From NCBI GenBank assembly GCA_964057225.1, contig OZ059898.1, forward strand, positions 12,028,001 to 12,092,000: a stretch of DNA of 64,000 bases, in the 5' to 3' direction. The notes beneath the pieces are model-generated. The model ran no database searches and was not told the DNA's origin. It worked only from the letters and a program-made list of their open reading frames with translations. Below, piece by piece: positions 1 through 64,000 of this stretch. The stretch comes from Auanema rhodensis. Taxonomy: Eukaryota; Animalia; Nematoda. The position numbers and the translations under genes were made by a program. Positions within the stretch are counted from its first letter, which is position 1. Each line of letters opens with the position of its first letter.

Positions 1-515
1 ATGGCGATTTTGTTATTATCAATCAACAGATTCCTAGCGTTGTTTTCAATTTCCGGTTTGGCGGGGTTAATCAGCAAAGTGAACCCATTGAGCATCAAGC
101 GGTATGATAGTGATTCGTTGTCTTCTGCAATCCAATAAGAAAATTACAGATTGTGGAAAGACATGTGGTTCAACTACAGGATGCTGTTGACTTTGATCTT
201 CCAACTCAAAGATCAGCCTTTTTTTCATTGTTGAGATTCGCAGCATATGAGGCATTGGAATTAAATGTTCAGGTTTTTTTGTAACAAATTGAGTTGTAAT
301 TATGTTTTTGTCAAAACAGCCAGAAGAATTGAAAACTGTAGAAGGGGCTCTGAGATCCGCTCGTACTCTTCGTCTACCACCTTATGTAAATAAAGTTCTT
401 CCTGGAGAAATAACAAAAGTAAAATATCTTTATGTGTTTTTAATTTGGTTTGCAACTTCAGGTCCGCTGTTTGCCCAAAGGAACTAAGATACAATGTGTT
501 AAAATGGCGTTCTAG
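1..515 (+). CDS. 3' part of an unidentified multi-exon gene (5' end lies outside the window)
   Basis: Four exons (approx. 1-101, 150-272, 320-418, 462-515) joined by short GT-AG introns keep one frame: ...GGFVIINQQIPSVVFNFRFGGVNQQSEPIEHQA|IVERHVVQLQDAVDFDLPTQRSAFFSLLRFAAYEALELNVQ|PEELKTVEGALRSARTLRLPPYVNKVLPGEITK|VRCLPKGTKIQCVKMAF*. TAG at 513-515. Family not recognised. Confidence 0.8.
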
Positions 516-1190
516 ATAATTGAAGATGGTACGAGCTGCGTGTTGTGGCCTGAGAATCTTATTTTGGCTTCTACACTTCAGTGCAATGCCACATGTGTCC
601 TTATCGTTTTAGCCCCAGGGAAAGAAAATTGTGGTTATTTCTTTCACTTACCCGCTCTTCTTCTCTCTTTTTCAATTGTTATCATGATGTCTGTTGTAAT
701 TCTATTTCTGGGTTTTTGGCCTGCCCGATGTGGTCCGATTCTCAGAAACACTAAACACGCATTTCGAAGTCACCTCAACATGGATTTGTCAAATCACGAG
801 TATTTTTTAATATTTCTAATCATAGTGCCTTTTCTTTCTTCTTTACAACACCTCGTATGTATTTTGCCTTAGAAATGTGTTACTCACTTCCCGGGTTTCT
901 TTAATCGGTTATTTAGTTAGCTATAATCGGAAAAGTTTATATGCTGCACGGCTTTCACTGTTGCAATAACACGTCTCAATTGCTCACTGATGTTAAGAGA
1001 TTTAATGATTCGTATACGTTTTATTTATCTTGAAAATCTATTGGAATAATAAATTAATAAGATCATGGTTTATGTTTTTCTTTAATGTAACCGATGCGCT
1101 TCACCTCCGCCATCATGTTGTTCTTATCATTTTCCCTATTTGTTTGTTTCACTGCTCATAAAAATCTGGAAACTAATGTTGCATTCCGCA

Positions 1191-1197
1191 TTTTCAG
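1191..1197 (+). promoter_or_regulatory. Likely SL trans-splice acceptor (TTTTCAG) of the PS synthase gene
   Basis: Perfect nematode 3' splice consensus 5 nt before the ATG at 1203. The upstream gene's AATAAA is at 1048-1053. Confidence 0.6.
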
Positions 1198-1202
1198 TAA
1201 AA

Positions 1203-3097
1203 ATGGGGGATCCTCCAATTAGACGTCGTACAAAAGTTAGAGGTATCGCAGAAGAAACAGAAGATGACTTACGTGAGCAGCCTGGCGATAGAATTGGTGA
1301 TGCAAATACCACAGATGGGGAAGATTCTGTGGATAACTCGTGAGACTTTGCACGAAATTCAAAATCTGATTTTGCTACCTTCAGATTCTCAAGAAAGACT
1401 TCTCGTATTCGTAAACATCTAGAACGTGTTCACTTCCAAATGGTCAATGAGCGTGTTGTAGAAGATATTACCCTTGACGTATTATATAAACCTCATACCC
1501 TTACCATCTTAGGATTACTTTGTGCATTTTTAGTATACAAAGCTTTTACTGGGTATTTTTTAACGTGCATCCAATATGATTCAGTTTTGTTTTAGGCACA
1601 CTCGGAGTACTCCTGAAAATGTTTGTGATGGAGCTATGGGAACGCTTACCTTGTTTTTAGTTGTCAGTGCTTTAGCTTTTCCAAATGGGCCTTTCATTCG
1701 ACCTCATCCTTTACTTTGGAGAATTATCTTTGGTCTTTCTGTTGTTTATATGATGATCCTTCAATTTTCTCTTTTCCAAACCTATGATGATATCAAGAAA
1801 GTATTGTCCTGGCTTGATCCTGAAGGTTTGAGTCAAGTACATCTCGAAGAAAAGGTAATTATTTTTGTTGGAAAAGAAGAATTATATGTTTCAATCTAGC
1901 AATATGCTATCAATTGTTCTGAATTAACTGCTGAACGTATTTGGAGTCACATGGATATATTTGCTGTCGGACACTTCTTAGGTTGGGCAATGAAGGCTCT
2001 CCTTATCCGTCATGGTGTTATCTGTTGGTACATTAGTATTGCTTGGGAAATGACAGAGGTTTTAGTGCTATCAATAGTTGAAGTACAGCATACTTTGTAG
2101 GTGGTGTTTACACATCTACTTCCAAATTTTGCCGAGTGTTGGTGGGATGCCATTGTTTTGGATATTTTGCTTTGCAATGGTGTTGGAATTTGGTTTGGAC
2201 TTCAACTATGTAAATTCTTGGAAATGCGTCAGTTCCATTGGGAAAGCATCAAGTAACCTACTGAAGTATAAGTAAAATAATCAATTTTTGTTTAGAAATA
2301 TCAAAACCAATCGTGGTCGTTTCAAGCGAGCTGTACTTCAGTTCACTCCTGAAAGTTGGACTAAGGTTGATTGGTTTAATACCAATGCATTGAAAAGAAC
2401 GTTTGCTGTTTACTTGTTTGTGTTAATTTGGCTTGTAAGGAAAATATTGAATTTATATCCGAAATAACATTATCCTTCTAGTTAACTGAGCTGAATACAT
2501 TCTTCATGAAGCATGTGTTTTCGGTAGATACTAAGCATCCTGTGGTTTTCTGGAGAATTATCCTCATTGCTCTCATTTCTGCTCCATCTATCAGGCAAGA
2601 GAATCGTTCTGTGCTTTTTTTTTAATTTTTTACCGTTCTAGACAGTATTATCTGTATGCTACTGATCCATTGGTTAAACGATTAGGAATGCAGTGCTGGG
2701 TATATTTAGCTGTATGTGCTTTGGAAGCAACTATTTGTGTCAAATTTGGAAGACATATGTTCCCTAATATTTCGTTATGGCCATTTGTTGCTTGGATTAT
2801 TATTTTGGTATGTTCTACCTAATAGTTTATATATCAGTCTTGCCATTTATTTCAGGTTGTTGGAACATTTATTTCCGTTTGGATATCGGTATGGTGGGCT
2901 CAAGCCTCAAAGGTATTTGCTATTGAGCTCTCTTTTGCTATAATTTTGTGATTTTACAGAAAACTAAAGTTGTTAATATCGATGGAGTGAAACAAAATTA
3001 TTATCTTGATTCCTCCCATGAAAATTTAGGAGCTATTCATGAAGATGTAAGACGAAGAAGGAGATCTCTTGGATTTTCTGAATCGGATTACAATTAA
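1203..3097 (+). CDS. pssy-1: Phosphatidylserine synthase (PTDSS1/pssy-1-like), 10 exons
   Basis: Spliced translation gives PSS-family motifs: [123 protein letters not shown] at 3095-3097. One intron (2595-2641) is GC-AG. Confidence 0.95.
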
Positions 3098-3584
3098 GCT
3101 TCTCGAAAGTGCATAGATTTTATGTTTATTTCTTATCTTTCATATTTGAATTTGTGTGCTGTTTCATTTGCTCATCATATTGTTTTTTGAAGTGCTGCTC
3201 ACCGGTATGGCATATTTCGATCTAGCTAGCTCAGTTCATTCATGATCTAATAAAACATTCAAGTTGTAGTTTTGGTTTACATATTCTTTAGATAAAAATG
3301 AACAGATCGGACATATAAAAAACAATAAATATCAAGCTTAATTATTCGGGAACATATCATCGCTCCAAATTCACTATTTTATGAGTTTGTTATAAAACAT
3401 TCAAGTCGAGTAGCAACATTTCATGTGACACTAAACAAACTGCATTTTCACATGCACGTCTAAAGCTGTAAAAGTACGTAATTACGACCATGTTTGTCTA
3501 ATGCAGTATTCGTATTTTATAATTTGTTTTTTTTTATTCAACTCTTATTTTGTTATTTTATTTTGTTACTATTTACCTTTAAGA

Positions 3585-4571
3585 ATGTCGGAAGAAGCTA
3601 GCTCATCAGGATCATCTGGTAAATTGAGCTTTAACGAGAGATTCAGAAAACTTCACCAGCAAAGAGTATGTTGTTAAAGCAGTATTTATATTATTAAACA
3701 TATATACTTAAGGAATCTGCCCGTAAGGAAAACCAGCGACAGGTTGTTGAGGAAGACAGAAAAAGTAAATTACCAAAAAATCATGAAGCTAAACAAGCAC
3801 GTGAACAATGGGAGCTGAAAGAAATGGAAGACAGAAAGGTTTTTGCTTTGAAAATATTGTGTTTCTTTATTTGAAATTTTTAGAAAGCAGAAGAAGAAGG
3901 AGAAGATTATGATCGCATAAAATCATTAAATACACAAGCTGATATTGCCGATAGACTCGAAGGAAGTAGAAAACGTAAGAAGAACCCCGATCAAGGATTT
4001 TCATGTAAGTATTGTTTAACAACACGTTTTATTATGAAAGTTTAAATTTATTTATTCTGACTTTAATTGTTTAGCATACGAGGAAATGACTTTGAGACAA
4101 CATTCTCGTTTAACATCGAATATAAATCCGGATATGAAGTCTTATAAACAAATGAGAGCAGTTGTGTAAGTTTTCTGTTTCTAATTTCTTCAGGCGTATG
4201 ATATTATTTTTAGCGGTGAAGATCAGTTTTACCCAGGTGTTAATACTCTTATTCATGGTGCACATTATCCTACTCAAGCAGCCCTAGACCGCCTTGCTGG
4301 AGACGTTAAGGGACAGTAAGTTTTTTTAGAATCTTTTGAAATTTATTCTTGTATTACAGAGCTAAACGACGTGAACAATTCCATAGAAGACGCATGTTTG
4401 ATCCTGATGCACCAATTGATTACATCAATGAAAGAAATAAAAGATTCAACGAGAAGCTCGAGAAGTTTTATGGAAAATACACAGAAGATATTAAGGTCAG
4501 TTAAATATTTTTTAACTTATGTCTAAACGTTTTGTTTTCAGGAAGATCTTGAAAGAGGAACTGCTATATAA
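3585..4571 (+). CDS. syf-2: Pre-mRNA splicing factor SYF2 (NTC component), 7 exons
   Basis: MSEEASSSG...[15 protein letters not shown]...[25 protein letters not shown]...[53 protein letters not shown]. The C-terminus is the characteristic SYF2 signature. Confidence 0.95.
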
Positions 4572-4899
4572 TTTGAAATGTTGTATCTATAATATAGTTC
4601 CAGTTAACTATATGTTATTCGTTTAGCAATTTATAATCCATGTGTAACATTCTGTATTATTTTCCGTTATTCAGGAAAATCGTTCTGATTTATTCAGCAG
4701 CTTTTTTCTCAAGTATAAAATTCAAGTACATAAATATTTCATACAGTTAACCATACAGCTAAGTAAACCGACTACTTTGTAATAATACAGTAATTGCGAT
4801 TAGAATATTATTGTACGTTAATAAAAGTTTGTCTCTAAAGTTTGTAAATTTCTTTTCAAAATACATGAATTATTTGTAAAGAACATGTGATCCCACTTT

Positions 4900-6134
4900 C
4901 TATACCGCGCTCAGGTCGTCCTCACTGATACAGTACACCTGTTCCATGTTTATAAACAATTTGGATTGTGTAGATAATCCTGAATTTATTTTTTATTACT
5001 CATCTAAAATATATTCAAACAACCTATTGTATAATAATTTGAAGCCCATCTCTCACCACTAATAGAATCAAGAAACTGTTTGGCTCGTTGATTCGATGTA
5101 GGAATTCGAAATTGTATATTCACATAGCATTCTTGAAATCTTCCTTTTACAAGTTGAACCAGAAGTGCATGCGCTATTTCCTTTAATATGCAAATACAGT
5201 AACTTTACTGATATATGGAAAAGACCTGGCTTTTTCCATATAATGGGCCAATGAATAGCTGTCCATGAGGCAATAGTCTTGCTGTTCCTATACCAACAAC
5301 GGTATCTCCTTCAAGTGCGATCTAATAAAAATAAAAAACTTAATTCCTTTTCGATAACTCAAGAAATCACTTTCGTGTCTGCACAATCTTGAGTTAGGAA
5401 AAACTTCATGAAGCTTGAACGATCTAAATCGTGAAATCCATTATCGTAGTGCAATACCCGCTGTAGAATACTATCCGCAAAATTAACAATTCGAATTGAA
5501 TCTTGAAGTTTGAGATCTTTTATTTTCAAATGAGCTGGATTAACCTCAAAAGAATATTTAAATCTTATGGAAAGAACAATGAAGCTATACTTCATAGTAT
5601 CGAAATTTCCATTCAGTAGCAATATTGAAGTTGTACCGCATACGATATTTGTCTATCATCGTCCAGGCTACAAGTTTTCACATAAGAATAAGCTACATGA
5701 AGCTATATTCTAAAAACTTACACGAGTTTAAATATAGATTATCTGTTTTCTTATCAGTAATCATTTTCCGAAACAGTTCATTACCAATACCATTTCCTCT
5801 ATATCTTTCGATAACATAGAAAAAGCCAATGAATGTCGTTTGCTTTGAAGAATGACGATGTGAATATGTTGTTGAACAAATGCACCCGATTGGAAGAAAT
5901 GACGAATCAAATGCAACTAATATTTCAAATCTTTTTCCAAAAGCTCTTCTCCATAGCTGCAAATCTGTGGTGGACATTGACCAATAGTCTGATTCATAAG
6001 CCTGAAACCGTGAAAAACTGACTGATTGTACAAGAATACTTCCACCGATCAAAGATCCGATCAAAAATTCTTACAGATTGAATCAAACTGGACCATATTT
6101 CTCTAGAAGGATTTCGGTGATACGTTACTTCCAT
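4900..6134 (-). CDS. GNAT-family N-acetyltransferase (nematode tandem-GNAT type)
   Basis: MEVTYHRNPSREIWSSLIQS|AYESDYW...FIGFFYVIERYRGNGIGNELF contains the acetyl-CoA motif A (R-x-x-G-x-G). The second half has DRSSFMKFFL...VVGIGTARLLPHGQLFIGPLYG...VYCISEDDLSAV*. A TTTCAG acceptor lies 48 nt upstream of the ATG. The last intron boundaries are approximate. Confidence 0.85.
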
Positions 6135-7382
6135 ATATGCTCATATGTACTACACGCTTGACATGAGCCAGAAAGGTGTATTCTGAAAAGAAACGAATAA
6201 TAATTTAGTTAAAACATAAAATTGAGTTACAAATGAAAAATAAAATTGAAATTGATTAGACTCGTGAGCTACTGCTCACCAAGTTACCTAAATGGTGACG
6301 GTGAATCCGGATTGCTGGTATGTGACTGGTCATGCCGAGGAAGACAACAGGAGATCGGATTTCATACCTCAACAATACTTTGAAGAAAAGAAAATAATCA
6401 AAAACAGTGATGGAATTGTAAATACTAGAAATAACGACATTTTCTTATACCTTCCAATACAACTTGTTTATTCAACGTTTCAGAAGAAAAATACTCTAAT
6501 TTCGATTTTTCGTAAAATTCATTCTCATTTAAACTATGAAATAAAGAAATAATTCTGGCATTACCAAATGCTCTCAATATAATTAATATTTTCTCATTGG
6601 CGTATGAAATACAATACAATATTAGAATTACACATCCGTCTAGTTTTCTCCAACCAATATGAATCAGCTTTCACATTTTTTGGTCACCTAAAATGAGACT
6701 GAGATAAAAAAGAAATTAAAGAACTCAATATACTATAAAAGACAACCGTTTTTTTATATTTGTTTAATATGAAATAGAATTACTTTCAAAATAAAGTACA
6801 TATGGTCACGTGTAATACGTGAACATGTGTATTCAGTACAAGTTGAAATTATTCTAATTCTTTTGGAAAACTGGGATATATGTAATAGAATTGTGTTAAT
6901 TATCATTATAATTAGTAAAACTTCATGATAATATAATTCATATATTATTTAATATTCACACAAAAATCGTAGTTCAACCCTTTTGTTGCTATGTAATACT
7001 ATAAATCAATCGATTTTCCATAATTCTTTCCTGATGTTTGCAGCTATGAAAGTAATGGCCAATGATCCATGATACCATGTTTGTGTGCAAAAGAAAACAT
7101 TCTTATACGCGTTTGTTAAACATTCGGCTTGGCTCAACTGACCTGCTTACAGATCAGTTGCCAGCATACAATTCTTTCTATTCTATCTACGTTCTCTTAT
7201 CGTATACACTAACATATACATCTTTTATTATATAGAAACGATATAACTACACACATTGTAAGAGAATCAGAGTATTAGTTAGAGATAGCTCACTCACGTT
7301 GTTGATGCGTTGAAGCAGTGCTTTAGCCTTTTCCATGTCCATTTCTTCTTATCAACTCATTCCTAATGGTAGCGCTTGATCA

Positions 7383-8615
7383 ATGAATAGTTTTGAATTT
7401 TTGAGGTATTTCTTATTAATTTATTTTATTATTAAAAAGATTTTCAAAAATAATTTAATTTTTTTAATAATTAATCTCTCTGTTGATTTTTTTTACTCAA
7501 AGTAAGTTTTTAGAGCACAATTCAATACCAAAGATTATAATACCTACATAGATATAGTTGTAGGCGACATTTTGAAAGTATCAGGAAAACAGGGGTTCGC
7601 TTTCTTCATTATTTTTGAAATTGTTTAATATATATTCTTTTAAAGAAATGATTTATTGGTTCAAAATCTGAGAACTGCGAAGGAGGGCTTGGCTCCTCGG
7701 CGTTCTGAAGCATTCTATGTGGATGTTAAGAGAGAGCCAGGTTTGATATTCACCAATTTACCTAATTTACATATTGTCTTATATGTATAGTTAGTTATGT
7801 ACAGCCTGTAATATTGATGGGAAGTCTTGCGGGAGTTATGATCGATCTATTGATTCAAAGAGAGCCACAACTGTTCAATACCCCTGTACCTCGTATGAAC
7901 TATTGTACTTACAAATAATTTTAATTATATAATTAATTTTAAGATACAACAAGAATTAGAAGAGCTCACGAGAAAGATGGATTTCATTACTTTTTCGTTA
8001 AGCAAAATACAATGGAACAGGTATGCAATTAAGCCTTTCATTAACATTTCATGATCATTTCTATAACAGATGCTGAATTGTGGAATTTTTGTGGATTGTT
8101 ACGAAGTATCGGGGTATCTTTATGGAGTTAGTGAAGCTTCTATTCGTAAAATTGCTCAAAAAGAGGTTACACTCTTGCTAAATTATCTAATTTCACCAAA
8201 AATATTTAGAGAAAACATTGCGTTCTCGAAGAAAATACCGAAGTTCCTCGGCTTCTTCATAGAAAAATTCATCCAATCGTCATTTATGTCAGTGCCAGCT
8301 CATGGGAACAATTAAGGTTTTTTGTTCCGTTTTTTGACAGATCATGCAATGAATGTTTCAGTTTATTCGGATATTCCGAAATTGAAGCCAAGTCAAAAAT
8401 AACCAGTTCAATTGCGGTGTATGAGAAAAATCTCCCATATTTTCATGGTGCGCTTTTCAATTTGTCAATTTTTGTACGTCACGCAATTTATAATTCCAGC
8501 TGTTGTACAAGAAGCATCAACGGAAGAAACGTATCATCGCCTTCTCGATGTTATACGTCGTTCAAGGAACGACTGTTGGTTGCCAAAAGTTGTTGAGCGA
8601 ACTCGTCTGATTTGA
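7383..8615 (+). CDS. Short MAGUK-like SH3 + guanylate-kinase-like protein (DLG-type C-terminal module, no PDZ), ~260 aa, 9 exons
   Basis: SH3-like part: MNSFEFLRAQFNTKDYNTYIDIVVGDILKVSGKQGNDLLVQNLRTAKEGLAP. GK-like part: YVQPVILMGSLAG...FNTPVPHTTRIRRAHEKDGFHYFFV...YLYGVSEASIRKIAQKERKHCVLE...HPIVIYV...AVVQEASTEETYHRLLDVIRRSRNDCWLP. All intron phases are consistent. Confidence 0.85.
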
Positions 8616-10341
8616 TCTGATCTGATCTCTAGAAAGATTGTACTAAGCATATGTGTGTGTAGCTATTCACAATTCTTGCCCATTTACGCATTCCGGACAC
8701 GTATGTTCATTATAATTGAACGAACAATATTCTTAAATAGATTTAAAAAGCATACAGCTTGATATGTCTTTCAAATAAGTTTTACTTTAGTGTAGATTAA
8801 AGTGTTAAAATGTTTTTTTTTTTTGTTTTTTTTTTGTGATGAAAAAGTAATGATAGTTCCATTGACAATCGTAATAAACTAATGGAACAGGTAAGGGAAG
8901 GTATTAAATTCGGACATATCAGAAAAACAAACGTATTACTGTTTAGATTGTACTATAGAAGAAGCATTAATGGAGCGTTCATTGTCTTAGAATGTTTACC
9001 GTCGCACTCAATTCTAAGGAAAGTTCCCCATTTTTTTGGTTTTGACCAACTGGAACATGATTGATTTCGTAAACAGGTGAAGATTCGGCGAACAGTATCT
9101 ATTTCGAATGAGGCGAAAAAGGCTTTCGCTCTTCATATCCTTTTTCATTCTTTTTTTAGTTTTTTAGAGAAATGCCGTCATTTTTCTATGAATGACAATG
9201 ATAATCCAATACTGGCCTCGTCACTTATCACACTTAGGTGTTGATTCTCATCCATTGAACAGGGTTCGAGTTGAAATAGCTTCATCGACCATAAATCAGT
9301 TTGAAAGAACAAAGCATTTTCCTTATATAGATTCCCTTAACGTACATATATCTTTCAATGATGTTGATATGTGATGTAATGCTTGTTCAACTTGATGTAG
9401 TTGGTGAAGGTGTTAAGTGTAAAGTATAGCCTGTGGCTATGAATAACGCAACAGCAACACTAAGAATCTGTGACCTTCTTACAGCTTGACGTCACAAGGA
9501 CACGTAAAATAGATCATTTCTATGAAATGAAGACAATGCAATCATTGACATCATAACGGCAAAAGAGAAACAAGCAGTTTTTTTGTATTAGAGAGGCTAA
9601 TGTTATTGCCTGAGGCTGAGCTTCTGAAAAGAAAGAGAATAAGAAGAATGAGAATGCTACTATGTTTGGTGACATTGATGCTGACGATGAAAAGAAGAAA
9701 GAGATGTTAACTAATGATGTTGAATATCATAATGACAATGTGTGCTTACATGAACCATAACCTTTTCTAGCAAACATCTTCATTCGGTGTTGCTTCGTGT
9801 TCTGCTTGTGTTCATAACCGGACAACATGATTAGTTTCGAAGAGTATAAGATGTGTGTTCTAAAAGGAACATCAGTCCATGAAATGTGTTGTGATCTACA
9901 TGCGTATGTGTATATCCCATTCACTCTCTCCCAATATACTTATGAAAATGAAATATGTCTGATGGACAAAGAGAAAGATAGAATAAAACAGATTCATTTT
10001 TTTTTTCTTGATGATCCATACAAGTATATACGGCAAATGAAGAGAGGACAGTCGGCAAAATGTACATGACAACACTAATCAGGAACGGCAATCAATTAGT
10101 TACAGACGACAATGGAACAACGAAACGATAAAAAGCCATCTAGGATTTATTGTAATAGATTTTTGAAGAGTTTTGAGGAAAAATCGTAAGGATGAGTAGC
10201 TTGTTTAGTACCCGATCACAAAATTTGAATATAAGCACTTTCTATAGAAGAAAGTTCAAGTCAAATGGTTATATTAGGACTGAGAGTCGTCGTTCCGGCT
10301 TAGAAATGTAAAAGGAATTTAACGAGCATTACGACTAGAAT

Positions 10342-12333
10342 TTAGTTCTGTTGGGAGACAGTGGCATAGATCCAGTGGCATCCGATCATACCATCCTTGG
10401 AATCGTGAAGTAAGTCATTCATGATCTTAGGGTCGATGTTGTTGATTGGGCGATCGAAGATGCGAGCAGCAATGACGAGTGGGATCTCCTAAACATATAA
10501 ACTATGAACTTTGAAACTTATCCGATAATATGCTTAAAAATAGAGAAAGTAATAAGAAACGTACACCAGATCTGGCACGGGAGCTGACAAACAAGTCCCA
10601 GAGTTGTTCAGCACGGCTGGCATTCTAAATAGTTAAATTAGGAGTTGTTTCATATATTGGTAATGTACTTTGTCCAAGAATGGAAGAAGTTCATTCTTAG
10701 TTGGTAAGCAGACACGAAGACTGAGATCGTCGTAGTTTCCACTGGGCAATCCCTAGAATCAAATATATGAGCGCAATGGTGTAATGTGAAGGTTTCTTGG
10801 TGCGCCAGTAGTGTACAGGGTTCAATTCCTGCCAAAGGCTTGTGAATGAAGATAATATGTTAGGGACATCTGCATATCCCATGAAGATTTAACGATAGTA
10901 GTTCGGACACAATGTTTTGTTTTCAAGAGTTTTGAATGTCAAACCTGGCTTGAGCATTGAGCTGGCTTATTTCCCTTGAAAATCTGTACAAAGTTCTTGA
11001 GGGAACCTCCCATGGTCTGGCAGATGTCGCAATGTACACTTAAAATATTTTTTCTTTTTCTTAGAAACTATATTAGGAATCTGCTTACCAGGATCCAATA
11101 CCTCCACATCCGTTGGCATCAGCGTTTACGCATCTCTCTGGCTTTCCGCGGATTCCAATTCTGGTCTCAAGATGAACGTAGTATTTCTTATCTCCAGAAA
11201 GTCCAGCTCCAAATACCTTAACCACATTTACATGAAGAATAAACTAAAGAATTACGTGAACAGTACCTCAACGTTTCCTCCACTCATACGGAAACATTTG
11301 TGTCCCTGAGCATTAGTCTCCTCCTGGAAATCAACTCCGGCAGTTTTGTATGAAGGGAACTTGATTAGAAGATTCTCTTTCTTAGGTCCTTAAATTTTAA
11401 TTTTTAAATGTGTTAATGTGATGTTCTAAAAATAGATATCATCTGGTTGTCATGTGCTTCATCAAATCAGAAAAACCCCAGTAAAAATTAGAAAATCTGC
11501 ATACAGATAGATGTGTGTAAGACGATGTTCTTCTCATTGAGCGGAACAGGTCTCATCTTTCTGTCAACTTCCTTGCAATCAAGGACATTTAATATCGATT
11601 GATTCAATCTTAATTACTCTTCATCTCTTTCTTCTGATTCTTTCCCTCTCTCTCTCATATTCTTTCACTCTCTCTATCCTTTTCACTCTCTTTTTGTTTT
11701 ATTCTGTTTCAATCTCTCCTTTCCTTTCTCTTATACTGCCTATAGTAATCCATGTTATCAAGAAGTTCTTCACCGTTCTCTCGACATGAATGAATCAGTT
11801 TTTTCATCGTTCTCAGAATTTGATCTAAGAACAAGTACACAACTTCAAGAAATCCGCAGTCATTAAAGATGAAAAAGAAAGAACTTCAATAGTTTCAAAG
11901 AATGGGTTCAATAAAATCTTGATTTCGAAATATTGTATGAATGGCCAGGTTAATGCCATCACAACGTCACAATCAAAATAGAATTATCGAGAAAACTGGG
12001 CATCAATTAATCGCTGACTTTGACTGATCTCATTCTTCTATTAATAAGTCAGGTAATCGAACTGATAATCTGTTACCACAAATGTTTGAGAACTCACAAT
12101 TTCATTTAAATGTGGAATATGTAACGTGATTACAACAAAGTATTCATAATGTTTGGAAAGACTTTGAACTATCGTGATATAATGTTTGATAAAGATGATT
12201 TTTAAAGAAAAAATGAAGACAAACCTGAATTAGCAGAACATGGGAAATGTCTCTCAATACGGACGTTTATTTCTCCAGCATAGGTGAAGCTAATTAAGAG
12301 CAAGCTGGCCACTAGTTTCCACACCGAAGTCAT
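10342..12333 (-). CDS. Secreted Cys-rich protein, paralogue A (possible GM2-activator/ML lipid-binding fold), 7 exons
   Basis: Signal peptide MTSVWKLVASLLLISFTYA. Motifs RHFPC, KCFRMSGG, PERCVNADANGCGGIGSCVHCDIC, YDDLSLRVCLP, MIGCHWIYATV; TAA at 10342-10344. Fold assignment is inference. Confidence 0.9.
10770..10841 (+). pseudogene. Decayed tRNA-like element (pseudo-tRNA or SINE head) in an intron of paralogue A
   Basis: A-box-like TGGTGTAATG at 10777 and B-box GGTTCAATTCC at 10819-10829 with tRNA-like spacing. The stems do not close properly, so it is not a functional tRNA. Confidence 0.35.
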
Positions 12334-14672
12334 TTTCAGTAATGCACTAAAATGTGGGTGGAGTTTATTCTAGGTTCGTTTATGAATACTAGGGGGTTGG
12401 ACAAAGGTGGAGATGGGCGGAGGGCAAGTAAATGTGAAACGAAAGAATGACTGAATAAAGAAACTACAGGAAAAAAACGAGAAAAATGAAAAATCTTGGC
12501 ATGTTGTTGACGTTTGTTTGAATGACCTAATGCCATACATACGTTGGAGTGGAAGAAGCTGACTATGATTCATGCAACATAGTAGTAAACTATGAAAACC
12601 GAACTCTTTTGTGAAAAATTCAATGATCTATCGAAACAACTGACATGACAAGTTATTGGAAATGTAAAGGAGCGGGATAAATAAAAGAACAAAATGTAAA
12701 GATGCCGGCCGTCAACGTCTACAATCAACCAGAAGCCGAGGTCAGAAGCACAACGCTCGACTGAACCATGCGGCTGACTGAGGAGATAACAGGGCGGACA
12801 TTGGATGATACACGACGACCCATGTATAAGGCTGTTGCACTAAGGTCCGCCTCTTTACAAATTTTAAGCCGAAAAAGGGATGTGAAAGTTTACACTCGTC
12901 CTCGTGAACCCCCTCCCCCTGGGGCAACTTCTTATTTTGTGTACCTGGCATCCCTATCTCTCTCACAACATTACATACTCTAACTGAGTTTTTTTTTGCG
13001 TTAAATCTGTGTGTGTGTGTCTCTCTCCACTCTCATTAAAATTTTAGCCTCTTGGATGTCTGCCCCGTTTTTTATATTGAAGTTCGAGTCTTCCTAACAA
13101 TATGCCTGCCACAAAATGTTTGTCCCAGCTCATCACGCATCACGCGTTTCGAACGTCTCTTTGTGTGAAAATGGAGAAGAATTGTTTATGCCGACGGCCT
13201 GAATGTCTATATGAAAATAATAAAGAAAGAAAGAAGTCTTCAAATGGTATCTTTCTCTAAATCTTAAACTATTTGGAAGAGGAATGATTTGAAAAATATT
13301 TTAATAGATCATGGATAGCCCCCGAGGCGTTAAAATGGTAGACGGCATAGATTAAAATTGAATAACGAGTTCGGCATGACGTGTTTTAAGAGAATATATG
13401 CAAATCCTATTCTTAAACGTACAGTCTACTTCAGGTGTTGTATTTTTAAAGCTAGTCTTCTAGCTTGAACTATTAAAACTTCAGACATTGAACTTTTGCG
13501 TGAGATTGAAAACGAGGTAAAGACTTCGTTTTAAATAATATTTTGAGTCAGATAGAAGATAATATTCATTTATTTTTTTATAAACAGTAAAATATTCTCT
13601 AAACTGAAAACCATTTTTCTTTTTTTTTCGAGATTTGAAATTATAGAATAGGAGGTAATGAAACCTTCTTCCTTCAGCAAATGGCTAACCGGTTTGTGTT
13701 TTCAACGTGGTCTGGATTCAGAATCACACATGGCTGTCATGTTCGAGAACAATAGTTGTAAAAAGCTTGTACGGTTCTTAGATGCTTTTGTAAGTGTCTA
13801 GGTCTGGCAGTCAACAGAAAGACGTTGGCGATAACGATGCAGACGACGTTGACGGTAACACAGTCGATGAGACGGTTATACAAAGCCGTAAATGAAAGAG
13901 ATTTTTACATAAAATTTGGAAGTAGAAATTGTTTTTTTCTTCAAAGAAACCAAATTGAACAGACCTTTTTATAATATCAAAAAAGCTAGATTCTCAAACA
14001 TAACTGATAGACAAAAATATATTTAAACTCTCCTTCTCTGCTTTCTAACTCCCAGTTTTTATCATTTGACATGTAATTTCCTTGTAAGCCAGTTAAAAAA
14101 CATAAAAAGCTTCAATGGCATGGTTTTACTATAAGACTATTCTATCACTAGTCAATGCTATTCGTGTAACAGATGAGACAAAAATCTGAAAAGAGACACA
14201 CATATACATACATACACAACACCCAGACACACAAATCAGTTGTACAAGCTGTGTATGAACAACAACAAGTTAGAGAGTTCAATGCCATGCAATAGATAAA
14301 ACTAAGGAAAAGCTTTATACGAAAGAAAAATATACAAAATGACAATAACACTAACTAGTGTTTAAAGAAAAAAAAAGAAGAAAATCGAACTACTTTTGTT
14401 TGGAAAAGAAGACAATATGAAGAAGAGGTGAAAAGTAAGAGTTATGAACTTGCAGAGATTGAGAAAAGCATAATTGAAAGAGAATAAATGACTAATATAC
14501 AAGCCTAACATGATTGAGACGATCAGAAAGGTATACTTTACAATATGTAAAAGATAAAAAGATTTTAAAAAAATGTAAAAATATAAAGTATGAAATAACT
14601 TACTATACAGAATTAACTATATACAAGCTGTTTTGATATAATATAAATGATGTATTTTGTATGCTAATTAGT

Positions 14673-16929
14673 TTATGCATTGATGTTCTTAATACGGATG
14701 TTTCCATAAATTTTGTGACATGCGACATATGCTTGTTGATTCTTGATCATCATATTGAATGGTAAACTCCAGTATACATCAGATGGGAGTGGCTCATCCT
14801 AAAAAAAAATTTATAATTATTTGAAATATTGATTATAATAATAGTAATGTGTGCTGTATTAACCGTGTCAACGTCTACGACTTATTCAAAATGAATATTA
14901 TTTTACGTGGCCACGTGTAAATGACTTGTCATATGCTAATTGTTCATTTATGTTAATTTATATGTTTTTCCTTTCTATTCAAGAAGAAAATTTGTTGTTT
15001 ATATGAATTGATTTTGAAAATTAAAATATAATCAATTGGTGGACATTCAGATGAACCTGCTCAGGTTTACATGATTAGGCTGGAACGTGATCCAAAGTAC
15101 ATAATCCAACCTTTTGACCTTTAATTGATAAATTTATGTACATTGTATCTTCGTACTGCCGTATGATTATGGTACAAATGTGCTCTATGAACGTAATTTG
15201 TATCATTATGATCGCAAATAACTGCCACTTTCAATTTTATGATTGAAAATTCAGGTTGACCTGAATGCGATGGCCATCATGGATAGATTCGTGCTAAGCA
15301 TCAACCCAGAGATGATAGATGTATAGCCTAATTTAACTGAAGAATAACGCTACGTGTCTGATATTTTGATTATATCATATAAATTTGTCTAATATATACG
15401 AAAATTCTATGAGATTCATAGATATTACCTTGAATAGTCCTTTACGATTAGCCTTGTATACACTCTCAATACGGTTCTGTGTCTGCATTTGCTGGCTAAC
15501 ATCCTTATCGAAGACATATACGGTAGCAAATATTCCCATAGCACGAATTGAGCTAGCATCCTAGAAAGCAATAATTGATTTTGATAACCTAACAGATAAA
15601 TTGTTTCCGCTTTCTCTTTCTTATTCAACTTAAACAGTTTTTACTTCAATGATCATCAATGGTTTCAGATTCATCGAAACAGAAAATATTGTTTTTGTAG
15701 TCAAAAATGATTTTTTGATTTGAAGTTAGTATTTCATAAACATTAACTTTTCCAAGTTTCAAACTGTAAATTAAGAATTTTATTTGTTTTTTTGTCTCTC
15801 TCTCTCTCTCTCATTGTAATTTCAAGGTTTCTATTGAATTCATATGCTTCTATGCCCCCAGGGCGAAAAAAGAAACGAAAAAACTGTTCTTTACGACAAA
15901 CAGACAGACAGAGACAGTCAGACCCATACACATATACATTCATACATACAAGGCGAGTCTGTGTTCTTTTGAGATGATGATTAGATTGGAAAAAAGACAA
16001 CAGAAATATGAAAACGAAAGACAGAAGACGACTTTCCCTTTTCTGTTAAACCGTTCTTTAGCCCTAACCAACTGTGTTATTATCAGTTTTCTGTTATTAG
16101 ATTTCTTCTTTCATCTATCATCATCATTTAGTTCAATAGCATACCTCACTGATCAGTTGCATGAAAGCTTCCTTTGTTAGTCCTTGGGATTTCAAAATGT
16201 CTTCCATTTTCGGTAAGCAGAACGCTAATTTCAAGTTTTCGTATGATCCTTTAGTTAATCCATCCTTAAAAAATCTTGAAATTAGATCGAAGAAGCTGAG
16301 TGTTAGGATGTCATACAGTGCACTTAATTGGCTTTCCGTCCAGAAGTAATTGGGCTTGAACTCCTAAGTTGTCACCGAATGTCTTACAAGCATTACAATA
16401 CAGGCTGCAACATCAGAAATTAATTGAAAACTTGCAAAATTTTCTTGATTTTGCTAATTTTGATGAGAAATTCACTAACCATGATCCAAATCCACCGCAT
16501 CCATCAGATCCCTGTTTGACACAAGCCTCAGGTACTTGATTCTTCTTTGCTGTATTTCTTAATTCTAAATAAATGGAAAAATCGCCAGGGAAATCCTAAA
16601 TTCAACATGTCAAGACAATCACAACATGAGGGACTCACCTCAAGAACTTCAACTTTTCCACCAATAGCAAAGCAATTAGATTTTCCATCAACAACTTCAA
16701 GTTTTGGTCCCTTCTTGTCATTTCCCGATTCAAATTCCAACTTCTTAGTCCATTTGCTCTCTTAACAAAGATAATTCAACTAGTTTATTTGAAATATAAA
16801 GTGTTTACTTGATCCATGACTACATGGTTGATGTTTAATTAATTCCAAATCAAAATTTAAGTTATCTTCAACAACATTAACTGCATGAGCATATGCAATT
16901 AGTGCAAATGCTACAACAGGTAAGATCAT
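14673..16929 (-). CDS. Secreted Cys-rich protein, paralogue B, 7 exons
   Basis: TTTTCAG 2 nt before the ATG; signal peptide MILPVVAFALIAYAHA. Motifs KHQPC, KWTKKLEFE, NCFAIGGKV, PEACVKQGSDGCGGFGSCLYCNAC, YENLKLAFCLP, ATVYVFDKDV, YWSLPFN, YVACHKIYGNI; TAA at 14673-14675. Confidence 0.9.
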
Positions 16930-17999
16930 AGCTGAAAAGAAATCTTCACCAATGAAGATATAGTAAAATAGAAAACAAAATTCATAATTCAGACATAATT
17001 AGTGATATATGGATATACTGATGATTATTTGGGTAAAAAATAATATAAGAAAGGAATGAAATCGGACAAATCATTGATCAGCCGGGCGGGGGGGGGGTTG
17101 GAGAGTAATTGTATAGTTATTATGAATTAAAGAGATGAATGGGTCAAGAATTTGTGATTATATGTGGAGTAAACTGGAAAAAATGAGTAAATCTTCATTT
17201 TTGAAACGGTATTGTTTCAAAATATCTTCACGTAATCCTGCTACTATATACGAAGTAACATGTTCAAGCTAGAAGTCAGAAACTATTTGAGATTTGGTGA
17301 AAATGAATTAAAATAATTTTTTTAGAGAAAAATCACTAAAAGAGAAGGAGAAATGAATGAATGAAGAATTCAGAAATGTGGCTTGTGCCTTAGAACTAAG
17401 TGAAGGCGTCGATGAGCTTTTGATGACTAACGAGGGTAAATCTGGTTATTATCTCTCTTACATATTCATACTATCTCAATGTGTTTAATTGTTCTTAAAA
17501 AAGCCGATAAAAGATATCATATCCACCCGGTTCATATAACTTGTTCTCAAGCTGCTTTTTTTGTTGCCTACAATATCTTTCCAGAAGAAATGATATGTTT
17601 ATATTATTAGCTGCTAGAAGTTCTTACCTGATATCTATAAAGATGACAAGAGGGAGAGATAGAAAGGGAGATAGATAGAGATAGAGAGAAAAGGAGAGAG
17701 AGAGAGAGATAGAGAGAGAGAGTGAGAGATTGAAAGTTATATTAATCGTAGTAATATAGTATGTGTATTGTACTATTACTAGTTAAGCCTGTATGTATTA
17801 TATAATCTTATATTATCTTCGATGTATAGTAGCAAACGTTTTCAAAATTCAATTTTATATAAAAAAATATTTTATAGTAATATATAACTAGTCAATATTT
17901 ATAATTTATTTAACTATAAGTATTATATCATGGAAATATGATTCGTCTTATTAATTCATACATTTAGGTTAAAGAATATACATACATATACAAATATAT

Positions 18000-19135
18000 T
18001 TAAACATGACCCTCTGTTAGAGAAACAGTTCCAAAGAGTTTGTGACAACCAATAAATTGACTTTGTTTCTTAATTATCTGATTGAATGGTAGATTCCAAT
18101 AAGTATTGGTATCTAATTCTGAATCTGCTGTCATATTTCTTAACTCCTTGATTCGACTTTCCAGCTTACGTTGAGCTCTGAAATCAATCCAAGTGACGTC
18201 TATTGTACTTTATGATTCATAGCTCAGAAACATTTTTCTTTTAAAACTTACGTTAAAAGGGGACGAACATCTTTATCAAATATATAAACAGTTACAAAGA
18301 GATTTAGCTTTGGTGGACTATTTCCTTCCTATGAATGCAAAATTTAAAAACATCATGAACTTGGCAGAGATGTATGTACCTGAGTTGTAGCTGCTAAGAT
18401 ATGGTCAATAGCCTGTTCAGATAATCCTTGCCAGGCTATAAGCTTGTTGACTTCTGGGACACAAAATTTCAGTTTAACATTGTCATAGACTCCTTTCTGA
18501 AAATAATTAATGAAAATAATTCATTGTGCATCATCTGAAGGTTTAACCTTGAGTGGCTCACATCCGATCATTTTTCCGTTGACAATCAGTTGAGCACCAA
18601 GAATTTTTCCGATTCCTTCAAGAGAGTGACATGGTCGACAGAAAAGACTTAAATTAGAGTTTGAAACAGAATTTATGAGGTTAAATGAGTTAGCTTTAAG
18701 TAAAACATACCATGATCCAACACCCCCACACCCGGTTTCCAAGTTTGGATCTCGACATGGCTCAGGAGGCTTAGAAGTATCTCCAGTAGTTGAAACAGAT
18801 AAATAAATGAGAAGTTCGTTAGTCAAGTCTTCAAATATCTTTACTTTTCCCTTAATAATTCTTATTAGAATTTGTTGTTAGAAAATGTCTAACCTTTATC
18901 TGATAACATCCTTGGCCAGTTGGTTCAAGAGTAGCACCTTTTCCATTGTGACTGCCTTCAAACTCAATTTTTTTTGACCAAATAGCATCTGATAAACAAA
19001 CGAATGTAATGAAGTAACAAATTGATAAAACAAACTTGTTCGATGAGGACAACTCTGATGGCGATGTAGATTTAGTTGAAGATATTGAGCTGATATCAAA
19101 GGTAATAAGTAGAGAAGTAAATGCCAGTATACCAT
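18000..19135 (-). CDS. Secreted Cys-rich protein, paralogue C, 7 exons
   Basis: Signal peptide MVYWHLLLYLLPLISA. Motifs RHQSC, IWSKKIEFE, GCYQIKGKV, PEPCRDPNLETGCGGVGSCLFCRPC, YDNVKLKFCVP, VTVYIFDKDV, YWNLPFN, FIGCHKLFGTV; TAA at 18000-18002. Confidence 0.9.
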
Positions 19136-20542
19136 GCTGATAGTGAGCTACTAGCTGGAAGCAAGGCAGATTTCGAAACTATAAAAGGATATTCTCTATG
19201 AATATATATCCAAATTCTTGGAATGATACATAAAGTACAAATAAAATCAGGTTTTGTAGTAAAAGTGTTGAATATACGAAGAGGTCATTTGCATGAAACA
19301 GGTAGTGAGGTGTCCGAAAACATGATAGGTTTTCTTAAACTGGATAAAAGAAAACGAGGATTTTACAGAGACTATATATGAGAAAGAGTGAACGAGAGAT
19401 AAGGTTAGCTAGCTTTCACTTGAGGTCCAGGTTAAACCGCTTTGAGTGGAAATGAGGACGACAGCGATCGGAGACAGTAAAGGTCGTTTCACGGACTGTC
19501 GATCATGCTGAACCATATTGGGTCGTCAGACCCACAGGAGTCCAGACGAAGTTTAATATGCCTCACAATAGATCAGATTGCATGACATGAGAAACGAGAT
19601 GACATAAAAAGGATATGAAACTGTAGATTTGAAGCGAAGAAGTGATGAGAGCACAGGTGTTCGGATGGGAGAGTTGAAAATAGAGAAAAGAAAAGAGGAG
19701 GGGTTTTTTGAAGTCGAAGGAAGAAGGTGAACAGAGTTGGATAGAAGAAGTATACGCATAAAGATTACTAAGACGAAATAGGTGTGTGAGTTGTTGAAAA
19801 CGAAAATGATGAAACTGGTTGAAGGAAATTCTTAAATAGAAAGAAGAATATACTAAGAGAAAGAGAGAAGATAGTCATTGACATAGAATAGCAAACGGAT
19901 TTACATGTGCTACATGAATGAAATATTTCGAAAATTTGAATATTTTCTATTGATAACTTGAAAAGAAGCTGAATTTTGTTTTTAAATTGAAAATCATTCT
20001 TTTCAACTTTTCAATATTTTTATGAATCTTTGTTTTAAAAACTATTTAAACATCATTTAAAATTGAAGACAAAGAAATCTGTAGTGGTATACGGTAGATG
20101 TATATAGATGTCAAGCTCTTAACTATATATCCGGAGACAAAAAAACTGAGAAGTATAGTGTCATTGACTCCTTTTTAACAAATGAATGTGACCGGTTACA
20201 AGTGTGTCGTTCTCGTTTCGTTTCAGCTCTAGACCAATAAAGTACCAAAAGCTGACTGTATATTATGACTTATAGATGAACATTGTGGATTTACTTTATA
20301 TTTTTTTCTTTTTTTCTTTTATTTTTATAAAACTTGAAAGCTATGAATTGGAATCGTCATACTCAATTTCTTATATCTGATGGATTAGACAAGCATTTAA
20401 ATGAAACATGGGGCTGAACTAATCCTCAGTTCAGACCATCATTATGCATTTTACTTTCATTATTGGTATGCTTAGCTGTAAATTTGCTGTTAGATATCTA
20501 CATGGAACAATCTGAATGCCAAAGTCTTTATTGGAATGGTAT

Positions 20543-21434
20543 CTATTCTCTGTCTGGGCATGGACAATAACCTCCATCGTCGCCGTGCTTTCCATTTGTT
20601 CCTGGAACGCCGTTTTGGCCGTTCTTTCCGCGGTGTCCTGGTTTTCCTTGCTTTCCTGGGTGTCCGACAGCTCCTCCTTCTCCATCAATTCCTGGTTCTC
20701 CATCTTTACCTGGAGCTCCAGCTGAACCACGTTCTCCGATTGGTCCCGGTCTTCCTGGTTCTCCATCTCTGTAGACAACTCCAACGCTGCCGGATTCTCC
20801 CTTTGGTCCTTCATGTCCAGCAGGTCCAGCTGGTCCTTCATCTCCAACCTCTCCTGGTTCTCCACGTGGTCCGACAGCTCCAGCTGGTCCACGTCTGCCA
20901 GGCTTTCCACTGCCACCTGATGGTCCTTGTTCTCCAGTTGGTCCTCTAAGTCCTGGTGGTCCACGTGGGCACTTGATGCATCCCTCTGGTTTCTCAAACT
21001 CAACAACAAGAATGATTCCGGGTAATCCGTTGATTCCATCAGTTCCATCAGGTCCATCTGGTCCTGGTTGTCCCTTATCTCCTCGTGGGCCTGGTGCTCC
21101 AGCGGGGCATCCTTGGGATTGTGGTGCACACTTACACTCTTCATCAGTATTTCTCTTGTGTCTTCCAATGAATTGACTGAAAGACTTTGATGTTCCAGTT
21201 CCGAGTGGATCAGCACGAATATCAAGGATGTAAGCCCATGAAGCTTCAGAAATAGTCTAAAGTACGAACCATAAAAACAAATTGTATGATGTTGCAAACC
21301 TTGAAATCATCCATTCCTAGGCTGATCTCATTCTCTAATCCATTAATGTCTCCAACAATCGAGCTGATTGAATACAAGGAGAACAGAACCGATACTGCGC
21401 CGAGGGCAGAAGAAACTCCAACCAAAGTTGTCAT
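20543..21434 (-). CDS. Nematode cuticle collagen, 2 exons (intron 21257-21299)
   Basis: N-terminal signal-anchor/Col_cuticle_N-like region, furin-type RHKR site, CKC...CPAG, interrupted Gly-X-Y tracts with CIKC, and C-terminal YCPCPDRE*. Confidence 0.97.
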
Positions 21435-21693
21435 CTAAAAGAATTTAATTTATAAGAGAACAAGATATAATAAACATGTGGACAGAAACAAGCGATGTTT
21501 AAGCTTAAGTTTATCAAAATCCGCCTTATATGGACCAAACAAACTGTAGAAAAACGAAAAAGTCCGTCTAAAAACGTTGTCCGATCAAGTTTCAAGCTGA
21601 TCATACAACCTGATTATGTAATTCTAGAGTTGAATAGCATGTTTAGTCGTTAAATAGTTTATTTCAAAATACTTTTCCGATTTTATACAAAAC

Positions 21694-22232
21694 TTATTGA
21701 CATAAGTTTATAACTTGATATTTATTAAAAGCTGATACTCTTCTTGTACGTCCCTCGGGATCCAGACGTGCTTCATTAATGAAAACCTGATACTCTTCAT
21801 AAAACTAAAATAAAACAAACTGTAATATTATAGTTTCATCATCAAAAAACAAAGATTAGATTACTTTGAGAAATGCAAGACAGAAATCAGGATTTGACCA
21901 CAAATCAGTGTAATCACCTTCTAAAGCTTTCTTCATCAGTATCAATGTGTCATGATAATCCAACCAGTTTTCTAGAAATATATAGTTAAGATTATTATAT
22001 GATATAGTGTAATTAAACTATATTTTTCATGTAACATTGGTGAAATGAATCTATTGAATATTGAAATCACAAGTATAAGTATGAGAGCTGTACTGAACAG
22101 AGTAATCCAATGTTCAAGAATCCATATAACAACTTTGAAATATCTTAATAATTTAAATAAAATATTTAGATGATTATATACTTACGGAGAAAGCTTAAAA
22201 CTGCTAACCTCTCTGTGCTGGTAATAATTCAT
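21694..22232 (-). CDS. Small single-pass membrane protein of unknown function (129 aa, 4 exons), absent from the ORF track
   Basis: Exons 22186-22232, 22019-22143, 21865-21971 and 21694-21804, with 42/47/60-nt GT-AG introns whose phases (2,1,0) all match. Translation: MNYYQHREVSSFKLSPYFKVVIWILEHWITLFSTALILILVISIFNRFISPMLHEKYKNWLDYHDTLILMKKALEGDYTDLWSNPDFCLAFLKFYEEYQVFINEARLDPEGRTRRVSAFNKYQVINLCQ*. Confidence 0.75.
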
Positions 22233-24905
22233 TGTATGTTACGTGAACAACGTCATACATCAATAGCTTAGCCTCATTAGCATGTCACGTACGTGACTCA
22301 TACAGTTCTCTTCTATTATTATTTTTTTGCTCAACAAAAATTATAAGCGGTCACATGTTTATTAATACAAATTATATTATTGAATTTCAATTTTCAGATA
22401 TAATCAATAGGAATTGAAGTAAGAAATAGTACAATACAATAGCAGATTATTACATACATACATACATGTATGTATACTATATATTAGGTTAGAAAGAATA
22501 TTCTTGCGCATATAACAATTTTCTTTTTTAAAATTTTTTTATTAAAAAAAACTTTCAAAATTTAATTAAAAATATGCATCGTTAGCTTAATTACACTGTT
22601 CCCAACCATTAAATAACGAATTATAAGGTTTTTCTTTTGAAAAATCAGGATATTCATATTATTGTAAGTACATATGAGAATTATATTTCTAAAAAAATAT
22701 ATATGTATATATGTATTCTAAATAGAAAATCTAAAAATAATCAAAATATAGTTAGAAAAATGAAATAATTATATATATATTTATGTGTTGAATTAAAAAT
22801 AAGAAGATTATTTATTATATTATTATTATTTCAAATATATAAATATATTTTAATTATAAATGAAAGATATATGTATGTATGTACATTCATTTCTCATACC
22901 CTATTACATATACTTTGTATAATAGTGAATAACTACTAATTAACTGTAAATTATACATTTTAGTTGTAATCTAATAGCAGAAAAACAGTTAATTAGCCAA
23001 ATTACTAACAAGTATAGTATATGTATGGACTAATACTTGTCTCTCCTCTCTTCTGTACTCCTCCATTCATTCGCATTCATTTTACTTTTCTGATAAATGA
23101 TATTGTATATCATTTCTGATAAATATTTATATAAGATGAGTCTTTTATTTTTTTAAAATCACACATTTTTATATACTATATATACTATATATATAAATTT
23201 CTTTTTTATTTTATTTCTAAATATTGTACCGTATGACCGAACGACTCCTGCACACAAAGTAAGAAATTAATAAAAAAAAACAAATGTTAAATAATTTAAA
23301 ATCCGGTTTTTCTTTTCTTAATGTTTTCCCTCTCTTTCTCTCTCTCTCTTTCCACTTTCCGCTTTTTTTGATCTTTTGTTTACCCTTTGTTCTCATAATC
23401 AACTGTTACTACTACTCCTATACTGCACTAATCGCTCATTTTGAAATACTTTTTATTCCTTATTCATGTCATTTACACATGTAATTTATAAAAATTATAA
23501 TTTATGGGCACTCGAAAACTTAGAAAAACGTTTTTCTTGTACAACATCTAGCTTTTAAACATTTTTTCGCAACGTATTTCGTGCTACTTTGCTTTACTAC
23601 TTCACTACTACAACCCAACTTGATAGCGATGTATGTATGTTATAATAATAACTGCCCGTTTCAACTGGAAAAAAAATAAAAAAAAAGGAGAAGAAGAAGT
23701 AGAAGGAGTGAAGTTGTTCACTTCCGAAACAGTCTGTTCATGGCCAACAGAGACATGGCCCACTCCAGAATATGGCTGCTACACACTCCAGAAATGTTTT
23801 GTTGTTATTGTTTTTCCGTTCATAGCCTAATATTGATTTTGATTTTTTAAATTTTTTTTGTTGAATATGATTCAATGATCAATTGATTTTTCTTCATTTA
23901 AAAAAAAATTCTGGAACTAGAACAGTTCGAACAAAGCTGTTCAATTCTTTAAGTAAACATTTACCTGTGGCGCTGCAGTTAGTTTATCGTGTTTGCGCCA
24001 ATTATTCAGTACTATCACAAGGTCGTTTTTTTTCTTTCACATATTACATAAAATTTTTCATTATTTTAATTATTTTATAGATCAAGCTTTAAAAGTTTGA
24101 AACCTATGCTTGTTGTCTATTTTATGAAGAAATAATTTTTTTTTATTCAAGCAATTCCGGTTTTTGCTTGTTCATTCACAATAGGTTGTCAGTGAGGAAC
24201 AGATGAAAATCAATGAAACTGAGTTCAGTAACAATCCATACTATTGAAGTAAAATTTACAAAAAAAAAATGTTTTTTTTTTCTTTTTCGATTCCTATACA
24301 GCTATGTATATACATATATATTTTTTTTCCGATTTCAAATGATTTTGCCTATCATTGTCTATGAAAACGTGTTATCATCTTCGTTGACAACTTGTTTTAA
24401 CTACATTTGTTTCGTCCATAAATCACAAAAGACAAAATTCTATAAAAATTTAAAAAGTAACTAGTCGTAAAGGCGATAAAACTGATTTTCTAGGAAAATA
24501 CATCAAATATTTTGATAATATTATATGTATTTTTAAATATTTGTATAAACACATCAATACATATTATGGTTCAATCAAGAATAATAAGAAAATGTTTGTG
24601 TTCAAGGTCTTTGAGAATGATACAATCATCATATGAACTTGAATATCGAATAGTTTATTATCTTTCATTTTTTGTTTTTTTTTCTTTTTTCAACCATCCA
24701 TTCATCTATCCATCTATCGGTATTTGGGATTTTTCTATTTTTGATCTAATTCTCTTTTCAATGTTCTTATACTAATTGTACTTAATAGTGTATGATCGAA
24801 TAAGGTTTCCAGAGTAAGTATTTTGTCCTTCAAACCATTGTGATCACGATGTTTACTTTCTTTCTTCAGTTTTGGATAAATAAATTGTACTTTTTCCTAT
24901 TCCTT

Positions 24906-24906
24906 T

Positions 24907-24950
<44 letters not shown>

Positions 24951-24990
24951 TCTTTCTGTCTCTCTCTCTTTCTCTCTCTATCGTTCTCTC
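24906..24990. repeat. Compound (TC)n microsatellite
   Basis: Interrupted TC/TTC tract seen directly. Confidence 0.9.
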
Positions 24991-25041
24991 TTAATTTTTA
25001 AGCCTAATTAAACGTTTTTCAAGAATACTTGTTTTCAGCAA

Positions 25042-26195
25042 ATGAGGGTAATTCTGGTTGTACTAGCTTTGATATATATCGTCGATGCATTCAACGAGTG
25101 GACCCCTGAAGCATATCCAAATCCACGTAAAAATCCAGGATTTAAGCAATGTGGTATGAGATCAGTCAGCAATATCTGTGATCCTGATCAGGTACATCTA
25201 TCTAATGCAACTATTCAATATCATATATATATATATCATTAGATATTGAGTGAATCTGATAGATATCGTCTGAATCATGAGCTTAGTCGTTTGACACGTA
25301 CAGGTCAAAATAAAGACTTCTGTGCTAGGAAAGGAATCGATGCTGTACTAGTTGTAGTTCCAGAAGTAAGTTTTTAATTCTTAATTTCACATTTTTCACT
25401 TTATTGACTAACGCACTGTGACGTTACTCTGAACATTAAAAACATTTTTTTTCTTTTTTTTTCAATTTTCTGATAACGCTATCAGAAGTCAAGAATCTAT
25501 ATCGAAGTAGAATTGACAGAAGAAAAAAAACTTCATCTAAATGATTTAGAGCGGAAGTAGTATGAAGAAATGATATTTGGTACAGTGTAAATTAATTTTT
25601 AAAAATAATTTTCACGTTATTGAATGTTAATTCAAATATGTTTTACGTCAACAATACCCATTTAATCTCATCAATCACGACATGATCGGTTGCTTTCACC
25701 CAATTCTTTTTCATTACGTTTTCTAGTCATTTCTCAACATAGGTGTTATAGGGATCCCAAAAGTTTACGGATGATTTAGCGAAGAAATGGAGTTTGGATA
25801 ATCAATGCCACAAGAGTGCTCTGTTCCTTTACTCATCAGATGAGCGTCGTGTTTATTATTCTGGTCAAGAGAATACTGGAATAAGTGAGAGATACATCAA
25901 TTCTATTTGTTGAAATTTCTATATTTATCAGATGCGGACGAGTTTGACGCTATTGCTTTCGCAGCTAAATCTCAACTATCTGCAGGTGAGTTCTGACATT
26001 TTATTTGAAAAAAACAACATACATGGTATGAATTACTTGTCACAAATTGAAGAATATAAGATGATATAACATTGGATAGCAGGTTCGAAATATGCCAGTC
26101 AATTGAAATGAATTTCAACCTTTTTTTCTTTTTTATATGCTGCTTTAACTCTAATTTTCTTTTAATTTTTTCAAACCGCTGCTTCAACAGTTTTT

Positions 26196-26274
<79 letters not shown>

Positions 26275-26522
26275 CAACTCCTAATTCTCTCTTCTCTTAT
26301 CTATCTTACAAACATATAAATACAATATAGACATGAAACATATAATTTTAAACATTTACAGGACATATTGTACCCGGATTGACAAATATCTTCAAGGAGC
26401 TCGGAAAAATCGTCAACCCTGATAAGGACGGACAAACGACACCTATTCCTAAAGCCGTTGCTACAAGCTCAGTATTTACTACTATACTACTTCTAATTAG
26501 TTACATATTACTATGGAACTAA
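25042..26522 (+). CDS. MOLO1/TPM-domain family protein with signal peptide and hydrophobic C-terminus, 5 exons
   Basis: TTTTCAG just before the ATG; signal peptide. WTPEAYPNPRKNPGFKQCGMRSVSNICDPDQILSESDRYRLNHEL matches the MOLO1-family N-terminal pattern. Continues FTDDLAKKWSLDNQCHKSALFLYSSDERRVY and ends SSVFTTILLLISYILLWN*. Confidence 0.85.
26199..26268. repeat. (TC)n microsatellite in the last intron of the MOLO1-like gene
   Basis: Pure TC run of ~35 units. Confidence 0.95.
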
Positions 26523-27718
26523 TTATATTTTAAGCAACTAAATCAAAAGAACATTAAAAAAAATGGAAATTACAGAGACGAGTAATTCGTGGCTTCAAAA
26601 AATCCTTCAACGACTTTCATCTCCAAGTTAGATAGTATAGTATCTGTGCACCTGTGATTTGTTCAACTTCAAAACTGTATTTATTGATTATTTTTTTCTT
26701 CAAAAATCTGTTTTTCAGCTTTGTGTGATAAGTATACTCATGAATCTTTCATTTCAAATGTTTAGAACAGATCATTCATTCCCTATTATTTGAAAAAAAA
26801 ACTTTTTTTTTTGTGTTTTGCGTATTCATTATTTCTATGTAAACTATGTGAATCTTGCCTTTGTCTCGTTAGAAGTGTGCGGTTTTTTGAGTTTTTATTT
26901 CCTTTTTTATCCAAAAAAAATTGAAAAAGAAACCTCATTTTTCATATTTTTCGTTATCAAACAGCATAAGCTACATGCAGCAAGTGGATTGTCATCATGA
27001 CTAGTTGAGCAGATTGTTGATTACGGGTTGCAACACTTATATTCTACCAATAACCTTTTTTTCTTATTTCAATGGCAAAACAACATAACAATGTACGATT
27101 TATCTGTTAGATGTCTTCGTTTCATCTTCAGGATGGATCGACGACAATGTGATGGAAACTTCTCTTGAGATTTCATGTAAAAGACTCATCCGTTTTTAGC
27201 GGCAGCGGCGAGAGGGAGGATGAGATGAAGGAGAAGGAGAAGAGGGGCGGGGCAATGAAATGAGTTCAAATGTTTAAAATACAACTTTGTGAAATGGGCA
27301 GAAGATATTTTTCGATTTCAAGACAACAAGCTCAACGAATGAAACTTGAATCTGTGTAGAATTGATGCTGACATGAATTTGGACGACAAAGGGAGAAAGG
27401 CTAAGAGATTCAGGAAACTAATGATCAGGATACATAGATGAAGCAAAGATTGTTGACTAATGAGTAGCAAAGCTTTTAAGAAAAATAATGAGATTCAGAT
27501 GAGACAGATACATCGCATAGGTAACAGGTATAGATAGTACAACTGAAAACTGGCGACGATCAGCAAAAGGCAAAAGATAAATGGATTTAAGAGATCATGA
27601 CCAATACTTTAAACAAGAAATTATTAAAAGAAATGAAAATATTATAAATAGTAGATGGTTAAATGGTTGTTCTCCAAACTTCTGTGTGCATTCAGAATAC
27701 GACAAAAAAAATTGTTTT

Positions 27719-28712
27719 TTAGCCGAACCTCAGCATGGGTAGATCTGCCGGTCCATTGATATTACGACTTAACTGAAAAAAAATTAAAAAATTAGTTATG
27801 AACGTTGAGATTGTGAATGATTGATTTGACATTATAAATGTATATTTATGCATGTTGAGATAGTTAGGTACCAAAAGCGGACAACATTGAACTTACAAAG
27901 TTTACTTATTTCATTTTAAAATTTATGAAAATTTCATAATTTTGGATGTAAGGTAGCTATTTTGGGAAGAGAATCTATTTAAAGTATTTTTTAATGTCCT
28001 ACTTCTCTTTTCCTAAATCTATTTCTATTTCTCTTTTCTGTTCTTTTTCACTTTTCAGAACATGCTAATATTCCATATTAGTACAAAAAAAATGTTAATA
28101 TTTACTTCGAAAAGACTTCAGAAGCAAAGCTTTTCGTGTTCAAAATATTTTGGCAATTGAAAGTGGGAAGTGACCATTTCCCTAAAGAATTTTACAGGGG
28201 GGACACTGAGAGAGTTTGAGACAGAGAGAGAGAAAAAAAAACAAAAAAAGTTGTTTATTTTAATAAAACTAAAATATTTTTTGTGTTTGAAGAGGTAGGG
28301 AGAGAATTGAACTTTTTAAATTATATGTTTAGAATGTAAATAAATAAACAAAATATTACCTCATTCCGACTAACGCGGTAGAATGCTGGTTGATAATCTG
28401 AATAGTCATCTTCATGCTGTCGGGCTGCTGTAATATAAGAGTAAAACTTGAAAACTCAGGCTTATTTGACAGTTTGAATTCAAATTTTAAACTAGCTTAT
28501 GATTGCAGGAAAAGAAAAATTCAAAAAAGGAACAGTATCAACGAATGTTTTAGAAAAGCTCATGATTGCAGGAAATGTGAAGAAGGAATAAACAACTAAC
28601 CTTGTACCAATAATCGTACATATTCTGAAGGTGGCAGACTAGCACAAATGGCTGAGGATATCAGAAGAACACAGACCAGAAACCGCAGCCAGTACCCTTG
28701 ATCGAAAGTCAT
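27719..28712 (-). CDS. RFamide (FLP-type) neuropeptide precursor, 67 aa, 3 exons
   Basis: Exons 28601-28712, 28360-28397 and 27719-27772, with canonical donors (GTTAGT, GTAATA), acceptors (TTCAG, TTTTCAG) and matching phases. Translation: MTFDQGYWLRFLVCVLLISSAICASLPPSEYVRLLVQDYQPAFYRVSRNELSRNINGPADLPMLRFG*. It has a signal peptide and a terminal RF-G amidation signal. Confidence 0.85.
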
Positions 28713-30410
28713 CTGAAGATTAAAAAAAAGTTAAATGAGACTATAAAACAGTCTGAATTAGTAAATCGAAATAAGAAGAAAAGATGTAAATTGAAATATA
28801 TTTTAAAAAAAAATTAAATAATGAATGAATGGATTGAATAAAGAAAAAAGATATTACAAAGCATTTCATATAATTGAGATAGAAAGATGTGAAAAATTCA
28901 AAATTATTAGTTAAAGTTATAACAGTTGATTTAATCATATTAGACTTCTTCATCTTCTACTTCATCATCTACTTGTTCCTCTTCTTTTTTATTGTTGTTC
29001 ATAGTGTTAATGAAGAGAAGAGATAGAAGATGATTTGAAGCATCTGAAGCATCTACATCCATACAAGTCTTCTTGTCTACGAATACTATGTACATATGTG
29101 TGTATGTGTGTGTGTGAGTGTTAGTCTATGTGTATGTATATAAGATAAACGACTGATCTTTCGTCATACAAATTTGTAAATTATTTAAAATACGGAGCAA
29201 GTTTTAAGAAATCAAATAAAGTAATCTATATGAATAATATATATTTATATATTTATATATAAAGATAAAGATAATTAGAATAAATTATTGCATTTTTTAG
29301 ATGAAATAAAGTTTTTAATGAATACAATATAAATATTTAGATATGTATAATATATAATAGACATACATGCATACATACATACATATATATATTAAAACAT
29401 ACTATTATATTAGTTTGTAATTCAAAAACTTCTATGAATATCCGAGTATTTTCAAAAATAAAAATATGATCGGGGGTTCGTCGGAAATTTATTGGATTAG
29501 CTTTGAAAGATTGAACTCAAAAGTAATAAAAAAAAAAGAACTTGTGATGATGGTGAGGCTTTCTATCTCGTTGACGTAAATAGCACATTGCGTATTAAGC
29601 TGTGCGTGGGACAAGTTCAAGAAAATGCCTGAAGCTCTGGACGTCTTGTCCTAGCTGTATCTGATGATCAGGCTGATGATGACGACACAATGTAATGAAT
29701 AAGAACGTTTTTATCATCTTTTAAGCTTAGTGATGGGCAGCCAACAAGAAACATTCAGTAATCTGATGGCTGCAGTTTCTACTGGAGCGAAGTAGATTAA
29801 CGTCTTCTGTTGTCGTTTACGTTGCCATCGTTGCCGTGCTCATCGACAACCTGCTACTTACTGGCAGTTATCTTTGATGGAACAACGTCTGACCAAAGCT
29901 GCTCGACGCTGTACATCCGGAGCAGCATTTGAAGTAGCGCATGTGACTTGCAAGCAAAGTTGACCGAAGAAAGGTGAAGCTAATAAGCTTGAAAGGTCAT
30001 ATAGCAAACTGACAATATTTGAACGAAAAAGGCAGCTTATCAACAGATACAACATGTGTATGTGCATAGACAAGGCATTAAACCAACATTAAAATAAAGC
30101 ATTAAAACCCTTAAAGGACATAATAAATGAAATAAATTAACGATCAGATTACTTTTCAGAATATTATAGTGTTTTTTTGATTTTCGATCTACTTATAGAT
30201 ATGCTAAGATGACGTGAAAAATGATCATTAAAGCACAGATTTAGTTAAAATGAACATATTTCGAAAGATAAATGTTTGGTTCAATCAACTTGCTTGTAAA
30301 AGCTTATAGAGCAAGGTGGATGATTGACTAAAAAATTGAAAAACACAGGATAGGACGTCGAACATGTACAGATGGATATACATATACATATATGTATATA
30401 TAAAGATCTC

Positions 30411-30466
30411 TTTCTTTCTCTCCCTCTCTCTTTCTCTCTCCCTCTCTCTCCCTCTCTCTCTCCTTC

Positions 30467-30497
<31 letters not shown>

Positions 30498-30570
30498 CCC
30501 TCTCTCTCTTTCTCTCTCTCTATCTCTTTCTCTTTCTCTATCTCTCTCTATCTCTCTCTCTATCTCTCTT
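30411..30570. repeat. Compound (TC)n microsatellite
   Basis: ~160 nt interrupted TC/TCC/TCTA tract; explains the SLSLSL ORFs. Confidence 0.95.
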
Positions 30571-33500
30571 TATGGAAAATTATCTGGAGAAAAGCAAAGA
30601 TACTCCTCTTCTTGTTTCCACGTAATTTTAAAATTTTGAAACGTCTTTTGTATTCGCTGGTTTTGGTATGTTTTTCAAGAACTGCAGCAGCTTCATCTAA
30701 CATAAAACTGTCATGAAAAGAGAACAGGAAGACTATGTAAACATGAAGCATATTCTGATTTCGTAAATAAAAATAAAAATAACATCTGAATGTGATATAA
30801 GGATTCAAATACGTGAATCTAGGAAGTATAGTATTGAAAGCAGGGAAAATAAAAACGTTTCCCTTTCCTCCCTCTCCCGCTCTCTCTATCTCTCTCTATC
30901 TCTTTCTCTCTCTCTTTTTCTTCTTAACTCTATTGCTTTCTTTTTATAGAGAGAAAACAAAACAAATGCATAACAGTATGTATTTTATGCGTTGAAAATG
31001 AATTTTAACAGCAAATTTCACGAAGAAAGTGAAACATTGAGATCAGAACGAAAACTGATGGACAGATGAGAAAATTGGTTTTGAACCAATGGAGTTGAAG
31101 CAATTCGATTCAAATATGCTCCAGTGAGATGGCACAAGGACAATAAGTTATTGGGAAGTTCTTAGTCAATTGCCTCCATATCTGACACATGTATTAAGCA
31201 TAAAGATACACGTCATCTAAACTCTTGGATTTTACCATAAAACGAAATTTCGAAAGTGGAAGTTAAAGGAAAGGAAGCTGGATAGCTGGATGAATAACTT
31301 AACGAAGTAATGTAGAAGGAAGAATCTCAATGGAAGCTTTTTAGCATAAAAAAAGAAATGTTAACTTATGTTATGAAATATAAAAAGTTTTAAGGTTTTA
31401 AAGTTTTATGGTTATAACTATCTTCACTAAATTCACTCATCAATGATCAAAAAGATGAGACAAAAGATCAAATTTTCCAATACGGTTGCGACAATTAAGG
31501 TTTTGCTTCAGCGGAACCAAGTGCACATCGACAAATATTGAGGAAGTCAACAAAAAAACAGAATAATTTGATTGTCAATTTCCTAATTATATTAGACTCA
31601 TTGTAAAATAAATAATTATAAGGATAATTGAGAAAAGAGCTGAGGTCAAACAGACTTTTGTACGACGAACTTGAGTTTATACCCATAACGGTGAAGCTGG
31701 AGAACTTCTGTTCTCGTCAACACTTCGACCATAACCCCCGCGAGCTTTTCCGCAACTTTTTTTTGTTTCCACAATGTTGCTTTTTGAGAACATGTGTGAA
31801 AGCATTAGAGTAAAGCATAGTTATTGGGGTCTTATCTTCAGACTGAACTTGAAATCAAAGGAGAGAGCAGAGAGAGGGTTATCCATGGATTCTTTTAATA
31901 TATGTTTCTGCGTCAGAATCTGCTTAAACAACTCTTCCGGCTTCGTCTCCCCATAATTTATGCACTTGGCCTGAGGCAATTCCGAGGAAAGGTGCAGCAA
32001 AGATAATAAATTATTCCTCCTTCATCACTATATCTAGCTTTTCTAAATAAGGTATATGATATAATCGTTGTAACTACGTTCCCTATTTACAAGAGATTAA
32101 AGAGAAGGGAGATAATAATAATCAGGAGATAACGAGAGAGAGGGAGGGAATAAAAGAGAGAGAGAGAGAACAAGTGAAGACGGAAAGAAATAAGTATATA
32201 AGTAATTCACATCTTACCGGAATGATTGGGAAAAAGGGAATAATACTCATTACGTATTCAAGCTTTTCACTTGAAATTTAGCATTATCTTCAAAAAAAAT
32301 AATGAGAAGCTGGAATGAGAAAGTTTTTTTCATGCCGGGAACTCAAAAGGGAAAGAATGGTTATAGTCCTTTCTGAGTATATGGGTTAATTGTTCAACTC
32401 GGCTTCTTCTATAGTTTTTCTGGTTCAGCCACAAAACAACCAAATTACAGATCCTATTCTCCGTCCACTCACTCCCTCACTCCTCTATCTCTTCCTTTCT
32501 TTTTCTCTTTCTTAAAGATGTTAGAAAAAGAATCAGCCTTAGATATGGAACAATGACGAGATGCTTCCGGGCGGCCAAGAATAGCCTAAGACCACATCAG
32601 AAAACAGTCAACGTCATTATGAACAATGACTAAGTGATGTGTAGATTCTGCTATGCTGCAAAAGATGAAACATTAAAGTGCTGGATAACCATATGAAAAA
32701 CAATTATCATAATACTTTATGGAAGAAAACTTAATCATAAGAACATTTGCTTTGATGTAATTCTGCTTAAATAGAAGAATATTGTGTGATGTCGTTGAAA
32801 ATTCATTTTATTAGTTAAGTATTCTATATTAAAAGAAAACTGGATGAATGAGCGAAAAGGTTAAGACAGCATGCAGATGAAAAGAAGCGACACGGATGTG
32901 CTATTCAATGAAGAAGATCACTTAGACTTGATGGTTGATGGAAGCATCAAGCTTTTGCTTTATCTATATGTATAAGTGATATTTTTGATTTAATTCATCG
33001 TTATATAGTATCATTTACGAAATTCAGATATTTCCTCAGAAAGCAGGAGTAATTATGGTTAAATGCGATCATTTACATTTTTCAGCTGTATTCTAATTTC
33101 ATGAGAAATGGTGAGTTTTCACAAATGAATTCAAGACGGCAATGAGATTTTAATAAAATATAAACCCTTTGAAAGGTAATTATGAATATATAATTAGTAT
33201 TAATATTATATTTTTAAAAAAATATAAAAATATAATATTCATACTAATTATATAAACTTATTCTTAATTATACTATATTGAGATATGTACATATTACACA
33301 TACATAAGCGAAATATGGATTACGTGTGATTGACGTGAAATTTTACGTGAAATTGGCATACAGTTTTTTCACGTAAAACAAAAAAAAACTATTCATTTAA
33401 TGATATCTAGATGAGAATGAATGGTTGCATATGTATGTGTTTCGACTAAATTTATACGATTCTGTAATCTTTTTCGTTTTGCTTTCATTCCATCCCTTAA

Positions 33501-33791
33501 TGAGTCTCTTCTGAATTCGCTAACTTCATCGTTGATAGGCATCGTATCATACTGCAGAGAGATAGGTTTATCCATCTCTTTGCTCTTACAGCTTTTCTCA
33601 CAATTTTAAAGATCAAAAGTGTTTGTTTTAATATTATAAAAATTGAATGAAAAATCATTTTATAGTTGATTTAGGCTACTATTCATAGATTCTCAGCTTT
33701 TTAGGACAGACACTAGAGTATGGACATAGCAGTCAGCGTCACAACACACAGCCTTCTGACATGTTGCCAACTTAGCCGTACTACCACCCTC

Positions 33792-33803
33792 AATGACGTC
33801 ATT
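33792..33803. promoter_or_regulatory. Perfect CRE palindrome (AATGACGTCATT)
   Basis: TGACGTCA core extended to a 12-bp palindrome. A second full CRE lies at 38236-38243. Function unproven. Confidence 0.35.
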
Positions 33804-35017
33804 ACCTAAACTATTCAAGTTTTATATGAGCTTTTTTCGGGAAAAAGTATTTGAAATAGACATAGTTGTGAAGAAAAAGTTAAAATAATGATGAAGATGA
33901 AATGAAAAAATGATGAGTAATGACCTGCATTTGACGAATGATGAAAACGATATCCGAAATGATGAATCCTTCAGATCATCTACCACAAAGAGGGCTACGA
34001 AGAATTAAATGAGGAAAGAGAAAAGAAATTAAAAGTTGGCAATTAAACTTTGAAATGATGAGCTTAATTAAATAATCAATGAAATTAAAGCATTAAGATA
34101 TATTAAAACTAGAAGAAAATCGACAAAGTGTTAATGTAACACCGAATGAACACAACCTAAGTTCAAACACATGCTCAGCAATTTTTAATGCCCTAAAGGG
34201 AGTAATATGTATATTCAGATATTCTAACTGATGGTTAGCATAATTGAGTTGATAGCACAACATGTAGAATACATTTATAATATTACATGCGTAATAATGC
34301 TGAATAGTTGAGAAAAATTAAAAACTTCGATCCTAAACTCCTTCACGTTTGAAATGCAGCTGATGCGATTTTTTGTGAATAAAAGTATATATTCAGATAG
34401 ATATTTTGATCAAACATCAATAAAGCATACATTCATATATGTATCTGATTCAATTTCATTGCTACGATTCATCATCACATAACTGCTGCTACTGGTACTG
34501 CTACTTACTGCTGTTGCTCATGATTAAGCATATGAACTTGATAACAGCTGATTTTGGAATAGGTGTAGAAATGTTCGAAAATCAACATTTTTTTCTTCTA
34601 AGAAACATGTTTACAACTAGAACTTTTCTTTTATTTCATAGATAGAGTGTTTTATCTTCTTCTTTCACTTCCCAGTTGTCGTCATTCTTTTATGTAGAAA
34701 AGCAACAAAAAAAAAGAAGAAGAAGAAGAAGGAAAATAGATCTAAGTCTATCTTGACCATGAACAACCTATTGATATCCTTTATGTAACTGTTTATTCAA
34801 AAGGAGGTTGTATCCTGAATGTTAAATCTTGAATAGTTAGATTCATGTATGTATTTTAGAATAATATAAACTTGAAATAATAATTTTACCAACTTAAAGC
34901 AAAATAGTCAATAGAAAAAATTGTGAAGGATAATAATATGATATTCTTATATAATAGTTATATAAATAAAATTTAAATTTTCTATATAACGATAACAAGC
35001 TCATAGAAAATCAAAAT

Positions 35018-35122
35018 TTATGCCGCCAACACAAAACTTGTAATGGAGGGGAGGAGAGAGAGAGATTTGTGGAGGGGGACACCTAAACCCTCTATGTCCC
35101 CCTCCCCTAGGATAAGCATAGT
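35018..35122. mobile_element. Possible decayed MITE/Helitron-end remnant
   Basis: GC-rich island in AT-rich DNA with a perfect 11-bp inverted repeat (GGAGGGGGACA 35071-35081 / TGTCCCCCTCC 35095-35105) followed by CTAG, and TATGC...GCATA at the outer ends. Confidence 0.3.
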
Positions 35123-35929
35123 CTTGCATGGACTCTAAGTCATAAACCTGAAGCAAAAAGAAAACAACTTCATGCTAAAGAAGACAGGAAAACGTTATTT
35201 TCTTACCTATACCAGTTACAAAAAAAATGTCAAATTTAAAAAAAAAATAAGAAGAAGAAAATAGAAAATCTGATGAATAATCGAAAAGTTCAGAATTCTC
35301 ATAAAAATCATTGACAACAAACATCTGAAGTGATGAGGCTCTAGGGGATATTTCGATTTGTGAAATCATAAATTATGAGAAAAACTGAATGTTTTTTTCT
35401 GTTCATTGAATCAATCACATAAATTTTTTGACAAATAGTCTCTCTAAACGTGTTTTTTCCAAATAGAGAAACAAATATTTCATTACAAGTTGTTGTATTT
35501 GACGTAAAAACGCTCAATATTGGCTCATTGATAAGCTTCATGTGTTGCTATTGAGCTTAGCTGTAGCACACGTGCTCAGGTGAGAAGAACTTCTCGTAAT
35601 TCTTTTAACGAAGTCACAATAGGCAGCTGTACGGAATATACAAATATGAACAAAATAAAATATTTTTCTGGTGAATAAGCATAATACAGCATCAACAATC
35701 GATTAAATAGTAATGAAATATAAGTTTTTCGAAAGGGAAAAAAAAGAAAAAGAAAGTCTTACTGAAAAAAATTAAGAATTAACAGCATTTTTTTGAATAA
35801 GTCACTCACCATGAACATGAAAATAAACAAAATGAACCGATTGCAACCGTACTACAGCAATAAAAGCGATGAAATTAGCTGAGAAAAGGTGTGCAGTTAA
35901 AGAATTAATTGAGAGAAAGATTAAAAAAC

Positions 35930-35933
<4 letters not shown>

Positions 35934-35983
<50 letters not shown>
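35934..35983. repeat. (GA)n microsatellite
   Basis: Seen directly. Confidence 0.9.
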
Positions 35984-35984
<1 letters not shown>

Positions 35985-36346
35985 AATTTAAGTTTGCTTT
36001 TCATCTTTTTCTTAATAAAATATACAAAATCTTATTAAAATATATTGATAAGAGCATTAAGACGAGTGTGTTGCGTCAAAGAAAATTAAGAAAAACCTCC
36101 AACGTAGCTATACGTAGATGAAAACATTTGTGTAAATGAGCTGCTTATATATAATGGTCCTTGAGAATCAACGATTGAATTACTTTATCAATCTACGGAG
36201 ACAGAAATTACGAAAAAACTGTTGGAAAAACAAAATTATCCGAATTAGGCTTGTAGATTAATATATTTGAAAATATATTTGAATGATCAGAATGATAAGA
36301 AAACATGAAAAAATGAGACAGCAAAGGTCTTTAAATAGAAAGACTA

Positions 36347-36499
<153 letters not shown>

Positions 36500-37675
36500 G
36501 TGGAGAAGAGAGAAAGAGGGGGAGAGAAGAGAGAGAGAGAAATGAAGAATAAGAGAAACAATTTTTTGGTATGAAAAGCATTATTGCAGGCTAATGTCCA
36601 CATCCTGATCAAACATCTTCCGGTCAAGTATAAAGAGAAAAAGTCAGTTTTGCTTATTAGGAAGTGAGCTTAAAAGGGTCAAAATGAAAGAGCAAATTAT
36701 CTAAAGATATTGTAGAACGGAGAGAATTACAGAGAAATGCTCAGATGAAAGGATTGTTCGAGAAGACGGAAAGAAGAAGGAGTGGGAGTGTGAAAGCTGC
36801 AAGTGACATGTAGTCTGTCTAGCATTTGGACTACAAATCTTCCAGTTGAATTGATTCAACTCGTAATTCACACAAAAGCTAAATAAGCAAGTAGTAATCA
36901 CATAAAACAGCAATATATCTGACCAAGTTCGACGTTAAATCAGTAGTAGCTAACAAACAGCCTGCCCGGGAGCTGTTCAATGAAAGGAGGAGCATGAGAG
37001 TAGTCGCACCCGTGTTGTCGGTGTGAATGCGGAGTAGAACATGAAAAAGTTAAAAGCAATAGAGTCATGAAGTGAGAATAAGGATGATGGCGTACATTAC
37101 ATGTCGAAGCTTGTGCTGTGTTTCAACTATTGGACGCGTCAAGTGATATCTTCTTAGGACAGATATAAGAAAAAGAAATAAATTAATTTTTGTGGTTTTG
37201 CCAATTCTGCAATAGGATGCACATCGCTAACGTTAAATGCTGTATGAAAAGCTTCATTCTTGATACTTCTAGACAATGGTCGTTGCCAGATGATTCTAAG
37301 CTCAGGTCAATGACCAGAAGAACACTCTAGTTGACGTGTAACTTCTTAACATTTTCATTTAAAAGTATAATGAAGATATATCAGTAAATGAGATAAAAAC
37401 GTGAATGAAAGTGATTAGTCAAGCCAGAATCACTCTCCCACTCCCATTGAGAAGAAAAAAACGGACAGGCACAGAATCTTTAAGTCTTGCTTGATTGAGA
37501 AGGAAGTATTCTTGAATGCGCAAAAGATGGATGATCTGTAATGGATAAAAAGTGAATGTTTCTTTAATATTCATCAAAGTTCAAGATTTTTGAAGGTTCA
37601 TATCGATGATGAGCTCAAAAATGTGTAAAGAAAACGAAAAAAAATCGTTGAAGTGTGAGATACGACGATCAGTGT

Positions 37676-37733
37676 ACGTGTGTGTGTGTGTGTGTACGTG
37701 TGTGCGTGTACGTGTGTGTGTGTGCGTGTGTGT
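37676..37733. repeat. Interrupted (TG)n microsatellite
   Basis: TG run with TACG/TGCG interruptions. Confidence 0.9.
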
Positions 37734-40700
37734 GAGGCTATGACATGAGAACTGGCAACTAAGTGAGAAGAGCCCAACTTTATTAGTCTTATAATGAATT
37801 TAGGATAGCTTGCTCGTCGTTCACATTCTAAGATTCTGATATGGAAAAGCCAGGAGCAGCCAAAAAATGAAGAGAAAAAGAGAAAGTGAGCTACTGAACG
37901 TTTCATTCGATAACAGAGTTCTGAAGTAAAGTGAAAATGTTGATTATCCGTATCTTACAGCGGTCACGGCGACGACGATGTCGGTGTTGACGCCCCCACA
38001 TCAGTAGAAAGAGTGGAAAAAGTCAGGGCGGACGAAAAAGGAGAGAAGACGAAGTTGTGCGGAGCAGTGTGAAAGGAAGGAGGAGCGGGGGTTAAGAGCA
38101 GCGGTGTTAAAGAGAGCTATGTGTTATCTATTCCCAAAATAACATTAGAGACACGTGTGACTTGAGACAAGATATATAACTTGTCCCGTGTGTAGCTTTA
38201 TTTGGAAACTGCTGATTCTATTTTCAGAATAAATTTGACGTCACAAACAAATTGTCGCATCCCTCCTACACTTTTGTCTATTTTTCTTGTTTGATTCCTG
38301 ATTTGCAGCTTTAGCAGCATTCATATATATACATACTAAATGTGTACCCGACTGAAAAAAAAGGCTTGTCTACAGTTAAAGTTGAAAAAAATGAATAAGA
38401 AATAGATAAATAAGACAAGACGAAAAACATAAATGAAAGAGCAACAGAATAGAAAAAGCTGAATAAAATGACAATCATATGTATTAAGGGATATGAAAAT
38501 CTCTGTGATGACTCTAAGAGAGAATATGTTTATTCATAGCATATATGTATGTATAAACATATAAGATAATACCCAGTAACTCCATTTTTAATTGAAAAGC
38601 TAATGCTTCATCAACACACAAAAAAAGTTGTAACAACGGTCATTTCTGTGTGTGCAATGTGCATGTGCATGTGTATATATGGCTGCTGAAACTACTTTTC
38701 ACTTCTTGTTCTTGTTCTTCTTCTATTTTTCTATAACTTGTTTATGTACTAATATGTACATATATACTTATACATATAATATAAAGCTAAGAAAATACTA
38801 TTCATTAGCAAGTACGTACTTTTCTTTAGAAAATAATAATATTCTTTTGTATATGATACTATGAAATAGACGAGAAAGACCTTATCAACTTCTTAAGTTC
38901 ATTTATATATTTGTGTATTGGATCTGGAAGCTAATGAAGAAAAAATAAAAAAAATATGAGGTAAAAATTCTTTTTTTTTTTTCAACGTAACGTAGATCAA
39001 GAAGAAGAAAATATTTTTTTGAAGTTCAAAGTTTAGCCGGTTTATGATAAACGACACAGTGTTATGTTCCGTTAAAAGCAATGTATGATTTTTGAATTTC
39101 GCACATCCGTTGGTAAAGCCGGAAACTCGGATGAGTGTCTAAGGTGATTGAATTATCAACAGAAAAATAATGTTAGATGAAAACAAATTTATAAATGTAA
39201 ATGACAGAGATTTTATTACATTTTCGAACTATAAAGTCATTTTCTATATAATGATGATGATGATGATGATGAAAAGAGAGAAAATTAATAAAATATAAAT
39301 AGTTAGCTACATGCATGGATATTGCAAATGACGTCTTCATATCTTTCCTCATTTCTTTCTTTCTTTTTTTTTTTTGAATAATTTTCAAATTTAGTTTGTA
39401 GTACATCGATCATTAAATTAAAAACTTTTATTTTTTCAACACATATTCCAGGAATATTTCAAACAAACAAAAAACTTCAGATTTTCAGGACAAAATGTTG
39501 AGAGACATACTCCTGGATATTCCTATATTCACTCTGGCACGGCGTCACTAAGCATAAGTTCGAATGATTGATGAGGTGAAAGTTTAATCAGCTCGGCATG
39601 CTTAATCTACAAAGTCATTCACATATTTTGAATATGTATTGCCTTACTTTTGGCAACATTTGAACAGTTTGAATCAACTATATTGAAGCTTTGTTATAGT
39701 GAAAAGCCATGTAATGGATGGTCAAATGTGAGCACTATCACATAGCTTCATCATCATTTTCAGCTGCTCTAATGTAAAATTATGATATTTTCGATTAGAT
39801 ATCAGTCTATAGATGGAATAATAAATTTTTTTAATATATAATTTTCAAATATTCGTAAAGGCACGACGATTGCCAAAACAATACAGAAAGAATACGGTGT
39901 CATTGAAGCGAAGAGACTATCTCGACAATTTTTTGTTCAAAAAAGCTGCTTTGTTTTCAAAATTTTTGTCTCAAACCTTTTTGGCACTTTTCATAAATTT
40001 AGAACCGCTGTAGCTTCAAGTGACAAATAAAGCAGCTTTTTTCAACTTTTAAATATACATATACTATATATATATATATAGTTAGCCTATTACTAGTTTT
40101 AGAAAAAAAGTTTAAACATGCTGAGCATATACCAGCTTATAATTAAAAAATTAGAGTTGGTATACTGTAGTTGAATTGTCAGGAAAAGTTGAATATGATA
40201 CCAACTGTATACAGATTATTATCTGGTTTTTAACACAAATTATTAAGTTTTTTACATATGTCAAGCCTATTTTTCTATTTTTCTTTCGAATTTCAGATAA
40301 TTTTGAATAAAAATTGAATAAATGTACTTTATTATTCAATAAATATTTCCTTTATAATTATTATGAGTTTTATATAAACAATTTCAACCTTATAAATATA
40401 CTTTTTTAGTTAAATTTGATGAAATACCATTTTCTTTTAACTGAATTTCAAACTAAAACACATCAATTACTTGAATTTCACAGCCTAGTTCAGCTATATC
40501 ACTTTAACTTGTTCACCGTTGGAGGAATTTAGATGAAAACTTACAGCATGAAGTTTAAAAGAAAGAAAGAAATTTTATTTAACTAAGGGAGGATATAAAT
40601 TCAATTTTAAATGTGTTTTCACATTTATATCTTTTAAAAACAACATTACTTAACATTACTACTATTCAAATACTGATTTTATGATTTCAAAGGCCAATGA

Positions 40701-41448
40701 AGGAGAATGAAATTAAACTTTAAGAGGTTTAAGAATATTCGATTGCTGCTAAAAATACTTAAAAAGCTGATCTGATCGTAAAAAAATGACAGATGATGAG
40801 AAGAAAAAGTTTTTATTTCGAAAAGATATGTATTTATAATATTATAGAAATACATATATATATGTAAATATTGATTAATTATTATAATTATATATATAAA
40901 GTATAAGTTAAGTAACAAAACATATTAGAAGCATGATGAAGTTTCATATTCATTCATTTGCAATTCTAGTGTTATTGCTCTTTATTCATTTAGTTCACAT
41001 ACATACACATAGTATAGTATATATGTATTATATGTATTTAACTAGGAAATAATTCTTATATATCAATAACAATTAAAGTTTTGAACAATCTGAATAAATT
41101 AAAATATTTATTATAATTATGATAATTAAAGCAAGTTATATACTAGATGAGAAAAGATCTGTATGTATTCATGGTCAGATTGCACGCACTTTATCATCGT
41201 CGACATGAGCTGAAGTAGAAATTTGAAAATTGAAAGGGAATAACATGTACATGATATATAGTATTACAGTGAATATTCTCAAATATAAGTAGTAAGCATG
41301 TGTATGGATATGTAGATATCTTCAGATTTGTATTGACTGTGCACTTTGATGATCTGCCACAAGCTCAGCTTATTCAATGACATCGTCTTCAACAAATTGT
41401 TCTTGAATGGCATTTTCATCTGAGTAGTTCATCTAAGTAGTTCATGTT

Positions 41449-41484
<36 letters not shown>
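41449..41484. repeat. (GTT)n microsatellite
   Basis: Seen directly. Confidence 0.9.
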
Positions 41485-42869
41485 ATTTTTCTTCTTTGTT
41501 TATTTGTTTTTATTGATCTTGTTTGAAATTGTTTTTCATTTCTTCTAGTTTTCTAAATACAATGATTTGATCTTTGTGCGCTATGTGTTCATCATTCTGA
41601 AAGACATTTCTCATTCATCGTTGATACAGAAATGCTTCTAAGCAAATTCGTTTTTCATGTTACAGTATAAACTATTGATTAATTAATTTTTTTATTTCTA
41701 ATAATAACAAACAAAAAATCAAAGTTGATTTAAGCATTTATAACAAGAAATGTCTTTAAACTTCAAAGAGACAAAACCTAATTTGACATTATTTCAGCTT
41801 CTGATGCGTAAAACACAATATGCCTTCATTGCAAATAGAATAGACTGAAAATCTAATTTTCAAAGTTTTGGTATGAATATTGTAATCTGCTTTCATTTAA
41901 ATAAATCTCCTTGAATTAGTTGTAGAAAAATGATGATTTGATAAGTAAAAAATATCCTTATTCATGCTGAAATCTACATTGATTGCATGAAAACGAAGAA
42001 AGACGAGGAAGATGATGGAGAATAAGACGAACTTAAAGAGGGAAAGGAATAAAGAAAAGGAAGAGAAGATGAGAAATTCCAAAAAAAGAAAAAGATAATG
42101 AACTTCGGGGATATTTTCTATTTCCGCTTTATACGTATTATATTGCTATCAGTTCTATACTAGACAGGCAAACTCAGAACAATGTGAGAGAAGCGAAAAA
42201 GTTGAAGGGTAAACTAGAAAATTTCAAAATTTTATTGTTTTAAACCTATTGACTCAATATTTTTGTTAATTTTGTAAAATTAAGAGGAGAAAATAGAAAC
42301 TTTCGAAACTAATGTGTTCTGCCATCATCTTTCAAGTTGTTGTTGTTAGGTTCAGACTTGAGATGTTTCAAACCTGCAAGAACCTGGAAGAGCCGGAATA
42401 TGTTTTCAGTTGAATTGAATTGACTTTTCTTTTCTGATTTTGATGGAAATAAATGAATAATATGATAACAACGTGATTTCAATGATAAAATATATGAAAA
42501 CTCATGTTCTATGCTGTAATCCTCATCTGAAATTCTAGGAATTCTTTCTTCTTTTTTAATTTTGAATCATCAATCTGCGTTTTTTTTTGAATTTTTTTAT
42601 AAAAAAATGACAAATTTTTGAACAAACTAATTCATCATTTCTTTATATTTATAATTTAATAATTTTCTGAAGAACTTATTTTCCCCTTATTATATTTCAA
42701 ACATCTGTGAACCATTTGGAATTAAAATTTTTAAAGAAAAAGCGAAAAAAGGCCATCTTTTGTTTCATTTTGAACAAAAAAAATTGAATTAAAAGAAGAA
42801 AATGAATACAGTATAACATTGTAGTTGAGTTATATGTATAAAGTTATAAAATTAATGTCTTTGAATATA

Positions 42870-42872
<3 letters not shown>

Positions 42873-42919
<47 letters not shown>
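42873..42919. repeat. (AT)n microsatellite
   Basis: Seen directly. Confidence 0.9.
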
Positions 42920-42920
<1 letters not shown>

Positions 42921-43525
42921 TATATACTATATGTATATAGTTAGTATTTATTGTTTTCTTTCATATTTGTCAGTAAATCATTGTCAATCTTACATTTCTT
43001 TTTCCTTTAAATCTTTTATGAAAGTCATTAAGGTAGGTATAGTTAGTCACTTATTCACTATATGAATATCTATATATGTACATAGTATGTATAGCTTGTC
43101 TACTATGCACATATACAGAAAATGACTCTGTATACTAGAAGTAAAAACCTATTTATTCTTTCTTATGTGAATAAAATGAAAATGTTGTAATTCACAAATC
43201 AATATATGTATAACTTTAACTTTCAACTTTCAAATATTTTATTCTTATACTTTTCTTTTTAATTTAGCAACAAAGGTTTTTTTTTCTCCCTGTTTCCTTC
43301 ATATACTGCTTTCCACTACCAGTAACACCTCCTTCTTCATTCCTTTTACTCTCATAGTCTCACACATACTCTCACATACACAATTCAGTTTTCAAAATCA
43401 TCTAACGTTAGAAGTTAATTTATACTTAAAACTTTGCAACCCAACAACTTATTCTCATTTCAAAATGAGAAAAAAAAGTTTTTATTGTTTCACACAGTCA
43501 ATTCAAATACATATTTGCATCCAGC

Positions 43526-43527
<2 letters not shown>

Positions 43528-43557
<30 letters not shown>
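43528..43557. repeat. (CAT)n microsatellite
   Basis: Ten CAT units; explains the poly-His ORF. Confidence 0.9.
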
Positions 43558-43794
43558 TGGCGGCAGTTCCTCCTATTCAGAAACGTTGCTTTGAAAAATA
43601 GCTTCGAAAACAGTTTCTTTGTTGCATTATGGCTTTGTCCTTCTAATCGTCTGATTTTTTGATATTTTGTATATATGAAGAATAATATTCTGAGAATAAT
43701 AACATCTTATTTCTAAATATATTTGAATGGATAATTAAAATTAATTTTATTTATAATCAGCTTTATATAAACTTTTTTTTATCATTTTTTCTAT

Positions 43795-43826
43795 TCCCTC
43801 TCTCTTTCTTTCTCTTTCTCTCTCTT

Positions 43827-43879
<53 letters not shown>
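43795..43879. repeat. Compound (TC)n microsatellite
   Basis: Seen directly. Confidence 0.9.
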
Positions 43880-44810
43880 ATTTATTTATCTATCTCTTCT
43901 TTTTCTGATCTCTTTTAATATCTTGGAACACTTATATTTATTTCATTTTTTAGAATACATGTATGTAAATTTGAATTTATTATTTTTCATCTTATTATTT
44001 AAGATAAAAGGGGATGTAACCCTTTCAACAAATATTAAAAATAAAAGAATAATAAGATAATTGTTTGAAAGAGAAATGGAGAAAAAAAAGTTTGTTTAAG
44101 GAAAATGAAATAAAGTTCTGAAAAATAGCTGAACAGGTACATATGTATATAACATTGGGCACTCTCCCTTTTCTTGTTCCTCTTTCACTCTCTCCCTCTC
44201 TCTTTTCTGTTTCTCTCTCTCTCTCTCTCTTGTTAGGCTTTTGTCAGTTGGAGTCCAGTGTGGATTTTAGAGTCACTTCTTGTTGAGAATGTTCTCTGAG
44301 CTGAAGCTCTCTAGCAATTACTTTTCTTTTTATAAGATCTTCTTCATTCATTCTCCATATTTATTATCTGTATTTATTTATGTATAAGATAGTTATATTG
44401 CTTTAAATAACTATATATCTTATATATATATATATCTTATATATGTATATAATCTCACATATTCATATACTGTTTCCATTATTTCCAGCGAAGCTCATTT
44501 GATTTCCTATTCCTATTTCCATCATCCATATTTGTATTCATCCAAACTTTCTGTTTTTTAACGACAAAAAAAAACGAGTAAATTAGCTTATAAATATTCT
44601 GATTCCCAAAGTGAGTATGAACGTTGGTAGTCTCATAAAAAAACTTCACTCATCTTTTCTTCTTTTTCTTTTTTTATTCCAATTCTTCTTCTTTCTTCTC
44701 ACCAATAACATAGATTATTTAATATTTTATTACCTCTATCTATCTATTAATATATCTTTATACATAAGATTAACATTCATTTATATATAATTTTCTATTT
44801 CTTTATAGAT

Positions 44811-45227
44811 ATGAGATTTTTTCCATTAATACTACTATTTTGCGCCTGCTTTGCCATGATTGAAGCTAGACAGGACTATTCTGCTTGTAAGGAAGTTATT
44901 TCATTCTGTCAACTTTTTGGGATCAAATTACTCAGATGACATATGTCATATACTATATACTCACAACTCACATAATTTTCTTTTATTCTAATCTTTCATA
45001 TATAATGTTTTTATTTTTTAAAAGAAATTTTCATTTAGGTAATCTTGGAAGTCGGGAAATGTGTACTGTAATTCCAAGCCATTTCTGTTGTCGTAAAAAC
45101 AGGTAATATATTCATATATCTTCATTAATACTCATATATATTTAATTTAACTTTCAGATTCAGACGTATTGTTCGTAATAAAGGATTGAAAAATCGAGGA
45201 AGATCCTATTATATTCGTCTTGTATAA
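44811..45227 (+). CDS. Small secreted Cys-containing peptide with cationic tail (69 aa, 3 coding exons), absent from the ORF track
   Basis: Exons 44811-44886, 45039-45102 and 45158-45227 (phases 1 and 2 match). Translation: MRFFPLILLFCACFAMIEARQDYSACNLGSREMCTVIPSHFCCRKNRFRRIVRNKGLKNRGRSYYIRLV*. A probable non-coding upstream exon spans 44489-44610 (TTTCCAG acceptor, GTGAGT donor). Confidence 0.8.
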
Positions 45228-45868
45228 CCATATTTAACAGCCAAAAGCTCTCTGTTCTTCGTATTTTTCTTTTAAGTCTTTTTCATCGTCTTCTTCTTCT
45301 TTTTTTCTTCAAAGTATGCTCGGCTTGGACCATCAAATCCTACATTCAGACTTTACATGATCTCTGATTATAACAGCTTTATGTTATTTATATCAAAGTC
45401 TATCATGCTTGATTAGATTTGCTGAAAATCATTATAGTTATCTTATCTTAATAAATGATTATTTTAGTATTTACTTGATTTTCTTTTTCATTAATTATAT
45501 TTCAATAAGAAGTTGTTTGTTTACAAAAAAAAATGAAAAATTTTCAAGTTTTAAGTTTGATATCATGCTTATTATGAAGAAAAAGGAGGAACTCCTTGTT
45601 CAAAAATTGTTCCTACATGTTTTTCTATTCAATAGTTCAAATATTCGTGAACTTTTGAAAAACATTTATCACAAAGTTTCATATGAAAATTCTTCCAACA
45701 AACATACATGTACGCGAACAGATTGAGGAAGGGATTTCAAAGAAAAGAATAAGAAAAAAAGAGAAAAAGCTGTGCTCCCTCGGAGCATATGCTGATTGAG
45801 AAAGATGTTCAAGCTCACATTTTAGATTTTGAGAAAATTTATGATATTTATGGGAAATCACAGACGTG

Positions 45869-46095
45869 TCAAGGGTTATACATCATCCGGACGCCGCCTA
45901 TCCTTATGACTGATGCTCTTTTCTTCTTCCTCTCTGGCTCATCTTGTCCGATATCCATTGCTCCTGCTGCTCTTCGTCCAGAAACATTCTGATCTGCATC
46001 AATTGATCTGAGATTTAAAGATGTTTCACATAAAAAATAATTAAAAATGAAATAAATTATTATTTTTTCTTGTCATCAGACAGATCTTTTTCCAT
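45869..46095 (-). CDS. Possible 50-aa two-exon ORF
   Basis: GC-richer coding-like island. Intron 46008-46081 (GTCTGA...CTCAG) gives MEKDLSIDADQNVSGRRAAGAMDIGQDEPERKKKRASVIRIGGVRMMYNP*. The donor is weak and alternative frames are also open. Confidence 0.3.
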
Positions 46096-46328
46096 TTTTT
46101 GATTTGTTCCAGCTATTCTCCCAATTGACACTTCTATAACTGATAACAATTCTTTATCTATCCATCTTCTGACATACGCTTAGATTATTCATGTCCTTTG
46201 AAAAACTGATTACTACTCTCTTCAGGCATCATACACACACATACACACATACATCTTTATAATTTTAAAAAACCTTTTTTTATAATTATATTTATTATAT
46301 TTTAAGATTAATTAAATATCAATTAACT

Positions 46329-48061
46329 ATGCGATATTTTGCCATTCTCTTGCTTGGCATTAGCTATGTGCTTACTGAGCCGAATGACCGCAATGCTGGA
46401 ATATTTTTCCGCCTCAATCAGAAGTCAATTGACTATATTTCAGGTATTATTTGCTCCAATTTTTTTTATTATTTCATGCTCTAATGTTATGAAAATATTT
46501 TTTAGTATAGCAGAAAAACAAAAATCTATTCTTCAAATACCAAATCTTCATTATATGATTTTATGAGCAGTTTATTCTATTTATAGACCTAGCATCTGAT
46601 GCTTTGCCGCAGTTATTAAACAAACTCAGCCCACCAGATGTTAAAGTTAGTGTTGCCAAGATTTACGATACTCTTATACATGAGGTCACAAAACCGAATA
46701 TATCTGCTAAGTTTGTAGAAGGAAAAGGTATTGAACTAGGAAATATACTGGCTATACCAAATTAATTATTCATCTTCAAGGTGCTCGTGCTGATATACTT
46801 CTCCCGTATATTCGTGTATCATCACATGCTCAAGTTTCTCTAGTATTTTTTGAATATGAAGGTGGGTAATGAGAGGAAAAATAATTAAACAACTAAGCAT
46901 TTAGGTGCTTTCCTTGTTGATATTCATAACTTGACAATTGGCATGGAAATTCACTATTCAAGAAATGAGACAACTGGTCGCAATGTTATTGATGTTCGTG
47001 AGCTTCCAAGAGTTCAGTTCTCAATCTGTTTCTTATTTAGGCTCCATACTGTAACGTCACACATTCAGATGTTAAATTGATCATTGACGAGGATTCAGAT
47101 TTGAATTCTATTCGAGATAATATTAAAGATGCTGTAAGTTCAAGTTTAAATTAATTCCTAAAACGAAAAACTATATAGATTATTGGGGGATTACGTACAG
47201 CAGTTTGTGAGACAGCCATTGAAGCTTTAAGATACATTGATGAGCAGGATGTTCAAGTAAGAATTCGATTACATTCGAACATCAGTTTTTTGATTTTTAA
47301 GGATGCATCATTACCCGAAGAAACAACTTATGCTCCACAAATTATCGATATTGATGATGAAGGTACATTGAGCATAACCGAATTAGGTGCCAGCTTGTGC
47401 AAGGTAAAGCTATATTGATTCACGAATTAAGAATATTCTGAGTGTTGAAGGTTGATTCATTGGTAAAAGAGGATGATGATGCATCTGCAAAAACTGCAGC
47501 TCCCACTCTCTCATCGCCAGAAACAGTATATCCCTCCCTGTCCTGGAGTCCAGATTTGAGTCTTGTTTATCCTCCACAATTCACTAAAGATGTAAGTTTA
47601 AAAATTAAATATCACATAAATGAATATATAAAAAGTGAAATGCAACCGCTAATTACAATTAAAATATTTAAAATGAATTTTGCACATTGCAACACGTACG
47701 TGTTTCATGTTCTCTTGTTCTTTTTGCAAATATGCTAATATTACTAATCAAGTTTTTAATGAAAACAAAAAAAAATTCAAAATTAAGGATGTTGTATTTG
47801 GCTTTGACGGTGGAATATTGCTGAATGGACAGGCCGCTAATGATGTGGAAAAGCCACAGACATTGAATGTGAGCGTATTAAATGAAAAGGTTTCTTTTTA
47901 AAATACGATAATTGAGAAACAATTTGTTTTTCTACTTTATCTAGATGATTGGCATTCTGATCTCAGAATATATTCCAAATACGTTGTTGGCTCACATTTA
48001 TGATTCTGGAATAGGGACAATTCATGAAAGGTTTGCTTCGAAGAAAGAAAAAAAAGCTGAG

Positions 48062-48111
<50 letters not shown>

Positions 48112-49166
48112 GAGAGAGAGAAAGAGAAAATGAAAGAGAAAGAGAAAATGAGAGAGAAAGAGAGAAAAGGATGTTCTTTACTTTTCTATTAGATTTGTGC
48201 CATCCGACCTTCCAAAAGTTTTGAGCAAATTAGGAAAGCTCATGTGCTCCAAATGCTATTTGGATATCAATGCAACATTAACGAGGTAAAAAAATACGAT
48301 ATATGAATTGTTTTTTTGAATTGAAATTGCAAATTTAAGCAAGCCTCTTCTTGAAATCAACTCGAAACTTGGTGCACGTATTCTCATTTCTGGAAACGTC
48401 ACATTCAATTTCCAGGGTAACAAACTTCATTTTCCCTTTTCTTCTGCAGATGAAACAAAAAACAATTTTTTTCTAGGGAGAAAAGAAAATTATAATCTTC
48501 TTCATGCAAACATCTCACTTCATGTTACTGTAAGATGACACGTTATGAACAAATGTATATATTGAAAGAATATAATTTCAGTTGAAGCCTACAATTCGTC
48601 ATTCACGTGTATACGGTGATGTTTCTCTCGCATCAGTTGATGTCAACGTTTTCGATGTTTGTTTTCATACTTTTCTTACTTGAAATCATGAATAGAATCA
48701 AAATTTCTATTTCTTTTATCTTTTTTGTCTTTTTTTGTCTTCAAAATCCAAAAGATTAATCATCATATTCAGATGGCCATGGGCGGAATTATGGCTGTAC
48801 CATTAGAGAAATTGACATCATTTGTGATTCCTCGAGTACTTTGGCCTCAGGTTAAGAAACGTCTTCGTTTTGCTCTGAACAAGCGAGGTAAATATGATCC
48901 TGTGCATGATTTTTGATTTTTTCCGAAATTTTTGAAATTATTTGAATAACTGAATCATACTTTCCTTCATTTCTTCAATTTCAGGAGTTCAACTACCAGT
49001 TCTATGTGGAGTAGAATTGGAGCATTTATCTCTGTCATATATTGACCACGCTATAGTAGTCAATACTGATTTCAACTTTGATTTGCCTTTGTTTGTCAAC
49101 AAATTCAAAATTTATTTAGGCTATAAGTCTCAATATAATACAAATCTTCCGAAATATATTTATTAA
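46329..49166 (+). CDS. LBP/BPI/CETP (TULIP) family secreted lipid-binding protein, ~16 exons
   Basis: Signal peptide, then NAGIFFRLNQKSIDYISDLASDALPQLL (BPI N-terminal start). C-domain motifs MIGILISEYIPNTLLAHIY and RGVQLPVLCGVELEHLSLSYIDHAIVVNTDFNFD. TAA at 49164-49166. Confidence 0.9.
48065..48165. repeat. (GA)n microsatellite in a BPI-gene intron
   Basis: Seen directly. Confidence 0.9.
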
Positions 49167-49349
49167 AAGAAAACAATTTTATTGTTTTTTTTTTCATTTA
49201 GTCTGATGCACAGCATAAAAATTGCTTTTAATAAAGAAAAAAACCTTATACAAATATGTCTAATTTTACTTATATTAATAAATTTATTGTATAATAAATA
49301 AATTTAAAGAAATAAAAGATGAATTAATAAACCTAAAATTGCCTTAAAA

Positions 49350-51308
49350 CTACCCTCTTTGAAGAAAAAACACGAGATTTGCTACGAGTAATGTGATTGA
49401 GAGCAGCAACAGATAAACATGTAAGCTTCGTGTGATAAAATGATTAATTCGACGTTTAGCTGATATGGAAAACCTGTAAATCGTATAATTAAAATGTCTC
49501 AATAAGGCAATTCAACTCACAAACATCCATCTTTGTCAGCTGATTTATCATAATTGATGAGAAAGATGCCCAGAATAGATAAAATTGTCACCGATAACAG
49601 CTCCAATATCAGATTTACAGTTACAAATATTGCTTAAGAATAGAAATATTATTATATATGTTTGAAAATAGATATACATAGTATAGGTACATATGATGAT
49701 TTCGGCTGGTTTTCCGTTGTTATCTGTATAATCATAATTGTCGCAAGAATAGCTGAGAACCCCAAGTTAATCTGAAAATGCAACACAAACATATCATTAA
49801 AGCACTTTTTTCCTTTAAACTACTTTTTCTCCTAACGTTTCCTTTGTAATTCGAGAGAAAAACATTCCAATAAATGCTAGAGAAGTTAAGATTATTGATG
49901 GAATGACTATGAGAACAAAATAGAATTGTGAATTTCGCTTCATCGACACAAAAAATTGAGCCTGAAATTCTCATCAGAATATGCTTCAAATTATTCTTCT
50001 GATTGATACAGTTGGATATTCTAAACCATCTGATCCTTCTCGTGTATTGTTTGGACCCCTTGAAATGGATACAACAGCCCATTCACCACTACTGGCTTGT
50101 TTCAAATCAACTGACTTATAAACAAATGGTCTAAGAGTTAATTCACGTGATATATATGTGTATGATGTTAAAACTATATGACAAAGTTGTGTATCTTTTG
50201 GAAAATTGCCAATCTGAAATAGAAAATTCAGTGAAATTTGATGTTTGAATAAGGCTTCACATCTAGAACACATAAGACAGTCTGAACCAAGGTGCCTATG
50301 AATGTCACAGATCCATTGTACTTTACCTGAAATATTTGAACTTCGATGTTATTCCTTTTGCTTTATACCGTAACTGACATAGACATTTCAGCTTGAACTC
50401 TATTACCACTTATGGGATTTACGGAGATTCTAAACAGCATACATATGTTATTATACTTATAGACATATAATTATATGTATATATTCATTATAAAACATTA
50501 AAGCTCAGAAAACTTGCAGCTGTTCTGGTGTGATATCAGGTGCCCATAGTACATATGATGGTAGAACAACTTCTTTAATTCCATCGAAATCATCAGGATT
50601 CCATTTTAATCGAAAATCAGGCCATTTCTATAAAAAAAATAATTATTATAAATATTATAATTTAATTATTATATCATATAATATATAATTATTTACTATA
50701 ATTAATTCAGTAATAACGGTTATGGATTGTTCCAAAGAATCCTGAAATATATTATTTTAATTTATATTTTATAAACTTAAAAATAGAATAACTTACAACT
50801 GATAAAAGTCGTGCATATGTTATACCAACATCTACTGAAATAGGGTTAACATATTCAGAATACCGAGCTGAAAATGTGACATTTCATAATGTCAATTCTG
50901 ATAAAAAAAAAAGAAAAAATGCTGATTATGATGAAATATTCCCTAATGTTGCTGTGGTGCTGAATTGTAGATTATGAATTTAATTTGAAAAAAAAAATGC
51001 AACCGATCAGCATGTTTTTACATTCAAAAATGAGAATATAATTAGTATTTGACGTCATATAATCTGCAAATTAGCATAAAGTATAATATCTAACCTCTTG
51101 AATATAATGGTGCAACATCTGATTTATAATCTTTAAGTAGATGTTGAATTAATCGTGTTTGTTTCATTTGAAATTCCAATAATGTTTCTTTAAAAAAAAC
51201 GAATTTGTTTTCGAAAAACAAAAATCAATGGAATTTTTGAGAAAAAAAACAAACCATTTGAACCATTAATATCATATATACAGATTATAATAATAACAAT
51301 ATAGACAT
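49350..51308 (-). CDS. Cys-loop ligand-gated ion channel subunit 1 (divergent, non-alpha, cation-type M2)
   Basis: WPDFRLKWNPDDFDGI...LWAPDI; Cys-loop CVLDIGNFPKDTQLC; SSGEW; KRNSQFYFVLIVIPSII (M1); GEKINLGFSAILATIMII (M2); PKSSYVPIL; short M3-M4 loop; TAG at 49350-49352. Confidence 0.9.
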
Positions 51309-51625
51309 TGAATTTCATGAATTAAAGTTGTTGCTTTAGTTTCAGAAACAGACAGTTAGAATCGAATTTCTGATTCAATTGACAACTTTTTTTGATTCTT
51401 CTTCTTTGTTTCATATGCAATATTTAAACAAATACTTGTATTGACTTTAGATATGAAATAAGTACATGTGGTTAATACTTTGTCTGTGTGTGCGTGTGTG
51501 TCATCTTTATGAAATTTAATACAAACTCGTCTAGACATAATTTCTTATAGTTACAATTATTTATTTATTTTCATCTTCAAAGATAACATTAAAATAAAAA
51601 TTTTTTTAATTTTATTTATATTAAT

Positions 51626-53476
51626 TTATAACAAAATAATTAATAAATTAGCCGTGGTTGCCATTATATATGACCATAATAGGAAAAAATGTATTTTCTC
51701 CATCAAAATCTTTGTACAGCAGTTATCAAGTCGACGAGCACAACTGAATTGAACATTCAATAATGATGATATCAATGCAAATCTGAAGGAAAAACTTACA
51801 ACTGTCGGAGACTTCCATTTGGTCCAGATCCAAGATGTCGTACAACAGCTAATAAGATCAGTACACTACTAGCTATTATGAGAATATTAACCATAATATA
51901 TATTGCTTAAATAGATTTCAAACATTATATTTTCTTCTTTTTTCCAATCTTTTCTTACATAAAATTGGAGTATATTGTGTTTTAGGCATGTTTTTCGTTG
52001 TAATCTGTAGAATTAGAATAGAGCCAAGTGTAGCTTGAAATCCAATATGAACCTAAAGTTAATGCTGTTGTCGAAGGTTTTTCTAATAACATTGACTCCT
52101 CAGAGCTCAGACGACTACATTAATCATGTAATACCTTATGGAAATAGGTATCTGTCTGAATTGGAGATGAAAACAGTACTATTATCGTTACATAGATAAT
52201 AGTTTGACATGGAATTATGATTAACGTTATGTAAAATGTTGGATTTCGACGAAATCTCATCTTGTACGCAGCCTGAAGCATCACAACCTAATCATCTTAA
52301 TTGTCTATTCGGAACTAACAACAGAAAAATTTTTGCCATATTTGGCTTCCATTTCCGTCATCTGATCTAAGGTAATAGATTGTAGAGACCATTCACCACT
52401 ACTCTGCAAATTAGAAATCAAATAAAGATTCCCTCACTCGAAATAGGAGAAGAAGAAGAAGAAGAAGAAGAAGCAGAACAAGAACATGGTTACCATATAC
52501 TTGAAATCATCATTACTGGGCTCATACACAGTGGAAACACGCAGTTCCTCAGCATAATACTTGATAGACTTCATACGTATATAACACTCTTGATTATCAA
52601 ACGGAAAACCACTTATCTACAAGAAATATAATTAAAATTAATAAAAACGATTTGAAATATAGATGCAACTTGCCTCAATTTCACATAAAACTGATATCAA
52701 AGCATTCAATGAAAAAATTACGGAGCCATTGTAATTAACCTATAAATAGATATTTTTTTTTAAATTTTACAAACTTTTGAATTCATTTTCTAACCATTGC
52801 TCGTGGAATACCAATTAATATCGTATCCGTTATATCATATCTGCAGAAACTTTAAATTAGACTCAAGAACGTCATATGGATAATTACAAACGATCTGGAA
52901 CTATATCCGGTATCCAGATTGTTGAAACGTCAACGGAAACACTCTCTATATCTGAGAAATCCGCTGGATTCCATGTAAGTCTTGGGTCTGTCCATATCTA
53001 CAACATTGAATGTTTAACGCAATCAACTAATTTATATATACATAATATCCATCACATATCATTTTGATTGTTTGTTGTGATTCATCCTAAAAGTAGCTTA
53101 CAACTTAAGTTTTAAAGGAAAAGCATGTACCAGATGTAGTACACGAGCACTATTCAGCTGCCATGTTACATCGACTGTTATACTTTGATTTGAATATCGA
53201 CCTGAACATAAGTGAAAAAATAAAGAAAAAAATGAAAATTTTGATAAATTTCCAAGAAATAACCTCGTGTTGATATAGCTGAAACTAAGGGTGAATAGTC
53301 AGCTTTTAGATAATCTAACAAGATTTGTTCAGCATTCAGATATTCTTCAAATGTTTCTTAAATTATTTTTTAATTAATAAACACATTTATTAACTATTTA
53401 ACTAACCATTAACATATGATATTGCAATAATTTTATAAGAAATTAAAATTAAATTAAAAATAAAAAGATTAAGCAT
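51626..53476 (-). CDS. Cys-loop ligand-gated ion channel subunit 2 (tandem paralogue of subunit 1)
   Basis: WTDPRLTWNPADFSDI...IWIPDI; Cys-loop CEIEISGFPFDNQEC; SSGEW; RRNPTFYITLIIIP (M1); FHKVHIGFQATLGSILIL (M2); PKTQYTPIL; TAA at 51626-51628. Most intron positions are shared with subunit 1. Confidence 0.9.
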
Positions 53477-54275
53477 TATTGATTTTAATGAATTAACCAG
53501 ACATTGACATTCATGGATATTATTAAGTTAAATAAAGTAATTTGAACGTTCTAGATCTAAGTAAATATTTCAATTTGAACACAATTCTTCTATTACATCT
53601 TATGAAATTATTTCTTTTTCTGCTTTCAAATTAATTTTTACCTACAGCTTCTTAACATTTCAAAAGTTATTTGAGGTTTTGATTTACTTCTAATAGATAT
53701 AAGTAAAGGTTTATATCAAAATAGATACAATAATCTAAATTTAATAATAGAAAGACATAAAATAATATTTTTTTCTTCTATACATCCAATCCCTCTTAAC
53801 TTACCTTCCATCATCTTTTTGAATTTTTAAAAAGATAGAACCAAAGATTTAGTTTTTATCTTTGCTTTAAATCATTATCCTGTTCATCAATGCTCATATT
53901 TGATTGAAAATCATAAATTAATCGTTATATTTTACCTAATATTTAAAAAAAAAGTTGCATGACCTAATGTTTGAAATAATAAATATAATCATTTCATTTT
54001 TTCTAAAATTATAATATCAGATTATCATGCTCAAAGTAGTGCTTTTTTTCCTAATATCGTGTGAATGTATAATTACGATTGCAAGTTGGTTTAGAAAAGA
54101 AAAAAAAATGAAATATTCTTTATGTCACTGAAGTATTTAGTATTTGGGGTTTTACTTAGTTACGTATATGTACATGTATTTACATATATATATATACTTA
54201 ACTATATATATATAGTTAAGTTTAATATCTAGTTTATTAATATATAAATCTATAAATAGTCTGACGATTATCACA

Positions 54276-56821
54276 TTAAATTCTTGTCGTTTGAGAATTC
54301 CTTATTTGATCAGTTTCTTCATAAGCTGGAGTTTCATTTTGTCTTGGCATCAGACCGAAAGGTGATAGAACTAGTATGTCTCCGCTACGTAGAACACTTC
54401 GTTTTCGAAGATGTGGCTCTGAGCATGGCTGAAACTAGAAAAGAATTACATTTTTTAAAATGATAACAAGATAACAAGACTCACAATATAATGAATTAAT
54501 TCAATTAGTAATGGTATTGCATGATAGATTAGCGTCATAATTGGAAATGAAGCTGCTCGAATGAGATTCAACAGTATTTCATATGGTGAATAGTATGGAA
54601 ACCCTACAATATATTTCAAATGACTATTGTTGTTTCATTATTATGAATTCAGATACCGTTTTCAATGTAGAACACCTCAAAAAGCATTAAACAACCATAG
54701 AGTAATAGAATAAAACCATAATGTACATCCATACTTCGTAAACTCACACGAAATGGTCGACTAATTGTTGTTGTTGGCTGATAATCAGAATCTGAAAAGG
54801 CATTCCAATATATGTATGTTATATAGCTCTTGATCCATTTTCTTGTTCAGTTCAATTTTTATATTTTTTCATTGAAAAATAACAGAAAAAGAGGAAGAAA
54901 AAGAAAAATATATGTTTTTTGATATTTTAGTTTAAATTTTTAGAAAAATATGTATTTTTGATGGAAAAAAAAAGAAGTATACCAGCTGTCAGTGTTCGTA
55001 TAATTGGTGGTTGTATGCGTCTGAATAAAGTGACAATTTCAGTTGAATAAAGTTTCTTCATAAGAGCCAAGATAAGGCCAAGTATAACGGTTGTAAGGCC
55101 CAATGAACATATTAAAATTCGTAAATTATTATAATCAATCTATAAGAATTACATCATTTTATCATTTTTAAATATATAAAAATGAATAATTAAATATTTT
55201 TTTTTAATTTAAATAATCATATTATACTGATCTTATATAATATTACATTATGTATATCATGTGTGTACAGTGGAGTTGTAACCTCGAGTTTAAGCTACTC
55301 ACCAGTGCAGCTATACCAGCTGAATTGCAAAAATCGGATTTCAAGAGCGTGAGATTGCGTGGATTTTCCAGCATATAACTACCGACGAATAAAAGTGGAA
55401 AGCCTAAGCTAATGAAAAATGCCACAATTGCTACTTTCTCATTCCACACCTGGAATACAAGTATTCATACATGTATGTATGTATGTATGTGCATATATAT
55501 ATAACTATATGATATAGTTAAATAATACAAAATATGGCTAACCTCATGCTGATGACGTCTTTTAAATGTTAATGAAATAATTTTAGCAAATGCTGTTATA
55601 TAAAAAGAAAATTGGCCAATAAGCATAACTAGAGCTGCTGTAGACCATCTAATCATTGGTATAGCGAAGATGTCATTCGAATTCTTATTTCTAAAGAAAA
55701 TATACTTCATATTGTCCTTTCTTATTTTAATTTTTTTTTTTGCCAAATTTTCATATAAAACGAAGTTTTCTAGAGATTGTCGCGCAAATCCCTTTAAGGA
55801 ATTGTCCCCATTATTGCAGCTCTAGCAGCAATTGAATATCTCGTTTATAAACTATATTTAATCTTTTTTTATTCAAATTCTTCTCACATTCATTCCCCTT
55901 TCTCAAAGTTTTAATAGAATTTCAAATGAAATTTTCATGAAAAAAAGTTTTACATTAAATAACTTAAAGCTTACGCTGCATAGATAAAGGGAGCATCATG
56001 AAAAAAACACGTGTAAAAGATTTGCATGATATTCGTAAATGACATATAAGCCACGTTGTGTACAAAAAAACATCGATTAGAGCTGAAAAAATATAATTTT
56101 TATAACTTTATTTTTGTTTTTTTTTTCTTCTTATTGATTCACATAATATAATAATTATCTATCTATCTACATATGTATCTATAATTATTTATTTTCAAAC
56201 GTTTTGTAAAATCAAATACGTACAGGTATACATAGATAGATAGAAAATGTATTAATATACTATACTATATGCATATCTATAGTTCATTTTTAACCAAAAA
56301 CATTGTAAAAGATTGTCAAAATTATAATATTTTGAATTATATGAATATAAATTATATTGAAACTATAATTATATTAATCTCTCACAAATTTTAGTTTTAC
56401 TGGGAATATTTGACGTATTCTTCAGATTGCTAGTAAGAAATGAGGTTATCTAATTATGGTATTTGAGGAAAAAGTACATTTTAAGAGATGAAAATAAGTT
56501 TGAAACATACCTGCTTAATCTACGATTAACCAATAGATATGAAAATAAGGTTAAACCTATCATAGTAAAAGCTGCTAACACATAGTATATAATAAAAAAA
56601 TAAAATAGTTGCTTCTCAGTTAATCTTAAATAGTGTAGCAAATGACTTCGAGCTGGTAGAAAATCTATGGATGTCGACAAAACGGTACATGAAGATGATG
56701 TCGTTGATTTATAATCTGTAGTATAGTTTGAAAACTGAATGATGTTATCATCAGATGCTGAGGTGATATCGTATGAATTTATATTTGACACTATGTTCAT
56801 GGTATAAGTTACTGTTGGCAT
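54276..56821 (-). CDS. Orphan seven-transmembrane (GPCR-like) protein with Ser/Thr-rich N-terminus; true start may be further upstream
   Basis: The spliced model gives 7 hydrophobic segments: LFYFFIIYYVLAAF; FFVHNVAYMSFTNIMQIF; WSTAALVMLIGQFSFYI; VAIVAFFISLGFPLLF; ILICSLGLTTVILGLIL; YGFILLLYGCLMLF; LLNLIRAASFPIMTLIY. The frame stays open up to an acceptor at ~56881. Confidence 0.7.
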
Positions 56822-57212
56822 ACGTATCCATGAGATAATCCTATTGTATAGTCTCGAAACGACGTCGTTTGTTGAATCTTCTGCAAAAAAAAATGCAAAG
56901 TAATAGATTATATTTTAAAATAAAATATTTATAATAGTTATTATTAAAATGAGTTGATTAAATGAAGAATAAAATGAATTATCAATATTGCTTACTGACA
57001 ATAGTTTTTTAGAGAAAAAAATTGTTTGAATAATAGAAGAGAAAGAGATATGAAACGAATTATTTGTAACTATCAATGAGGGAATTGTCTTCACAGCTTT
57101 TTCACTCTTTCTCTCTCTATCAGTCGTTTTCTCTCTCTCGTTTTGTCCTATTCTCCCTCCTCCTTCTTCTGGCGTTCTCATGCATTAACAATATGTAATT
57201 TTGAAATTAATA

Positions 57213-57216
<4 letters not shown>

Positions 57217-57260
<44 letters not shown>
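57217..57260. repeat. (TC)n microsatellite
   Basis: Seen directly. Confidence 0.9.
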
Positions 57261-57264
<4 letters not shown>

Positions 57265-57999
57265 CTCGTTCTTTTCAATTTTCTCGAAAATATACTTTTT
57301 GACATTTATATTTCTCTGACATTTTTTCCTTTTTTTCACTAGATACCTCTACATTATTCTCATATATCTTATTATATCTTATGTTATGACTCCTTCTCAC
57401 GTTCTATATCCTATACCTCAATAATTCCTTTTTCTTTTTTAATATTTAACTTGATTACGTCGATAAAAAATTTATATCATATCGTATATGAAATGTTAGA
57501 AAAGTTGGAACTGGGTTGAATAATGTTTCTACATTACCTCCAAGGTATTTCAAATTTCACCTACTTCCACAGTTGCCATGCCGACAACGTTCAACACTTG
57601 ATATATTAAAGTTTTTTTATGTATTTGAAGAGATAATTTAAATAAAATTTGTTTTTTCCATAGTTTTATTAATTATTTTTCAATCAAAATCAAAAATAAT
57701 TGTATAATCAATGCTTTGGTTGAATAAAAATAATCAAAATGTGACTAAGACAAAAGAGCAATCAGAAACATTTTATAAGAACTTATGCTCTAATGAGTTT
57801 TTAAATAATAAAAAAACAAATGGTTGTATATTAAAATGCTCTAGTTAAATGAACAGATAGATATTGATTAGAGACAAAATCTTAGTGTAATATGGTCGGA
57901 GTCGTTTGTCCATCCAGATTCAAAGCCTTAGTACTAACAGTCAACATCTGATTGATTTTCTGTGTATTAACAATACAAGATAATTTCATTAATTTCAAT

Positions 58000-59955
58000 A
58001 TGTCATCTGAATCAACGGATCCTCAGGTTTTTATATTTTCATATTTGTATTAATTTTCATTAAAAACTTACAACTTTAAACGTTTTTTTAAACATATTTA
58101 CATGTTTTTTTTTAATAACAAAAAATAAAATATAGATCACAGGTCTTGGCTGAGCTAACAATTTTTTTTGTTTTATTTTTGTTTTTATTAAAACTTTAAA
58201 AATATTTTTAGAACGGAAATGAAGATAAATCTGATGTTCCTGTAGTTACTCTTCAGGTTATAACTAGTGATAATGTTGACAATACCCACAATGTAATTTA
58301 CTTTTTTGAAAATTTAAATATGATATTCATAGAAATATTTTTTTAGGAAGATGATGAAAAACAGACAAAACCTGATATAAGTGCTTCTCAACTTGTTCCA
58401 ACAGAAAAAACAGCAATTCAATTAAAAGAAGAAGTAAATTTAATTTAAATAATTCCTAAATATACTTCTTGTATGTAGGAAATGAGAAAAAGAATTGCTG
58501 AAATGGAAGAAAGGAAAGCTATTATATTGGAACGAATAAAAAAAATGGAAGAAATTGGAGCTAAAGCTGAGAAATTGCGCCAAGTTTGTACTTGAATTAG
58601 ATCATTTAAGTCCACATTTGAGTATTCCAGGAAAAGTTGGAAAAAATTGCGAAAGCTAAAGAGCGTGAAGCTTTATTGAAAACTGAAAAGGAAAAGTTGG
58701 CCCCTGAAGTTTCGCCAAAGAAACAAGAAGAAGCTGTAAGTTAAATTAGTAATTGAGTGGTGTTAGTATCTATTATGGATTCTTGTTTCTCCACTCGATC
58801 TCAAGTTACTGATTTATTCTGTTTCAGGCTATTCTATCACGAATTCAAGAACTTGAAGCTCGTAAGCGAGCTATTCTGGATCGTATTGAACAAATTGAGA
58901 AAATTAAATCTAAAGGAATTGAGTACAAAGAACGAGCTGAAAAGTTACGTCAACGAGTAAGTATTTGATCTTTATATTATATTTTGAAATAATATTTTAA
59001 CAAAAATATTTATCTTAATCTGATAATCCCCGCCGTCATAGCAGCTGTACTACATATACTTATACATGTGTATATATTTAAATATTAATTTATGTATTAA
59101 GCTATTCCAATTCAAACCACCTTCTTATATCATCTCTTCGATTTTATAGTATTGTTTCTACAATTTTTAATTAGAAATTTAATAATTTATAAGAAAATTA
59201 ATGTTGAATTCTCTTTCATCTGGTTTTAAAGAAAAGTTTATAATTAGAGAAAACCTTTATTATTTGAAACTTAGCAATATATAATTGAAATTATTATAAA
59301 ATTTCAAATTTAAGTAATATTTAATTTCATTTTTTAATTTTCTTTAATCTTATTTATTCTTCAATCTGAAAAAATGTATAAAATTTCAAAATGTATTCAA
59401 TTTTAATTTATTTCATTCATTTTACAGTTAGAAGAAAAACGACAACAACAACTACTTGGAGAGAAAAAGAAAACTGATATTGAGAAGGAAGTAGGATCTG
59501 CAAATGAGACCGTAGAAACGGAGAAGACGTTGGAAGTGGTGGAGAAGATAAATGAGCTTGTAGCTAATGATACTGAATCATTAACAAATGAGATTGATAC
59601 TATTTCTGATGAAATTATAGTATCAAATGAAAACTCATCCGTAAATGTCACTGATACTTCCGATGTTGCAGCTTTAACCAGCTCAGATAATCCTCAGCAA
59701 TCTTCAATTGATGTCGAAGAGCACGACAAGCAAAATGAAATTTCTGGTGAAGTTACAGGTTCAGAAACCGTTCCAACGCTTACGCTCGTTGAGAAACAGA
59801 AAGAATCCGAAGCAGCTTCAGGTGATTCAGTTAACAATTCTGAAGCTGACAAACTTGATTGCAAAACTCAAGAGAAAGAACCCGCTTCACCGTTAGAAGA
59901 GCAGTCAGTACCCCTTATCACCACAGATGTTGCAAATATCGAAGCCACATCATAA
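58000..59955 (+). CDS. Coiled-coil protein with long acidic Ser/Thr/Glu-rich disordered C-terminus, 7 exons
   Basis: MSSESTDPQ|NGNEDK...|EMRKRIAEMEERKAIILERIKKMEEIGAKAEKLRQ|...|AILSRIQELEARKRAILDRIEQIEK...ERAEKLRQR|LEEKRQQQ...IEATS*. All introns are phase 0 GT-AG. Confidence 0.8.
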
Positions 59956-60573
59956 ACTATTCTTTTTTCTTCTTATTCAAAACAAATTTGATTTCTGCCT
60001 TAGTTATCCGTTGTGTCACTTTTTGGAAGAGAAAAATATTTTTTCTTTTCAATTTAAATGCTTTATTGAATATTACAACATGTTTGAAGATTTGTATATG
60101 TTTCATAATCCATAAAAATATTTTAAAAAATAAATAGTTAAAAAATGATAATAGAGAATTCAATGAAAAGGTTTTTAATAATATAATATATTGCAAGAGA
60201 TAAAGAGAGACAGAGATAGAGAGAGATCAGAAAATGGACTCGTATGATCAACTAGATATCTACACAAAATACGCTTGAATTATTAAAACAAATCGTTACA
60301 AAAAACGTATCACAATGATTTATACGCATCATACTTCTTAGGATAGGATATTGAGCTTTTCCCTGACTATGGAAAGCTTTGTTTTAATAAAATATAATAA
60401 AATAAACTCGTATTTATATGAAACGAATGAATGCATTAGTACTAAACAGCATAATTTACAGGACTGCTGTAGAATTGATTCTACATAATAACAAGAAAAG
60501 TAATGTTCGACATCAGATAACCATATAGCCAGATCTATTGGCTGGTGGGGGAGGGGGGAAACGACAGGTTTTC

Positions 60574-63500
60574 CTATAAGAACTCTTCATCACCTGATAA
60601 TGTTGTTGTTGTTGCTAATGCTATTGGTTTTTCAGACGTAGCCGTGTGTATGATTACTTTGAGATTTCGACAACTCAAAGATGATTCATGGCTACGTTTT
60701 TCTCCTTCCGGCTGCTTGAACCATAATCGAACAGGATAACATTTTCTAAACAGAATCTCATGAGAATGCAGATACACGAGATGGAAGAATGCTGCATGAG
60801 CAACTAAGTGATGTTTCATGTTTTCTATTTGTTTTCATCAATTTGCAAGAGCAGAATGTGCTTCCTGGTCCCAGCTGCTGATTTTATGGCTTCAAAACAT
60901 TATAGCGGGAGCTAAAGCACCTAATCTGATCTAACTGGTACATGAATATAAGTGCAATTTGTGGATGAAGAAAACAAAGATGAAGAAGCATCACGAGTGC
61001 ACACGCGAAAAGTGTTGTAAAACGTACAGCAAAGCAGCTCGTATATCTCTATGCTTCCAGTTATAGAAGAAAAAGCTTAAAATTCCATATAAATGACATC
61101 CAACTGTGATCATTGGCCCCCATTTCATAAAAAAAACCTGAAATAAGGTAATCAGAATCTTCTCAGAATATGAGACTGAAAATTAGAAAGAAGAGGAAAG
61201 AAGAAATAAATTAACAATCTCAAAAATGGATTCAAGTTTGATAGGCAAACACAAAAAAACCTTTAAAGCAAACTTTAAAAAGAATATTGTGTTATAATAT
61301 ATAATTAATAAGTATATTTCCATCATTTCACCCCCACATTCAATATTTTATTCCAAAAATCAAAATAATCTAGTCTACATCTCATCATCTATCTGATATT
61401 TGAGGCAATTACATAAAAATTTTCCATGCAAAACTGAGAGGAAATAATTGAAGAAACTAGCTATTACTCTAAACGAACTTCAGTTCATCAAATTCCTGAA
61501 CATTGTTGCGATTTTTTCTTCTTTTTCTTTTTCTTTTTTTTTTATTTTTATAATAATGGTGAAGAGCTTTCTGAACTCATCTACGCTATTGAATTATTTC
61601 TTCAGGAGCAATAGAGACTATTCTCGTTTTTGATCATTAACTTATCACATGCTCTCTCTCTCTTTCTCTCCCTCTCTCTCTTTCTCTCTCCCTCCCACTC
61701 TTCCTCCCACTATCCCTCTCACTCTCACTCAAAGTTTCTTATTGAATATGAAATTGAATGAATCTCCTTTACCTCCCCGACAATCATATCGTACAAATAC
61801 AGAGAACTGGGTAAAACAGAAAACAGCATAACCATTAGAATGACCATAACAGTTAAAGAATTTGCCTGAAAAATAAAACATTGTTCTGCAAAAAATTTGA
61901 TGTTATCGAATATTTTAAAAATACAAACATTAGTAGTTCAAATGTTTACCTGAGTAAAGTAATCTCGTGAAACTTTTTTATTCAAGAGAATTTGTTTCTC
62001 TTTTACATAAAATAATCGAAAAATGAAGAAAAAATATGCAAATGTCAGTAAAACTCCAAATATGATTGATGATATGAGAAAATACATATGAAAAATTGGT
62101 CCCGAAGATGATGTGGTCACGCAGTGAATTCGAATCTGAAATTAGGAACGGTGAATGCATATCCACTTCAACAAAGCTCTATGAAGATGAAGCTTGAAAT
62201 TTACATTTTCCAACGTAATTAGACAGCAAACCGCCCCCCTTCTGACAAAAATTTGCTATTTTTGTGAAAAAAAATCTTTTTGAATCAGAAATTCATTCTG
62301 AATGGCTTAATTTTTGGGTGATGGATGCCACGTGAATCATGTCAATTATGGTGAGAACGAAATGCAAGAATAGTTTTTCTTGTCATTCATTGAAGAGACA
62401 AGAAAATTGAAAAAAAAGAAAATTTTTTTAAAAATATGAAGGAAAAAGAAACAGACCACATATAATCCATCTTCGAATACCATAAACACAGCATCAAGTA
62501 ATCCCCATACTATTGAAAATATGCAAGTTCGAATAGCATTCTGAAATAAGAAATGTGATGAAGTCAGTTGAATTACTTCTTGTTTTGTGTTTCAGATATT
62601 AGCGAAAATTTTCTACAGAATCACAACAAAGAAGGAAATGATGATGGGTGTGGATGAATAGAGAGAAGACAAACCTTTCGATGATCCAGGAAATAGTAGT
62701 CACCCGGCCGGATCAGGGCATGAATCCGTTCCACAGCTATAGACAAGGTAAGCAATGATCGGATTCGATCTAATGCTATCTCAAATGCTGCAAAAAAATA
62801 TTTTAATTGAAAAAAATACAAATATTTTAAATATATTAATGGATATTAATAATATATAAACATATATAGTTAGATAGATATGTATAGAGCTAGATAGATA
62901 GATAGATAGATAGATAGTTAGATAGACAGCTCTATTATCTATTAAATATATTATAATACTCACAAATTTATAATTATTATTAGAAATAATAATAATAAGT
63001 TAAATCTTATGTTTTCAAATTATGTCTTTGCATCTACATATAACTAACTAACTATATATTATTATTATCATTTTATCTCTTTATTTCTGCTCTTTTCCTC
63101 TCCCTATCCACCTCCTCACTTATTCACATTTAACATACCTGATCCTATTAAAATTGTCCATCGGGGACAATTCAGATTATTATGAAGAATAAGATTAACA
63201 TATGTTGGAATAGTAAAGAAACCTAAAATATTTCAAAATATCAACAGCATTCACATAATCTTCTGTTTTCTTTTTAAATAAGTCGAACAAAAAAAATTTT
63301 TAAAAAAAAAGTTCAAAAACTCACCCGTGAATGAATTGGTGACAGCAAAAGCATAAAATAAATAAAGATGAGATTTGGTTAATAATGATGGAGTTTTTGC
63401 AAAAGAAAACCAAATAATTCCATTAAGAATCCAATTAATTATTCCAGCAGTTAAAGCTGTGTAATGAACTGTGGTTACGCCCTGAAATAATGTTGTATAG

Positions 63501-63665
63501 TTAATCCTTAATAGTGAAAGATAAGGTAGAAAAGAAGGAAAGAAAGGATTTCCATTCTTTCTTCTTTTTTTTTTGTTTTAGCTTCTCTTCCAATCAATAT
63601 AAACTAAATTGAACCTTATGTCCCTGAGTAATAGTAGTTTGTAACCATGATGTATCCAATACCAT
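60574..63665 (-). CDS. Rhodopsin-like serpentine GPCR (Srsx/Srbc-like chemoreceptor class)
   Basis: TM1 ALTAGIINWILNGIIW; TM2 HLYLFYAFAVTNSFTGFF; TM3 end LLTLSIAVERIHALIRP (E-R-x-x-A); TM7 GILSFFFYNWKHRDIRAALL; last exon ends SGDEEFL*. Confidence 0.85.
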
Positions 63666-63914
63666 TATATAGTTAAAAAAAAGATCAGTCAGCTTTAATA
63701 AAAATATTATTAGATTATTTGTATAAATTGTCAACATATTGAGCAGAAAATCTTGTAATAGCATTCATGAAAACGAGTCAAATAGATGATGAAGTGAGAG
63801 TTTTGATCTTATAATTTGTGAATGATAATCTAACTACTGACAGCTGAGACTCCGCCTTTTCTATTTTATGGACGAAGAAGGATAAATCAAGAATTTAGAT
63901 GTATAGTTTTATAA

Positions 63915-63951
<37 letters not shown>

Positions 63952-64000
63952 CATAATTAACCCAAAACAAACTAATTTTTATTTTATTTCCTATCTGAAA

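What the first reader, a model, noticed from the sequence alone, without database searches (positions are those of the whole stretch)
27719..28712. Cryptic RFamide neuropeptide gene encoding NINGPADLPMLRF-amide
Seen: three tiny exons, none in the ORF track, splice in frame to a 67-aa precursor with a signal peptide, monobasic SR sites (VSR-NELSR-NING) and a single C-terminal ...DLPMLRFG-stop. Established: a C-terminal Gly is converted to an amide, and RFamides (FLPs) are the major nematode neuropeptide family. The PMLRFamide ending does not match the FLP-1 to FLP-34 signatures as I recall them; the nearest are FLP-13 PLIRFa, FLP-18 PGVLRFa and FLP-26 LxLRFa. Inference: a possibly undescribed or unannotated FLP with its own receptor. 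This is the best candidate for a new signalling system in the window.
Basis: partly seen in the sequence, partly recalled or inferred. Interest (0 to 1): 0.85.

Follow-up and report, generated by a model that had tools for sequence, protein, structure and literature searches.

The report
Unannotated nlp-53 neuropeptide gene, RFamide form
The hidden three-exon gene is real and expressed, but it is this nematode's copy of the named, little-studied C. elegans neuropeptide gene nlp-53, here ending in RF-amide instead of RY-amide, so it is not a new signalling system.

Summary
Transcript contigs from four RNA runs show an SL1-trans-spliced, three-exon minus-strand mRNA. Exon 1 is 28712-28601, exon 2 is 28427-28360 and exon 3 starts at 27772, with the stop at 27719.

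It has a signal peptide, no dibasic sites, a conserved RVSR cleavage site and a C-terminal ...PADLPMLRFG-stop.

It is not a new family. An exhaustive phmmer search found a Nippostrongylus brasiliensis hypothetical protein (55% identity, E 9e-14) and the Caenorhabditis cluster containing C. elegans NLP-53 (E 1e-5).

Orthology is supported by:
- the same architecture;
- both introns at identical positions and phases in all three species;
- a convergent MOLO1-domain neighbour gene, as in C. elegans.

Caenorhabditis and Diploscapter end in LPMLRYG. This genome and N. brasiliensis end in LPM[L/F]RFG.

Three points remain of modest interest:
- The gene is absent from the protein collections searched.
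- The published NLP survey scored nlp-53 as absent from all nine parasites examined.
- The phylum-wide FLP catalogue lacks this motif.

The receptor and function of nlp-53 are unknown. Verdict: new member of a known kind, modest interest.

The parts
28713..28714 (-). AG of the SL1 trans-splice acceptor, directly before the start codon
   Evidence: contigs of X1, X2 and X4 continue beyond 28714 with CAAACTTG(G) on the + strand. This is CCAAGTTTG on the RNA strand, the end of SL1. One search shows the genome reads ...aatcttc there instead.
28601..28712 (-). Exon 1 (coding residues 1-37 plus one base; phase-1 donor G|gttagt). It holds the signal peptide (residues 1-24, 28641-28712) and the start of the conserved LPxS[DE]YVR[FL]L helix.
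   Evidence: joint 28601/28427; hydrophobic core at residues 11-24; helices 4-24 and 28-43. L26, P28, Y31, V32 and R33 are invariant.
28428..28600 (-). Intron 1 (173 nt, phase 1)
   Evidence: skipped in all four contigs with zero depth; same position and phase in C. elegans and N. brasiliensis.
28360..28427 (-). Exon 2 (68 nt; residues 38-60, ending ...FYRVSRNE). It contains the conserved RVSR cleavage site.
   Evidence: pieces 28360-28427 in all four runs; (R55, V56 and R58 invariant).
27773..28359 (-). Intron 2 (587 nt, phase 0, after RNE)
   Evidence: joint 27772/28360; same position (after RNE/RNQ) and phase in the two other species.
27719..27772 (-). Exon 3 coding part: LSRNINGPADLPMLRFG plus the TAA stop (27719-27721). 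The amidation-donor Gly is the last residue.
27089..27718 (-). 3' UTR, about 630 nt. The longest contig ends near 27089, 10-15 nt after a GATAAA at 27099-27104 that could be a variant poly(A) signal. The end point is inferred.
   Evidence: the X3 contig extends 311 nt past 27400.
25042..25889 (+). Neighbouring MOLO1-domain gene (at least three exons), convergent with the peptide gene. Used as microsynteny evidence; not part of the peptide gene.
   Evidence: Pfam PF17175 on three consecutive exons, profile positions 1-30, 30-76 and 91-121; collinear tblastn matches to the MOLO1 gene that lies tail-to-tail with nlp-53 in C. elegans.

Best explanation
This is the orthologue of the C. elegans neuropeptide-like protein gene nlp-53, in a nematode whose sequence is closer to Nippostrongylus than to Caenorhabditis. 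It was missed because its exons are tiny.

Shown:
- The gene is transcribed, SL1-trans-spliced and spliced into a 77-aa open reading frame.
- The product has a signal peptide, a conserved helical N-terminal pro-region, a disordered linker, a conserved RVxR site and a C-terminal LPM[L/F]R[F/Y]-Gly-stop.

Inferred from the established nematode processing pathway:
- Signal peptidase cuts after about residue 24.
- A proprotein convertase (EGL-3/KPC-2 type) cuts after RVSR (R58), and possibly also after LSR (R63, with Arg at P6).
- A carboxypeptidase E-type enzyme (EGL-21) removes the Arg.
- The terminal Gly is converted to an amide.
- The products would be NELSRNINGPADLPMLRF-NH2 (18 aa) and/or NINGPADLPMLRF-NH2 (13 aa), which would act on a still unidentified peptide GPCR.

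In Caenorhabditis and Diploscapter the same peptide ends in RY-amide. In this lineage it ends in RF-amide, so by motif it would be called an FLP although by descent it is nlp-53.
For: Gene and transcript:
- Spliced, SL1-bearing transcript contigs in four RNA runs, with introns at zero depth.
- ORF and frame.

Homology:
- phmmer of the 77-aa product against 1.84 billion representatives returned only two hits. P0001 has 55% identity, E 9e-14. P0002 has 41% identity, E 1.2e-5.
- P0001 is an N. brasiliensis hypothetical protein. The P0002 cluster contains C. elegans Q9XXJ3, named Neuropeptide-Like Protein.
- That sequence is entry 53 of the C. elegans NLP query list of McKay et al. 2022 (PMC8764417 supplement). 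The locus is on chromosome X, as is nlp-53.
- A profile search added C. briggsae, C. auriculariae, C. angaria and Diploscapter pachys.
- Alignment A2 shows invariant L26, P28, Y31, V32, R33, R55, V56, R58, R75 and G77.

Gene structure and position:
- Both introns are at the same codon position and phase in the window, C. elegans and N. brasiliensis.
- A convergent MOLO1-domain neighbour is present in both the window and C. elegans.

Other:
- The AF2 model shows a helix over the conserved pro-region, with the rest disordered.
- Protein-language-model neighbours of NLP-53 are small peptide-hormone precursors. This is a lead only.
Against: - No peptide-level evidence was obtained: cleavage, amidation and secretion are inferred.
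- No receptor or phenotype for nlp-53 was found in the literature searched.
- The N-terminal helix is more conserved than the amidated peptide. C. angaria keeps only RYG at the C-terminus, so the RF/RY-amide peptide may not be the only or main functional product.
- The tissue of expression is unknown; the RNA runs are coded and undescribed.
- N. brasiliensis shares no neighbour with the window within 10 kb.
Confidence: 0.87

Rival explanations
1. A truly new FLP gene with no named counterpart and its own new receptor system.
For: The PMLRF, LPMLRF and PMFRFG strings are absent from the phylum-wide FLP sequence file of McCoy et al. 2024 and from full-text literature. The word-index protein searches were blank.
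Against: There is significant full-length similarity to C. elegans NLP-53 and its relatives. Intron positions and phases are identical. The MOLO1 neighbour is conserved.
Confidence: 0.03
2. The functional product is mainly the conserved N-terminal pro-region (LPxS[DE]YVR[FL]LIQ...). It would act either as a second, non-amidated peptide released at the Arg about 15 residues after the signal peptide, or as a sorting helix. The C-terminal RF/RY-amide would be secondary.
For: The N-terminal block is the best conserved part of alignment A2. It is intact in C. angaria, whose C-terminal peptide has diverged to ...NNAFFRYG. It is predicted helical with the highest pLDDT outside the signal peptide. McCoy et al. 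2024 describe similar conserved helical pro-domains in FLP precursors.
Against: The Arg that would release it is replaced by Gln in N. brasiliensis. R-[FY]-G-stop is invariant in all seven sequences, which argues that amidation of the C-terminus matters. This reading does not exclude the main explanation.
Confidence: 0.08
3. A small secreted protein that is not a neuropeptide, for example an unprocessed secreted or antimicrobial-type product.
For: There are no dibasic cleavage sites. Tissue of expression was not determined. Nothing is published on nlp-53 function.
Against: The conserved RVxR site and the invariant R-[FY]-Gly-stop are hallmarks of amidated neuropeptide precursors. There are no cysteines after the signal peptide and no cationic or amphipathic tail. 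WormBase/NCBI name the C. elegans orthologue a neuropeptide-like protein.
Confidence: 0.02

Closest known systems
C. elegans nlp-53 (UniProt Q9XXJ3, NP_510281; chromosome X) and its Caenorhabditis and Diploscapter orthologues
   Same: Length is 75-78 aa against 77 here. Shared features are the signal peptide, the LPS[DE]YVR[FL]LIQ block, the RVxR site, a single C-terminal LPMLR[FY]G-stop peptide, three exons with identical intron positions and phases, and a convergent MOLO1-domain neighbour.
   Different: The ending is RF-Gly here and RY-Gly there. The peptide body is NELSRNINGPAD- here and NQGAGSVSLDSLAS- there. An extra monobasic site (LSR) is present here. Identity is only 42%.
Nippostrongylus brasiliensis hypothetical protein WKY14228.1 (P0001)
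   Same: This is the closest relative found (55-58% identity). It has the same ...PADLPM[L/F]RFG-stop RFamide ending, the same intron positions, and a basic residue 12-13 residues before the C-terminal Gly.
   Different: Phe replaces Leu before the Arg. The Arg after the N-terminal helix is replaced by Gln. No shared neighbours were seen within 10 kb.
Nematode FMRFamide-like peptides (flp-1 to flp-34), especially FLP-13 (PLIRFa, with C-terminal D[ET]T[MV]LRFG peptides in some clades), FLP-18 (PGVLRFa; GPMMRFG in Trichuris) and FLP-26
   Same: A predicted C-terminal RFamide preceded by a hydrophobic residue and a proline. It works like an FLP by motif and might cross-activate promiscuous RFamide receptors.
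   Different: There is no sequence match to any catalogued flp sequelogue. The precursor carries one peptide, uses monobasic sites only, and descends from an nlp gene.
Luqin-type RYamides (LURY-1/NLP-72) and NPY/NPF-type peptides (FLP-34, FLP-33, FLP-27)
   Same: The family has R-[FY]-amide endings, and NLP-53 proper is an RYamide.
   Different: The two-cysteine motif that defines luqin precursors is absent. The RxR[FY]amide motif of NPY/F peptides is absent; the ending here is M-L-R-F.

Membership tests
nlp-53 orthologue group | Significant full-length sequence similarity to C. elegans NLP-53 | tested here: met
   (E 1.2e-5 to the Caenorhabditis cluster and 9e-14 to N. brasiliensis, in a library of 1.84 billion). 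(profile). (identity of P0003 with entry 53 of the NLP list).
nlp-53 orthologue group | Same precursor architecture: signal peptide, LPxS[DE]YVR block, RVxR site, single C-terminal LPMxR[FY]G-stop | tested here: met
   Alignments A1 and A2.
nlp-53 orthologue group | Conserved exon-intron structure | tested here: met
   Intron 1 is phase 1 after ...L[IV]Q. Intron 2 is phase 0 after RN[EQ]. This holds in the window, L001 and L002.
nlp-53 orthologue group | Conserved genomic position | tested here: met
   A convergent MOLO1-domain gene lies downstream in both the window and C. elegans. It was not seen within 10 kb in N. brasiliensis.
FMRFamide-like peptides (FLP), by motif | C-terminal Arg-Phe followed by a Gly amidation donor | tested here: met
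   The ...MLRFG-TAA ending in the spliced transcript.
FMRFamide-like peptides (FLP), by motif | The peptide is actually cleaved and amidated | not testable with these tools
   Needs mass spectrometry.
Named flp genes flp-1 to flp-34 | Match to a catalogued flp prepropeptide signature or motif | tested here: not met
   No PMLRF, LPML(R), DLPM, GPADL(P) or PMFRFG in a matching context in the McCoy et al. 2024 sequence file. Filarial and other FLP-13 sequences read are unrelated outside RFG.
Luqin/RYamide | Two conserved cysteines C-terminal to the peptide in the precursor | tested here: not met
   The peptide is the C-terminus, and there are no Cys residues after the signal peptide. The definition is from PMC11004728.
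NPY/NPF | RxR[FY]amide C-terminus on a long peptide that directly follows the signal peptide | tested here: not met
   The ending is M-L-R-F, with no Arg at position -4.

The most novel reading that the evidence does not exclude
nlp-53 may not be a recent Caenorhabditis invention, nor lost in parasites as the published survey scored it. It may be an older RF/RY-amide system of rhabditine (clade V) nematodes that BLAST-based surveys miss because its exons are tiny and its sequence diverges fast. In the lineage of this genome and Nippostrongylus it has switched from RY-amide to RF-amide. It would then be a hidden 'FLP' with an orphan receptor, and its conserved N-terminal helix may carry a second function.
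Probability: 0.4. Interest if true: 0.45.

Novelty: new member of a known kind. Interest (0 to 1): 0.3.

Why it matters
- It corrects a gene model and adds a missing neuropeptide gene to this genome.
- Together with the N. brasiliensis hit, it shows that nlp-53 exists outside Caenorhabditis and Diploscapter. McKay et al. 2022 listed it among 13 C. elegans nlp genes absent from all nine parasites examined.
- The RY-amide to RF-amide change within one orthologue group shows that the motif-based FLP/NLP split does not follow descent.
- It gives two natural ligand variants for deorphanising the nlp-53 receptor.
- It does not reveal a new signalling system.

Tried and rejected
- Word-index protein searches with the exon-3 ORF and with the 77-aa product found nothing. 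Only the exhaustive phmmer search found relatives.
- Full-text searches for PMLRF, PMLRY and PMFRF and for accession numbers gave nothing relevant.
- From memory I considered flp-24, flp-26, flp-21 and flp-13. I dropped them because the catalogue has no matching sequence and filarial FLP-13 is unrelated.
- As-FLP-35 of Ascaris is a different peptide...WLMRL-NH2.
- The supplement of Beets et al. 2023 and that of the Haemonchus peptidomics paper are not held as text.
- Species identification failed. An Atlas search with a neighbouring exon was uninformative, the runs are coded, and the Rfam scan of the window was blank.
- I infer, without having tested it, that the organism is a rhabditine nematode nearer to Strongylida than to Caenorhabditis. 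The basis is 55-58% against 42% identity, including the signal peptide.
- No paralogue of the gene is present in the window.
- I could not tell whether this genome has any deposited annotation. 'Unannotated' here means absent from the protein collections searched.

Full report
**What is in the sequence**

On the minus strand an ATG at 28712 opens a 112-nt exon ending at a G|gttagt donor. A 68-nt exon (28427-28360) and a 54-nt terminal coding exon (27772-27719, TAA stop) follow. None of the exons gives an ORF of 60 aa, so they are invisible to a default ORF list.

**Transcript evidence**

One search found four RNA runs of a single study that hold a quarter of the sampled words of 27400-29100. 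When laid on the stretch, each run gives one contig. Each contig covers exactly the three exons and the 3' flank at 100% identity and leaves both introns at zero depth. The joints are 28601/28427 and 28360/27772, both with GT..AG ends on the RNA strand.

The first is not. The acceptor in use is 30 nt upstream of the predicted 28397 and in the same frame. The protein therefore has 77 residues instead of 67 (row 28427).

Three contigs continue beyond 28714 with letters that are the reverse complement of CCAAGTTTG. With the AG at 28714-28713 this reads ...CCAAGTTTGAG, which from established knowledge is the 3' end of the nematode SL1 spliced leader. The genome itself reads otherwise at that place. 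The mRNA is therefore SL1-trans-spliced directly onto the start codon. That fixes the 5' end and confirms the organism is a nematode.

The longest contig ends near 27089, shortly after a GATAAA at 27099-27104. This implies a 3' UTR of about 630 nt; the end point is inferred.

**The product**

- Residues 11-24 form a hydrophobic core after a charged N-region. A small-residue cleavage context follows (...AICA|SL).
- There are no Lys residues and no dibasic sites. Arg occurs at positions 10, 33, 40, 55, 58, 63 and 75.
- RVSR (55-58) is an RxxR site. LSR (63) has Arg at P6, which fits the monobasic rule.
- The protein ends ...NINGPADLPMLRFG-stop.

**What it is related to**

Two word-index searches of 5.8 billion proteins were blank. 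The exact protein and near-identical ones are therefore not in that collection.

The exhaustive phmmer search of 1.84 billion cluster representatives gave exactly two hits:

| Hit | Length | Identity | E-value | Ending | Source |
|---|---|---|---|---|---|
| P0001 | 79 aa | 55% | 9e-14 | ...TPADLPMFRFG | hypothetical protein of Nippostrongylus brasiliensis |
| P0002 | 75 aa | 41% | 1.2e-5 | ...SLASLPMLRYG | Caenorhabditis cluster that includes C. elegans Q9XXJ3/NP_510281, 'Neuropeptide-Like Protein' |

The C. elegans sequence (P0003) is letter for letter entry 53 in the list of C. elegans NLP queries in the supplement of McKay et al. 2022 (PMC8764417). Entry 54 in that list is the TRH-like NLP-54, so the numbering is the gene number. 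The locus lies on chromosome X, where nlp-53 alleles are listed (PMC10077061).

A profile search with the alignment added C. briggsae CBG07405, C. auriculariae, C. angaria and Diploscapter pachys.

**Orthology tests**

1. Architecture. In the seven-sequence alignment A2 the invariant positions are L26, P28, Y31, V32, R33 (the LPxS[DE]YVR block right after the signal peptide), R55, V56, R58 (the RVxR site) and R75, G77.
2. Gene structure. In the window, in C. elegans (L001) and in N. brasiliensis (L002), intron 1 splits the codon after ...L[IV]Q in phase 1. Intron 2 falls in phase 0 after RN[EQ].
3. Position. In C. elegans nlp-53 lies tail-to-tail with a MOLO1-domain gene.
   - In the window three exons at 25042-25889 on the opposite strand match consecutive parts of Pfam MOLO1.
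   - They are collinear with the C. elegans gene.
   - They lie downstream of the peptide gene and are convergent with it.

All tests are met, so I file the gene as the nlp-53 orthologue.

**How it most likely works**

Shown: transcription, trans-splicing, splicing, the ORF, and conservation of the signal peptide, the RVxR site and the R-[FY]-G-stop.

Inferred from the established nematode neuropeptide pathway (EGL-3/KPC-2 convertase, EGL-21 carboxypeptidase, amidating enzymes):
- The precursor enters the secretory pathway.
- It is cleaved after RVSR and the Arg is trimmed.
- The terminal Gly is amidated, giving NELSRNINGPADLPMLRF-NH2.

That site has a counterpart (Lys with Arg at P6) only in N. 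brasiliensis and none in Caenorhabditis or Diploscapter. The 17-20-residue form is therefore the conserved product, and the short form is a possible lineage-specific one.

The receptor is unknown. nlp-53 occurs in the full text of only one paper of the library, as an allele in a strain list. It is not mentioned in the main text of the system-wide peptide-GPCR screen.

The AF2 model built on alignment A2 has low overall confidence (mean pLDDT 67). It shows a helix over residues 28-43, the conserved block, and disorder downstream. This resembles the conserved helical pro-domains that McCoy et al. 2024 describe in FLP precursors.

That block is better conserved than the amidated peptide. C. angaria keeps it intact while its C-terminus has drifted to ...NNAFFRYG. 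A second function for the pro-region, as a sorting element or a second peptide, is therefore a live rival that does not exclude the main reading.

**Comparison with what is known**

By motif the predicted peptide is an RFamide and would be classed as an FLP. By descent it is an nlp gene whose Caenorhabditis and Diploscapter members are RYamides.

Its motif is absent from the 2143-gene FLP sequence file of McCoy et al. 2024. The nearest look-alikes there are C-terminal ...D[ET]T[MV]LRFG peptides of some FLP-13 precursors and a ...GPMMRFG in a Trichuris FLP-18. These share nothing else with this precursor.

It lacks the two-cysteine motif of luqin precursors and the RxR[FY] motif of NPY/NPF peptides.

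**Novelty**

The gene family is known and named, so this is not a new signalling system.

New, at a modest level:
- The gene is not in the protein collections searched.
- McKay et al. 2022 list nlp-53 among 13 C. elegans nlp genes 'absent from all parasites examined', with an empty row for the nine species. This gene and the N. brasiliensis protein show that the family extends beyond Caenorhabditis.
- In these two species the ending has changed from RY-Gly to RF-Gly.

**Limits**

- I could not identify the organism. Similarity, including in the signal peptide, places it nearer to Nippostrongylus than to Caenorhabditis. This is inference.
- I could not search other nematode genomes, and I had no peptide-level data.
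- The contigs would not show a rare isoform using the 28397 acceptor.
- The earlier notes of this scan gave no information that bears on this gene.

Noticed in passing
window 25042-25889 (+): A MOLO1-domain gene (modulator of levamisole receptor family, Pfam PF17175) with at least three exons. It is convergent with the peptide gene and collinear with the C. elegans gene next to nlp-53.
   Followed up: partly
L002:11733-20947 (N. brasiliensis CP130737.1): Downstream of the N. brasiliensis nlp-53 orthologue lie a thrombospondin type-1 repeat protein and a 679-aa rhodopsin-type GPCR (7tm_1/Srsx). A peptide GPCR within 8 kb of an orphan peptide gene is a lead for the receptor, but it may be coincidence. 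No counterpart was seen in the window.
   Followed up: no
alignment A2, row P0010 (Caenorhabditis angaria): The C-terminal peptide has diverged (...NNEFLLNNAFFRYG) while the N-terminal LPSDYVRFLIQSAR block is unchanged. The pro-region is under tighter constraint than the amidated peptide.
   Followed up: partly
window 25972-26277, 30364-30716, 36258-36627: Long (GA)n/(TC)n dinucleotide arrays. They appear as ERER.../SLSL... runs in the ORF list. One lies between the MOLO1 gene and the 3' end of the peptide gene.
   Followed up: no
PMC11658156 supplement 3 (FLP-13 entries): FLP-13 precursors of Plectus, Ditylenchus and ascarids carry an extra C-terminal ...D[ET]T[MV]LRFG peptide unlike the PLIRFG copies. 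The filarial FLP-13 sequences listed lack it.
   Followed up: no
window 37944-37991 (-) and 20575-20622 (+): These are the only other R[FY]G-stop or R[FY]G-basic endings in the six-frame translation of the window. Neither has transcript or homology support, and the second lies in the wrong frame of the collagen region. They are probably chance.
   Followed up: no
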